DNA from: an uncultured Acidobacteriota bacterium | GTDB lineage: Bacteria > Acidobacteriota > Vicinamibacteria > Vicinamibacterales > UBA2999 | Direction: 5' to 3' | Length of the DNA stretch: 64,000 nt | Assembly (NCBI GenBank): GCA_963709325.1 | Contig: CAVPVV010000003.1 | Span: forward strand, 1,391,110-1,455,109 | Shown: piece after piece, positions 1-64,000 of the stretch | Layout: each line of letters begins with the position of its first letter | How positions within the stretch are numbered: position 1 is the first letter of the stretch | Notes under the pieces: generated by a model | Databases searched by the model: none | Told to the model about the DNA's origin: nothing | Seen by the model: only the letters and a program-made list of their open reading frames with translations | Program-made: the position numbers and the translations under genes

Positions 1-244
1 TCTTGCCTCGAGCCGCGAAGCCCCTCAGCAGACGATTGAAGGGACCGTCCTTGCTCTTGACGGCAGGGCGTCCCTCACGGTCGTGAACGAGCAGACCGAT
101 CCCACCGGAATGGTCTTCATCCTGCGCGACACGCGCTACGAGCGGCTCGAAGCTCTCCGAGACGCCGTTCGCGTGAAGGTCTGGTGTCGCGCGATCGGCG
201 AGCGGCGGCCGGTCGCGTCGCGTGTTCACGTCCTCGCCGAGTGA
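1..244 (+). CDS. 3' part of a small hypothetical protein (5' end outside window)
   Basis: Open frame 2 from the window edge (LASSREAPQQTIEGTVLALDG...RPVASRVHVLAE) to TGA 242-244; translated by hand. Confidence 0.55.
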   Translation, partial: LASSREAPQQTIEGTVLALDGRASLTVVNEQTDPTGMVFILRDTRYERLEALRDAVRVKVWCRAIGERRPVASRVHVLAE

Positions 245-278
245 TCAGGCACCGATAGATCGAAGCGCCGACCGCCCC

Positions 279-320
279 AAAGAGAAAGGCCGCCTGGGAT
301 CTTTCCCAAGCGGCCTCTGC
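279..320 (-). terminator. Intrinsic terminator of the tonB-exbBD operon
   Basis: Minus strand AGGCCGCTTGGGA-AAGA-TCCCAGGCGGCCT followed by TTCTCTTT, 40 nt after the exbD stop. Confidence 0.7.
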
Positions 321-359
321 GTGTCTGGCCTGAAGCCTAGAGCCTGGCAGCGTCAGCAC

Positions 360-830
360 CTAGTCGCTGCCGCTCGCGCCGGCGGCCTTGCGCATGGCCT
401 CGGTGACGATGCCGACCTTCTCAACCCCGGCGCCCTTGGCGGCGTCGATGACTTCGACGATGTCGCCGTAGCGGAGCGCGCCCGCGCCGGCGATGAACAT
501 CGTCTTGTCCTTGCGGGTCTCGAAGATCGTCCGGAGCCTGCTCTCGAGCTCCTGGACGGTGACGTCCTGCTTGTTCACCGAAATGCGGCGGTCAGCCGTG
601 TACTCGAGCACGATCTGCGAGATGTCCACCTGCTGCTGCTGCGCCTGCTGGGTCTCGGCTGGGAGGTTGATGTCCAACCCCTTCTGCGAGAGCGGCAGGG
701 CGGCCATGAAGATGACCAGGAGCACGAGGAGCACGTCGATCATGGGGGTAATGTTCATGTCGCCCGATGGCTCGAGCTTCTTCCCCATGAACACTCGTTC
801 GGCGCCGAAATGCTGATGTGCGTGAGCCAT
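360..830 (-). CDS. exbD: Biopolymer transporter ExbD/TolR
   Basis: MNITPMIDVLLVLLVIFM transmembrane motif with the conserved Asp; last gene of the tonB operon. Confidence 0.92.
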   Translation of the reverse strand: MAHAHQHFGAERVFMGKKLEPSGDMNITPMIDVLLVLLVIFMAALPLSQKGLDINLPAETQQAQQQQVDISQIVLEYTADRRISVNKQDVTVQELESRLRTIFETRKDKTMFIAGAGALRYGDIVEVIDAAKGAGVEKVGIVTEAMRKAAGASGSD

Positions 831-831
831 T

Positions 832-1263
832 TCAGTTCCCCCCGCCCGGACGCTGCTTCGGGTCGGTGATGAGGCCCATGTCCTCGATTCCGGCCGCGCG
901 GAGCTGGTCCATGGCCGCCATGACCGCGCTGTACTGCGCGTCCTCGTCGGCCTTGATCAGGACGATGCGCTCGGACTTGCCTTCGAGGATGTCGTCGACG
1001 CGCTGCCGGAGATCCTCTTCGCGGACCAGCACGCTGTTGACGAAGAAGCGGCCCTGCGAGTCGACCGCGACGACCGTCTGATCCTGCGTCTCAGGCTTGT
1101 CGGCGCTGTAGGCTGCGAGGGGCAGCTTGACGTCCGCGCCCTTCTGCAGGAGCGGTGCGACGATCATCATGATGATCAGCAGCACCAGCATCACGTCCAC
1201 GAGCGGGGTGACATTGATGTCGGATTTGACTCCGCCTTTTGCCCCCCCCATGTCCATTGCCAT
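832..1263 (-). CDS. exbD: Biopolymer transporter ExbD/TolR (second paralogue)
   Basis: INVTPLVDVMLVLLIIMMI and IKADEDAQY motifs; start MAMDMGG at 1263 after SD AAGGAG. Confidence 0.92.
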   Translation of the reverse strand: MAMDMGGAKGGVKSDINVTPLVDVMLVLLIIMMIVAPLLQKGADVKLPLAAYSADKPETQDQTVVAVDSQGRFFVNSVLVREEDLRQRVDDILEGKSERIVLIKADEDAQYSAVMAAMDQLRAAGIEDMGLITDPKQRPGGGN

Positions 1264-1336
1264 GTCGGTTCTCCTTGAGTTGCCTGTGCACGAGTGAGGC
1301 GCCGGCAGACGCCCGGCGCCTCGTTCGTGACGCGAA

Positions 1337-2107
1337 CTAGGCGGTCTTCTTGATGAAGTAGTCGACCATCTCCGACGAGGAGTTGTCCATCTCCACGTTG
1401 AAGTACTCGAGGCGGCCCGACAGGTAGTTGTAGAACCACACCGCCGGGATGGCGACGAACAGGCCGAGCGCGGTTTCGACCAGCGCTTCCGCGATACCGG
1501 CCGAGACCGCGCCGATGCCACCCGAGCCCGTCGACGCGATGCCGACGAACGCGTTGATGACGCCGACCACGGTGCCGAGCAGACCCACGAACGGCGCGGT
1601 CGCGCCGATGGTGGCCAGGCCCGAAACGCCCTTCTTCAGGTCGTTCGAGGTGAGTGCGGTGGCGCGCTGAATCGAGCGGCGGACGGTGTCGAGCACGTCC
1701 TCACGCGACAGGCCCGAGTTGCTCTCCTGCTGGAACTGGTATTCCTGCAGGCCGGCGAGCACCACCTTGGCGAGGTGGCTGTAGCGGTACTCCTTGGCGG
1801 AGGACAGCGCGATGGCTTCCTTGAGGCGGCCTTCCTTGAGGTGCTTGGCCACCTGCGGCGCGTAGAGCTTCGACTGCTTCTTCGCCTGGCTGAAGGTGTA
1901 GATGCGCTCGATCGCGACACCCACCGACCAGAACGACATGATGAAGAGCACGACGGCGATGGCGATGGCCACGGGGCCCATCGATTCGAACATCTCGACC
2001 AGGTCGAGACCACCACCACCCTGCGCGAACGCCGGCGAGCTGACCAGCGCCATGGCACCCGCGGCATATGCGATCCGCCCGATCTGACCCATCTTCCGAC
2101 CTTCCAT
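1337..2107 (-). CDS. exbB: MotA/TolQ/ExbB proton channel protein
   Basis: LATIGATAPFVGLLGTVVG and GIAEALVETALGLFVAIPA motifs; SD GGGAGG before ATG 2107. Confidence 0.92.
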   Translation of the reverse strand: MEGRKMGQIGRIAYAAGAMALVSSPAFAQGGGGLDLVEMFESMGPVAIAIAVVLFIMSFWSVGVAIERIYTFSQAKKQSKLYAPQVAKHLKEGRLKEAIALSSAKEYRYSHLAKVVLAGLQEYQFQQESNSGLSREDVLDTVRRSIQRATALTSNDLKKGVSGLATIGATAPFVGLLGTVVGVINAFVGIASTGSGGIGAVSAGIAEALVETALGLFVAIPAVWFYNYLSGRLEYFNVEMDNSSSEMVDYFIKKTA

Positions 2108-2161
2108 CGCGTTCCTCCCGAAGTAGTCCGTGTTACCAGTTGAAAGCATTGTCGCGGCTCC

Positions 2162-2884
2162 TTATTGCAGCGTGAACTGCACCGTAACCGTCATGATGAC
2201 CGGGACCGGCACGCCGTTAAGGAGCGTCGGCGTGAACTGCCACTGACGAACGGCGTCGAGCGCCGCCTGATCCAGCAGGGGAATCGAGCGCAGCACCTTG
2301 GCGTCCTTGACCGCCCCATCGGGGCCGATGGTGGCCTCGATGATCACGACACCCTGGACGCGAGCCGACTGTGCGATCGGCGGGTAGATCGGGTTGACGT
2401 GCTTGACCTTCTGCGGGGCCTTGATGTTCCCGCCGACCCGGACTGGCGCGGCCGGAGGCGGCGGTGGAGGCGGCGGCGGCTCGGGAATGCCGCCGGTGAT
2501 GCCACCAGCGACACCGCCGACGATTCCGCCCTCGATACCGGCGCTACGCTCGAAGCCGGCCTCCAGACCTGTCTCGGGTTTGATTTCCTTGGGCGCCTCG
2601 ACCGGCGCGGCGTTGGGGTTGACGTCCACCGGCGGCGGTGGCGGCTTGTCCGCGGCCGGCGGCGGCGGCGGCGGGGGCGGCGGTGGGGGCGGCGGCGGCG
2701 CCGCCACGAACGCCATCATCGAAGGCGTGGTCGGCAGGGCGCCCACGGCCATCAAGGGGACGATGACGATGGCCGCCACGACCGTGGCCTGCATCAACAT
2801 CGTCAGTGGCACCGTGTACCACATCTTGTTGCCCATCTTGATGGACGGGTCGACGATGTCGCCGAACATGTCCTGGTGTGGCAC
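2162..2884 (-). CDS. tonB: Energy transducer TonB
   Basis: N-terminal TM helix, poly-Pro spacer, C-terminal PIYP...ARVQGVVIIEATIGPDG...AVRQWQFTP domain; SD AGGAGG. Confidence 0.92.
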   Translation of the reverse strand: MPHQDMFGDIVDPSIKMGNKMWYTVPLTMLMQATVVAAIVIVPLMAVGALPTTPSMMAFVAAPPPPPPPPPPPPPPAADKPPPPPVDVNPNAAPVEAPKEIKPETGLEAGFERSAGIEGGIVGGVAGGITGGIPEPPPPPPPPPAAPVRVGGNIKAPQKVKHVNPIYPPIAQSARVQGVVIIEATIGPDGAVKDAKVLRSIPLLDQAALDAVRQWQFTPTLLNGVPVPVIMTVTVQFTLQ

Positions 2885-3106
2885 GTATCCTCCTAGAGTC
2901 CCTCGGCAGCCGCTGAAGAGCTGCCGATGCTAGCCCAAACCCAAATAAGGTCAAATGACACAAGAACAAGGCGGACAGGTTTTTTTCGCCCAGTTACCGG
3001 GTTAGACACCGGTTTCGGAAAAGTGCTCCCGCGAGAGCGACGACTTTTCCAAGGTTCCGGCCCCGGCAGAATCTCCCTGGGCCCCCGTCCGTCAAAACGC
3101 CCGCCG

Positions 3107-3136
3107 ATTCTAGGCGACGGGCCGAAGCCGCGTCAA
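3107..3136 (-). promoter_or_regulatory. Putative sigma70 promoter of the tonB operon
   Basis: TTGACG-N18-TAGAAT on the minus strand. Confidence 0.5.
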
Positions 3137-3270
3137 CGGTCACCGAATCGCGAAACCGCTTCTGCACCCACAAATGTTACAAACTATGACAGCGCATCCG
3201 ATTCCACGGATGTGAATACGCGGATGCGGCGATCCGAACAGCGTACGGATCCCCGCCGCACGACTTACGC

Positions 3271-5715
<2,445 letters not shown>

Positions 5716-5732
<17 letters not shown>

Positions 5733-6333
5733 GTTCTCCTGTCCTCGTCAACGCCTGCATCCTGTCGGGCAGCGCCATCCCACCCGTCAGGAAGATACGG
5801 ATCCCTTCTTCCACCGTCACGTCCGGAAAGATCGCCTTCGCCCTGGGCACCACCACCACGTCGCCCAGATACAGGTGATTGGTCGGCACGAACACCGCAA
5901 CCATCTGCTCCGGCCCCTCGCCGCGATCGAGCGTGAACTCCCGCGTCAGGAACCCCATCACCAGGGCCCGCCGCGCGTCCTCCACCAGCACCACGCGCTT
6001 GAAACCGGCCTCGTTCCCCGGCGAGAACGCCGCCACCAGCTGCTTCACCGGCGCGTAGATTGTCTTGAAGACCGGGACGAGGAGCAACCAGCTTTCCGCG
6101 GTTGCGAGCACCCGCCGTCCAATCACGTTGGTCGCGACCACGCCCACCGCGAGCACGAACCCCGCCGTGATCAGCACTCCCAGTCCCGGTACCGCCTGCC
6201 CCAGCACGCGCGTCGACACCGGGGTCGCGATTGCGTCCACGAACTGGAAGATCCAGACCAGGGTGACCAGCGTCACGATGAGCGGCACCGTGACAATGAT
6301 CCCGGTCAGGAACGTCCGCCGCAGCCAGCTCAT
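5716..6333 (-). CDS. DUF502 family membrane protein
   Basis: LRRTFLTGIIVTVPL, VPVFKTIYAPVKQL and VFVPTNHLYLG motifs. Confidence 0.82.
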
Positions 6334-6343
6334 CTCGCGAGCC

Positions 6344-7159
6344 TCAGCCCTGGCGGGCGATCAGCCAGGCCACCGTCACCGCCGCAAGCACCAGCCGGTA
6401 CATCGCAAAAACGTGGAGCGTGTGTCCGGCGAGATAGCGGATGAAGTACTTCACCGTCAGGTACCCCACCACCGCGGACACCGCCATGCCGACCAGGAAC
6501 AGCGTGATCGGCAGCCCCTCGAGCCCGACTTTCGCGACTTCCATCCCCTCCTTCAGCGCCGCCGCCAGCACGGCCGGCAGGCTCAGGAGGAACACGAACC
6601 GCGCCGCCGCGTCCCGGCGCAAACCGAGTAGCATCGCCACCGTGAGCGTCGCTCCCGATCGCGACACACCCGGAACCAGCGCCGACGCCTGCGCGACTCC
6701 GATCGCCAGCGCTTCGCCGTAACCAATAGTCTCTTCGCCGCGCCGCCTGCTGCCGACCCATTCCGCGACCAGCAGGCCGATCGCCCCGACAACGAGCGTC
6801 GCCGCCACAATCGCCGGCGATCGCAGCGAGTTCTCAATCGCGTCGGCGAACAGCACTCCGACGACAACCACCGGCAGCGTCCCGACGACGATCAGCCGCC
6901 CGAGCCGCTCCCATTCCCCGTCCCGTCCACTCAGCGCCGCCGGGGCGGTCACCGCCAGGCGGATGACGTCGGCGCGAAAGTAGGCGACGACCGCCAGCAG
7001 CGTCCCGACGTGGCAGGCCACGTCGAACGCGAGGCCGAAGCGTCCCGGGTCCCACCCGAAGAACGCCCGCGCCAGAATCAGGTGCCCGGAACTCGACACC
7101 GGCAGGAACTCGGTGAGCCCCTGGACCACACCGAGCAGGGCCGCCGCGAGCAGGTCCAC
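6344..7159 (-). CDS. uppP: Undecaprenyl-diphosphate phosphatase
   Basis: GVVQGLTEFLPVSSSGH and PGVSRSGAT signatures. Confidence 0.95.
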   Translation of the reverse strand: MDLLAAALLGVVQGLTEFLPVSSSGHLILARAFFGWDPGRFGLAFDVACHVGTLLAVVAYFRADVIRLAVTAPAALSGRDGEWERLGRLIVVGTLPVVVVGVLFADAIENSLRSPAIVAATLVVGAIGLLVAEWVGSRRRGEETIGYGEALAIGVAQASALVPGVSRSGATLTVAMLLGLRRDAAARFVFLLSLPAVLAAALKEGMEVAKVGLEGLPITLFLVGMAVSAVVGYLTVKYFIRYLAGHTLHVFAMYRLVLAAVTVAWLIARQG

Positions 7160-7165
7160 GGCGAG

Positions 7166-8109
7166 TTACGACGCCTTGCGGGCTACCGGCTGCGGGCGTC
7201 CCTTCGCCTGCGCTCCGCCCAGGATGATGGCGATCGACGCCGCGATGTACATCGACGAGTAGGTGCCGGTGATGATCCCGATGATCATCGTGAACGCAAA
7301 CCCGCGCAGGACCTCGCCGCCGAAGAAATAGAGCGACAGGACGGTCAAGCAGGGTCGTCCCGGCGGTGATGATGGTTCGCGACAGCGTCTGGTTGATGCT
7401 GTCGTTGACCACCTTCTCCAGCGACTCGCGGCGCTTCGAGCGCGAGTTCTCGCGGATGCGGTCGAAGATGACGATGGTGTCGTTCACCGAGTAGCCGGTG
7501 ATGGTGAGAATCGCCGCGATCACATTCAGCGACAGGTCGTAGTTGAAGAACACCAGGAACGCCATCGTGACGATGATGTCGTGGAAGGTGGCGACGATCG
7601 CGCCGAGCGCCGAAGTTGAACTGGAACCGCAGCCCGATGTAGATGAGGATGCCGGCCAGCGACGCCAGCGTCGCATAGATCCCCTTCAGCTGCAGGTCCT
7701 TGCCGACCACCGGGCCGACGATCTCGGTGTTGATGACCTCGAACTTGCCGACGTTGGCCTTGGTCAGCGCATCGACGGTCGCCCTGGCGTTCTGATCGAG
7801 CCCGTTGCCCTCCTGCTGGGCCGCCAGCGGCATCCGGATCAGCAGCTCGTGCAGGGCCGGATCGCCGTACTGCTGCACGACCTTGTCGGTGGTCACCGGG
7901 TCCAGCGCGCGCCGCACGACGTCCTCGGCCACCGGCTGCTCGAACTTCACGATGACGACGGTGCCGCCGGTGAAGTCGATGCCGAGCGGGACGCCGCCGC
8001 GGGCGACCGCCACGGCGACGCCGGCCAGCACAACTAGCCACGACAGCGCGATGGCGTGCCACCGCCACCGGACGAAGTTGTAGTTCGCGTTCTCGAAGAT
8101 GTGCTGCAT
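7166..8109 (-). CDS. secF: Protein translocase subunit SecF (frameshifts near 7610 and 7350)
   Basis: LGIDFTGG, VGPVVGKDL, FHDIIV, GYSVNDTIVIFDRIRE and GTYSSMYIA across three frames; follows secD. Confidence 0.93.
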
Positions 8110-8113
8110 TGCC

Positions 8114-9682
8114 CTAGATGCTCAGGGTAGTGGGGTTCTGCCGCCGCGACAGCGCCAGCTCGAAGGCGGTGCGCGAGACGAACACCGCCGTGAAGATGTT
8201 CGACAACAGGCCGATGGTCAGCGTGGTCGCGAACCCGCGAATCGGCCCGGTGCCGAACTGGAACAGGAACGCCGCCGAAATCAGCGACGCCACGTGGGTG
8301 TCGAGAATCGTCAGGAACACGCGATCGAAACCGGCCGCGACCGCCTGCCTGACCGGACGCGCGTGACGGAGCTCTTCGCGGATGCGCTCGAAGATCAGGA
8401 CGTTCGAGTCCACGCCCATGCCGATGGTCAGGATGAAGCCGGCGATGCCGGGCAGCGTCATCGTCGCGCCGAGATACGCCATCATCCCGAGCACGATGCA
8501 GAGGTTCACGACGATCGAGGCCAGCGCATTGAAGCCGGACAGCTGGTAGTAAACCAGCATGAAGATGAGCACCGCGATGAGGCCCCCCACCGAGGCGATC
8601 ACGCCGGCGCGAATCGAGTCGGCGCCGAGCGACGGCCCGACGGTGCGCTCTTCCAGGTAGGTGAGCGACGCCGGCAGCGCGCCGGAGCGGAGGGTCAGCG
8701 CCAGGTCCGCGGCCTCCTGGGAGGTGAACGTTCCGGTGATCTGCCCTTCGTAGTCGATGCGGCTCTGAATCGTCGGCGCCGTCTGCACTCGCCCGTCGAG
8801 CACGACCGCGAGCTGACGACCGATGTTCGCCGACGTGAAAGCGCCGAACTTCTGGGCACCGGTGTTGTTGAAGCTGAAGCCGACCGACGGACGGTTGTAT
8901 TCGTCGATCTGCTGCTTGGCGGCGCGCAGGTCGCGCCCGGTCACGGCGGGCACGCGCCGCACCGCGTAGTAGACCGCCGACGACGCAGGCTGGCCGGCTC
9001 GCGAGACCTCGGTCCGTCCCGGCATAACCCGGACGTCGGGCGGGACGTTGCCGCCATACGCCTGCCGCGCCGTCGCCTCGTCGGGGAAAGGCCCCTGTTC
9101 GACCAAGGTCAGCTCGAGCAAGGCCGTCGAGCGGATGATCTCCTTGGCGCGGTTGACGTCGGAGACGCCGGGGAGCTGGACCAGGATCTGGTCGGCGGCG
9201 CTGTGGCGGGCGACGATCGGCTCGGCGACGCCGAGCTCGTTGACGCGGCGCTCGATGGTCTGCAGAGCCTGGTTCACCGTGCTCTCGCGGTTGTCGGCGG
9301 CGATGTTCGGCTTCATCGTGAAGCTATAGCTGCCCGGCCCCGTCGAGGCGCGATCGTAGGAGGTTTCGATCGTCGTCAGCGAGCTGCGGAAGACGGCGTC
9401 CTGTTCCGGCGGTACGCCGGTGACTGTAAAGCTGGTCGCCCCCGTCGCTGCGACGGTCGCTCCGGTCAGGCCCGCGGTCTTGAGCGACTCGCGCAGCTGG
9501 TCCGCGGTGCTCTCGGTCAGCAGCCGCAGCGCGTCGTCGGTCTGGACGCGCAGCACGAGGTGCACGCCGCCCTTCAGATCGAGCCCGAGCCGCACCTTCT
9601 GGTTCGGCGGGTAGAAGGCGAACACCGAGACCGCGATCACACCCAGGATGACAAATACTTTCCAACGCAGGTTCTTGGCCAT
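8114..9682 (-). CDS. secD: Protein translocase subunit SecD
   Basis: LGLDLKGG, IERRVNELGVAEP, LRSGALPA and GMGVDSNVLIFERIREE motifs. Confidence 0.96.
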   Translation of the reverse strand: MAKNLRWKVFVILGVIAVSVFAFYPPNQKVRLGLDLKGGVHLVLRVQTDDALRLLTESTADQLRESLKTAGLTGATVAATGATSFTVTGVPPEQDAVFRSSLTTIETSYDRASTGPGSYSFTMKPNIAADNRESTVNQALQTIERRVNELGVAEPIVARHSAADQILVQLPGVSDVNRAKEIIRSTALLELTLVEQGPFPDEATARQAYGGNVPPDVRVMPGRTEVSRAGQPASSAVYYAVRRVPAVTGRDLRAAKQQIDEYNRPSVGFSFNNTGAQKFGAFTSANIGRQLAVVLDGRVQTAPTIQSRIDYEGQITGTFTSQEAADLALTLRSGALPASLTYLEERTVGPSLGADSIRAGVIASVGGLIAVLIFMLVYYQLSGFNALASIVVNLCIVLGMMAYLGATMTLPGIAGFILTIGMGVDSNVLIFERIREELRHARPVRQAVAAGFDRVFLTILDTHVASLISAAFLFQFGTGPIRGFATTLTIGLLSNIFTAVFVSRTAFELALSRRQNPTTLSI

Positions 9683-9684
9683 GG

Positions 9685-12376
<2,692 letters not shown>

Positions 12377-12397
12377 AGGGGGGCGGCCGACGCGGTC

Positions 12398-12446
12398 AAG
12401 GCAGAAGGCACAAGGCAAAAGGCACAAGGCAGAAGGCACAAGGCAG
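12398..12446 (+). repeat. Heptamer tandem array (AAGGCAV)x7
   Basis: aaggcag aaggcac aaggcaa aaggcac aaggcag aaggcac aaggcag. Confidence 0.95.
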
Positions 12447-12483
12447 AACAAGACCCGGGGCTAACCGCGTGGAAGGAACAGCC

Positions 12484-13680
12484 GTGACCGGCGGCGGCGA
12501 ACTGCGTCGAAGACTGCGGATCCTGTTGGTGACGATTGGAGGCTCTGCCTTTCGTTTTTCGCCTTTTGCCTTCTGCCTTCTGCCTTTTGCCTTCTGCCTT
12601 CTGCCTTTTGCCTTCTCGCCCGCCGCGGCCGAGGCGCCCCGGCGCGGCCTCACCGCGGGCGAGTTGGTGGCCTCCGCGTATGACGTCGCGCTCGACGCCG
12701 ACTTCGATCGGATGCCGGAAGTCCTGGCGACGACCTGCGGCCCGGCACCACGGGTTGCCTGCCTCGGATTACAGGCGCTCTCGACCTGGTGGGAGATCCT
12801 GCTCGATCCGCAGAGCCGGTTTCTCGATTCGCGGTTCCTCCGCGAGACGGACGAAGCGATCGCCGAGGCGCAGGCATGGACGACGCGGGAACCCGAGCGT
12901 GCCGAGGCGTGGTTCTACCTGGGCGCGGCGCTCGGCGCGCGCGGCCAATGGCGCGTCCTGCGCGAGGAGCGGCTCGCCGCGGCGAGAGACGGCAAGCGGA
13001 TCAAGGCCGCGCTCGAGCATGCCCTCGCCCTGGATCCCGACATGGACGATGCGTCGTTCGGAATCGGCGCCTACCGCTACTACGCCGACATCGCGCCCGC
13101 CTACCTCCGCTGGTTACGCTGGCTGTTCCTGCTGCCGGGCGGCAATCGCGCCGCCGGCCTCGCGCAGATGGAGGAGGCGAGCCGCTCGGGCGTGCTCGTC
13201 CGTGCCGAAGCGCAGTATCAACTGCACATCGTCTACCTCTGGTACGAGCAGCGCTTCATGGACGCGCTCGCGATCGTGCGCGGGCTCCACGCGCGCTATC
13301 CCCACAACCCGCTGTTTCACCAGATCGAGGCCGAGATCCTCGACGTCTACGTGCACGACGCAGCGGCCAGCCTCGCCGCATCTGAGGCGCTCGTCGCCGA
13401 AGCGGAGCGCGGCGCGGTACACCGTCCCGAGCTGGCGCGAGTGCGCGCGACGCTCAACATCGCGGTGCAACTCGACCATCTCGGCCAGCGCGATCGCGCG
13501 CGGGCGATGCTCGACGCGTTGCTGGCGCGGACTCCGGCCGCGCCGATCGACGCGATCAACCGCGCCCGCCAACTTGCAGCGCGCGTGGTCGGTGCACTGA
13601 CGACTACAGATTTGCGCGGCTGCCGCCGACATTCTCGTTGTGGAGGGAAAAATCGGCCTAGCAAAAACGCGTTTCGTTGA
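12484..13680 (+). CDS. Exported TPR-like helical protein (C-terminal end uncertain, possibly 13600)
   Basis: GTG 12484 after GGAAGGAA; signal-peptide-like N-terminus; helical repeats AEAWFYLGAALG, ALALDPDMDDASFGIG, LHARYPHNP. Confidence 0.72.
   Translation: MTGGGELRRRLRILLVTIGGSAFRFSPFAFCLLPFAFCLLPFAFSPAAAEAPRRGLTAGELVASAYDVALDADFDRMPEVLATTCGPAPRVACLGLQALSTWWEILLDPQSRFLDSRFLRETDEAIAEAQAWTTREPERAEAWFYLGAALGARGQWRVLREERLAAARDGKRIKAALEHALALDPDMDDASFGIGAYRYYADIAPAYLRWLRWLFLLPGGNRAAGLAQMEEASRSGVLVRAEAQYQLHIVYLWYEQRFMDALAIVRGLHARYPHNPLFHQIEAEILDVYVHDAAASLAASEALVAEAERGAVHRPELARVRATLNIAVQLDHLGQRDRARAMLDALLARTPAAPIDAINRARQLAARVVGALTTTDLRGCRRHSRCGGKNRPSKNAFR
12545..12614 (-). repeat. Heptamer array of about 10 units, inverted relative to 12398-12446
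   Basis: Plus strand ctgcctt/ttgcctt units with two degenerate units; in frame within the TPR gene N-terminus. Confidence 0.95.
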
Positions 13681-13701
13681 CAACCACAAAACGCTTTCTG
13701 C

Positions 13702-13731
13702 TTGACAACGGAGATTTCTCATCCATAATCT
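13702..13731 (+). promoter_or_regulatory. Sigma70-type promoter of the micro-peptide unit
   Basis: TTGACA 13702-13707 with CATAAT (16-bp spacer) or TAATCT (18-bp spacer). Confidence 0.7.
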
Positions 13732-13821
13732 ACATCTGGTATGAGGGCGTAAGGCTCAGGCCACGGCTTGTGAGCAAGCCGGGGCTGCCATCAGGCAGAG
13801 CCCAGCCCTTCAGGAGGCCAA

Positions 13822-13878
13822 ATGGCGAAGAAGGCAAAGAAGGCGGCGAAGAAGGCGAAGAAGGCAAAGAAGAAGTAA
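13822..13878 (+). CDS. 18-aa Lys/Ala-rich basic peptide MAKKAKKAAKKAKKAKKK
   Basis: ATG...TAA; SD CAGGAGG just upstream; near-identical paralogue downstream. Confidence 0.82.
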   Translation: MAKKAKKAAKKAKKAKKK

Positions 13879-14067
13879 GCATCGCCGCTTACCAGGGGCG
13901 GTGATCCACACTGCCCCACCTTTCCGCAATCGCGCGCTCACAGACCGCGGCGCGCAGCAAGGCGCAGGGAGCCGGCACCCGCGAGCCGAGTGCCAGGCGG
14001 CAGAAGCTACCGCAGGTGGCGCGGCAACCTTGACGCATAACCCAACCTGAAGGGGGGGATACGACCG

Positions 14068-14124
14068 ATGGCGAAGAAGGCGAAGAAGGCGGCCAAGAAG
14101 GCCAAGAAGGCGAAGAAGCGCTAA
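14068..14124 (+). CDS. 18-aa Lys/Ala-rich basic peptide MAKKAKKAAKKAKKAKKR
   Basis: ATG...TAA; purine-rich SD AAGGGGGGGA; differs from copy 1 by 4 synonymous changes plus K18R. Confidence 0.82.
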   Translation: MAKKAKKAAKKAKKAKKR

Positions 14125-14141
14125 GCTTCCGCCAGCAGATC

Positions 14142-14175
14142 AAAAAAGGGGACGCCGTCTGCGTCCCCTTTTTTT
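14142..14175. terminator. Bidirectional intrinsic terminator
   Basis: AAAAAA-GGGGACGC-cgtct-GCGTCCCC-TTTTTTT between convergent genes. Confidence 0.92.
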
Positions 14176-14192
14176 GCCCGCGCGATCGCGCG

Positions 14193-16331
14193 TCAGTGCT
14201 CGTCGCTGCCGATCCAGTTGACACCGTCCCACACGCGGATGGTGCGGATCGCATCCCACTGCTGCATCGAGTCCACCACGTCCATCCCAGTCACCACCTG
14301 GCCAAACACCGTGTAGCGTCCGTCGAGGTGCGGCTGCGGGGAGTGGGTGATGAAGAATTGGCTGCCGCCGGTGTCGGCCCAATCGAGTGCCATGCCGACC
14401 GTGCCGCGCACGTAGGGGCGTTGATTGATCTCGTCGCGAATCGTATAGCCGGGCCCGCCCTCGCCGTCTCCGCGCGGATCGCCGCCCTGGATTACGAAGT
14501 CGCCAACAACGCGATGCCAGGGGATGTTGTTGAAGAAGCCCTTCCGTACCAGCGCGGTGAAGTTCGCGACGGTCCGCGGTGCGTCGACGACCGCGAGCTC
14601 GATCTGAATGCTGCCATTCTCCGTGTCGATGTAGGCCATCGGCGTGTAGGCCGGGGCCATCAGCGCCGGAATCGCCGACAGCTCGGGCGCCAGCGGCGGC
14701 GGCGCCGGGGTCGCCGGTGGCGGCGCTGCGGCACCGTCGATGCCGCGCAGCAGCTCCGCGGCACGCAGCCGGATGGCCCACTCAGGGTCGGCAAGCGCGC
14801 GCTGCAAAGCAGGCACTGCGGTAGCGCGATCGAGCGCCGCCATCGCGGAGAGGATCGCCGCGCGCGCCACGTAGGTGTTGTCCGATGCGGAGGCCTCCAG
14901 CGCGGTAGCCAAGGCGGGCGCCTGGTCCGAGGCCTTGATGCGCGCGAGGCCGTTGGCTGCCGCCATGCGCACCACGGGATCCTCGCTTCGCAGCCGCTCG
15001 ACCAGGGTCGTCTTCGCGTTGGCGGTGTTCAGCGCCGCCACCGCGGTGAGCACGGCCGGAATCACACGCTGATCGTCGTCGGTCAGCATCGTCGTCAGGC
15101 GAGCTTCGCCCAGTTTCCCGGGCAGTTCCGCGAGCGCGCCGGCCAGCGCGGCCCGCACCGACCAGTGCGGATCGGGGTCCAGCCCCGCGAGCACGCTGAT
15201 GAACGTCTCCGGATCGATCCGGGCGATGGCGACAAGAGCCGCGCTTCGCAAGGTCGGCCACGACGCCGAGGCGAGCTCGAGCAGCACGTCGATGGCCCCC
15301 TGGCTGCGCAGCTGGCCGAGCGCGACCACCCCTTCCATTTGCAGCGTTGGAACGGTCTTCGGCGTGGTGACCATCTTGAGAATCGACGGCGCTGCGGCGT
15401 GGGCGCCCATCGCCGCCAGTGCTCGTACCGCCTGGATGCGGACTGCCTTCGGCTGGGCGGCGTCGGCCACGATCGTCTCGAGCGCCGGCGCTGCGGCAGC
15501 GTGTTTCAGGACGCCGAGCCCACGCGCGGCGAAGGCTCGCGTGATCTGCCCCTCGGTCTGGAGCAAAGCGGTGAGCACCGGCGCCGCTCCGGGATTGTTG
15601 ATTCGCTGGAACGCGTAGGCCACCGGCCACCAGCTGCTGCGCACCGCGCCCGAGGAGTCGAGTGTCGCGCTCGACAACTCGTTGAAAGCGCCCAGCTGGA
15701 CGAGCGCATAGAGCCCCAGCCGCACGGCTTCGACAGGCGCGCTCTTCGGATAGCTGACGTCATCGGGGGCGATGTCGTTCAGCACGCCGGCGTTCACGTG
15801 CGCCGCGATCATCGTCGCGATCGCCGACGCCGACGACTTGTCGCCGATCTTGCCGAGGGCCTCGGCGGCGCGCCCCTGCAGCAACGGATCGGGATTGGCC
15901 AACGCAGTCGTCAGCGCCGTCGCCGCCGCCGGATCGGCGATCAGGCCAAGCGCGAAGGCTGCCATCTGCCGCACTTCCGGATCGGGCTCCTTCGCGAGCA
16001 TCGCCGACAGCGGTTCCACCGCCTCGACAATCCGGGCCCGTCCGACGCCCAGCGCGGCGCGCCGGCGGATGTGCGCCAGCGCATCCGAGAGCATCGCGAC
16101 CATGTCCTCTCCGGCTGCCTCAGCGCGGGCGACGCGCTGATCCTCGAGCTGGAGAATCCACCCGAGCTTCTGATCGGCGCTCGGCGGCGGAGGCGTGGGC
16201 ACGACCACCGGCGCGGCTTTCGGTCCACACCCGAGGGCGCAGATGACGCAGATAGCGCCGATGCCGCCGATGACGCGGTGCGAGGGACGAACGGAGGCGG
16301 CGGCGAGGGTTGCCGCGCCGGATCGCCTCAT
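14193..16331 (-). CDS. Lipoprotein with HEAT repeats and a C-terminal cyclophilin-type PPIase
   Basis: Lipobox ALGC; HEAT repeats (DPEVRQMAAFALG); HRVVGDFVIQGGDPRGDG, GSQFFIT and HLDGRYTVFGQV motifs. Confidence 0.9.
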   Translation of the reverse strand: MRRSGAATLAAASVRPSHRVIGGIGAICVICALGCGPKAAPVVVPTPPPPSADQKLGWILQLEDQRVARAEAAGEDMVAMLSDALAHIRRRAALGVGRARIVEAVEPLSAMLAKEPDPEVRQMAAFALGLIADPAAATALTTALANPDPLLQGRAAEALGKIGDKSSASAIATMIAAHVNAGVLNDIAPDDVSYPKSAPVEAVRLGLYALVQLGAFNELSSATLDSSGAVRSSWWPVAYAFQRINNPGAAPVLTALLQTEGQITRAFAARGLGVLKHAAAAPALETIVADAAQPKAVRIQAVRALAAMGAHAAAPSILKMVTTPKTVPTLQMEGVVALGQLRSQGAIDVLLELASASWPTLRSAALVAIARIDPETFISVLAGLDPDPHWSVRAALAGALAELPGKLGEARLTTMLTDDDQRVIPAVLTAVAALNTANAKTTLVERLRSEDPVVRMAAANGLARIKASDQAPALATALEASASDNTYVARAAILSAMAALDRATAVPALQRALADPEWAIRLRAAELLRGIDGAAAPPPATPAPPPLAPELSAIPALMAPAYTPMAYIDTENGSIQIELAVVDAPRTVANFTALVRKGFFNNIPWHRVVGDFVIQGGDPRGDGEGGPGYTIRDEINQRPYVRGTVGMALDWADTGGSQFFITHSPQPHLDGRYTVFGQVVTGMDVVDSMQQWDAIRTIRVWDGVNWIGSDEH

Positions 16332-17452
16332 CGTGCGACCTCGCGCGCGTCCACGACGTGGTGCCGCTCCGTCGCCTTCTCGACGCGCTCCCGCACCACG
16401 TTCACCCCGATGCCAGGCCCGGTGGGGACGGGGATCGTGCCGTCGTCGGACACCTCGATCGCCGGTTCGATGAGATCAGGCGAGTAGTACCGTTTCGACG
16501 CCGCGATATCGCCCGGCAGCCGGAAGTTCGGCAGGCTGGCGAGGTGGATGTTGTGGGCCCGCCCGATACCGCTCTCCAGCATCCCGCCGTGCCACACCGG
16601 AATGTCGTTGGCGGCGCAGAGATCGTGCAGCTCGATCGACTGCTGGTGGCCGCCGACGCGGCCGGGCTTGATGTTGATGATCCGGCAGGCCTTCGCCGCA
16701 ATCGCGTCCCGGGCGATTCGCACCGTGTGAATCGACTCATCGAGGCAGACGGGCGTCTTGATGGCCTCCTGCAGCGCGACGTGATCCATCACGTCGTCGT
16801 ACTCGAGCGGCTGCTCGATCATCATCAGCTTGTAGGGATCGAGCTTCGCCAGATGGGCGCCATCCTCGAGCTTATACGCGGCGTTGGCGTCCACCATGAG
16901 CAGGATGTCGCCGAACTTCTGCCGAATCCGGTCCACGGCCTCCACGTCCCAGCCCGGCTTGATCTTGATCTTGATCCGCTGATAACCGGCGGCACGCTCC
17001 TTTGCCACCTTCTCGAGCAGCTGGTCGAACGAATCCTGAATACCGATCGACACCCCCGAGGCGATCCGCGCACGCGTGCCGCCCAGCGCAGACGACAGTG
17101 ACTGGCCGCGAACCTTCGCGTAGAGGTCCCAGGCGGTCATCTCGAGCAGCGCTTTGGCCATGTTGTGGGTGCGGACCCGCTTCATCGCTGCGAACACCTC
17201 GCGCGGGTGACCGAACTCGCGCCCGAGTACCAGCGGCGCCAGGAACTCGGTCACGATGTGCCACACGGTTTCGGTCGTCTCGCCGCTGTAATAGGGGTGC
17301 GCTTCCGCGACCGCTTCACCCCACCCTTCGTGTCCCTCGCCCTCCATGCGGGCCAGGACGAAGGTCCGGTCGTAACTGCGGCCGAAGCTGGTCTCGAAGA
17401 AGTGCACGAGTGGCAGCCGGCACAGGAACAGTTCCAGTCGATCGATTCTCAT
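16328..17452 (-). CDS. menC: o-succinylbenzoate synthase / N-acylamino acid racemase (enolase superfamily)
   Basis: FETSFG, KIKIKPG, VDAN, IEQPL, LDES, INIKPGRVGG and GGMLESGIG motifs. Confidence 0.88.
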   Translation of the reverse strand: MRIDRLELFLCRLPLVHFFETSFGRSYDRTFVLARMEGEGHEGWGEAVAEAHPYYSGETTETVWHIVTEFLAPLVLGREFGHPREVFAAMKRVRTHNMAKALLEMTAWDLYAKVRGQSLSSALGGTRARIASGVSIGIQDSFDQLLEKVAKERAAGYQRIKIKIKPGWDVEAVDRIRQKFGDILLMVDANAAYKLEDGAHLAKLDPYKLMMIEQPLEYDDVMDHVALQEAIKTPVCLDESIHTVRIARDAIAAKACRIINIKPGRVGGHQQSIELHDLCAANDIPVWHGGMLESGIGRAHNIHLASLPNFRLPGDIAASKRYYSPDLIEPAIEVSDDGTIPVPTGPGIGVNVVRERVEKATERHHVVDAREVAR

Positions 17453-17496
17453 CGCGTCTCCCGCAGGTTACGGCACCTGCAATATACTCGCGTCGC

Positions 17497-18135
17497 GTGG
17501 CCTTCCATTATCTGGCCGTCGAGGGCCCGATTGGTGCGGGAAAGACGACGCTGGCCGAACGACTTGCCTCCCGCCTCGACGCCACCACGATTCTCGAGGA
17601 CACCGAGAACCCGTTCCTGGCCGACTTCTACAACGATCGGCCCGGCGCCGCGCTGCAGGCGCAGTTGTTCTTCCTCTTGAATCGGCATCGCCAATTGACG
17701 GGGTTGCGGCAGGCCGATCTCTTTCTCCAGGCCACGGTCTGCGACTACCTGTTCGACAAGGACAAGATCTTCGCGTACCTGAACCTCGACGACAACGAGC
17801 TGTTCATCTATCAGCGGCTCTACGACCTGCTGGCGCGCGACATCCCGACTCCCGACCTCGTGGTCTATCTCCAGGCGCCCACCGAGGTCCTGGTGTCACG
17901 TATCGGCCGCGGCGCCGACGATCCCGAGGCCGAGATCCCGCCGGTGGACGAGGACTACATCCGCGAATTGAACGAGGCCTATCAGCACTACTTCTTCCAC
18001 TACACCGCGACTCCGCTGCTGGTCGTCGACACCTCGGAGTTCGACCCCGAAACCGACGACGCCGCGCTCGACGAACTGGTGCGGCAGATCAAGGGGATGG
18101 GAAAGGGCACGCGCTACTACGTCGCGCGGAAGTGA
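17497..18135 (+). CDS. Deoxynucleoside kinase
   Basis: VEGPIGAGKTT P-loop, NPFLADFY and PDLVVYLQA motifs. Confidence 0.9.
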   Translation: MAFHYLAVEGPIGAGKTTLAERLASRLDATTILEDTENPFLADFYNDRPGAALQAQLFFLLNRHRQLTGLRQADLFLQATVCDYLFDKDKIFAYLNLDDNELFIYQRLYDLLARDIPTPDLVVYLQAPTEVLVSRIGRGADDPEAEIPPVDEDYIRELNEAYQHYFFHYTATPLLVVDTSEFDPETDDAALDELVRQIKGMGKGTRYYVARK

Positions 18136-18172
18136 GGCCTCTCACTTCTCACATCTGCTAAGCTCACCTGTT

Positions 18173-19015
18173 ATGGCCTGGTTCAAGAAGGCGCGCAGGC
18201 CCCTGGCCACGCCAAAGACGACGAGCCGGGTTCCCGAGGGCCTGTGGGAGAAGTGCCCGGACTGCGACGCCATCCTCTACGCCAAGGACCTTTCGAAGAA
18301 CCTCCAGGTCTGCGACAAGTGCGGCCATCACTTCCGGATCGGGGCCATCGATCGGCTGAAATCGCTGTTCGATGACGAACGCTGGGATGAGATCGCGCCC
18401 GGGCTGCGCTCGAACGATCCGCTGACGTTCACCGACACCAAGCCGTATCGCGACCGGCTGGCGAAGACGATCCACGCGACCGGCCAGGACGACGCGGTAG
18501 TAGTGGGCATCGGCAAGCTCGCTGGCATCACCACAGTCATCGCCTCGATGGAGTACAGCTTCATCGGCGGATCGATGGGCGTGGTCGTCGGCGAGAAGAT
18601 CGTCCGCGGCATCGAGCTCGCCATCGAGCGCCGGACGCCGGTCATCATCGTCTCGTGTTCGGGAGGAGCGCGGATGATGGAAGGCGCGCTGTCGCTGATG
18701 CAGATGGCAAAGATCTCCGCGGCGCTCGCCCGCCTCGATCGGGCCCGGCTGCCCTATTTCTCGGTGCTCACCGATCCGACCACCGGCGGCGTCACCGCCA
18801 GCTACGCGATGCTCGGGGATCTGAACGTCGCGGAACCGCGCGCGCTGATCGGGTTTGCCGGCCCTCGGGTCATCGAGCAGACCATCCGCCAGAAGCTGCC
18901 CGACGGATTCCAGCGCAGCGAGTTCCTGCTCGAGCGCGGCATGCTCGACCTGGTCGTCGATCGACGCGAGCTGAAGACGACGCTGGCACGCGCGCTGCGC
19001 TTCATGCAACCGTGA
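18173..19015 (+). CDS. accD: Acetyl-CoA carboxylase carboxyltransferase beta subunit
   Basis: C4 zinc finger, FIGGSMG, SGGARMMEG, PTTGGVTAS and GFAGPRVIEQT motifs. Confidence 0.97.
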   Translation: MAWFKKARRPLATPKTTSRVPEGLWEKCPDCDAILYAKDLSKNLQVCDKCGHHFRIGAIDRLKSLFDDERWDEIAPGLRSNDPLTFTDTKPYRDRLAKTIHATGQDDAVVVGIGKLAGITTVIASMEYSFIGGSMGVVVGEKIVRGIELAIERRTPVIIVSCSGGARMMEGALSLMQMAKISAALARLDRARLPYFSVLTDPTTGGVTASYAMLGDLNVAEPRALIGFAGPRVIEQTIRQKLPDGFQRSEFLLERGMLDLVVDRRELKTTLARALRFMQP

Positions 19016-20313
19016 CCCTCAGGCAACGCCTGTTCTCGCTCGAGGCCTTCGGCATCAAGCTCGGCCTCGACAACATGCGGACCCTGGTCGAGGCCCTCGG
19101 CCACCCCGAGCGCGCCTACCCCACCGTCCATGTCGCCGGTACCAACGGCAAGGGATCGGTCTGCGCAATCGTCGAGCGAGCCCTGCGCGCCGCCGGATAC
19201 CGCACCGGTCTCTACACCTCGCCTCACCTCGACCGCCTCGAAGAGCGCATGGCGATCGACGGTGAGCCAGTCGCCTCCGATCGCCTCGACGGCGCCGCTG
19301 TCCGGGTGTTCGCGGCCGTGGACGCGGCGTTAGCAGACGGCCGCCTCGCGGTGACACCGACCTTCTTCGAGGTGACCACAGCCATCGCCTTCGAGGTATT
19401 CCGCGCCGAGCCGGTGGACGTTGCGGTCATCGAGGTTGGCCTTGGCGGCCGCTTCGACGCCACCAACATCATCACGCCGGTCGCCGGGGCGATCGTGTCG
19501 ATCGCGTTCGACCACGAGCGGCACCTCGGCTCGACGCTCGAACAGATCGGCGGCGAGAAGGGCGGGATCGCGAAGCCCGGGATCCCCCTCGTCGTCGGGA
19601 CCTTGCCGCCCGAGGCACTGCGCGCAATCGAACGCGTTCGATCCGAGGCAGGCGCTCCGCCGCTCGTCCACGCTGAGGACGCGGTCGGTCTGGATACCCT
19701 CGATGCCGGCCGGGCACGCGTGCTGGTGCGCAGCCAAAGATGGCCCGACCTGCCGGGGCTGCCGCTCTCGCTGCTCGGCCGCCATCAGGTGGCGAACGCT
19801 GCCGTGGCAGTGCGCCTGCTGGAAGTGCTGAGCACGCACGGGCTTCGGCTGGATGCGGATGCGGTCGCGCGGGGGCTGACCGAGGCGAGATGGCCGGCAC
19901 GCCTGGAATGGCTGCGGACGCCCGGTGGCGAGCTGCTGATCGACGCGGCCCACAACCCGGCCGGGGCCGAAGCGCTCGCGTCTTACCTGGATGATGCGGG
20001 CAGAGCCCCGCTGCCCGTCGTGCTGGCCGCAATGCAGGACAAGGATGTGGATGGAATGGTGCGACCGCTCGCCGCGGTCGCCTCGCGATTCGTCGCCACC
20101 GGCGTCCCCACACCTCGCGCGTTCGCCCCAGAAGCGCTCGCGTCCCGAATCGCTGCCGCCGCGCCGGGAACGCCCGTCAGCTCGGTGCCCGACGCTCGAG
20201 CGGCCATCGACGACGCGCTCGCCCGCGATCGTCGGGCCGTGGCTGCGGGCTCGATCTATTTCATCGGGCCGCTCCGCGCGCGCTTGATCGAATCGGGCGC
20301 GGTGCCGATTTGA
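19012..20313 (+). CDS. folC: Folylpolyglutamate/dihydrofolate synthase
   Basis: HVAGTNGKGS, YTSPHL, EVGLGGRFDATN, WPARLE and DAAHNP motifs; GTG overlaps the accD stop. Confidence 0.95.
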   Translation: MTLRQRLFSLEAFGIKLGLDNMRTLVEALGHPERAYPTVHVAGTNGKGSVCAIVERALRAAGYRTGLYTSPHLDRLEERMAIDGEPVASDRLDGAAVRVFAAVDAALADGRLAVTPTFFEVTTAIAFEVFRAEPVDVAVIEVGLGGRFDATNIITPVAGAIVSIAFDHERHLGSTLEQIGGEKGGIAKPGIPLVVGTLPPEALRAIERVRSEAGAPPLVHAEDAVGLDTLDAGRARVLVRSQRWPDLPGLPLSLLGRHQVANAAVAVRLLEVLSTHGLRLDADAVARGLTEARWPARLEWLRTPGGELLIDAAHNPAGAEALASYLDDAGRAPLPVVLAAMQDKDVDGMVRPLAAVASRFVATGVPTPRAFAPEALASRIAAAAPGTPVSSVPDARAAIDDALARDRRAVAAGSIYFIGPLRARLIESGAVPI

Positions 20314-20321
20314 TATCCTCG

Positions 20322-22622
20322 ATGCCGCGCGTGCTTGTTCGTCCTCTTGGGTGGTTGCTGCCGCTGGCTTGCGGGTTGGCCCTGGTGCTGATCGGCGCGG
20401 CCGAGGCGTCGGCTCAGATGGTTCCCGGGTGGAACACCAAGCAGTTCACGCTGGAGCGCATGGATGCGGATCGCATCCGCCTGACCGGCGAGGTCGAGAT
20501 CGAGGGCGAGAAGGGCAGCCCCAACGAAGGGCAGAAGTTCTTCGCTGACGGCGGCGAGCTGAACCTGAGAACCGGCGAGCTCACCGCTTCCGGCAACGTG
20601 GTGTTCTCCACCCCCGACACCCGGATCAGTGCCGAGAGCATGGTCTTCAACACCCACACCAAGCTCGGCACCTTCCACAATGCCTCGGGCATCGCGGCGC
20701 TCGGTGCGCGCGGCGAGAAGGACCGCAGCATGTTCGGGACGCTCGAGCCCGACGTCTACTTCTACGGTCAGGTGATCGAGAAGATCGACGTCGACAAGTA
20801 CCAGATCACGAAGGGGGCGTTCACAACCTGCGTCCAGCCCACCCCGCGGTGGGAGATTGCCAGCGGCAGCTCGATCGTCAACCTCCACGACTACGCGCTG
20901 CTCAACAACGCGATCATCCGCGTCAAGGACGTGCCCGTCTTCTACCTGCCGATCATGTACTACCCGATCCAGGACGACGACCGGGCGACCGGGTTCCTGA
21001 TGCCGACCTACGGCCGCTCGACGTATCGCGGACAGTCGATCAGCAACGCGTTCTTCTGGGCCATCAACCGGAGCCAGGACGCCACGTTCTTCCACGACTG
21101 GTTCACCTCGCGCGGCCAGGGCATGGGCAGCGAGTATCGCTACCTCCTCTCGCCGCAGGCGCAGGGCAATTTCCGTTTCTACCGGCTGGCCGAGAAGGCG
21201 AACACGACCGGCGGCGTCTCGAATCCCGAGCGCACCAGCTACTCGGTCCAGGCCAACGTCACCCAGCCGCTGGCCGGGGGCCTCCGGGGCCGTGTGCGCA
21301 TCGACTACTTCTCCGACATCACCGCGCAGCAGCTGTACAACAACAACCTGTACCAGCAGACCTTCAGCACCCGGTCATTCGGTGGCGGCGTCACCGGATC
21401 GTGGAAGGGCCTCAGCCTGTCCGGGCAGTACCAGCGGACCGAAAGTTTCTTCGACCAGTCGAACTCGAACGTCAGCGGGCAGGCGCCCGGCATCACCGCC
21501 TCGTACTCCGGGCGGCGGCTCGGCCAGCTGCCGATCTACGCTTCCGTGAACACCGAGATGACCCGCCTGCTCTGGGAGCAGAAGTCGGGGATCGCGGTGA
21601 ACGACCTGGGTCTCGGCAAGGTGGACCTCTTCCCGTCAATCCGAGCCCCCTGAGCCGGCTGCCGTTCCTGACGGTCAACACCTCGCTCGGCTATCGGATC
21701 ACGTATTTCAGCGAGAGCATCGAGAACCGTCAGCAGGTTGAAGTGCCGGTGACCCGGACCTACGCGGACATGCGCGCCGAGCTGGTGGGGCCGGTCTTCA
21801 CGCGGGTGTTCAACCCCCAGAACGGGTTCGCCGACCGGATGAAGCACGTCTTCGAGCCGAACCTGACGCTCCAGCGCATCACCAGCATCGACAACATCAC
21901 GAGCATCCCGACGATCGGCTCCTACGATTACGTCGTCGGCGACACCACGCGTATCGGGTATGGGCTGACGAATCGCCTGCTGGTGCGCCGCCCCGACGCA
22001 CGGGGGCGGCGAGCGCAGCCAGGCCGGACCGCCCCGCGAGATGCTCACCGTCGGCATCAACCAGAGCTACTACTCGAACCCGACGGCCAGCAAGTTCGAC
22101 CAGGCCTACGGTTACTCGGTCCTGTATCGCCCGCCGAGCAACTTTTCGACGATTGCGCTCACCACGCGAGCGATGCCGGTCGATCCAGTTGGCATGGACT
22201 TCCGGATGGAGTACGACCCGATCGCCACCGACCACAACCTGGTTGGCTTCGGCCTGAACGGGGTCGTCCGCATGAGCGCGATCGACGCAACCGCCGGATG
22301 GAGCCGCCAGAACTACCAGGCCGGCAACCAGTTCACGTCGAACAACTACATCCAGCAGTCCACGCGCTTCCACCTCGCCGGCAACAAGGTAGGCGGGCTG
22401 GTGCAGTTCAACTACGATATCGCGCGTTCGACGCTCCTCAACCAGCGCTACGTCGCCAACTACAGCGCGCAGTGCTGCGGCTTCGCCGTGGAGTTCCAGG
22501 CCTTCAACTATCCCGGCGGCTTCGTCGTCCCCCAGGATCGGCGGTTCAACTTTTCGTTCACCCTTGCCGGGATCGGCAGCTTCTCGAACTTCTTCGGCAA
22601 CTTCGGCGGCGCGACCTACTGA
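20322..22622 (+). CDS. lptD: LPS-assembly protein LptD (frameshifts near 21650 and 22010-22040)
   Basis: Signal peptide, FTTC...PRW, PVFYLP, RATGFLMP, MKHVFEP and QCC motifs; C-terminal beta-barrel strands. Confidence 0.85.
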
Positions 22623-22664
22623 GCCGCCGATCCAGCGCTGCAGTAAGATAGTCGGCTGGACATC

Positions 22665-23699
22665 ATGTCAGAGACCTCGACTACGAACGTGCTGGTGACC
22701 GGCGGCGCCGGCTTCATCGGCAGCAACTTCGTCCGCTACGCGCTCTCGACGCACCCCGACTGGCACGTCACGACGCTCGACAAGCTGACTTACGCCGGGC
22801 GCCGCGAGAACCTGCACGATGTGATCGACAATCCGCGGCACACCTTCGTCCACGGCGACATCTGCGACGCCGGCGTCGCGGCGCCGCTGGTCGAGAACGC
22901 CGACATCGTCGTGCACTTCGCGGCCGAGACCCACGTGGATCGCTCGATTCTTGCCGCCGGCGACTTCATCAAGACCGACGTCGAAGGGACGTTCGTGCTG
23001 CTCGAGGCCGCGCGCCGCAATCCGCGGCTGCGGCGCTTCGTGCAGATCTCGACCGACGAGGTCTACGGCAGCGTGCCCGAGGGATCGAGCGCCGAGACCG
23101 ACGAACTGCGGCCCCGGAACCCGTACTCGGCCAGCAAGGCCGGCGCCGATCGGCTGGCGTACAGCTACTGGGCCACCTACGAAGTCCCGGTGATCGTCAC
23201 GAGAGCGTCGAACAACTACGGGCCGTATCAGTTCCCGGAGAAGGTCATCCCCCTCTTCGTCACGAACCTGATCGACAACCTGCAGGTCCCCCTCTACGGA
23301 GACGGCGGCAACGTCCGCGACTGGCTGCACGTCGTCGACCACTGCCGGGCGCTCGACCTCCTGATCCACGACGGCCGGAGCGGCGAGGTCTACAACATCG
23401 GCGGCGGCAACGAGGTGAAGAACGTCGATCTCACCCACCAGCTGCTTTCGCTGGTCGGCAAGGACGACACGCTGATCCGGCGCGTCGAGGATCGCAAGGG
23501 CCATGACCGGCGGTACAGCGTCAGCACCGCCAAGCTGCGCGGGATGGGCTGGACGCCGGGCGTGCCGTTCGAGCGCGGGCTCGAGGAAACCGTCGCCTGG
23601 TACCAGCAGAACGAGTGGTGGTGGCGACCGGTCAAGGAGCGCGATCCGCAGTATCGCGCCTACATCGAACAGCAGTACGGCTCGCGCGCGACGCGGTGA
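22665..23699 (+). CDS. rfbB: dTDP-glucose 4,6-dehydratase
   Basis: GGAGFIGS, DKLTYAG, AAETHVDRSI, STDEVYG, YSASK and RDWLHV motifs. Confidence 0.96.
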   Translation: MSETSTTNVLVTGGAGFIGSNFVRYALSTHPDWHVTTLDKLTYAGRRENLHDVIDNPRHTFVHGDICDAGVAAPLVENADIVVHFAAETHVDRSILAAGDFIKTDVEGTFVLLEAARRNPRLRRFVQISTDEVYGSVPEGSSAETDELRPRNPYSASKAGADRLAYSYWATYEVPVIVTRASNNYGPYQFPEKVIPLFVTNLIDNLQVPLYGDGGNVRDWLHVVDHCRALDLLIHDGRSGEVYNIGGGNEVKNVDLTHQLLSLVGKDDTLIRRVEDRKGHDRRYSVSTAKLRGMGWTPGVPFERGLEETVAWYQQNEWWWRPVKERDPQYRAYIEQQYGSRATR

Positions 23700-23735
23700 G
23701 CAGCAGACGGTGACGGTTCACAGGCCCGCCACGTC

Positions 23736-24695
23736 GTGAGCGCAGCCGCTGCAGCGAACCGGTCCGTCCTGGTCACGGGAGCGGCCGGTTTCGTCGGCAC
23801 TCACCTGATCGCACACCTGCTGGAAGCCGGAATGGCTGTCACCGGCTGGTACCGCCCCGCAATCGGACCCGGCGACAAGCCTGCAGCGAGGGTCGACTGG
23901 GCCGCGGTCGAGCTGCTCGACGCCGGCGCCGTTGCCGATGCGCTCGCGAGGCTGCGGCCTGCTGCCATCTATCACCTTGCCGGTGCCGCGCACGTCGGCG
24001 ACTCGTGGCAGCACACGCGCGCGACCTTCGAAGGCAACGTGCTCGCCACTCATCACCTGTTCCAGGGACTGCGGCGACACGGATTGGCCCCGCGCGTGCT
24101 GGTCAGCGGGTCGGCAGCCATCTACAAGCCGTCGGGTGAGCCGCTCACGGAGGATTCGCCGCTGGCGCCGGCAAGCCCGTACGCAACCAGCAAACTCGCG
24201 CAGGAGATGGTGGCGCTCGAGGCCTGGGGCGAGCACCGGATTCCAGCGCTGGTGGCGCGATCCTTCAACCACATCGGGCCGGGCCAGACGCCGTCGTACG
24301 TGGCGCCAGCGATCGCCCGGCAGATCGCGCTCATCGAGCGCGGCGAGATGCCGCCGGTGTTGCGCCTCGGCAATCTCGATCCAGAGCGCGACCTGATGGA
24401 TGTGCGCGACACGGTCCGTGCCTACGCCGCGATGATGGCGTCGGCCGAACCGGGCGCGCCCTACAACGTCTGCGGCGGCCGCGCGATCCGTATCGGCGAC
24501 CTCGTCGATCTCTTTCGATCCCGATCGCGCGTCCCGGTCGCGATCGAGCAGGACCCATCGAAGATGCGGCCGTCGGATGTCCCGCGCCTGTGCGGGAGCC
24601 ACGCCCGCCTGACGCGCGATACCGGCTGGACGCCCAGGATTCCTCTCGAGACGACAGTCGACGATCTCCTCGAGTGGTGGCGGAAGCAGACGTAG
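23736..24695 (+). CDS. NAD-dependent nucleotide-sugar reductase/dehydratase (Rmd/Gmd-like SDR)
   Basis: GAAGFVG, YATSK, SFNHIGPGQ and GNLDPERDLMDVRD motifs. Confidence 0.85.
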   Translation: MSAAAAANRSVLVTGAAGFVGTHLIAHLLEAGMAVTGWYRPAIGPGDKPAARVDWAAVELLDAGAVADALARLRPAAIYHLAGAAHVGDSWQHTRATFEGNVLATHHLFQGLRRHGLAPRVLVSGSAAIYKPSGEPLTEDSPLAPASPYATSKLAQEMVALEAWGEHRIPALVARSFNHIGPGQTPSYVAPAIARQIALIERGEMPPVLRLGNLDPERDLMDVRDTVRAYAAMMASAEPGAPYNVCGGRAIRIGDLVDLFRSRSRVPVAIEQDPSKMRPSDVPRLCGSHARLTRDTGWTPRIPLETTVDDLLEWWRKQT

Positions 24696-24756
24696 GTTCG
24701 CGAGGTTCGCGAGGTTCTCGAGGTTCTCGAGGTTCGCGGGGTTCGCGGGGTTCGCG
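24694..24756 (+). repeat. Nonamer tandem array (RGGTTCKCG)x7
   Basis: aggttcgcg x2, aggttctcg x2, aggttcgcg, gggttcgcg x2; begins inside the TAG stop codon. Confidence 0.93.
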
Positions 24757-24790
24757 GGCGGATTAGATCCAGCCCGTGCGGAGTCTTCGC

Positions 24791-24818
24791 TTGACAGGCG
24801 AAAATTTAGCGAAATAAT
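24791..24818 (+). promoter_or_regulatory. Sigma70 promoter of the radical SAM gene with a GCGAA-N6-GCGAA direct repeat in the spacer
   Basis: TTGACA 24791-24796, AATAAT 24813-24818; GCGAA at 24798 and 24809. Confidence 0.6.
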
Positions 24819-24847
24819 GAGACCGGCCCGATGTTCATTGGATTCCT

Positions 24848-26143
24848 GTGGAACAAGCGTCGCTCTTCCCGGACCTCGCCCTCCCCACCACCCGAGACGT
24901 CGCCCGCCTGGTCAAGACCGGCGGCGTTGAAGCGATCGGCGGCACCCGCCGCGCCGACGAGGCGACGTATCGTGAAATCCGCTGCCGTTCGGCCCTCAAC
25001 CGGGTCCGCGGAATGCCGTTCAAGTGGACGCTCAACCCCTATCGCGGCTGCACCCACGGCTGTCACTACTGCTTCGCGCGCCGCTACCAGTCGCAGCTCG
25101 AGCTCGACGCCGACGATCAGTTCGCGTCGCTGATCTTCGTCAAGACCAACTTCGTGACGCGGCTGCGCGACGAGCTGCATCGCCCGGCCTGGAGGCGCGA
25201 GCAGGTCGCGCTCGGCACCGCCACCGATCCGTACCAGCCGATCGAGGGCACGTATCGGCTCACCCGCGGCTCGATCGAGTGCCTCACCGAAGCCGCCACG
25301 CCGGTCGGCATTGTCACCAAGGGCCCGATGATTCTGCGCGACCGGGACGTGCTCGCCGATCTCAGTGCACGAGCCGAGTGCCGCGTCTATCTCAGCGTGC
25401 CGACGGTCGACGAGGAAGGCTGGCGCCGGCTCGAGCCCGGCACGGCCCACCCGCTCCAGCGGCTGCGTGCCGTGCGCGAGCTCGTCGATGCCGGGATCGA
25501 CGCCGGCGTGCTGATGGCGCCGATCGTTCCTGGCCTCACATCGCAGCCGGCCAAGCTGGAACGCACGGTGAAGGCGATCGCGGACTCGGGCGCCCGTCAC
25601 GTCGGCGCGATGGTGATGCACCTCGAAGGCGGCACGCGCGACCACTTCATGGGGTTCCTGGCACGTGAGTACCCGGAGCTCGTCGTCCAGTACGGCCACT
25701 TGTACGCTGGCAAGTACGCGCCTGCGCCGTACTTGCAGCGCGTCCAGGACGTGGTCGGAATGTTGAAGGCTCGTTATGGCCTACCAGCTAAGGCGGAGCC
25801 GCCGCGGGTCAGCCGATACAGCAGCCCCGCAAGGATCGCGGCCCGTTCGGGCAGCTCCGCGATCTTGACGTGTTCGTGCAGGGCGTGCGCTCCGTCGCCC
25901 GTCGCCCCGAGCCCATCCAGGGTCGGAATCCCGAGCGCGGCGGTGAAGTTGCCGTCGGAGCCGCCGCCGGTGGCCCCCTCCAGCAAGTCCAGCCCGATCT
26001 CCGCAGCGCAGGCGCGAGCGATCTCGAACAACCGCACCACGCCGGGTGACCGTTCCATTGGCGGCCGGTTGAACCCGCCGCTCACCTCGAGCCGCGCCCC
26101 GGGCGTCTGGGCGGTGAGCCCGCGCATCGCGCCATCGATGTAA
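24848..26143 (+). CDS. Rv2578c/spore-photoproduct-lyase-like radical SAM protein (family-like sequence ends near 25790)
   Basis: LNPYRGCTHGCHYCFAR, GTATDPYQPIE and LEPG motifs; the tail overlaps the M20 gene antisense. Confidence 0.88.
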   Translation: MEQASLFPDLALPTTRDVARLVKTGGVEAIGGTRRADEATYREIRCRSALNRVRGMPFKWTLNPYRGCTHGCHYCFARRYQSQLELDADDQFASLIFVKTNFVTRLRDELHRPAWRREQVALGTATDPYQPIEGTYRLTRGSIECLTEAATPVGIVTKGPMILRDRDVLADLSARAECRVYLSVPTVDEEGWRRLEPGTAHPLQRLRAVRELVDAGIDAGVLMAPIVPGLTSQPAKLERTVKAIADSGARHVGAMVMHLEGGTRDHFMGFLAREYPELVVQYGHLYAGKYAPAPYLQRVQDVVGMLKARYGLPAKAEPPRVSRYSSPARIAARSGSSAILTCSCRACAPSPVAPSPSRVGIPSAAVKLPSEPPPVAPSSKSSPISAAQARAISNNRTTPGDRSIGGRLNPPLTSSRAPGVWAVSPRIAPSM

Positions 26144-26937
26144 TCGGAGTCGGCCAGGGTGGCCGCGCGCACGTCGACGCTGGCCGTTGCCCGCTCGGGC
26201 ACGACATTGGTCCGCGAGCCGCCGTGGACAACGCCGACGTTGATGGAGATGCCGCGATCGAGATCGCGCAGCGCGTCCAGGGCAAGAATCTGCAGCGCCA
26301 GCTCGCGAATCGCGTTCACGCCCTTGCGCGGGTCCACGCCGGCGTGTGCGGACACTCCGTGAGCCGTCAGTTCGTAATCGGCGATCCCCTTGCGCGCTGT
26401 CTTGACCGCCCCATTGGCCATCGCCGGCTCGAGCACCAGCACCGCTTCGCTCTTGCGCGCCTCTTCTTCGATCAGCGCCCGCGACGAGTCGCTGCCGATC
26501 TCCTCGTCCGTGCTCCAGACCATCGTCACGCCGACGGCGGTCGGCGGCGCCAGCTCGAACAGTGCGCGGGTGGCAAGCAGGCCAAGGCCGATTCCCGCCT
26601 TCATGTCGAGCGTTCCCGGCCCGTGCAGCCGGCCCGCCTCCTCCCGCACCGGCATGCGCGCGAGCTGCCCGATCGGCCAGACCGTGTCGAAGTGACCGAT
26701 GAGCAGGACCTGCCGGTCCGGCGACCCGAACCTGGCAACCAGGTGATCGCCGGCCGTGGTCTGCGGGATTACAGTGATGCGGGCGCCGAGCTCGCGGAGC
26801 CGCGTGGCGAGCGCCGCGCCGCACCGATCCACCGCGGCCTTGTCGTCGGTCGGGGACTCGATCAGGACGAGCGATCTGATGAGGTCGAGCAGCCAGTCGT
26901 GATGGGCTTTGCAGTATTCGAACAGCCGAGGCGTCAT
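25774..26937 (-). CDS. M20 metallopeptidase (glutamate carboxypeptidase-like)
   Basis: GHFDTVW, GPGTLDMKAG, DEEIGS, GGSDGNF and GAHALHE motifs. Confidence 0.92.
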   Translation of the reverse strand: MTPRLFEYCKAHHDWLLDLIRSLVLIESPTDDKAAVDRCGAALATRLRELGARITVIPQTTAGDHLVARFGSPDRQVLLIGHFDTVWPIGQLARMPVREEAGRLHGPGTLDMKAGIGLGLLATRALFELAPPTAVGVTMVWSTDEEIGSDSSRALIEEEARKSEAVLVLEPAMANGAVKTARKGIADYELTAHGVSAHAGVDPRKGVNAIRELALQILALDALRDLDRGISINVGVVHGGSRTNVVPERATASVDVRAATLADSDYIDGAMRGLTAQTPGARLEVSGGFNRPPMERSPGVVRLFEIARACAAEIGLDLLEGATGGGSDGNFTAALGIPTLDGLGATGDGAHALHEHVKIAELPERAAILAGLLYRLTRGGSALAGRP

Positions 26938-26961
26938 GCGAGCGTGCCTATAATACCGATC

Positions 26962-27535
26962 ATGCGCGCTCTTGCCGGGGTGGCCCTGTTCGCGATCGCG
27001 TCCGCGGTGACGATGGCGCAAACGCCGCAGCCGTTCCCGCGTCCGAACCAGCCGCGGCCCGAGTCGGCCGCGCCGCCTCAGGGCCAGAAGCCAGCGGCAC
27101 CACCACCTGCGACTGCTCCACCGCCAGACGCCGTCAACGGCCCGACCGGGTGCGCCGGCCGCCACCGCCGCGGCGCCTGCAGCGCCGGATCTCGGCGGCC
27201 TGCCGATGTACCCGAACGCCGTCTACCTCGCGTCCTACGACGCAGGCCGGGGGCAGCGCTACTACCTGTACGGCGTGAACCTGGCGTATCTGGAGACGGT
27301 GAATTTCTACCGGACGGCGCTCAAGCAGAAGGGCGAGGAGATGTTCCAGTCGCCGCCGACCTACCAGTTCGACATCGGCCGCTTCCGCGAGCAGGATATG
27401 GCCTACCCGCCCAGCGTCACGATCAAGGACTACACGTTCGGTGGCTCGGCCGGCTATCCCAATCCGAAGAGCGGTCAGCCGGAGCGCTTCCCGACCATCG
27501 TCCAGGTCGTCCTCGCCCCGGCCGGCACGAAGTAA
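26962..27535 (+). CDS. Secreted hypothetical protein with a Pro-rich linker (frameshift near 27150)
   Basis: Signal peptide MRALAGVALFAIASAVTMAQ; continues in ORF 27206-27535. Confidence 0.6.
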
Positions 27536-27545
27536 CCGGACGCGA

Positions 27546-29291
<1,746 letters not shown>

Positions 29292-29311
29292 TCATCGCAC
29301 AAGCCGACCGC

Positions 29312-29343
29312 TGGTGCAGGGGTGCACAGGTGCAGGGGTGCAG
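29312..29343 (-). repeat. Octamer tandem array (STGCACCH)x4
   Basis: Minus strand ctgcaccc ctgcacct gtgcaccc ctgcacca, directly after TGA 29344-29346. Confidence 0.85.
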
Positions 29344-30673
29344 TCAGGTTCTTCGATCGACCGCGTCCGCCAGGGCGCGAACCGAAGGGCTCACTTCGAC
29401 CGAGTAGGCGCTCGTCGACGTCGAGTTCGCGGAGTGTGGGCGGCAATGAGGCCAGCTGTGCGGCGGCGCGCGATCGTGCCGCCTGCAGGGTGTCTGCCGG
29501 CGCAAGGATCTTTCCCGCGCGCATCACCGGAGCCAGCAGCTTTTGTCCGGGCATCTCGTCGGTCACGAGCCCAAGCGTGTCGCCAGCGAGCGTGCCGTCC
29601 GCGCCAACCTGCCTCCACACCTGTTTGCGGCCGGGCCACGTGGACTTCCCGATCGATCGCTTCCGCGAGGGCATGCCGTCGTACTCCTGCAGCTTGTATG
29701 CGCAGTCGAGGTAGGGACGGTCGGCCGACGTATTCATGCGCGTGCCCACACCGAATCCGTCGATCGGAGCGCCGCTCTTCACCAGGTCGCGGACCGCGAA
29801 CTCGTCGAGGTTGCCGCTCACGAAGATCGTGACGTCGGTCAGCCCTGCGGCATCGAGAATGGCCCGGACGCGCCTGGCCAGCGAGGGTAGATCGCCGCTG
29901 TCGATCCGGACACCCTTCACCCGGATTCCCTCCGGCCCGAGGCGTCGCGCCACCTCGACGACGCGATCCGCCCCGCGCTCGGTGTCGTAGCTGTCGATCA
30001 ACAGCACGGCGTTGGCCGGCTGCGAGCGCGCGAAGTGCTCGAACGCCGCGACCTCGTCGCCGTGAGCCTGGACGTAGGAGTGGGCCATCGTCCCGTTGAT
30101 CGGAATGCCGAACACCCGGGCCGCCTCGGTCGTCGCGGTGCCAGAGAAGCCCGCCAGCCAGCTCGCTCGTGCGGAGAGCAGCCCGGCCTCGGCGCCGTGG
30201 GCGCGGCGCAGGCCGAAGTCCACGAGCGGCCGGCCCTCGGCTGCCAGCACGCATCGCGCCGCCTTGCTGGCCACCATGGTCTGGTAGTGCAGCAGGTTGA
30301 TGATGCGGCTCTCGACGAACTGAGCCTCGGGCATCGGCGCCGCGACGCGCAGGATCGGCTCGTCCGGGAAGAAGATCGTGCCCTCGGGCATGGCATCGAC
30401 GTCACCCGTAAACCGCAGGCCGGCGAGTGTGTCGATGAACTCGGGCGTGAATTGGCCGGTCGTTGCCAGCCAGGCGCGCTCCTCGTCGGTGAAGCGCATC
30501 GACTCCAGGTACTCGAGCACCTGGGCAAGCCCCGCCGCGACGAGAAAGTGGCGCGAGTCGGGCAACTCCCGGACGAAGAACTCGAACACGGCCGTGCCCC
30601 GCATCCCCTGGTCGAGGTATGCCTGGAGCATGGTGAGTTCGTAGAAATCGGTGACGAGCGCGCCCGGTCGCAT
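29344..30673 (-). CDS. pncB: Nicotinate phosphoribosyltransferase (frameshift near 29410; probable C-terminus AYSVEVSPSVRALADAVDRRT)
   Basis: LVTDFYELTM, DFGLRRAHG, GTMAHS, VRIDSGD, FGVGT and YKL motifs. Confidence 0.93.
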
Positions 30674-31266
30674 CAGGATTCCGTCACGTCCGCCGTATCG
30701 GCAAGCGTCGCGCCGAGGCTCCGCATCTCCGCAAGCGCTTTTGCGCCATCGTCCGGCTGCAGATTGACCGCCCGGCACGCGTCGGTGAGGACGACGGTCT
30801 CGAGCCCGAGGGCGGTCGCGTCGCGGACGGTGTTGACCACGCAGTAGTCGGTGGCAAGGCCGGCGATGAACAACCGGCGGACACCGCGGCTGCTGATCTC
30901 GTGCGCCAGCGGTGTGCCCGCCAGCGCCGAATACGCTTCGATGTCGCGCTCCGTTGCCTTGTGAATCTGGATCGCGTCGGCCGGCAGCCGGAGACCCGGG
31001 ACGTAGTCCGCCCCCGGCGTCCCCTCCACGCAGTGGACCGGCCAGATTCCGCCCTGTTCCGTGAACGAACGATGGTCGGAGGGATGCCAGTCGCGGCTGG
31101 CGAAGACCGGAAGGCGCCGCGCAGCAAAGGTTTCGATCGCGTCGTTGATCGGCTCGATCACCTGGGCGGCCTCAGGGACCGCGAGCGAGCCCGACACGAA
31201 GTCGTTCTGCAGGTCCACGACGAGCAGGCCGTCGTGGGGCCCTGGGCTGAGGGAAGCGGGAGCCAC
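30673..31266 (-). CDS. pncA: Nicotinamidase (isochorismatase family)
   Basis: VDLQNDF, DWHPSDH, WPVHCV and GLATDYCV motifs; adjacent to pncB. Confidence 0.92.
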   Translation of the reverse strand: MAPASLSPGPHDGLLVVDLQNDFVSGSLAVPEAAQVIEPINDAIETFAARRLPVFASRDWHPSDHRSFTEQGGIWPVHCVEGTPGADYVPGLRLPADAIQIHKATERDIEAYSALAGTPLAHEISSRGVRRLFIAGLATDYCVVNTVRDATALGLETVVLTDACRAVNLQPDDGAKALAEMRSLGATLADTADVTES

Positions 31267-31365
31267 GTGAGCCGAGTATGGCAGGCCGCCCCTTTCCGAG
31301 TCGAGTCTTCAAGGGATACCGCGGTGGTACACTGCCCCACGCCGCTGTCCCGGCGCGTCGCCATC

Positions 31366-33680
31366 GTGGCGCTTCTGCCCCTTCCCATCGACCACCACCT
31401 TCCGGCCATCGCGGATGCGCTTGCCTCGCATCGGGCCGCTGTCGTCGTCGCCGCGCCCGGCGCGGGCAAGACCACGCGCGTTCCGCCTGCGATTGCCGGC
31501 CGCGGGCGCGTCATCGTCTTGCAGCCGCGCCGCGTGGCGGCCCGCTCGATTGCGCGGCGGATTGCCGACGAGCAAGGCTGGACGGTCGGGCGCGAAGTAG
31601 GCTGGCACGTCCGCTTCGAACGGCGGTTCGTCGCCGACACACGGGTGCTGCTCGTCACCGAGGGGATGCTCACGAACTACCTCGACGACGATCCGCTCTT
31701 GAGTGGTGTGGCGACCGTCGTCCTCGACGAGTTTCACGAGCGATCGATCCACACCGATCTCGGACTCGCGCTCGTGACGCAGGCCTGGCGGGCAAGAGAC
31801 GACCTGCGGGTCGTGGTGATGTCGGCGACGATGGATCCGGCGCCGGTGCGGGCTTACCTGGATAACTGCCCGCTGATCGATGTGCCGGGCGTAACTCACC
31901 CACTCGAGATCGAGTACGCGCCCGGGCAGACTGTCGCGCAGGCGCTCGCCTACGTGTTGTCGGGAAGCGACGGCAACGTGCTGTGCTTCCTGCCTGGCGC
32001 CGGCGAGATCGCGCGCGCGACCGAGGAGGCGCGGCCGCTCGGCTTGCGCCACGGTGTGGAGCTGCTGCCCCTGCATGGCTCGCTCGACGCTGACGCACAG
32101 GACCGCGCGCTCGGGCCCGGTTCGGGCCGACGCGTGACCTTCGCCACGAACATCGCCGAGACGTCGCTGACGGTGCCAGGTGTGTCCACGGTGATCGACA
32201 CCGGCCTGCAGAAGGTTGCCCGCTACGATGCCGAGCGGGCCATCGATGCGCTCGTGCTCGAGCGGGTCAGCGCCGACAGTGCGAATCAGCGCGCTGGACG
32301 CGCGGCGCGCCTCGGTCCGGGACGGGCTCGCCGGCTGTGGGACAGCCGCGATCGGTTGCGACCATCGCGCGAGCCGGAGATCCATCGAGTCGACCTGGCG
32401 GGGATCCTCCTCGGCCTCATTGCCGCTGGAAATCGGCCCGAAGACTTCCCGTGGTTCGATCCTCCGGACGCCGATCGGTTGGAAGCGGCGTATAGCCTCC
32501 TGGCGCGCCTCGGTGCGATCGATGGCGCGGCGATCACGCGGCTCGGTCAGCGGCTGCGCCGGCTGCCGCTGCATCCGCGCCTCGCCCGCGTGCTGGTGGA
32601 TTGCCACGGCGCATGGATGGCCGCGCAGGCCTGCGCGCTGCTGTCGGAGGGGCGCGGGTCGAACCGGGCCTTTGGCTCGACGTCCTGCGATCTCCTGCCG
32701 CTCATCGATCGGTGGTCGGACGTCCCGCCACACACGCGGCAGGTCGCGGATACGCTCCACCGGCTTGCGGGTGGCAGGGACCGGAAGGGCTCGCACGGCG
32801 ACGAGACGGCGCTGCGAAAAGCGCTCTTTGCCGCTTATCCCGACCGGGTCGCGCGGCGGCGCGCCGGTGATCCCACCCGAGTCGTACTGGCGTCGGGCCG
32901 CGGCGCGCTGATGGCTCGGGAGTCCGGCGTCACGAACGGTGAGTGGCTCGTGGCGTTGGATGTGACCAGCGGCCGTTCCGGCCAGCCCGAAGCGCTGGTC
33001 CGGCTCGCGTCGCGAGTGGAGCCGGAGTGGCTGACGCCGACGTCGCGGCAAATCGAGCATCGCCTCGAGGGAGACACGGTCAGGGCAGTGGAAATCGAAC
33101 GTTACGACGCGCTGACGATCCGGGAACGGCCGGTGCCGCCCGATCCGGCCGCTCGGGCGGAACTGCTTGCCGCCGCCTGGCAGGCACGCGCTCATGACGA
33201 GGCCACCATCCAGATGCTGCGCCGGGCGCGGTTTGCCGGCCTGCGAGCTCGATCTCGGCTGCCCTTTCGCGGGCGGCAGCAGCAAACGCGCAGCGCGTCG
33301 GCGACATCGATATCGCATCGGTTTTGCCCTGGGATGCCGCGCGCCGGCTCGACACGGCGGCTCCCTTGCAGCTGCCCGTTCCGAGCGGCCGCTCCGCGCG
33401 CCTGACCTATAACGACGATGGGACGGTGACGGCGGCGGTGAAGCTGCAGGAGCTGTTCGGGCTGGCCGACACGCCGCGGCTCGGTCCCAACCACGAGCCG
33501 GTAATCTTCGAGCTGCTGGCGCCGAACGGGCGTCCGGTTCAGACGACGCGCGATTTACGAAGTTTCTGGACGCGCACTTATCCGGAGGTGCGCAAGGAGC
33601 TGCGCGGCCGCTATCCGAAACACCCCTGGCCGGAAGATCCCTGGACGGCGACGCCGACGCACAAAACTACGCGGCGGTGA
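31366..33680 (+). CDS. hrpB: ATP-dependent RNA helicase HrpB (frameshift near 33240-33320)
   Basis: PGAGKTT, DEFHER, MSAT, TNIAETSLT, QRAGRAAR and C-terminal ELRGRYPKHPWPEDP motifs. Confidence 0.93.
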
Positions 33681-33681
33681 C

Positions 33682-33730
33682 AAGGCAGAAGGCACAAGGC
33701 AGAAGGCAAAAGGCAGAAGGCAGAAGGCAG
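33682..33730 (+). repeat. Heptamer tandem array (AAGGCAV)x7
   Basis: Starts 1 nt after the hrpB stop. Confidence 0.95.
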
Positions 33731-33749
33731 AACACCCTTATCATCAAGC

Positions 33750-35120
33750 ATGCGTTTTATTCGGCGGCTTTTGCTCCTCCTGATCGTCATTGCGCTGATT
33801 GCGGGCGGGGTCATGTGGTATCTCGCGGGGCGCGAGCCCGGGCCGCAGATCGCCATCAGCTCGCCGCAGGGGTTCGTCGGCCAGAAGGGGGCGCTCGCCT
33901 TCACCATCGACACGCCCGACGGCAAGGTGAACGCCTTAAGCGCGGTGATTGAGCAGAACGGGCAGCAGATCTCGCTCATGCCCGAAGGTGGGATCCCCGT
34001 CAGCGAAGCGCGCCAGGAAGTGTCGCTCCCGCTCGGCAAGTCGTCGCAGCCAGCGCTCGTCACCGGCGCCGCGACGATTCGGATCAGCGCGTCACGGCCC
34101 GTGCTCTACGGATATCGCACCGCCTCGTCGTCGGTGAGCCAGGACGTGCAGGTGCGCCTCGAGCCGCCGCGAGTCTCGGTGCTCTCGCTGCACCAGTTCA
34201 TCAACCTCGGCGGCGCCGAGTTCGTCGTCCTCCGCGCCACGCCGGCCGACGTCCAGGCCGGAGTCAAGGTCGGCGACGCCGAGTATCCGGCCTATCCCGG
34301 CACCGCGGTCGGCATCGCGGATCCCAACGTGCGCGTGGCGTTCTTCGCGCTTCGCTGGGACCAGGACGTCAACACGCCTGTCTCCGCGTTCGTGCGCGAC
34401 GTCGCCGGCAACCAGGGGACCACGCCGGTCGAGCACAAGCCGTTCCCGAAGGCGTTCGTGAAATCGAAGATTCCGATCGATCAGCGGTTCCTCGAGCGAG
34501 TGGTCCCGGCCATCGCCAGCGAGACGCCGGGTGTCCAGGTGGACACGTCATCGACGGAGGGGCTGCTCAAGGGGTTCCTGACCATCAACGGCGACCTGCG
34601 GGCCAAGAACGCCGAGACGATTCGGGGCATGGCGGCCAAGACCCAGCCGCAGATGCTCTGGACGGAGGCGTTCGCGCAGATGGGCAACACGCAGGTCGAG
34701 TCGCGGTTTGCCGACCAGCGCACCTACTTCTTCGACAACAAGGAGATCGATCACCAGGTCCACCTCGGGTTCGATCTCGCATCCGTGCAGCACGGACCGG
34801 TCCACGCTGCCAACGCCGGCGTCGTCCTCTTCGCAAATTTCCTTGGGATCTACGGCAACTGCATCATCATCGACCACGGGCTGGGCGTGCAGTCGCTCTA
34901 CGGCCACCTGTCATCCTTCGAGGTCAAGGAAGGCGACAAGGTGTCGAAGAACCAGGAGATCGGCCGGACCGGCATCACCGGGCTGGCCGGGGGCGATCAC
35001 CTGCACTTCACGATGCTGCTGCAGGGGACGCCCGTGAACCCGGTGGAGTGGTGGGATCCGCACTGGATGCAAGATCGCGTCTTCCGGAAGGTCAAGGAAG
35101 CCGGGGCCTCAGGAACATAA
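33750..35120 (+). CDS. M23 family metallopeptidase with N-terminal membrane anchor
   Basis: HLGFD (HxxxD), YGN, SLYGHLS and GDHLHF (HxH) motifs. Confidence 0.92.
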   Translation: MRFIRRLLLLLIVIALIAGGVMWYLAGREPGPQIAISSPQGFVGQKGALAFTIDTPDGKVNALSAVIEQNGQQISLMPEGGIPVSEARQEVSLPLGKSSQPALVTGAATIRISASRPVLYGYRTASSSVSQDVQVRLEPPRVSVLSLHQFINLGGAEFVVLRATPADVQAGVKVGDAEYPAYPGTAVGIADPNVRVAFFALRWDQDVNTPVSAFVRDVAGNQGTTPVEHKPFPKAFVKSKIPIDQRFLERVVPAIASETPGVQVDTSSTEGLLKGFLTINGDLRAKNAETIRGMAAKTQPQMLWTEAFAQMGNTQVESRFADQRTYFFDNKEIDHQVHLGFDLASVQHGPVHAANAGVVLFANFLGIYGNCIIIDHGLGVQSLYGHLSSFEVKEGDKVSKNQEIGRTGITGLAGGDHLHFTMLLQGTPVNPVEWWDPHWMQDRVFRKVKEAGASGT

Positions 35121-35124
35121 CGTC

Positions 35125-35173
35125 AAGGCAAAAGGCAGAAGGCAGAAGGCAGAAGGCAGAAGGCAGAAGGCAG
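35125..35173 (+). repeat. Heptamer tandem array (AAGGCAR)x7
   Basis: Starts 4 nt after the M23 stop. Confidence 0.95.
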
Positions 35174-35186
35174 AAAGGGCATCGTC

Positions 35187-35807
35187 ATGCGCAGCACGGC
35201 CGGTATCGTCTCGCTCGTCCTCCTCTCGCTGGTCGTGCCGTCGCGGGCGCAGACGCCGGACTGGCACCTGACCGCCAATGTCGCCGAGAGCTGCAGCTGC
35301 AAGATCGCGTGCCGCTGCAACTTCGGCGGCGAGCCGGACGGCGACAAGTGCGAGGGCAACCGGATCATCTCGATCGAGAAGGGCCACTACAACGACGTGG
35401 ACCTGGCCGGCGTCCAGCTGCTGGTCACGTTCCAGATGCGGACCTGGTCGAAGATCTACATCAGCGACAAGGTCTCGGATCAGCAGATGAAGGCGGTCGA
35501 GGCGCTGATGCCGCTGGCCTTTGCCGGCTTCCAGAAGGGCATGCTCTCGTTCACGAAGGCGCCGATCACGATGGAGGTGTCCGACACGCGCGTCCGCTTC
35601 TCGGGCCCGGAGTCGGCGGTGGACATGGAAGTGATGAAGGGCTTCAACGGGCAGGCGGTGAAGGTCCTGAACCTGCCGGCGGCGGTGTTCCAGAACTACA
35701 CCCAGTTCCGCTCCGTCTCGCACACGCACACGAGCGCGACGCACAACTGGAAGCACTCGGGCACGAATGGTTTCACGTCCCAGTGGGACGTCGGCAGCCA
35801 GAAGTAG
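35187..35807 (+). CDS. Secreted DUF1326-like protein
   Basis: Signal peptide; ESCSCKIACRC...CEG...IEKGHYNDVDLAG. Confidence 0.72.
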   Translation: MRSTAGIVSLVLLSLVVPSRAQTPDWHLTANVAESCSCKIACRCNFGGEPDGDKCEGNRIISIEKGHYNDVDLAGVQLLVTFQMRTWSKIYISDKVSDQQMKAVEALMPLAFAGFQKGMLSFTKAPITMEVSDTRVRFSGPESAVDMEVMKGFNGQAVKVLNLPAAVFQNYTQFRSVSHTHTSATHNWKHSGTNGFTSQWDVGSQK

Positions 35808-35819
35808 AGACATCAGGGG

Positions 35820-36548
35820 TCAAACAATTCGGTTCGGGCGATACACGGTCACCGCTGAGCCTTCCGCGAGGTAAGCCGAAGCCGGCGGCGCCGACAGCAC
35901 CTCGCGCCACTCCGGTCCGTAGAACTCCGCCATCTCGCCTTCCACCGACGCGGTCGCTGCCACGCGTAGGCGCCACGTCGGGTGGGTCACGCGGTACTCA
36001 ATCGTGCCGCCGTCACGCTGCCGCGTGTAGCCCCAGTAGTGCTCGGTGATGAACGCTTCGTCCGATCCCGTTGCCGGAAGACGGAACTCGCTGCGGGCCA
36101 GGACCTCGATGTGATGGTCGCCGGCGCGGCTCGTCCACGCATATCGGGCGCGCGTGGACGCGTCGGCATCGCCGGTTCTCACCTCGCTGCGCATCGGCAA
36201 CGCGACGTACGGTTCGTTGTAGGCGAGCCGCGCGATCGAGGCGATCAGGCGGCGGGGCACGACCTCCTTCACGAACGTCACCGCCCGCCGCTCCTCGCCG
36301 TCAACCTCGCGCCGGACGTAGAAGCGCAGGTTCACCTCGTCGAAGTCCACGTGGCCCGGCAAGCGACACCCCAGGACGCGCGTATTCAAGAAGCGGAAGC
36401 CGACCAGGCTGACGAACACGACGCCGCGATGGCGATCGAGCTCCGTCCCCCGCGGAACGAGCGGCTCGAGCAGCGCCGCCGGCGCTTCGAAGTTGACGAG
36501 TACGAGATCTCGCCATACCGCCGTCAGAAACTCCCCGGGCTCCGCCAT
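35820..36548 (-). CDS. DUF2071/YqjF family protein
   Basis: FLTAVWRDL, FDEVNLRFYV and FITEHYWGY motifs. Confidence 0.82.
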   Translation of the reverse strand: MAEPGEFLTAVWRDLVLVNFEAPAALLEPLVPRGTELDRHRGVVFVSLVGFRFLNTRVLGCRLPGHVDFDEVNLRFYVRREVDGEERRAVTFVKEVVPRRLIASIARLAYNEPYVALPMRSEVRTGDADASTRARYAWTSRAGDHHIEVLARSEFRLPATGSDEAFITEHYWGYTRQRDGGTIEYRVTHPTWRLRVAATASVEGEMAEFYGPEWREVLSAPPASAYLAEGSAVTVYRPNRIV

Positions 36549-36596
36549 CGGACGCTTGGGCCGGGATTGTATCCAACCTCGCCGCGCTCGGAACTC

Positions 36597-37313
36597 TCAC
36601 CCGCGCTCGCGCCATTCCAGCATGGCGAGCGCTTCCGGTTCGTCGAAACCGGGTCGCACGAAATCGAGCGCGCGAGGAAACCGCCGTTCGAGCTCCGCGG
36701 TAATCGACTGCAACTCCGCCAGCACCGGAGCCGCTTCGAGCACGCTGACAGCCCCATGCTCGGCGAGCTGCAGCCACGCGTCGCCCAACCGCTCCAGCCC
36801 GAGCAGCGCGGCTTTCGCGGAACCGAGCGCATCGCTCTGCATTCCGTCCTCTTCGCCGTCCTTCCGGCCAGTCAAGGCGCGATACACCTTCGGGCCGATG
36901 TAGATGCCGAAATGCTGTAACACCTCCGCGCCTTCCACGATGAGCGACTCGCCGGCCCGACTCTCGGGCGCCAGCCATTGCCAGCACCGCTTGCCAACCG
37001 CGTGGACCCGCTGATGCAGGTCGAGTTCGGCACCTTCGAGCTCCGACCGCGGGAAACGGCCTTCGTCCTCGTCTTCGCCGGCCTCGAGCGCCGGCGCGAA
37101 GAACTCGTCCGGAATCGACTCCTCGAACGCGGCGGCCACGGCGCCAAGCGATCTCACCACTGACGAGGGCTCGCTCGAATCCTCGTCTGGCAAGCCGACT
37201 GACATGCTCAGTCCGTCGGCATAGACGCGGCACCGCGAGGCCAGCGAGCAGCGCTCGCACCAGCGATCGCAGTAGTTATAGACGCCGAGAATGAACCCGT
37301 CCTGTGTTTCCAT
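36597..37313 (-). CDS. Hypothetical protein with an N-terminal YNYCDRWCERC Cys cluster
   Basis: ATG after SD AGGAGG; Cys motif; C-terminal FVRPGFDE. Confidence 0.72.
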   Translation of the reverse strand: METQDGFILGVYNYCDRWCERCSLASRCRVYADGLSMSVGLPDEDSSEPSSVVRSLGAVAAAFEESIPDEFFAPALEAGEDEDEGRFPRSELEGAELDLHQRVHAVGKRCWQWLAPESRAGESLIVEGAEVLQHFGIYIGPKVYRALTGRKDGEEDGMQSDALGSAKAALLGLERLGDAWLQLAEHGAVSVLEAAPVLAELQSITAELERRFPRALDFVRPGFDEPEALAMLEWRERG

Positions 37314-37339
37314 GAGCCCTCCTGCACGCGCATGAAGGA

Positions 37340-37353
37340 GCAAGACCGGTTCC
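37340..37353 (-). promoter_or_regulatory. Possible sigma54 (-24/-12) promoter
   Basis: Minus strand GGAACCGGTCTTGC = GG-N10-GC with TTGC, 26 nt before the ATG. Confidence 0.45.
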
Positions 37354-37451
37354 TCATGGATTTCCGCCTGATTACCTGCAGGGCCGGGCGTGAAGTACGC
37401 AGAAAGCGCGCGCCGCCGACCGTAAGCCGGTTGCAGATTCTGCGACCGTGC

Positions 37452-38297
37452 TCAGGCGCCGAGCTGGGTGGCGAGGTCGTTGAAGTCCGTGGTCGAGATA
37501 TCGACGGTACTCGCAGGTTTCAGGTCCGGCTTGCCGGCCGGCCCGAACTCCAGCGGCCGGACGACGAACGCGGTTTTGAGCCCCACTTCCGCGGCCGCAC
37601 GAAGATCGCCGGAGTGTGCCGCCACCATCATCACTTCCGCCAGCTTCAGATCCAGGAAGTCCGCGGCCGACTGGTAGACCTCGCGATCCGGCTTGTAGTG
37701 ATGCGCGAGCTCGGCGCCGAGGATGCAGTCCCACGGCAACCCGCCGAACTTCGCGAGGTTCGTCATCAGCGAGATGTTGCCGTTGGAGAGCGGCGCGATG
37801 ATGAATTTCTTCTTGAGGCGTGTCAGCCCGGCGACCGCGTCTGGCCACGGACGAAGCCGGTGCCAGGCCCGGTTGAGCGTGTCGATCTCCGCTTCGGTCA
37901 GGCCGGTGATACCGAATTGCGCCAGCAGCGGATCGAGGATCATGCGATGCAGGCGATCGAGCGTGGTCCACGGCAGCTCGCCGGTCCGGACGCGGTTCAT
38001 GCTCGGCGCGTAGCCAGCCCGCCAGGCGTCGGCGAACTTCTCCGGGTCCACCTTCAGTCCCTTGCTTCGCGCGAGCGAGGCGACCTCCCCGGCGACGGAG
38101 CCGCGCCAATCGACGACCGTGCCGAACGTATCGAAGACGAGGGCCTTGGGTGACGGCGGCACGGCCCTGGAGGCCGCGTCGCCCTGCGGTGCGCTGGATG
38201 TCATGAGCTCTCCGTTCGCGATGCCGGCACCGACGACCGCCATCGCCCCGGTCTGCAGAAGTGTCCGTCGCGACAGACGTTCGTCGGCTGTTGGCAT
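37452..38297 (-). CDS. HAD-superfamily haloacid dehalogenase type II with a Tat-like leader
   Basis: SRRTLL leader; FDTFGTVVDW, PLSNGN, YKPD and MVAAH motifs. Confidence 0.88.
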   Translation of the reverse strand: MPTADERLSRRTLLQTGAMAVVGAGIANGELMTSSAPQGDAASRAVPPSPKALVFDTFGTVVDWRGSVAGEVASLARSKGLKVDPEKFADAWRAGYAPSMNRVRTGELPWTTLDRLHRMILDPLLAQFGITGLTEAEIDTLNRAWHRLRPWPDAVAGLTRLKKKFIIAPLSNGNISLMTNLAKFGGLPWDCILGAELAHHYKPDREVYQSAADFLDLKLAEVMMVAAHSGDLRAAAEVGLKTAFVVRPLEFGPAGKPDLKPASTVDISTTDFNDLATQLGA

Positions 38298-38306
38298 GTT
38301 CGCGTC

Positions 38307-38856
38307 CTAGCTGCGGCCGCTCACGGCGGCGTTGATTCGGTCGATCTGGTTGATGTGCAGCAGATCGTGGCCTGCATACATCCGGACCATCACGTCGAGT
38401 GTCTGCTCACCGCGTTCGGAATGTACGGCGACCCGCTGGAGATCCTCCGGCGCGGCTGCAGCGAGCACCGTGAGGTTGGCCCGGCGGACGACCGAAAAGA
38501 CGTCGAGGGCCTGGCGTGGATCGGCGTCGGCGTAATGCAGGCGAGAGGCCCAGGCATCCTGGTCGTAGCCGGTGAGCGGAGGGCGGTCCTGGGCGAGCGT
38601 CAGCCGCAGCCGCCAGGCCCAGACGAGCTCGGAATCCGCGAGATGCTGAAGCACCTGAGCGATCGACCACTTCCCAGCGGCCTCGGGGGTTCTGAGAACC
38701 GCGGCAGCGGCGCCGCGTATCGCTTCCTCGAGCCGGCCCGGCGTCGCACCGAGTACCTGCGATCGGATCCTGATCGCCGAGCAGGTCCAGGACGGCGGCG
38801 ACATACTCGCGGATCTCATTCGGGGTCGAGGTCGCGGAGTTGCTGAAGACGGACAT
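38307..38856 (-). CDS. DinB/YfiT family protein (frameshift near 38760)
   Basis: GKWSIAQVLQHLADSE, YDQDAW and GHDLLHINQI motifs. Confidence 0.85.
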
Positions 38857-38857
38857 A

Positions 38858-39325
38858 TCAGGCCTCGGGTGTGAGATTGAGGTGCATGAACACGTTGTTG
38901 CCGGTGTCGAGGTAGCTGCCGAACGCGCCGCAGCGTCGGAATCCGGCGCTCGCGTAGAGCTGGTGCGCGGGCGCGAAGCCGGGATGCGCGCCCGTCTCGA
39001 GAAACAGGTCGTGATAGCCGCGCTCGCGAGCCACGCCGATGATGTGCTCGAGGATGGCGCGGCCGGCGCCGCGCCGGCGCAGCGTCGCCGGCGTTCGCAT
39101 CGACTTGATCTCGCCTGCGGTGGCGCTCAGTTCCTTGAGTGCGCCGCAGCCAAGCAGCTGATCGCCGTCCCAGACGGTCCACATCGTGACGCCGGGCGCA
39201 CGGAGCTTATCCGCGTTGAAGGCGAACACCTGTTCCGGCGGCGTCAGCTCGTGCATGTTGCGCAGGTGCTCCTCGAGCAGCGCCAGCACCTCCGGCCTGC
39301 TCACATCGTCCAGTTCGATACGCAT
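38858..39325 (-). CDS. GNAT family N-acetyltransferase
   Basis: GCGALKEL, GEIKSMRT, RRRGAG, LETG and LYASAGF motifs. Confidence 0.9.
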   Translation of the reverse strand: MRIELDDVSRPEVLALLEEHLRNMHELTPPEQVFAFNADKLRAPGVTMWTVWDGDQLLGCGALKELSATAGEIKSMRTPATLRRRGAGRAILEHIIGVARERGYHDLFLETGAHPGFAPAHQLYASAGFRRCGAFGSYLDTGNNVFMHLNLTPEA

Positions 39326-41181
39326 CACTGTCCCGGCACGACGTCTACCTCTACCCGCGAGGCGTGCTGCGGCTCGTGGTAGATGCGGTGCGTCTGGGCG
39401 CGGTAATCCTCCGGCTTGGCAAGGAAGATGTTCGGCACGTAGGTCTGCGGGTTGCGATCGTAGAGCGGGAACCACGTGCTCTGGATCTGCACCATCATCC
39501 GGTGGCCAGGCAGGAACCGGTACGCCTGCTGATGCAGGTCCACCGTGTAGTCCAGCACCGCTCCCGCGGAGATGGGCTCCGGCTTCTCGAAACTCTGTCG
39601 ATATCGCCCGCGCATGATCTCGCTCGACACCATCAGCTCGTATCCGCCCATCTTCTCGTCGTCTTTGACGCGGTCGGGATAGACGTCGATCAGCTTGACG
39701 ACCCAGTCGGCGTCGGTGCCGGTCGTCGCGGCGAAGAGCCGCGCGACGACGTTCCCGCCGATGACGACGTCCTGCTCGAGCGGCGCGGACGTCCAGCTGA
39801 CGACGTCCGGGCGGTTGTCCACGAAACGCTGATCCTCGACCAGCCACGTGTACCAGTCGGAGCCGGAGGGATAGTAGGTCGGCTGAATCGGGCGAGGCCG
39901 ATACGGGATAGGGTGAGCCGGGTCCGACACGTAGCTCGTGAACGCCGTGTCCGTCGCCGGAGGCTCGAACGACAGCGCGCCGCCCGCGTGAAGGTAGAGC
40001 GACCGTCGCGTCGCCGTGCGAGGAGGCCATGCCTCGTACGAGCGCCACGTGTTCGAACCGGACTCGAAGACCGTAGCCTCCGCCAGCGGCATCGGGCTTC
40101 GGTCCTTGAGGTAATAGGCAAAGAACGGCGCCTGGATCTGCTCGCGGAAGTACGGACCGGTGGCGCTCTTGAAGTCGATCTTGCCGAGCCGGCTGGCATC
40201 GCCGGCTGCCCACTGACCGTGGTTCCAGGGTCCGACGGCGATCCGATTCAGGTTTCGCGTGTCGTTCTTCTCCAGCGCGGCGTAGATGGCCAGGGGTCCG
40301 AAGAAGTCCTCCTGGTCCCACCACCCGCCCACGGTCAGCGTCGCGACGTTCGGGGTCGTCCACACCTTCTGCACGGCCTTGGTCTGCCAGAACTGGTCGT
40401 AGGCCGGGTGCTCCACGAAGGCGCGCCATGAGGGCACGACCGGCCCGAAGCGGGCGGTGATGGCGCCGAGCGTGCCCTGGCGCAGGTACCAGTCGTACAT
40501 GTCGTAGACGCCGACGTCGAACGTGGCGCCGGCCTTGTCGGACTCGACCTCGTAGCTGTACTCGAGCCCATAACTCAGCCGGAACGCGCCCTGGTGGAAG
40601 AAGTCATCGCCCATCCAGGTGTCGGTCATCGGCGCCTGCGGCGACACGGCTTTCACCGCGGGGTGGCCGCTCATCCCGACCATCTCGGTCAGCCAGCCTG
40701 GGTAGGACACACCCATCGCGCCGACGCGCCCGTTGTTGCCGCTCACGTTCCGGAGCAGCCACTCGACGGTGTCGTAGGCGTCGGTCGTTTCGTCGATGCC
40801 GGTGCCGCCGGTCGAAGGCCGGTTCATCACGAACTGGCCTTCGGAGCGATGCAGGCCTCGCACGTCCTGGAACACGAAGATGTAGCCGTCGTCGGCCAGC
40901 GCCTTGACGTACTCGGTCGGGAACGGCTTGCCCACGTCCGCGCTCGCGTCGTACGGCGTCCGCAGCAGCATCAGCGGGAGCGGCGCGGGCGCGCCTTTCG
41001 GCGCCATGATGATCGTGAACAGCTTCGTGCCGTCCCGCATCGGGATCATCTCGTCGCGGCGGGCGTAGTCGAGGGCGCCGACCTGCTGCACGACAGGTGC
41101 CGGCGCGCCGAAGCCGGTCGCGACCGCGACGTTGCCGGCGAGCAGGAGCAGGAGGAACGAGGGGCTGATGCGTCTCTTCAT
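39325..41181 (-). CDS. Secreted CocE/NonD family serine hydrolase (alpha-amino-acid ester hydrolase-like)
   Basis: IPMRDG, RTPY, QDVRG, GVSYPG nucleophile motif and WFPLYDRNPQ. Confidence 0.92.
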   Translation of the reverse strand: MKRRISPSFLLLLLAGNVAVATGFGAPAPVVQQVGALDYARRDEMIPMRDGTKLFTIIMAPKGAPAPLPLMLLRTPYDASADVGKPFPTEYVKALADDGYIFVFQDVRGLHRSEGQFVMNRPSTGGTGIDETTDAYDTVEWLLRNVSGNNGRVGAMGVSYPGWLTEMVGMSGHPAVKAVSPQAPMTDTWMGDDFFHQGAFRLSYGLEYSYEVESDKAGATFDVGVYDMYDWYLRQGTLGAITARFGPVVPSWRAFVEHPAYDQFWQTKAVQKVWTTPNVATLTVGGWWDQEDFFGPLAIYAALEKNDTRNLNRIAVGPWNHGQWAAGDASRLGKIDFKSATGPYFREQIQAPFFAYYLKDRSPMPLAEATVFESGSNTWRSYEAWPPRTATRRSLYLHAGGALSFEPPATDTAFTSYVSDPAHPIPYRPRPIQPTYYPSGSDWYTWLVEDQRFVDNRPDVVSWTSAPLEQDVVIGGNVVARLFAATTGTDADWVVKLIDVYPDRVKDDEKMGGYELMVSSEIMRGRYRQSFEKPEPISAGAVLDYTVDLHQQAYRFLPGHRMMVQIQSTWFPLYDRNPQTYVPNIFLAKPEDYRAQTHRIYHEPQHASRVEVDVVPGQ

Positions 41182-41205
41182 CGCGTGCGTTCGCAAAAGG
41201 ATGCT

Positions 41206-41745
41206 TCAGAACTTCTGGTGATTCGCGCCGCAGAGAAAGAACGCGATGGTGGCCGGAACCGAACCCTCGTTCCGCCAGCGATGGCGCGTGCCGTTCTGCA
41301 CGACGGAGTCGCCGGCTCGAAGCGTGACGGTCTTTCCTTCGTCCAGCTCCATGACGATCTCGCCCGAGATCACGACGTCGATGTCGACGGTCGGCGTCGT
41401 GTGCATGCCGGGGTTGTCGGGCTCCATGTATTGCGCGAGCCCAGGGAGCTTCGCCTCGAACTCCGCGAGAACGGCCGGCATGTCGCGCTGGGGAGGAGGC
41501 TCTCCAGGCGCCGCCGGCGGCAGCGTGAAGAACCCGAAACGGAAGCCGCCGACCGGAGGAAAGTAGCTCAGGGCGGCTGGCATCGCGCCGGAGCCTGGAA
41601 ACGTCAGGGTTCGGTCCGCGCCCCAGACGCGGTGGAACTCGATGCCAGGAAGCGCTGAAATGCTGATCGCCTTCACGCGCTCGTCCGCCACGATGATCGA
41701 ACGGCCGCGCTCATCGTGCCCGGTCACGACTCGCCGTGCTTCCAT
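41206..41745 (-). CDS. Cupin domain protein
   Basis: RRVVTGHD, MHTTPTVD and GDSVVQNGTRHRWRN motifs; SD AAGGAG. Confidence 0.85.
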   Translation of the reverse strand: MEARRVVTGHDERGRSIIVADERVKAISISALPGIEFHRVWGADRTLTFPGSGAMPAALSYFPPVGGFRFGFFTLPPAAPGEPPPQRDMPAVLAEFEAKLPGLAQYMEPDNPGMHTTPTVDIDVVISGEIVMELDEGKTVTLRAGDSVVQNGTRHRWRNEGSVPATIAFFLCGANHQKF

Positions 41746-41831
41746 ACAACGTTCTCCTTGTGATGCTCCGCCAGACCATCGAACCGGCTTCCACGCGCGC
41801 GAACGCCCGAAGTCGGCATAATGGGCGCGCC

Positions 41832-43821
41832 GTGGTCCCCCGCCGCATCCAACTACTCGCCTTCGCCTGTCTCGCCGTGACGGCAATGGGCACGCGCGCC
41901 CAGGAACCCGGGGCGCCCGCCGGCCTTGCCGCCATCGCGGCGTTCGATCGCTACCCGCTGATCGATGACGAAGCCCAGATGCTATACCTGTCCAGCTACG
42001 ACCGGACAGGGGGTAACGACGACGGGTTCAAGGGAACGTATTCGGCGCTGACGGTGGACGCGCGGGGCGAGCACGTCATCTTCGACGCGCGCGGCCCCGG
42101 CTGCGTCTACACGCTGTGGTTCACCAGCCGGGTGGACGGCTGGAGCGGGCTTGACTGGGGCCGGCTGCGGCTCTACTTCGATGACGAAGAGGCGCCACGC
42201 CTGGACATCGAGGCCGACGAGTTGTTCGCCGGCACGCACCCGCCGTTCGTTGCGCCGTTCGTCTACGGGCCGTTCACCTCCACCGGCGGCCACGTCCTGC
42301 AGCTGCCGCTGCCCTTCGCGAAACGGCTCCGTATCACGACCGAGCGACGTGCCGGCTTCTATAACCTCGCGTACCAGCTGTTCGCAGCCGACCGGGTCGT
42401 CACGTCCTGGACCGGCCGCGAGGATGCGTCGACCGTTGCGCGCATGTGGGCGCAGCCCGGCACGCGGCCGCAGGTCTACTCCTCGACCACCCGTCGAGCC
42501 GGCACCGTCGACCTGCCCGCGCCGCTGATGCCCGACGGCAACATGACTCCGCAACGAGCGACCCTGGCGACCATCGACGGTCCGGCCGTCATCACCGCGC
42601 TGACGATCCAGCCGCTGTTCCCGTTGACGCCGTATCAGCTGAACCATCTCTGGCTGCGCGCGTACTGGGACAGTGAGACGACGCCCTCAATAGACGCGCC
42701 GCTCGGCAGCTTCTTCGGTTCCGGCCTCGGTGAAGCTGACGTGCGCGCCATTCCGCTCGGCATGAGCCCGTCTGGGCGCTACTACTGCTTCCTGCCGATG
42801 CCGTTCTGGACGTCCGCGCGCATCGAGATCGTCAACGAGACGCCTGGGACCGTTTCCGAAGCTGCACTGGGAAATCGAGACGACGCCGCCGGCCGACATG
42901 GGTTATGCGCGCGAGCGGCTGGGGCTCTTCAAGGCGCATTACCGTCACGAGTGGCCGACCACGGCGGGACAGGACTACACGATTCTCGAGACCAGCGGGC
43001 GCGGCACCTACGTCGGCCAGGTGATGACGGTGGAGCCGCTCCGGCCAGAAGTGAAACGTTGGTGGGAGGGCGACCTGCGGATGTACCTGGACGGGCGTCG
43101 TCATCCGGCCCTGCAGGGCACCGGCCACGAGGACGAGTATCTCGGTGGCTGGTCCAACGAGTGGCTGATGAACCCGTACACGCTGCCGATGCACGGCGAG
43201 CCGAAGACGGCGAACCTCACGCAGGTGGATTTCCAGTGGAGTGCGGCGACAACGGTGTACCGGTTTTTTCCGGCCGGCATCCCTTACCAGTCGCAACTCG
43301 TGGTCTCGACCGAGCACGGTGTGGACAACGGCGTGCCGGCGATGTACTCGAGCGTCGCCTATTACTACGAACGGGCGGACGGCATGACGCTGGCCGACAC
43401 GCTCGACGTCGGCGAAACGGCTGACGAGACCGCGCACCTCTACACTGCAACACCTGCAGCGGCCGTCCGATCGCTCACGTCGAGGTTCGAGGCGCGGCAC
43501 GGGGCGTCGGAGACGACCGATCGCGGCCGTGACGTCACAGGCCGGTCGCGCTTCACGCTCACCGCTCCTGCCAGTCACGGTGTGCTGCGGCTGCGCCGGC
43601 TCTACGATCAGGCCACCGCGCAGGACGCGGAAGTGTTCGTCAACGGCCAATCAGCGGGGCGTTGGTATACGGCGGCCACGAACTCGACGCGGCGCTGGGC
43701 CGACAGCGATTTCATCCTGCCAACGGTCCTGACGCGCGGGCGAACCGCGATCGAGGTCGAGATCCGCGCGATCGGCGCTGCGTGGACGGAATTCCGCTAC
43801 GAGCTGTGGGCGGGTCGGTAG
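41832..43821 (+). CDS. Secreted DUF2961/GH172-like glycoside hydrolase (frameshift near 42860)
   Basis: SSYDRTGGNDDG, GPGCV..LW, IDAPLGSFFG, PMPF, WWEGD and GTGHEDEYLGGW motifs. Confidence 0.82.
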
Positions 43822-43945
43822 AGATGGCAACTATTCACGCCGGGCATGACCGCGCCTGCGCATCGTCATTCAGGCCCCCAGAGGCACCAGATTTCGTCGC
43901 GTGGAGCCTGCCTGGCCCCCGGCCGCGGTCAACAGCCGCGAGGGC

Positions 43946-44440
43946 CTACTTCTTGTCGTAGACCGCGACCGTGTTGATCTTCTGGCCCTGCGCGTTCACG
44001 CCGGTGGTCGTGACCGTCCGGGTCTTGCCGTCCAGGGACACGGCGCTCGTCGCAGTCTGGACGACCTTGCCGCCCTTCTTTCGCGTGAACTCGATCGTGT
44101 GGCTGTCCACGCGCCTCGCCGTGACGGCATCCCAGTCGGGATTCCCCGTCGCCGGATGGTCCTTGCCGTCGAACATCACGCTGAAGTCGGCCATCGTCGG
44201 CTTGCCATCGGCGCCCGTCCCCTTGGTCGAGACCTTGATTCCCTCTCCTGCGGCGGCGTACACCGATGTTTGTTCCTTCGGCGGCGGGCCCGGTGTGTAC
44301 TTCGACTTCGCCACGTTGAGGACCCACGTCCCGATGTGAGGATCCCCCTGCGCGGAGGCGATCTCGGGACGAACGGCCGCAAACATGCCTAGCAGAGCCA
44401 CGAAACCCGCGACGCCAACGACGAGCCTGGTCTGTCTCAT
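43946..44440 (-). CDS. Secreted hypothetical beta-rich protein
   Basis: Signal peptide; GTWVLNVAKSK, FDGKDHP and VSLDGKT...VYDK. Confidence 0.72.
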   Translation of the reverse strand: MRQTRLVVGVAGFVALLGMFAAVRPEIASAQGDPHIGTWVLNVAKSKYTPGPPPKEQTSVYAAAGEGIKVSTKGTGADGKPTMADFSVMFDGKDHPATGNPDWDAVTARRVDSHTIEFTRKKGGKVVQTATSAVSLDGKTRTVTTTGVNAQGQKINTVAVYDKK

Positions 44441-44585
44441 GGTGCGCTCCCACTTCAGGTGCGGTGTTGACGGCGGCCGGCGCCGTTCGAGTCAGCGCGG
44501 CGATTGTGCGGCGTGCCCGATGGCCCGCGCGTCGGAGCATGCCCCACCCCAGTGGATCGTAGCAACCGAAATTCCACCTTCTGCC

Positions 44586-47375
44586 TTATCCGCGCCGCGC
44601 TGGCGCCGCGGTGAGCCGCACCTCAAGTTTCTCGCCCGCACCAAGCGTCGCCGGCTCCTCGAAGCTCACCCCACCCCCGGTCCGCCGCCGTGCCACAATC
44701 GACCGGCCCCCCACGGTAGCGGCGACCGTTGCCGTCTCCGGCAGATCGAGCTGCAACCCGAGCTCGGCCAGCGACAGCGTGCCGCCAACGAGCTCCAGCG
44801 ACGCGAGCGCCTCGCCGGGCGACACCCTTTGGCGGAACGTGCCCCACCCACTCCCGGTCGTGAACAGGCAGCGGAAGTTCGTCGCGTTGATGCGCGGCGC
44901 GAACGCCAGCCGCCGCTCCGGCGCCGAGTAGTGGTAGCCCGACAGGGCGGTGAGCAGCGACCAGCTGGCGAGCGCCCGCGCGTAGTGATTGCCGCACTCC
45001 ACTTCGTTCCACGGGTTCCGCCGCTCGCCGTCGTAGCGATCGCGCACCGCCTTGGTGACCGCCAGCCCCTCCATCACCAGGCCTTCGTAGATGAGATGTG
45101 CCGCCACCTGGTACTCGATGCCGGTCCACACTTCGTCCGAGTAGACGAAGGGAAGCGCCGGCCGCTGCCCTTTCGGCCAGCTGCAGAGCAGCAGTCCCTT
45201 CTCGTCGTTGAGCGCGTAGATGCGCTGCGCGTTCGTGTGCTCGGCGAAGCTGTGCTTGAAATTGTGGCGGTAGATCGAGCTGAGCGTCTCGCGCACGTGC
45301 TCCGGCGGCAGCAGATACCCGAGGCCGACCACCGCGGCAAACCACTGCCCGAGCAGCTGGTCGGACAGGCAGCCGTCGCCGTACTGATACTTGACGCCGC
45401 CCTGCTCGATCGCCGACGCGTGCCAGGCCTCCTGGTTGGCGACGTCGAGCGTCTTGATGTCCTTCACGTCGGGCACGCGCTGCACGTAGAAGCCGTCGGC
45501 CCAGAGATCGCGATCGAACTTCTGCCGGCCGCTCTCGAACAGCGAGCGGTACGTGTCGGCGGCGGCGCCGTCGTCCGCCGCCCGCGCCATCCGCTCGCCG
45601 GCGAGGAGCGCGCCGAGATAGAGCGTGCCCATCATCGAGTTGGCGCCGTAGAACTCGATGTCATAGGTGTTGTGCTGCTCACCCTCCATCACCCCGTCGC
45701 GGTCGGCATCCCAGTACGTCCACGCGTACTCGAGCGTCTTCTTCGCGGCGGGCCACATGGTCCGCAGGAACGCCTCGTCGCCCGACAGCTGCCACTCGCG
45801 GTACAGCTTCATCACGCAGCCCATCTGTCCGTCGGCGGCCGGCTTGAACTTCCACCGCGCACGCCCCGTCGGCACGAGCGTCCGGAACGCCATCGCGCCA
45901 TCGTCCTGCAGGTTGATCGTGAAGTCGGTGACCCGCATCGACCGCTCGAGCTCGGGGAACAGGTGGGCCAGCGCCTGCTCGTAGTTCCACACATGCGTGC
46001 AGTTCATCGGGCAGCAGCCGGAATCGTCGTTGTTGCCCTCGAAGGCGAAGAACTGTCGTCCCTCGAGCAGCAGGCAGGTATTGGTGCGGATGATCGACAT
46101 CTGGCTCGACACGGCGTCGATCGCGGCCGCAGGGAGCGAGGAGTTCATGAGGCTTTGCTGGAACGCACGCGTGCCCGCTTCGAGGCGGGGGAGGTTGCGT
46201 GCGGTATGGACAGCCACCTCCCAGGCGTCCTTGAAGAGGCTGCCGTAGTGGTTGCGCAGCTTGCGTCCCTTCACCTCGGCTTCGCGGTTCCAGTAGTTTT
46301 CGCGGAGCGGGAAGTGCCAGCTGAGGATGAAATCGACCGCGCGGCTCTCACCCGGCGCGAGCTGGAGGCGTGGGGCAAGCGTGGCGTAGTCGGAGCGGCC
46401 GTCCGGCGTCGGTTCGGAGGTGTGCGAGTCCGCCACCCGCCCGTTCTGGCCGTACTCATCCACCCACTTCTGAAACGAGTCCCACCACTGTCCCCCTTCC
46501 CACGCGGTGCGGGCCGAGACGTCGGGCGCGGTGGTGACAAGCGCCATCGAGCCCGCCCTGATGTCGTCGCTCTCGTACTTGTCGGAGCGAAGGTCGAGCC
46601 CGACCAGCCGCGGCTCGCGGCGAAGGCTGGTGAGGTTCCGGCCGAATCCCGCGAACTCGTGATCGTTCAGGACGCTGCGGCCGTCGTAGCCAATCGGGTT
46701 GAGGATCGAGAACGCCAGGGCCACGTCGGATGGCACAGCCGCGCGGTTGGTGACGCGGTAGCGGAGGATGGCGACCGGCAGTGCCGAGTCGTCGACCTGG
46801 AGCGGCAGGAAGGGATTGAATGCCTCGAGCGTCACGTTCACCGGCAGGCTGTCGTCCTCGAACGCAATCTCGGCGAACGGATAGGCTCCGGAGAAGGTGG
46901 CGCCGGCGAACCGGGGCAGCCCGCCCGCCCCTCCGCGCGGCACGCCGTCGCCGCCGCGGAACGGAGGCCTGAGCGGCGCCTCGACCACCTTGACGACGGG
47001 GTCGCCGTTGGCGCGACGCGTCCAGATGGCGACGAACGTAAACGGCAGCGACTTGTTCTTGTTGGGGCGGTTGAAGATTTCCCAGTCGCGGAACTGCCCA
47101 CGTCCACCCAGCGACACCGTGCCGGTGCCGATGCCGCCCAGCGGGAAGGCAATCTCGCCGAGCTGCGCGCCGGTGAAGCGGCGGGCGGTGGCGCTGGCCA
47201 GTAGCTCGGCCTGCGCAAACGGGATCGTCGATCCGTTCGGGGAAGTGAAGGTTCCCCCGCCTGGTGGACCCTGCGTCCTCCGCTGGGCTGCCGCCCGCAG
47301 GCTGGCCGCGCTGATGATTCCGCCCGACGTACTGACAATGAACGAGCGGCGATCGACGGTGTTCTCTTCGCTCAT
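44586..47375 (-). CDS. GH116 family glycoside hydrolase with Tat signal
   Basis: DRRSFI leader; PLGGIGTG, FEG...CC..NCTHVWNY, AADGQMG, HNTYDIEF, DQLLGQW, EVWTGIEY and RNPWNEVECGNHYAR motifs. Confidence 0.9.
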   Translation of the reverse strand: MSEENTVDRRSFIVSTSGGIISAASLRAAAQRRTQGPPGGGTFTSPNGSTIPFAQAELLASATARRFTGAQLGEIAFPLGGIGTGTVSLGGRGQFRDWEIFNRPNKNKSLPFTFVAIWTRRANGDPVVKVVEAPLRPPFRGGDGVPRGGAGGLPRFAGATFSGAYPFAEIAFEDDSLPVNVTLEAFNPFLPLQVDDSALPVAILRYRVTNRAAVPSDVALAFSILNPIGYDGRSVLNDHEFAGFGRNLTSLRREPRLVGLDLRSDKYESDDIRAGSMALVTTAPDVSARTAWEGGQWWDSFQKWVDEYGQNGRVADSHTSEPTPDGRSDYATLAPRLQLAPGESRAVDFILSWHFPLRENYWNREAEVKGRKLRNHYGSLFKDAWEVAVHTARNLPRLEAGTRAFQQSLMNSSLPAAAIDAVSSQMSIIRTNTCLLLEGRQFFAFEGNNDDSGCCPMNCTHVWNYEQALAHLFPELERSMRVTDFTINLQDDGAMAFRTLVPTGRARWKFKPAADGQMGCVMKLYREWQLSGDEAFLRTMWPAAKKTLEYAWTYWDADRDGVMEGEQHNTYDIEFYGANSMMGTLYLGALLAGERMARAADDGAAADTYRSLFESGRQKFDRDLWADGFYVQRVPDVKDIKTLDVANQEAWHASAIEQGGVKYQYGDGCLSDQLLGQWFAAVVGLGYLLPPEHVRETLSSIYRHNFKHSFAEHTNAQRIYALNDEKGLLLCSWPKGQRPALPFVYSDEVWTGIEYQVAAHLIYEGLVMEGLAVTKAVRDRYDGERRNPWNEVECGNHYARALASWSLLTALSGYHYSAPERRLAFAPRINATNFRCLFTTGSGWGTFRQRVSPGEALASLELVGGTLSLAELGLQLDLPETATVAATVGGRSIVARRRTGGGVSFEEPATLGAGEKLEVRLTAAPARRG

Positions 47376-49492
47376 GGCCGCGCCTCGATTCTCCTGACCG
47401 CCAGATCTGCGGCCCAGCGTACGCGAGGGATCTTCCACAGCTCGCGCAGCGCCGGCAGCGCTTCGCGGGCATCGGGACCAATGAGGCCGAGCGCGTCGGC
47501 CACGCTCCGGAGCACGTGGGGATGCTGCCCCGGCGACTGGCAGACGGCGATGAGCGCGGGAATCGCGCTCTTCGCCCGAGGTCCCTGCCTGGCGATCGCC
47601 TGCGCGGTCATCATCCGCACGTTTTCGTCAGGGTCCGAGAGGTGTGCGGTGAGCGTCTGCAGCGCCGGCGCGCTCGCGCCCGGCTCGACGTCGCGGAGGG
47701 CCAGCGCCGCGAGGCCGCGCACGACGGGACTGGAGTCGTCCATGGCTTTGATCAGCGCAGGCACCGCAGGTCCAGCGGCCGGGCCCATCTGCGTCAGGCT
47801 CCACGCTCCCGCCTCGCGCACTCCATCATCCGCGGCGCTGAGCGCGCTGGTGAGCGCCTTGAGATCGGCGGTGGCGCCGCGCCCACCGATTCGACGAATT
47901 TCGTCGGCGCGGTCGGTGGGTGAGGCCGTGTTGAGCCCGGGATGCTCCGCCGTCGCGACGCGGGCGAGGACGAGCGTGTCCAACCCGAGCAGGTAGTTCG
48001 ACGACAGCGCGTTCTTGCCGGTGCAGATGAACGAGACCGTGTGCCGGCCCTTCGTCAGCGTCGGCCAGCCGAGCAGGCGGTCCTCGCCAACGTAGGTCTC
48101 GAGGTAGTAGCTGTCGATGCCGGCGGCGGCGCTGCCGGTGTTCGCGCCGGGTTCGTGCTCGAGCGCTGCGCTCTCACCCGTCGGCTTGCCGTCGAGGAGG
48201 ATGTTGTAGATGCCGTAGTCCGGGCTCAGGCCCATCTGCGCGATCACCTCGTAGGTGCCGTCCTCGGGCACGTCCAGCGGCACGTCGATGCGGGAACCGG
48301 CGCCAGCCGCCTCGAACACCAGCAGATCCTTGGACCAGAAGACATCGCGCTGAACCGTCGGCTTCCCGCCTGAGGCCTTGACGTCCGCCAGCAGGTTCTC
48401 GACTTCGATCTGCTGAGCGTTGCCCATCGGCAGCCGCGCCGATCCATAGGGCGGCTCCGGCTGATCGCGGGCGATGCCGTCCTGATACCAGAACGCGACC
48501 GTGCTGAACAGATCCGGACGCTCCTCGAACGCCGATCGGACCGAGCCGTCCGCGGCGTAGGTCCAGCCCGCGTGCTCGATGTCGAAACGCAGGCTGGTGG
48601 TGAACGGGATCGGATCCACCGCGTGCCAGCGATAGGCCGACATGCGAGCGCCGGTGCCAGTGCCATCGGCAATCGTCACGCCGGTGTACGGACCCTCCGT
48701 GACGCGGAACGACCAGGCGTCGTTGAAGTAGTCCTCGGTCCCGGTCCCTTCGATGTCGGCCTTCTTCTTGCCGTCGACGTAGAAGTAATCGTCGCCTTCG
48801 CCGAACCAGCCGGCGCCAACTTGCACCACGCTGAACACGGTGCCGACGTAGTGGCCGCGCCCTTTCACGTTCAGGATCTCGAGCGGCTTGCCCATCGCCG
48901 CTGGGAGCGCCTGGCGGTAGCGGGCGTGGAAGTACCCGGTCCCGGCCGGGAGCGACGGCATCTTCTGCCAGTCAATCTGGTAATAGAGATTCGACACCCG
49001 GCGGCGCCCCTCGTTCGTCACTGTGATCTTGCAGCGCTGACGAAACGGCATCGGCCAGTAACTGTTCCGCGATCGGCCGCTCGAGCTGTCGCGGACCAGC
49101 AGTGAACTGAGCGGGCGCTCGAGCCCGTGCCCGACGCCGAAGAAGTCGCCGATCGGCGCATCCACGCTCGGCGTCGGGCTGCCGTCGTAATAGACGCGCA
49201 GCCGAAGCAGGCGCGGCCACGCGTACTCGTTGGCCGCGACCGTGAGCCAGATGTGGGTCACCATTCCCGGTCCCGCCAGGTCGGCCAGCACCACGGTCTG
49301 GCCGGGGATCGGGCGCAGGCTGTCGTCGTTGCTGTCGAGGTCGGGGTTGTTGCTCGAGACGCGGTGGGCAGTGAAGTCCTTGAGCTGCGCCAGCTGCAGG
49401 ACGTCAACCGGCGTGACCGGAGCCGGCGCCTGCGCCCCGAGCGCGACTTCACTCACGATCGTGATCACGGCGAGCACCGGTGCCAGTCTCAT
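47372..49492 (-). CDS. Secreted DUF2961/GH172 glycoside hydrolase fused to C-terminal HEAT repeats
   Basis: GPGMVTHIW, VDAPIGDFFG, NSYWPMPF, WFGEGD, GTGTEDYFNDAW and YRWH..DPI motifs; HEAT repeats in the last ~170 aa. Confidence 0.88.
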   Translation of the reverse strand: MRLAPVLAVITIVSEVALGAQAPAPVTPVDVLQLAQLKDFTAHRVSSNNPDLDSNDDSLRPIPGQTVVLADLAGPGMVTHIWLTVAANEYAWPRLLRLRVYYDGSPTPSVDAPIGDFFGVGHGLERPLSSLLVRDSSSGRSRNSYWPMPFRQRCKITVTNEGRRRVSNLYYQIDWQKMPSLPAGTGYFHARYRQALPAAMGKPLEILNVKGRGHYVGTVFSVVQVGAGWFGEGDDYFYVDGKKKADIEGTGTEDYFNDAWSFRVTEGPYTGVTIADGTGTGARMSAYRWHAVDPIPFTTSLRFDIEHAGWTYAADGSVRSAFEERPDLFSTVAFWYQDGIARDQPEPPYGSARLPMGNAQQIEVENLLADVKASGGKPTVQRDVFWSKDLLVFEAAGAGSRIDVPLDVPEDGTYEVIAQMGLSPDYGIYNILLDGKPTGESAALEHEPGANTGSAAAGIDSYYLETYVGEDRLLGWPTLTKGRHTVSFICTGKNALSSNYLLGLDTLVLARVATAEHPGLNTASPTDRADEIRRIGGRGATADLKALTSALSAADDGVREAGAWSLTQMGPAAGPAVPALIKAMDDSSPVVRGLAALALRDVEPGASAPALQTLTAHLSDPDENVRMMTAQAIARQGPRAKSAIPALIAVCQSPGQHPHVLRSVADALGLIGPDAREALPALRELWKIPRVRWAADLAVRRIEARP

Positions 49493-49494
49493 CG

Positions 49495-49565
49495 CTGCCT
49501 CCTGCCTTTCCGCCTTCTGCCTTCTGCCTTCTGCCTTCTGCCTTCTGCCTTCTGCCTTTTGCCTT
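49495..49565 (-). repeat. Heptamer array (AAGGCAG), about 10 units, filling the intergenic gap
   Basis: Minus strand TGA-g-aaggcaa-(aaggcag)6-aaggcgg-a-aaggcag-gaggcag-cg-ATG. Confidence 0.95.
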
Positions 49566-49566
49566 C

Positions 49567-50480
49567 TCAGGATGTCGCCTTCGTGATCTTCTCCGTCGGC
49601 AACGTGATCTTCTTTTCCACCTTGTCGCCCGCGAGGATCTTCGCCGCCAGTTCCACCGCCTCGCGTCCGCCGGTCGGGTAGACGAACGTCGCCTCGAGAC
49701 GCCCGTCGGCCACCGCCTGCCGCCCGCCGTCCGGACCCGGCAGCGCGTCGATGCCGATGAACTTCATCTCGCGGTCGCGGCCCTTGGCCTTCGCCGCGAG
49801 ATACGCGCCGATCGCCATCGGGTCGTTGTGCGCGTAGACCAGGTCGATGTGATCGTGCGCCGCGAGCGCGATCTCCATCTGCGTCATCGCCTCCTCACGC
49901 AGCCAGTTGGCCACTGGATCGTGGACGATGTGAATCCCGGGGAACGCGGCTATCGCCTCCCGCATTCCCTCGCTCCGATCGCGGGCCGGCGGCGAGCCCG
50001 GCAATCCCTTGATCTCGACGATGTCGCCCTTGCCGCCGAGGATGTCTCCGATCAGCTTTCCGGCCTCGCGTCCGATCAGACGATTGTCGGCGCCGATGAA
50101 CACCGTGTAGGCATCACCCTCGACCGCGCGATCGATGACGATCACCGGGATCCGGCTCTCGTAAGCCTTTCGGACGACGGCCGTCAGCGGCTTCGCCTCG
50201 TTGGGCGAGATCATCAACAGGTTGATGCCCTGGCGGAGGAACGTTTCCACGTCCGCCACCTGCCGGGCGTTGTCCTGCTGCGCGTCGGCGAAAACGATTT
50301 CCATCTGCGGGAACTCTTTGGCCCGGGCCGCCACCTCCGCGTTCATCGCCACCCGCCACGGCTCGCCGAGATTGCACTGTGAAAACCCGACCAGGAACTT
50401 CGACTCGCTTCGGCGCCCGCACGCCGAGCCAATCGCCGCCGCGCCGAGGCACGCGATCGCCTGCCGGCGTGAGACGAGAT
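49567..50480 (-). CDS. Sugar ABC transporter substrate-binding lipoprotein (RbsB-like; start codon not resolved)
   Basis: SRRQAI...GSAC leader; GFSQCNLGEPWR, IGADN, AHNDPMA and IGID motifs. Confidence 0.85.
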
Positions 50481-53027
50481 CAGCGCGGACGCCGCTGGAG
50501 CCAGACGGCGCCGAGGATGATCGCGCCCTTGAGAATGAGCTGCAGATTCGCATCGATGTTGTTCAACCCCATGCTGTTGTTGATCACGCCGATGATCAGC
50601 GTGCCGACCAGCGTCCCGCTGGCCGTGCCGACGCCGCCGGCCAGGCTCGTGCCGCCGATCACCACGGCGGCGATCGCGTCGAGCTCGTAGGCGACTCCGT
50701 CGTTCGGATTGCCCTGCTCGAGCTGCGCGCAATGGACGAGGCCGGCGAGCGCAGCCAGCACACCGCACACCACGTAGACCAGTGCCTTGTCGCGGCCGAC
50801 TCGCAGCCCGCATAGGCGCGCCGCCGCCTCGTTGTCGCCGATCGCGTAGACATAGCGCCCGAACGGCAGGTACGACAGCATCACGTGAATGCCCGCCACC
50901 GCGAGCAGGAAGAGCACGGCCGGCGCCGGCACGAACGGCACGATCGGACCGGCCAGCGCCTGGAACGATGCGGGTGCGCCGCCTTCGCCGAACGCCATCG
51001 GAATCGCCGCGCCGCCGCTCACGTATCGCGCCACCCCTCGGGCCGCGCTCATCGTCGCCAGCGTGACGATGAACGGCTGGATGCGCCACGCAGATACGAG
51101 CAGCCCGTTGAAGAGTCCCACCGCCGCGCCGATGCCGAGCACGATCGCGGCCGTCGCCGCGACCCCGAAGCCACCGTGCATCAGCAGCCAGCGCCGCCGC
51201 GGTGGCGGCGAGCGCCAGCACCGAGCCCACCGACAGGTCGATTCCGCCGGAGATGATGACCGCTGTCATGCCCGCGGCGAGAATCCCCTTCTCGGCAACC
51301 TGCCGCAGGATGTCGGTGAGGTTCCCGATGTCCAGGAACACGAGGCGCCCGCCCCGGTTCGGCGAGAAGACGATCGCGAGGACGACAACTGCGGCCAGGC
51401 CGAACAGGCCCGCTCGCCGGCGCAGCCACTCGCGGCCGCGCGATGGCGGAGCCGCGGCGGGCGGCGCCGCAGGTTGGAACGGCACAGGAGCCGCCGTGTC
51501 CGAGCCGCCTGCCGGCCCGCCGGTGGCCGCGGCGAGCAGGCGCTCCTCGGTCGCCTCGGCATGATCGAACGTTGCCGTGACGCGACCGTCGCGGAACACG
51601 ATGACGCGATGGGCGAGGCTCAGGATCTCGGGCAGCTCCGAGGAGCAGAGAACGATGCCGAAGCCGCGCTGTGCCAGGTCGCGGATGAGGGCGTAGATTT
51701 CCGCCTTGGCGCCGAGATCGATGCCCCGGGTCGGCTCGTCGAGGAGGAGCAGTGACGGCGACGCGAAGAGACAGCGGGCGAGAATCGCCTTCTGCTGGTT
51801 CCCGCCGCTCAGCGTCGAGATCGGGACCCCGAGCGATGCGCTCCTGACGCCAAGCTGCCTGGCAAGATCACTGGCAGCCGTGCCCTCGGCCGCTCCGTGA
51901 ATCACGCCCCAGCGCGTCACGCGATCGAGGCCGCCAATGGTGATGTTGGTTTGCACGGACTGGTGCGGAAGCAGGCCGAGCTCGCCCCGCTCCTCGGGGA
52001 GCAGCACCATCCCCGCCTCGCGCGCGGCCGCCGGCGTCGTCGGCGTGTAGAGCTGATTGTCGATGGTGATTCGACCCTCGACGCGGTTCTCGAGCGCGCC
52101 GACCAGCGCCAGGAGCAGATCGGTGCGGCCGGCGCCGACCAGTCCCGAGAGCCCGACGATCTCGCCGCGTCTGACCGTGAACGACACGTCGCGCAGGCGA
52201 TAGCCTCCCGGCCGCCGGTCATCACGAACCGACAGGTTCTCGATCCGCAGCCGCTCCTCGGCATCGCCGGGTACCGGCACGAAAGGTGGCCGCTCGATGT
52301 CGCGGCCGACCATCAGGCGCACCAGTTCCGGCTCGGTAATAGCCGAGGCATTGCGAGTAGTCACACGCTTGCCGTCACGAAGCACGGTGATCCGGTCGGC
52401 CAGCCGCAGCACCTCGTCGAGTCGATGGGAGACGTAGACGACGGCGACACCGCGGGCGGAAAGCTGCGCGACCACCGCCTCCAGGCGCGCGACATCCGCC
52501 GCGCCGAGCGACGCCGTCGGTTCGTCCATGATGACCAGCCGCGCATCGAGCGACAGCGCCCGGGCAATGGCCACCATCTGGCGCTGGCCGGTGTCGAGCT
52601 GCCGGATCGGCACGTCCTCCAGCGCCGTCTCGCCAAGCGGCGACAGCGCCGCGGTCGCGCGCGCGGCGAGGGCTGCGCGATCGAGAAAACCCAGGCGCGA
52701 GCGCGGCTCATGGCCGAGACACACGTTCTCGCTGGCGGTGAGCGGGCCGACCAGCAGCAGTTCCTGTGGGATGACGGCAATGCCCCTGGCAATAGCCTCG
52801 CCGGGAGTTGCGAATCTCGCCTCGTCCCCGTCGAGGCGAAGCGCACCGTCATAGCCGGTGATCTCGCCCGAGAGAATCCGGATGAGCGTGGACTTGCCGG
52901 CGCCGTTCTCGCCGACCAGTGCGTGGACTTCGCCGCGCTCGATCGCGAAGTCCACGTCCTCGAGTGCGCGCACGCCGGGAAAGGTCATCCCGATGCCGGC
53001 AGCCTCGAGGAGTGGAGCCGTCTCCAT
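50480..53027 (-). CDS. Sugar ABC transporter ATPase (two NBDs) fused to an RbsC-type permease (frameshift near 51190)
   Basis: GENGAGKST, MDEPT, LSGGNQQK and DEPTRGID, then a Pro/Ala linker, GGIDLSVGS, PFIVTL and YELDAIAAVVIGGTSL. Confidence 0.85.
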
Positions 53028-53032
53028 CGACG

Positions 53033-54677
53033 TCAGTGGGCGACGCGACGCAGCCGCGACATCATCGCCGTGCCGCCGCGGCCGAAGTGATCGTGCAGTT
53101 CCAGGTACTCGCGATAGAGCGCATCGTAGAAATCCGCTCGGGCCGGATCGGGGTCGACGCGTCCGGGCTGGAGCGCGGCCATGTGCGCCGCCGCCGCGAC
53201 GAACGAGGCGTGACCGCCGGCGCGCTCGCCCGCCGCAACCGCGCCAAGCATCGCCGCCCCGGTGGCGGACGCGTTCGGTGACGCGGCAAGGGCGATCGGA
53301 CGGCGCGTGATGTCGGCGTACACCTGCAGCAGCAGCGGACTGCGTTCGGCGAGGCCGCCGACGGCGATCAGCTCGGTGACGGGAACCTCGCGGGCGGCGA
53401 AGGCGTCGAGGATGCGCCGGGTGCCGAACCCGGTCGCTTCGAGCAGGCTCCGGTAGACGTCGCCACGTGTGGTCGCAAGCGTCATCCCCACCAGCACACC
53501 CGACAGATCGGCGTTGCCCAGCACCGATCGGTTGCCGTTCCACCAGTCGAGGGCGACGACGCCGTGACCGCCCGGCCCGGCGTCCGCGGCTTCGCGTTCG
53601 AGCGTTTCGAACACGGCGGCCTCGTCCTGCCCCGGACCAGCGACGTGGTGCGCGTACCACCCGAGCAGATCGCCCACCGCGGGCTGACCGGCCTCGTAGC
53701 CAAAGTAGCCTTCGACGATGCCATCGGCGACGACACCGGCGACGCCTTCGACAGCGGCGTGGCGATCGGCAAGGAGCATGTGGCAGGTGGACGTGCCGAT
53801 CACCATCACCATGCGCCCTGGCGTGACCACGGTGGCGGCCGGCACCGCGCTGTGCGCGTCGATGATGGCCGCGGCCACCGCTGTCCCCGCGCGCAAGCCA
53901 AGCCGCGATGCCATCTCGCTCGGTGAGGCCCCCGATCTGCCGTCCGGGCGGCACGATCTCTCCCGGCAGCTTGTCGGGCAGGGATCGCAGCGCGGGATGG
54001 AGCGCGGCAAAGAAGTCCGCGCACGGAAAGCCGCGCTCGCGGCTCCACAGTCCTTTGTAGCCGGCCGCGCACGCGTTGCGGACGAGCGTGCCGCACAGCT
54101 CGGCGGCCACCCAGTCGCCGGCTTCGACGAAGCCGAAGGCCGCATCGTAGACGGCGGGGTCTTCTTCGAGGATCTGCAGGACCTTGGCGCAGAGCCATTC
54201 CGACGAAGTCCGCCCGCTGTAGTCGGCGAGGAACGGCTCGCCGCGCTCCCCTGCCACCGCGTTGATGCGATCCGCCTGCGGCTGCGCGGCATGGTGCTTC
54301 CACAGCTTCACCCAGGCATGGGGCCGCGCGGCCATCTCGGGGCGCAGGCACAACGGCCGCGCGTTGCGATCGATCGGCAGGATCGTGCACGACGTGAAGT
54401 CGATGCCGATGCCGACCACGCGCGCGGGCTCGACCGCGGCAGCCCGAACGGCGCCGCTCACCGCTTCGCACATCGCTTCGAGGTAATCACCTGGATGCTG
54501 CAGCGCCCACTCGGGCCCAAGCCGTGTGCCGGTGCCAGGCAGGGTCCGCTCGATCACCCCGTGGCGATACGTCGCGACCGCGGAGCCGCGCTGTGCTCCG
54601 GTCTGCGTTTCGATGACGACGGCACGGACCGACGCGGTGCCGAAGTCGAGCCCCAGCGCACACGGGCCGGCGCTCAC
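53033..54677 (-). CDS. araB: Ribulokinase, FGGY family (frameshift near 53920)
   Basis: [41 protein letters not shown] and LDWWNGNRS motifs. Confidence 0.9.
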
Positions 54678-56320
54678 TGCAACTCCCGAGGCTGATGGAG
54701 ATCGAGCGCGTCGTGGGCGTCGCCGCACAGGTTGACGGTGATGCCCAGGGCCTGCGCCATCGACGCCTTGGCCACCAGCGCATCGAGCGCGCGTGCGCCG
54801 TCGGGCGCATACGCCACCTGGATGTGATTGGCCTGGTGCTTGGCCATGAGCTGGTCGCGGGTGACGCCGTAGAGCACCGCGTGCATGATCGGCCACTGGC
54901 TCGTCGTCTGCTGCCAGCGGCGCGCGGTTTCCTCGTCCGAGAGGCGGACGACCCCGCCGCGGCCGATGTCCATCGCGAGGCGCTCGCCCTCGACGTAGAT
55001 GCGGCTCCAGACGATCTCGCCGGGCCGGCTGACGCCTTTCAGCGTGGAGCCGCCGCGCGGGAAGTACATCGGCGGCTGCCGTTCCCCGCTCGCGCCGCGG
55101 TATCCGTCGATGAAATGGCTCGCCGGCGCGGCGCCGGAGATCTCGAACACCCACACGAACTCGTCAACCCCGCGCTCGGTGACCTTTTCGCCCCACCGCA
55201 CGTCGTGCAAGGTCGTCGACGGGTCGAGACCGAGTGCCGACCAGACACGGTTGGTGAGGACGGCATCGATGCCGGCGCATTCGTCCACTTCGTTGAAGTG
55301 CGGCACCGCCTGGCCATCGAACAGCACGCGGTTGCCTTCCCCGTGCACCGGCGGCCGATCCGGATTGTTCAGCAGCCCCTCGGCGAGATCCGACGCCACG
55401 CAGACGTCCTTCAGCCCCTGCTGATACTGGATGCCGATCGCCGCGCAGCCGAAGGCGTCGGCCATCCGCACGGCCGCGTCGTACATCCGGAGCCCTTCGA
55501 GCACCTGCGCTTCGGTGAGCTCCGTCGCCTCGTCGCGGCCGAGACGGAACGTCATGCCGCGGCCAAGCAGCCAATCGTAATGACGTCGCGCCTCGGCGTC
55601 GCTCACCTCGCGCATCGCGGCATAGAGCGCGGACTGACTGAGGCGCTCCTTGAACAGGCCAAGCGCGTGCAGCAGATGATCGGGGACGATCGCGTTGTAC
55701 ATCCCCATGCAGCCTTCGTCGAACACGCCGAGGATGGCCTGATCGCGGCGCAGCGTCTCGCCGAGGCGGGCGCCGAGCTCGCGAGCGGGAGCAACGGCGT
55801 CAGGCCACGGCTCGCGGTCGAAGGGCCGGGCGTGCGAGATGTCGTGCTCCAGGCCACCCGTGTCGCACCACTGCCGCAGCGCGCCGCGTGCGAAGTCGTC
55901 GGTGAAATCCACGCTCCAGATCGAGCTGTAGCGGACACCGGCCTTGGTCAGCGAGCCATTCAGGTTGAGAAGGCCGACCAGGCCGGGCCACTGCCCGCTC
56001 CAGTTCGCGAGGGTGAGGATCGGACCGCGATGCTTGGTGAGGCCGGCCAGCACGTGGCTCGTGTACTGCCACACGGCGGTGGCGACGACGAGCGGCGCGT
56101 CCGGGTCGATCGCGCGGAACACCTCGATACCACGGGCCTGGCCATCGATGAACCCGTGACCTTTGGCCGGGTCGATTGGATGCGCGCGTCGCACCTCTCG
56201 GCCCAGCTCGCCGAAAGCCCGCGTGACGATGGCTTCCAGTGCCTGCTGCGCCGGCCAGCAGACACGGTTCGCCGACAGGCGCGAGTCGCCGCTGGCCACG
56301 AGGACGATCGGGGTGCTCAT
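54674..56320 (-). CDS. L-fucose/D-arabinose isomerase-like protein
   Basis: [50 protein letters not shown] and ANHIQVAY motifs; upstream of ribulokinase. Confidence 0.78.
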
Positions 56321-57067
56321 GACGGGAACGTGGGGGATGCTATCAGTACGAACAGGTGAAGGACCTGGTACTCAAACGGTGAGGAGTCGGCGCGCTCACC
56401 GCAGCGGGCGATCGGCCTGCCTCACGTGCCGCGCGCGCAAGGGCCGCGGACCTGGCAGAACGCCACCTGCAGGCAGCGGATCGTAGTGATGGACCCGCGC
56501 GACTCGCGTCAGCGCGCGGTCGACCGGTGCACCAACGATCCGGACCTCGGTGCAGCAACGCCGCGGACATACGGTCACCACCCTCCTGAGTTACTGCCGC
56601 AGCAGTGCGGACCTGCAAGTGATTGAATGGCAGTCATTTAAGTGCCTCTCAAAAATCTCTGCCGCGGACCGGTGAGGCGAGTCCGGGGTTCCGGATCCGT
56701 GATGCCGCACTTCCGTGACGGTGGTCCGGGCACCCGCTCACGCAACTCCGCACGTTGCTGCCGCAGGTCCGAGCATCTCCCCGGTGAGTCCGCACTACCG
56801 CGAACCGGGTGCCGGGTAACCGGTTCACAAAGTCTGCCGAGCGCGTCCGCACGTTTGGCGGTTGATGCCGCAGATCGAGGGAGGTGCTTCCGTGATGCCG
56901 CGACAGTGGTGCGGCACCTTCACCAGCTGCGGCAGTGATGCCCGCCAGGTGCGTTGGTGAGCCCGCCGGCCGCTGGAGTGAGTTCGCGGCGCGCTGTAGT
57001 AACCCTGCAGAGTGCGAGAGGTGACTTGGCGAACTGCTGCCGGTAAACGCCGCCAGGTCAATGTTAA

Positions 57068-58303
57068 TCAGAAGGTGCCGGACTTGAGCGCAAATGTCGC
57101 GGCGAGTTCGGGCTGGTCATCCTGGCCGACCACCCTCCTGGCGACGTAGTCGCCGATCATGATCCCGTGCTTGTAGCCGTGGCCTGATCCACCACCGACC
57201 ACCCACACATTGCCGAGTTCCGGGTGCGCCTGGACGATGAAGTGCTCGTCAATGCTGTCTTCGCGCTGGCAGATGCGGCTGTCGACGAGCGGCTGGTTGG
57301 CGAGCGCGGGGAACCACTTGGCGGCGAACTCGCGACCCTTGCGCTGCTCGTCGGCGGTGAGCGCGTGCTCCTGCGTGTCGGGGTCGACAAGGACCGGCGG
57401 GTTGAACGTTGGCACCACCTTGAATCCCCGGCCTTCGATACAGGGAAAGCCGTAGGCGTTATCCACCGACCAGGTGGGGAAGTTCGGGTAGGTGAACCGC
57501 TGGTCGCCGGGTGGCGTGCCATAGAAGAACACTGCGCGCCTGGGCGTCTTGAGCTTGCCCGTCATCACCGAGGGGAACACCTTCGGCAGCCACGGACCGC
57601 ACGCGAAGACGAACGTCTGCGCGCCAACCCGCTGGCCCGTCGACAGCACGACGTCCAGCAGCGTGCTGCCGGAGCGCCCGCCGAGCTCCACCTTCGCCGT
57701 GAGGAAGTGCCCGCCTTTCTTCTCGAACGCCTGCGCCACCGCGACACATCCTTCGCGCGCCTTCAGCACGCCTGTGCTCGGCGTGTACATGGCGACGCTG
57801 ATGTTCTTGAGATTCATTTGCGGGTACTGGCGCACCAGATCATCAGGAGCGACGACCTCGTACTTGACGCCAAGCCGGTCGAACACCTTGCGGGTTTCGG
57901 TGAGCTCCTTGGTCCATTCGTTGGCGAGCGAGATCTGCCCGGTCTGGTAGAGAATCTTCTTGCCCCACTCCGCCTCGCGTGCCTTCCAGCGCTCAAGGGC
58001 CTTCAGCACCCAGCGCGTGTAGATCTCACGATCGCCGTAGACGGCGCGGATCTGCCGCGACTCGCCGCCCGACGTGGCGCGTGCGTTGCCGGGACCGTAC
58101 TGATCGATCAGCGTGACGGTATGGCCCATCTCACGCAGATAGAGCGCCGTCCATCCGCCAAAGGCGCCCGCACCAATCACGACGATCTCGGCGCCACCGC
58201 TCGCCCCGGACCGCTGCCGGGCAAGGGCCGGACCCGCACCAAGCGCCAGGGCGCCCACGCCGCCGGCCGCCTGGAGGAACGTACGTCGATCGAGGGGCGT
58301 CAT
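57068..58303 (-). CDS. Tat-exported FAD-dependent oxidoreductase (sarcosine oxidase/DAO-like)
   Basis: DRRTFL leader; GAGAFG, SGGESRQIR and GGSGHGYK motifs; SD AGGAG. Confidence 0.88.
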   Translation of the reverse strand: MTPLDRRTFLQAAGGVGALALGAGPALARQRSGASGGAEIVVIGAGAFGGWTALYLREMGHTVTLIDQYGPGNARATSGGESRQIRAVYGDREIYTRWVLKALERWKAREAEWGKKILYQTGQISLANEWTKELTETRKVFDRLGVKYEVVAPDDLVRQYPQMNLKNISVAMYTPSTGVLKAREGCVAVAQAFEKKGGHFLTAKVELGGRSGSTLLDVVLSTGQRVGAQTFVFACGPWLPKVFPSVMTGKLKTPRRAVFFYGTPPGDQRFTYPNFPTWSVDNAYGFPCIEGRGFKVVPTFNPPVLVDPDTQEHALTADEQRKGREFAAKWFPALANQPLVDSRICQREDSIDEHFIVQAHPELGNVWVVGGGSGHGYKHGIMIGDYVARRVVGQDDQPELAATFALKSGTF

Positions 58304-58577
58304 GTTGGAGTCTCCTGGGCGGCCACTCTACTATGAGGCTGAGCGACCGCGGGGGGCGATGGCCGATGCTAATGCCTGTTCCAACCATAATGGCTGCCGA
58401 GTCAGCCCGATAGCTCTCTGGGGGCAGGTCGTGCCATCCTATCGTCCCGTCGAGGCGGTCGTCCGCGCGCCAGTCGGCGACGCAGTCCGTTTCGTACCGT
58501 GAAATGACAGCAATCTTCCGGCGACGGCGGTCCCGACCTCTGACACAATGCCGCGCCAGGGGGACCGGCCGGCGATC

Positions 58578-59339
58578 ATGACTTCGTTTCGGAACCGCTT
58601 CGCGCGCCGCGATGTGCTGATCGGCACGTTCATCAAGACGCCGACGACCCACGCCACCGAGATTCTCGGCACCCTCGGCTTCGACTTCGTCGTCATCGAC
58701 GAAGAACATGCGCCATTCGATCGCGCCCAGACCGACGTCCTCCTGCTCGCGGCACGGGCGTCGAATCTCGCCGGACTCGTGCGCGTCCCCTCGGCCGCAC
58801 CCGAGGGGCTGTTGTCCGTGCTCGACTGTGGGGCGAGCGGCGTGCTGGTACCGCACGTCAAGAGCCCCGACATGGCGCGACAGATCGTCGCCGCGTGCCG
58901 GTATCGCGGCGGATCTCGCGGATTCTCGGCTTCATCTCGCGCTGGGCGCTATGGCGGCCTGGCGATGTGGGACCACGTCGAGGCGGCCGACGCCGGAGTT
59001 GCCGTGATCGCGATGATCGAAGACCCGGAGGCCGTGGAGCACATCGATGCCATCCTTGCCGTCGAGGGACTGGATGGCATCTTCATCGGCCGTGGCGACC
59101 TCACGGTCGCGTGCAACGCGCCAACCCGGGACGCGCCGAGCATTCAGGAGGCCATCGCCCGGATCATGGCCGGAGCGACCAAGACCGGAAAGCCGGTCTG
59201 TATTCTGGCCGACGGGCTGGCCGAGGCGAAGGCCTTTGCGGCGCTGGGCGCCACAGCCTTCATCGTGGCCTCCGATCAGGCCTTCATGAAGAAGGCCGCG
59301 CACGCGGCAGCGACCGAGTTCGCAACGTTGAGAAAGTAG
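58578..59339 (+). CDS. HpcH/HpaI class II aldolase
   Basis: FVVIDEEH, VRVP, LDCGA.GVLVPHV, AMIED and FIGRGDL motifs. Confidence 0.9.
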   Translation: MTSFRNRFARRDVLIGTFIKTPTTHATEILGTLGFDFVVIDEEHAPFDRAQTDVLLLAARASNLAGLVRVPSAAPEGLLSVLDCGASGVLVPHVKSPDMARQIVAACRYRGGSRGFSASSRAGRYGGLAMWDHVEAADAGVAVIAMIEDPEAVEHIDAILAVEGLDGIFIGRGDLTVACNAPTRDAPSIQEAIARIMAGATKTGKPVCILADGLAEAKAFAALGATAFIVASDQAFMKKAAHAAATEFATLRK

Positions 59340-59352
59340 AGGACCTGCCCCC

Positions 59353-60261
59353 ATGTTCCACGCCAGCGACCCTCGAGCACGCCTCGCGCGGTCCGATGCC
59401 GGGACGGTGAGTGCGACCCGTTTCGCCGCCGCCAGCTACGCTCGCTTCTACGCCGAGGAACCTCAGGTCGAGACCGACCGGGAGCGAACGTGGCTCGCCC
59501 GCGGCTGCAACTTCGTCGTCGCCTACTCGATGGTGGAGGCGGGCGCCGTGCTCGAGCGCCCGGCGCAGGTCGACGAGTATTGCCTGATTCTGCCCGACGC
59601 GACGGGCGGCGTGACGATCACCGCGGGTCCCGACACGAGGCCGGTGGCTCCGTTCTCGGTGGCGTTCATTCCGCCAGGAGCGAGCCGGATTGACGTCACC
59701 GGACGCGGCCGCCTGATCCGGGTCTTCTCTTCGCAATCCCGGGATCTGATTCAGGCCTGCAGCAATGCCGCCGACTTCGACGAGCCGCAACCGCATGTGG
59801 CACCGTTCAGGCCGTGGCCCGCCCCCGCGGAGTGGACGATTCGCAGCTATTCTCTGGACGTCGGCTCGCAGTCGGGCCGCTTCGGGCGGATCTTCCGCTG
59901 TTCGACGGTGATGATCAATTTCCTCGACCCGCGCATCGGCCTGCGCGACATCACCAAACTGTCGCCCCATCACCACGCCGACTTCGAGCAGGGCTCGCTG
60001 GTGATCGACGGCGCGTTCGTTCACGATATCCGCTGGCCCTGGGTTCCCGACATGCGAGCCTGGCGCAATGACGAGCACGAGCTGCTGGCCGCGCCATCAC
60101 TGACCGTCATCCCGCCGCCGGCCATCCATACCTCGCGCTCGGTGGTGCCGGGCTTCAATCAGCTGATCGATATCTTCTCGCCACCGAGGGCCGACTTCTC
60201 GAAGCAGGCCGGCTGGGTACTGAACGCCGTCGACTACCCCGTGCCCTCCGACATCGCCTGA
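59353..60261 (+). CDS. Hypothetical cupin-like metalloprotein
   Basis: SPHHHADFEQ and VIPPPAIHTS resemble cupin metal motifs; lies in operon. Confidence 0.6.
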   Translation: MFHASDPRARLARSDAGTVSATRFAAASYARFYAEEPQVETDRERTWLARGCNFVVAYSMVEAGAVLERPAQVDEYCLILPDATGGVTITAGPDTRPVAPFSVAFIPPGASRIDVTGRGRLIRVFSSQSRDLIQACSNAADFDEPQPHVAPFRPWPAPAEWTIRSYSLDVGSQSGRFGRIFRCSTVMINFLDPRIGLRDITKLSPHHHADFEQGSLVIDGAFVHDIRWPWVPDMRAWRNDEHELLAAPSLTVIPPPAIHTSRSVVPGFNQLIDIFSPPRADFSKQAGWVLNAVDYPVPSDIA

Positions 60262-60294
60262 CGTCGCAATCCACCAACAACGCAGGAGCATCAC

Positions 60295-61257
60295 ATGGCG
60301 TCGAACACTCCATCGGAACTCGACCACGAGGTCTCACGCCTCCTGCAGGGGGCAGTGGACCTGCATTGCCATAGCGGTCCGGCGGCGATGCCCCGGATCC
60401 TCGATCATCACGAGGCGATGCTCGACGCGGCGGCGGCCGGGTTCCGAGCGCTGGTCTACAAGGACCATTTCTACCTGGGCAGCGCGCACGCGCGAATCCT
60501 CGAGAAGCTGTTTCCGGAGACGAATCTCCGTCTGTTCTCCGGGCTCGTCCTCAACAACGCCTCGGGCGGCTTCAATCCGCACGCGGTGGACCACTGCATC
60601 AAGATGGGCGGGAAGATCGTCTGGCTCCCGACCTTGTCGGCCGCCAATCACCTCGCCGCCGTCGCCTCCGGTGCCGCAGCCACGTTCCCGTCGACGGCGA
60701 AGAAGATGATCCCGGCGGATCCGTTGAGCGCGCTCGACAGCGATGGGCGAGTGATCGATCCGCTGAAGCGCATCCTCGATCTCATCGCCGCCGACGACGT
60801 CATCCTGGCCGGCGGCCATCTCGCGGCCGACGAGCTGATCGCCGTCTTCGAGGAAGCACGCCGCCGCGGCGTCAAGAAGCTGCTCGTCAACCATCCGACC
60901 TACATCGTGCGCTGCAGCGATGACGACATCCGCGCCCTGGTCGCGCTCGGCGCCTGCATCGAGCACTCGGTGTGCATGTTCGTCGAGGGGCGATCGAAGA
61001 AATACAGCAGCGCAGACCTCGATCGGCTCATCAAGCTGGCTGGGGTCGATCGCACGATCCTGTCTTCCGATCTCGGGTTGGTCGGCTCTCCGCGTCCGAT
61101 CGAGGGCTTCCGCGCCATCGTCAAGCAACTGCTGGAGCTGCAGTATGCCGAAGCCGATATCCGCACCCTGACCGGCGATCACGCGGCACGTCTGCTCGAC
61201 CTCGACTCCGTCGCCGTCGAAACGGGCGCGGCGGAGGTCAGGCGTCGTATTTCATAG
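60295..61257 (+). CDS. DUF6282-like amidohydrolase-superfamily metalloprotein
   Basis: DLHCHSGP, KDH, VWLPT, GHL, VNHP and SSDLG motifs; SD AGGAG. Confidence 0.78.
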   Translation: MASNTPSELDHEVSRLLQGAVDLHCHSGPAAMPRILDHHEAMLDAAAAGFRALVYKDHFYLGSAHARILEKLFPETNLRLFSGLVLNNASGGFNPHAVDHCIKMGGKIVWLPTLSAANHLAAVASGAAATFPSTAKKMIPADPLSALDSDGRVIDPLKRILDLIAADDVILAGGHLAADELIAVFEEARRRGVKKLLVNHPTYIVRCSDDDIRALVALGACIEHSVCMFVEGRSKKYSSADLDRLIKLAGVDRTILSSDLGLVGSPRPIEGFRAIVKQLLELQYAEADIRTLTGDHAARLLDLDSVAVETGAAEVRRRIS

Positions 61258-61311
61258 AGCGGCATTGACGCTCCAGCGCGCTCGGGACCAGAGCCACCAC
61301 AAGGAAGGGCG

Positions 61312-62632
61312 ATGGATCGATCGTTGACGCCTCAGCAGGAAGCGACGATGGCACGCATCGTCTGGCGGCTGATGCCGCTGTTGATGCTCGTCTACCTGAT
61401 GGCGGTCATCGATCGCGCCAACGTGAGCTTCGCCAAGCTGCAGATGGTCAAGGACCTCGGCATGTCCGAGACCACGTACGGACTCGCAGCGTCCCTGTTC
61501 TTCATCGGCTACCTGGTGTTCGAAGTTCCCTCCACGCTCGCCCTCAATCGGTTCGGCGCCCGACTCTGGCTGGCCCGCATCCTGATCTCCTGGGGAGCCG
61601 TCACCGTGGCCCTCGCATTCACCTCCTCGCATGCGATGTTCACGGTCCTTCGCTTCCTCCTCGGCGTGGCCGAGGCCGGCGCCTACCCGGGCATCGTGTT
61701 CTTCACGACGCTCTGGTTCCCGCAGGCGCAACGCGCGCGGGTCATGGCCATCGTCACCCTCGGCAGCGCGTTCGGCAACATGTTCGGCTCGCTGCTCTCC
61801 GGACCCCTCCTCGACCTCGACGGCGCGCTCGGCCTCGCCGGCTGGCAATGGATCTTCCTCGCCACGGGCGTGCCCGCGGTTCTCATCGGCATCGCCGCCT
61901 ACTTCTTCCTGATCGACGAGCCGGCGAAGGCCACGTTCCTGTCCGACGACGAGAAGACCTGGCTGCTGGGCGTTCTCGAGCGGGAAACAGCCGAGAAGGC
62001 CGATCACGGTTCAATCTGGCAGGTGCTGTGGGACGTTCGGGTGCTCGTGCTCTCGGCCGTCTACACGCTGATACTCACAGCGCTGTACGGAGTGATCTAT
62101 TGGACGCCGACGGTGGTGAAGGCGTTCGGCGTCACCGGCACGCAGAATGGCCTGCTGAGCGCGCTTCCGTGGGCCCTTGCCGCCATCCTCCTGCTGATTG
62201 TGCCCCGCCGGATCCGCAACCACGACACCGCGCTTACGCAGCATGGCCGTGCTGTCGGGAATCGGCGTGATCGCGTTCCTGGCGAGCACGATGGTGAGCG
62301 CGAATTGGATGCGCCTCGTCGCGATGGCCATCGGGACACCCTGCATTTCACTGCTGCTGCCCAGCTTCTGGACCTTGCCATCGCGATTTCTGAGCGGCGC
62401 CAGGGCGGCAACCGGTATCGCGGCAATCTCCAGCCTCGCCAATCTCGGCGGGTTTGCGGCTCAGAACCTGATGCCGCTCGCGGCGGAATGGGGCGGCTCC
62501 CCGGCCGCGGCGATGATCGTGCCGACCATCTGTCTTGGCCTCCTGGTGACCGGCGTCGTCGCGGCAAAGGCGCGCGCCATCGGTGCCGCTCCGCAAGGCA
62601 GGATTCCGCGTCCGACCGGCATCGGTCGGTAA
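61312..62632 (+). CDS. MFS transporter, anion:cation symporter type (frameshift near 62240)
   Basis: DRANVSFA, FFIGYLVFEVPS, RFLLGVAEAG..PG, GWQWIF and ANLGGF motifs. Confidence 0.9.
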
Positions 62633-62784
62633 CGCTTCTTGCAGCCTTCGGGACCGCGCACATCCACGACCGCGGAGGCCTGCGCGTCGGAGCTTGGAGA
62701 TGATCTCCTTCGAAAGCCACGCGACCCAACCCGAGAGCGCTATCCAGATGCTTGGTCGAGGTCCATCTGGTGTTTTGTCAGCCC

Positions 62785-62866
62785 GCCTAACGTCCGCGCT
62801 GAGCCGCGCGGCCCCGCGCCAGAGGACCACGGACAGCAGTCGCGTCGGCTCCAGCGCAGGTTAGAC
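62785..62866 (-). mobile_element. Integron attC site (82 bp)
   Basis: Minus strand GTCTAAC (RYYYAAC)...GCGCTGGAGCCGACGCG...CGCGCGGCTCAGCGC...GTTAGGC (GTTRRRY); imperfect palindrome with unpaired bases on the left arm. Confidence 0.85.
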
Positions 62867-62964
62867 CTGAATGCGCTTTGAGAGGAATCATCAACCGGCG
62901 GTGCAGGCCAATGCCTGCAACCCGAAGTGCACCCCTTGACCAATCCGATCGACGGGAGGACTGC

Positions 62965-63243
62965 CTATTTGCCGAACACCTTGGCCGCGGCTTCTGCTGC
63001 CTGGGCATCTTCGATGACCGCATTCAGTTCGATATCAATCAGGTCGCCCCAGTTGTTCACATGCTCGGCGAGGGCGGTCATATCGTTTGTTTCCAGGACG
63101 TGCCAGCCCAGAACCGAGCCGGGCACGTGATACCGCGCAACCTGTTCCACTCCTTTGGGCGGCGGACCGCCGGTTTCAAGGAACTGCTGAAACGCCGCCT
63201 TGTAGAGGCCGGGGCGCGTTCGCCACGTAAGCATGAATTTCAC
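62965..63243 (-). CDS. DUF3303-like small protein (cassette cargo)
   Basis: SD AAGGAG; MKFMLTW...FLETGGPPPKGV....RYH...W pattern; lies between two attC sites. Confidence 0.8.
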   Translation of the reverse strand: MKFMLTWRTRPGLYKAAFQQFLETGGPPPKGVEQVARYHVPGSVLGWHVLETNDMTALAEHVNNWGDLIDIELNAVIEDAQAAEAAAKVFGK

Positions 63244-63553
63244 GGGAACACTCTCCTTCTTTCATATGAGCTGTAGAGCGGACGTCGCAGCCTACCACGC
63301 CACGGCATTGGTCTTGATTCGATCCGGTGCCAACCGCCATCGAGCGTGAGCATTTCCGCGCGCTTCCCTGCCCGCTGTCGGGGCTTGCCGCAGAGGCCGC
63401 AGCCAAGCCTGGCCGAGCGGGCAAAGGGTGACACGCCAGCCGACCTGCCCGATCACAACGACGCCTCGAAGTTGACCCTCCCGTCGAATCGGGCTCCATC
63501 GGCAGCCGACGCGTAGCGATAGATCCGGTCTTCGATCCGCTCTTGGTTGAGAG

Positions 63554-63627
63554 GTCTAACGACCGCGGTTCAGCCGCGGCGGCTCAGGATCGCACCAGCC
63601 GCCGTCGACTGCAACCGCTGGTTAGGC
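63554..63627 (-). mobile_element. Integron attC site (74 bp)
   Basis: Minus strand GCCTAAC cAGCGGTTGCAGTCGACGGCGGCT...AGCCGCCGCGGCTGAACCGCggtc GTTAGAC. Confidence 0.88.
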
Positions 63628-63673
63628 GGGCAACGCAGCCGTTGGTTCGGCGGGATGATGAAGGATGCGCGCA

Positions 63674-64000
63674 TCAGCGTACCCGCTTCCAGCGCAAGCG
63701 ATACACCCGCGGTTCGCCAGTCTCGAGTTGCTGCGGGGGCGTGCTCAGATCCAAGCGGTCGCCGGAGAGCGTGAAAAAACGCTTCAGATCGGTACCGACT
63801 TCGTACGGTCGCAAGCTGCCCTGGATGTGGTGAGTGACGAACCCCTCCTTGTCGTCGACCTCGAACCGGCCGTAATAGGCGTAGTAACTGTCGAAAGCTT
63901 CTCTCCGCGCCTCGGGTGTCAGCTCCCGCGATTGCTTCGCGGCCCGCGGGTCGCGCATGAACTGCACCGACACAAATCCTGTCGCGTCATAACTGAGATA
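63674..64000 (-). CDS. Lipocalin-like domain protein, 3' part (probable cassette cargo)
   Basis: YLSYDATGFVSVQFM, YYAYYGRFEVD, VTHH and LRWKR motifs; stop 46 nt before the attC. Confidence 0.8.
   Translation of the reverse strand, partial: YLSYDATGFVSVQFMRDPRAAKQSRELTPEARREAFDSYYAYYGRFEVDDKEGFVTHHIQGSLRPYEVGTDLKRFFTLSGDRLDLSTPPQQLETGEPRVYRLRWKRVR

What the first reader, a model, noticed from the sequence alone, without database searches (positions are those of the whole stretch)
13702..14175. Stand-alone operon of two 18-aa Lys/Ala micro-proteins
Seen: promoter, leader, SD, MAKKAKKAAKKAKKAKKK, a 189-nt spacer, SD, MAKKAKKAAKKAKKAKKR and a strong terminator. The two ORFs differ only at 4 synonymous Ala positions and by K18R, while their flanks are unrelated, which indicates selection on the peptide. 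Each has 11 basic residues of 18 and is below the ORF-track cutoff. Known: AKK repeats form the DNA-condensing tails of histone H1, chlamydial Hc1/Hc2, AlgP and mycobacterial HupB, and tiny basic ribosomal proteins exist (bS22, bTHX, eL41). Inference: a minimal nucleic-acid-, ribosome- or polyphosphate-binding peptide system, possibly undescribed.
Basis: partly seen in the sequence, partly recalled or inferred. Interest (0 to 1): 0.85.

Follow-up and report, generated by a model that had tools for sequence, protein, structure and literature searches.

The report
Tandem tiny lysine-rich protein genes
Two real, conserved genes for 18-residue lysine/alanine peptides sit behind the strongest-looking promoter of this soil acidobacterium; they probably make a very abundant positively charged peptide that coats DNA or RNA, and nothing like it is described.

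Summary
ORF1 (13822-13878) and ORF2 (14068-14124) encode MAKKAKKAAKKAKKAKK[K/R], with a consensus promoter, strong ribosome-binding sites and a strong terminator.

The locus is not a chance repeat. The promoter and leader, with at least one MAKK...KK[R/K] ORF of 13-45 aa, recur in 150 of 153 related loci; the other 3 are cut short. All lie in one order, which record titles name as Vicinamibacterales (Acidobacteriota). The motif was not found in 364 other Acidobacteriota genomes.

Selection acts on the peptide:
- 66% of pairwise differences fall on third codon positions.
- 195 distinct DNAs encode 95 peptides.
- There is no acidic residue among 4,628 residues.
- There is no TGA stop in 248 ORFs.
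- The two copies in a genome often encode the same peptide through different codons.

Every expression signal is maximal, and six soil metatranscriptome runs share exact words with the stretch. I could not lay the reads.

Function is inferred only. My best reading is an abundant disordered polycation that binds nucleic acid, like a free-standing histone-H1/Hc1-type tail. A tiny ribosomal protein is the main rival.

No Pfam, NCBIfam, Rfam, PDB or literature match was found.

The parts
13695..13729 (+). Sigma-70-type promoter: upstream TTTCTGC block, -35 TTGACA (13702-13707), 16-nt spacer, -10 CATAAT (13724-13729)
   Evidence: 11 of 12 consensus matches; the only TTGACA-N16-18-[CT]ATAAT in the 6.87-Mb genome. 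TTTgTgC before the -35 and ttTCTCatCCA in the spacer are conserved over 142 distinct relatives; these positions were not part of the pattern used to select the loci.
13732..13821 (+). 5' leader (start inferred, not mapped). The first ~16 nt, ACAUCUGGUAUGAGGG, are nearly invariant. A long-range helix, GGCUC (about 13753-13757) with GAGCC (about 13797-13801), encloses two hairpins.
   Evidence: 74-97% identity across the order's families by BLAST; alignment of 63 leaders; helix columns 23-28/80-86 paired in 89.7% of cells, with G-C to A-U changes in 6 sequences; fold of the window's own leader.
13812..13817 (+). Shine-Dalgarno site 1, AGGAGG
   Evidence: 119 of 120 first-slot ORFs have GGAG or GAGG upstream; the 16S 3' end is ...GGAUCACCUCCUUUCU.
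13822..13878 (+). ORF1, MAKKAKKAAKKAKKAKKK, stop TAA
   Evidence: orthologues.
13895..13917 (+). 9-bp G+C hairpin after ORF1, without a U tract here (ACCUUUCC). In other families the same position holds a full intrinsic terminator.
   Evidence: -18 kcal/mol, z = -3.25. L025, L028 and L074 show GGGGGUG...CACCCCC followed by U6-7.
13990..14003 (+). Conserved spacer motif GTGCCAGGCGGCAG (small hairpin UGCC-AGGC-GGCA)
   Evidence: present in distant families. It is retained, fused to the 5' leader, in lineages that have deleted ORF1.
14049..14060 (+). Extended Shine-Dalgarno site 2, GAAGGGGGGGAU
   Evidence: 123 of 128 second-slot ORFs have a run of at least 6 G upstream. By my own pairing against the 16S 3' end, 11 of 12 positions can pair (9 Watson-Crick, 2 G-U).
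14068..14124 (+). ORF2, MAKKAKKAAKKAKKAKKR, stop TAA
   Evidence: orthologues.
14142..14175 (.). Bidirectional intrinsic terminator: A6, stem GGGGACGC/GCGUCCCC, T7. It is shared with the convergent PPIase gene.
   Evidence: -24 kcal/mol, z = -4.77. Equivalent hairpins appear in relatives.
14193..16331 (-). Conserved convergent neighbour: HEAT-repeat plus cyclophilin-type PPIase with an N-terminal lipoprotein-like signal. This is context, not shown to be part of the system.
   Evidence: HEAT_2 1e-46, Pro_isomerase 3e-39; convergent within 1.5 kb in 110 of 114 loci.

Best explanation
The locus is a dedicated, maximally expressed operon. In many relatives it is a single gene. It encodes 13-45-residue polycationic Lys/Ala(/Gly) micro-proteins that begin MAKK and end KK[R/K], and it is restricted to the acidobacterial order Vicinamibacterales.

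Transcription starts at a near-perfect sigma-70 promoter and passes through a conserved structured leader. Both cistrons are translated from very strong Shine-Dalgarno sites and closed by TAA/TAG stops and a strong terminator.

The products are too short and too low in complexity to fold. I infer that they act in bulk as soluble, disordered polycations that bind and neutralise or condense nucleic acid. This would make them a free-standing version of the Lys/Ala tails of histone H1, chlamydial Hc1/Hc2 and mycobacterial HupB. I take nucleoid DNA as the first-choice target and rRNA/ribosomes as the second.

What is shown: the anatomy, the conservation, and selection on the peptide. What is inferred: high abundance, and all of the binding.
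For: Translation and selection on the peptide:
- 150 of 153 loci with the promoter motif carry at least one MAK...K-rich ORF. The 3 without are segments of only 115-150 nt. Some loci are the same record fetched by two routes; there are 140 distinct leaders.
- Of 248 ORFs, 246 start MAKK and 242 end KKR or KKK.
- Stops are TAA 151, TAG 97 and TGA 0, although TGA closes 65% of long frames in this genome.
- Only K, A, G, M, R, T, V, S, P and C occur among 4,628 residues. No Lys codon has become Glu, although AAG->GAG would keep the purine run.
- Pairwise differences by codon position are 1588 / 2899 / 8802, and 195 DNAs encode 95 peptides.
- Pairs with identical peptides are 95% identical in the ORF, against 70% in the 30 nt upstream and 50% in the 60 nt downstream.
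- Among 90 distinct two-gene loci, 26 encode identical peptides and 38 are identical apart from the last residue. None of 49 same-length pairs has identical DNA, and 288 of 384 differences are at third positions.

High expression:
- The promoter is the only consensus promoter of this form in the genome.
- SD2 can pair with the 16S 3' end at 11 of 12 positions.
- The terminator is strong.

Polycation that binds nucleic acid:
- Lys is 51% and Arg 4.7% of the peptides, against about 1.7% Lys and 12% Arg in the genome's long frames.
- Gly-rich variants such as MAKKGGKKKGGKKR have no hydrophobic face.
- Length and copy number vary: single first-slot genes are often about double length.
- In the same genome a SWIB-domain protein begins with the same 12 residues, MAKKAKKAAKKA, as an N-terminal tail.
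- That A/K tails of this kind bind DNA in H1, Hc1 and HupB is recalled knowledge, not a result from a call.
Against: - There is no direct evidence that the peptide exists or binds anything.
- One family of the order lacks the element. The leader was found in 1 of 7 f10 genomes. The peptide pattern was found in 0 of 7. In five near-complete f10 genomes no K-rich ORF lies within about 1.5 kb of the PPIase orthologue. The element is therefore dispensable.
- One exact 16-residue peptide is shared by 24 second-slot loci whose leaders range from 166 to 276 nt. The two paralogues also change in parallel. Both point to a specific partner rather than bulk charge, which fits a ribosomal or other defined RNA site at least as well as DNA.
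- HU/IHF homologues are present, so the genome shows no obvious gap in nucleoid proteins.
- This composition would bind RNA or polyphosphate equally well.
Confidence: 0.4

Rival explanations
1. The peptides are a lineage-specific tiny ribosomal protein, or ribosome-associated or hibernation peptide. They would occupy an rRNA pocket, as bTHX, bS22, bL37 and eL41 do, and the structured leader would provide feedback control.
For: - The expression signals are in the class expected of ribosomal protein genes.
- The leader is conserved and structured.
- The peptide sequence is exactly conserved within clades, and the two paralogues change in parallel.
- Precedents of 24-33-residue basic ribosomal proteins confined to single lineages exist; this is recalled, not from a call.
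- The genome has a single rRNA operon hit.
Against: - Length varies from 13 to 45 residues and copy number from 1 to 2.
- The element is not found in most genomes of family f10.
- The composition is Lys/Ala-only, whereas the known tiny ribosomal proteins mix Arg and Lys (recalled).
- The Thx model finds no match anywhere in the genome.
- No PDB chain matches.
- The leader and spacer show no similarity to the organism's own rRNA operon; best E = 0.36 for 10 nt.
- bS21 and bL36 are present, so it replaces neither.
Confidence: 0.2
2. The peptides bind another polyanion, such as polyphosphate granules or anionic envelope polymers, or they drive coacervate formation as a general charge buffer.
For: The same composition arguments apply. 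Variable length and dosage fit a bulk-charge role.
Against: Nothing specific supports it. There is no polyphosphate gene in the neighbourhood; the neighbours are tgt, ddl, a TPR protein, the HEAT-PPIase and an MR/MLE enzyme. Spermine-synthase-like and Orn/DAP-decarboxylase genes are present, so there is no sign that the peptides replace polyamines.
Confidence: 0.1
3. Translation is the function and the peptide is not. The Lys-codon-rich mini-ORFs would act as a leader-peptide-type sensor of lysyl-tRNA or ribosome supply, controlling read-through of the hairpin after ORF1 or the stability of the RNA.
For: ORF1 holds 11 Lys codons out of 18. It is followed by a hairpin that is a full terminator in other families. 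A leader and spacer motif are conserved.
Against: - No structural gene lies downstream: ORF2 is followed by a terminator and a convergent gene.
- Many lineages have a single ORF.
- Non-Lys positions, the N-terminal MAKK and the C-terminal Arg are conserved at protein level through synonymous changes: CGG 99, CGC 90 and four other Arg codons.
- The hairpin lies 17-21 nt past the stop, too far to be masked by a terminating ribosome. This last point is my own inference.
Confidence: 0.07
4. The peptides are exported or released as cationic antimicrobial or competition peptides.
For: They are short, cationic and encoded in tandem copies.
Against: There is no signal peptide, no hydrophobic or amphipathic face (the Gly-rich variants show this most clearly), and no transporter or immunity gene nearby.
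Confidence: 0.04
5. The locus is a non-coding RNA or a purine-rich simple repeat that merely happens to be open in this frame.
For: A/G-rich sequence has no stops in any frame. The unit has period 9/21, so slippage would keep the frame. The genome also holds non-coding AAGGCA-type heptad repeats. The leader is more conserved than the ORFs.
Against: - Variation is concentrated at third codon positions.
- ATG, Shine-Dalgarno site and TAA/TAG stop are kept in all 150 untruncated loci.
- There is no Glu, Asp, Asn or Gln codon among 4,628.
- The final Arg uses six synonymous codons.
- No Rfam family reaches its gathering score.
Confidence: 0.03

Closest known systems
Lys/Ala-rich DNA-binding tails of histone H1, chlamydial Hc1/Hc2, mycobacterial HupB and Pseudomonas AlgP (properties recalled, not from a call)
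   Same: AKK/KKA low-complexity composition. Lys is strongly preferred over Arg even in a high-G+C genome. Repeat number is variable and disorder is predicted.
   Different: Those are 60-200-residue tails attached to, or forming, much larger proteins. Here the 'tail' is the whole 13-45-residue gene product, with its own promoter, leader and terminator, and often in two copies. No Pfam or NCBIfam model matches.
N-terminal tail of the SWIB-domain protein of the same genome (G000:C4:608282-608617, minus strand)
   Same: The first 12 residues, MAKKAKKAAKKA, are identical to both micro-ORFs. Relatives in family f1 have A/K tails of variable length.
   Different: The tail is fused to a 74-residue SWIB fold. 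Across genomes it does not co-vary with the micro-ORF sequence. SWIB was found only in families f1 and f6 among 41 genomes, while the micro-ORFs are order-wide.
Tiny basic ribosomal proteins bTHX (26 aa), bS22 (33 aa), bL37 (24 aa) and eL41 (25 aa) (sizes recalled)
   Same: Size class, very high positive charge, stand-alone genes, and restriction to single lineages.
   Different: Those have fixed length and mixed Arg/Lys sequence (recalled). Here the composition is Lys/Ala only, length is variable, and the genes are lost in one family. The Thx HMM finds nothing in this genome and there is no PDB sequence match.
Leader peptides of amino-acid attenuators (his, trp, thr leaders)
   Same: A very short ORF dominated by one codon type, followed by a hairpin.
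   Different: No regulated structural genes follow. The peptide sequence itself is under purifying selection.

Membership tests
H1/Hc1/HupB-type Lys/Ala-rich nucleic-acid-binding tails | Low-complexity AKK/KKA repeats with Lys far more frequent than Arg | tested here: met
   K is 51%, A 27% and R 4.7% over 248 ORFs.
H1/Hc1/HupB-type Lys/Ala-rich nucleic-acid-binding tails | Sequence match to the family models (Pfam/NCBIfam), or attachment to a folded DNA-binding domain | tested here: not met
   No Pfam or NCBIfam family at E up to 10 for four 23-36-aa homologues, apart from one meaningless hit at E 0.56. The ORF is the whole protein.
H1/Hc1/HupB-type Lys/Ala-rich nucleic-acid-binding tails | Binds and condenses DNA | not testable with these tools
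   This needs EMSA, co-purification or imaging.
Ribosomal protein bTHX (PF17070) | Match to the Thx profile | tested here: not met
   Six-frame search of the whole genome, which includes this locus: 0 matches. The control rings in Thermus.
Tiny lineage-specific ribosomal proteins in general | Stoichiometric presence in purified ribosomes or in a solved structure | not testable with these tools
   There is no PDB chain with sequence similarity. No ribosome structure of this order is known to me (recalled).
Tiny lineage-specific ribosomal proteins in general | Fixed length and universal presence within the carrying clade | tested here: not met
   Length is 13-45 aa and copy number 1 or 2. Not found in 6 of 7 sampled genomes of family f10.
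Attenuator leader peptide | Regulated structural gene(s) downstream in the same transcript | tested here: not met
   ORF2 is followed by a terminator and a convergent gene.
Any Rfam RNA family | Score at or above the family's gathering threshold | tested here: not met
   The best hits, 23.9 bits against 42 and 23.1 against 114, are on the terminator hairpin only.
Cationic amphipathic antimicrobial peptides / type I toxins | A hydrophobic face or a transmembrane segment | tested here: not met
   There is no L, I, F, W, Y or non-initiator Met among 4,628 residues; Val is 0.6%.

The most novel reading that the evidence does not exclude
Vicinamibacterales, one of the dominant soil bacterial orders, make a genetically encoded free polycation of 13-45 residues as one of their most abundant gene products. 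It would be either the smallest known bacterial chromatin protein or a new ribosomal or ribosome-hibernation peptide. Its two gene copies are kept identical at protein level by selection or gene conversion. It has escaped annotation because it lies below every ORF cut-off and trypsin destroys it.
Probability: 0.3. Interest if true: 0.85.

Novelty: new variant of a known kind. Interest (0 to 1): 0.7.

Why it matters
If the peptide is made at the level the signals suggest, a major cellular component of a globally abundant soil lineage has been invisible to gene callers, to domain databases and to trypsin-based proteomics.

It would extend the known Lys/Ala 'histone-tail' chemistry to a minimal, stand-alone, separately regulated gene product. 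That offers a very simple natural system for studying how bacteria use polycations on DNA, RNA or ribosomes.

The near-invariant promoter and leader are also a ready-made marker, and a candidate strong expression element, for this poorly cultured order.

Tried and rejected
Searches that found nothing:
- Rfam at E up to 10 over 13000-15000: only sub-threshold hits on the terminator.
- NCBIfam and Pfam on four 23-36-aa homologues: nothing.
- The search for homologous proteins with the 45-aa homologue P0001: 95 word-sharing candidates, none at E <= 0.001. This is probably the composition filter, so it is no evidence that the peptide is absent from the database.
- PDB sequence search with 23-aa and 45-aa homologues: 0 hits.

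Leader structure:
- RNAalifold on 63 leaders predicted no consensus structure, because the variable middle is misaligned.
- My hand-drawn helix P1 (columns 15-19/30-34) is paired in only 78% of cells. An alternative distal partner (16-19/89-92) is paired in 69% with many gaps. I therefore claim neither a pseudoknot nor a switch. Only the 23-28/80-86 helix is reasonably supported.

Functional leads that failed:
- rRNA mimicry by the leader or spacer: best hit 10 nt, E 0.36.
- Replacement of a missing small ribosomal protein: bS21 and bL36 are present.
- Replacement of polyamines: spermine-synthase-like and Orn/DAP-decarboxylase domains are present.
- Complementary HU tails in the family that lacks the element: my parsing of loci was unreliable in orientation, and the one clean HU sequence (G033) has no K-rich tail. 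No conclusion.
- Co-variation of the SWIB tail with the micro-ORF peptide: not seen.
- A uORF starting at the invariant AUG in the leader: by eye it often ends at a conserved UUGUGA, UAGUGA or UUGUAA. Early stops in several lineages (AUG AGG GCG UAA here; AUG UAG in L035, L037 and L161) argue against a conserved peptide. This is left unexplained.

Literature:
- Seven searches gave no paper with these peptide strings and nothing relevant in the listings.
- I saw only search listings and the starts of abstracts, and read no paper. Supplements were not consulted.
- All statements about H1, Hc1, HupB, AlgP, bTHX, bS22, bL37 and eL41 are recalled.

Sequencing runs:
I count them as suggestive only.
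Full report
**1. Observation**

The sequence is exactly as described.
- Promoter: TTGACA (13702-13707), 16 nt, CATAAT (13724-13729). This is 11 of 12 consensus positions and the only promoter-like site in the 2 kb scanned, against 0.2 expected.
- Leader: about 90 nt.
- ORF1: AGGAGG, then ORF1 at 13822-13878, MAKKAKKAAKKAKKAKKK*.
- Hairpin: a 9-bp G+C hairpin without a U tract follows ORF1.
- Spacer: 189 nt in all.
- ORF2: the motif GAAGGGGGGGAU, then ORF2 at 14068-14124, MAKKAKKAAKKAKKAKKR*.
- Terminator: A6-stem-T7 at 14142-14175 (-24 kcal/mol, z = -4.8). It also serves the convergent HEAT-cyclophilin gene that ends at 14193.

The two ORFs differ at four synonymous Ala codons and by K18R.

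In the 6.87-Mb, 66.9% G+C genome only six ATG ORFs of 9-61 aa have at least 35% Lys. The promoter form TTGACA-N16-18-[CT]ATAAT occurs only here.

**2. Distribution**

- A 501-nt query matched 39 of 41 genomes of the same order, including the window's own. The two misses are G010 (62% complete) and G033.
- The best-conserved part across families is the promoter plus the first about 80 nt of the leader, not the ORFs.
Of the 80 titles shown, 76 are labelled Acidobacteria, Acidobacteriota or Vicinamibacter-. The other four are labelled cyanobacterium, Woeseiaceae, Acidimicrobiia and 'uncultured bacterium', and all are MAGs.
- In an even sample of 401 Acidobacteriota genomes, a strict pattern for the peptide gene hit 23. 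All 23 are in this order: 22 of 36 besides the window's genome. It hit 0 of 2 genomes in the other order of the class and 0 of 362 in other classes.
- The leader was found by BLAST in 29 of those 36 genomes. Outside the order it gave only one weak 29-nt hit.
- Family f10 mostly lacks the element. The leader was found in 1 of 7 genomes and the peptide pattern in 0 of 7. In five near-complete f10 genomes the PPIase orthologue is present, but no K-rich ORF lies within about 1.5 kb of it and no looser MAKK pattern occurs anywhere.

**3. Coding**

I collected 153 loci carrying the promoter motif. Some are the same record reached by two routes; there are 140 distinct leaders.
- Number of ORFs: 98 loci have two MAK...K-rich ORFs, 52 have one, and 3 have none. 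Those 3 are segments of 115-150 nt cut by a contig end.
- Ends: the 248 ORFs are 13-45 aa. 246 begin MAKK, 211 end KKR and 31 end KKK.
- Stops: TAA 151, TAG 97, TGA 0. By contrast, TGA closes 65% of 4,305 long frames in this genome (a crude set that includes some spurious frames).
- Composition: K 51%, A 27%, G 8%, R 4.7%, T 2.5%. There is no D, E, N, Q, H, L, I, F, Y or W among 4,628 residues. My filter required at least 40% K+R, but it would not have excluded an occasional acidic residue.
- Arginine: the terminal Arg is written with CGG (99), CGC (90) and four other codons.
- Codon positions: among 1,739 same-length pairs, which are not independent, differences fall 1588 / 2899 / 8802 on codon positions 1 / 2 / 3. 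Also, 195 distinct DNAs encode 95 peptides, and up to 12 DNAs encode one peptide.
- Flanks: where peptides are identical in different genomes (643 pairs), the ORF is 95% identical, the 30 nt upstream 70% and the 60 nt downstream 50%.

These are signatures of translation and of purifying selection on the peptide. A simple purine repeat or a non-coding RNA would not give them.

**4. The two copies**

Among 90 distinct two-gene loci, 26 encode identical peptides and 38 are identical except for the last residue. Yet none of the 49 same-length pairs has identical DNA, and 288 of 384 differences are at third positions. The peptide differs between clades while the two copies in one genome agree. So the copies either co-evolve under selection or are occasionally homogenised and then drift synonymously.

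ORF1 is dispensable when ORF2 is present:
- It is deleted in a clade where the 5' leader is fused to ORF2's upstream region. 24 second-slot loci there share the exact peptide MAKKAKGGKKKAGKKR, behind leaders of 166-276 nt.
- It is frameshifted in L074 and L130. At least L074 is a long-read MAG, so an assembly error is possible.
- It has lost its start codon in L160.

These fusions also show that ORF2 is driven by the same upstream promoter.

Conversely, 18 complete loci keep only the first-slot gene, and in 13 of them it is 28-45 aa, about double length.

**5. Expression signals**

- The 16S 3' end is ...GGAUCACCUCCUUUCU.
- SD1 is a perfect AGGAGG.
- SD2, GAAGGGGGGGAU, can pair with the 16S end at 11 of 12 positions. 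This explains why the odd G7 run and the following AU are conserved: 123 of 128 second-slot ORFs have a run of at least 6 G.
- With the unique consensus promoter, the conserved T-rich block upstream of the -35, the exclusive use of TAA/TAG and the strong terminator, every step looks tuned for maximal output.
- Six metatranscriptomic runs from six studies of soil or rhizosphere hold 35-39% of the stretch's sampled 31-mers in their assembled contigs, including runs of only 17 and 105 million letters. For a single-copy locus of one soil lineage this suggests a very abundant RNA.

**6. Leader**

The first about 16 transcribed nucleotides (ACAUCUKGUAUGAGGG) and the promoter spacer are nearly invariant. 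Part of this invariance was imposed by the selecting pattern. TTTgTgC, ttTCTCatCCA, AGGG and gCUCAG.CCAcc..UuGUgA were not part of that pattern.

A long-range helix (GCUCAG with CUGAGC; here GGCUC with GAGCC) is paired in 89.7% of cells. It shows G-C to A-U changes in 6 sequences and G-U in 11. It encloses a variable hairpin. Other helices I drew are weak, and RNAalifold gave nothing.

Why the 5' end is invariant is unexplained. It could be an operator, a site for RNA stability or processing, or a feedback site.

**7. What it does**

Nothing here tests function. I reason from composition and evolution.
- The peptides are too short and too simple to fold, and they have no hydrophobic face. This argues against membrane activity or a toxin.
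- Lys is kept at 51% in a genome whose long frames have about 1.7% Lys and 12% Arg. A strong preference for Lys/Ala over Arg is, from recalled knowledge, the hallmark of the DNA-binding tails of H1, Hc1/Hc2, HupB and AlgP. The known tiny ribosomal proteins are Arg-rich instead.
- In this genome a SWIB-domain protein starts with the same 12 residues as an N-terminal tail, and its relatives carry A/K tails of variable length.
- Variable length, variable copy number and loss in one family resemble nucleoid-protein tails more than ribosomal proteins.

I therefore favour an abundant disordered polycation on nucleic acid, DNA first. I put about 0.9 on translation and peptide-level selection, about 0.7 on very high expression, about 0.55 on nucleic-acid binding, and about 0.4 on the statement as a whole.

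The main rival, at about 0.2, is a tiny ribosome-bound peptide. It is favoured by the exact within-clade conservation, the parallel change of the paralogues and the structured leader. Against it stand the length variation, the loss in f10, the lack of any Thx or PDB match and the lack of rRNA mimicry. The other rivals are listed separately.

**8. Context**

The neighbours are tgt (-), ddl (+), a TPR protein (+), the operon, a HEAT-cyclophilin (-) and an MR/MLE enzyme (-).
- The cyclophilin gene is convergent within 1.5 kb in 110 of 114 loci that have enough flank.
- In three of the other four it is still nearby in another arrangement, and in one it was not found.
- The TPR gene lies upstream in 63 of 112 loci.
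- The PPIase carries a lipoprotein-like signal and persists where the micro-ORFs are absent. I read the linkage as inertia around a shared terminator rather than as a shared function.

**9. Novelty**

There is no match in Pfam, NCBIfam, Rfam or PDB sequences, and seven literature searches found nothing.

The chemistry is known, as Lys/Ala polycationic tails. The form is not: a stand-alone 13-45-residue gene product with a dedicated, order-wide conserved promoter and leader, often in two co-evolving copies.

Noticed in passing
G000:C3:1716632-1716718 (+), outside the window; locus L004 1456-1542: A third stand-alone K-rich micro-ORF, MPKDEKPGGMSGKRGAKKKAKAKKAKKK (28 aa). It has a GAGGAGG Shine-Dalgarno site and a TGA stop, and lies between a gene on the + strand and a convergent gene. 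By BLAST it is conserved over its full length only in the closest relative (G001, 88%), with partial matches in a few others.
   Followed up: partly
G000:C4:608282-608617 (-), outside the window; locus L002 1200-1535: A 112-aa SWIB/MDM2-domain protein (Pfam 1.3e-29) whose N-terminal ~35 residues form an A/K tail. Its first 12 residues are identical to the micro-ORFs. Relatives in families f1 and f6 have tails of variable length.
   Followed up: yes
window 13732-13747 and 13741-13775: The 5' end of the presumed transcript is nearly invariant across the order. It contains an AUG whose frame usually closes at a conserved UUGUGA, UAGUGA or UUGUAA about 10 codons later. Early stops in several lineages argue against a conserved peptide. 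No explanation found (read by eye).
   Followed up: partly
window 12397-12448 and 12546-12616: Inverted pair of heptad tandem repeats: (CAAGGCA)n and its complement (TGCCTTT/TGCCTTC)n, 94-100% matches at periods 14 and 21. It lies between ddl and the TPR gene. Frames reading QKAKGKRQKAKG at six other places in the genome suggest a dispersed purine-rich repeat element. Its period of 7 marks it as non-coding, unlike the micro-ORFs.
   Followed up: partly
window 13669-13694: A hairpin that the scan calls terminator-like on the minus strand. On the + strand it lies just after the TPR gene, and a second TTGACA (13677-13682) sits in its loop. Relatives have a conserved T-rich TTTTTGAC block about 24 nt upstream of the -35.
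   Followed up: no
G000:C3:3513247 (+), outside the window: Only one match to a universal 16S 3'-region motif in the 6.87-Mb assembly (4 contigs, 95.5% complete). This suggests a single rRNA operon.
   Followed up: no
loci L136 and L153: In two relatives the cyclophilin gene lies upstream of the promoter on the same strand instead of convergent downstream. This looks like a local inversion that kept the two genes adjacent.
   Followed up: no
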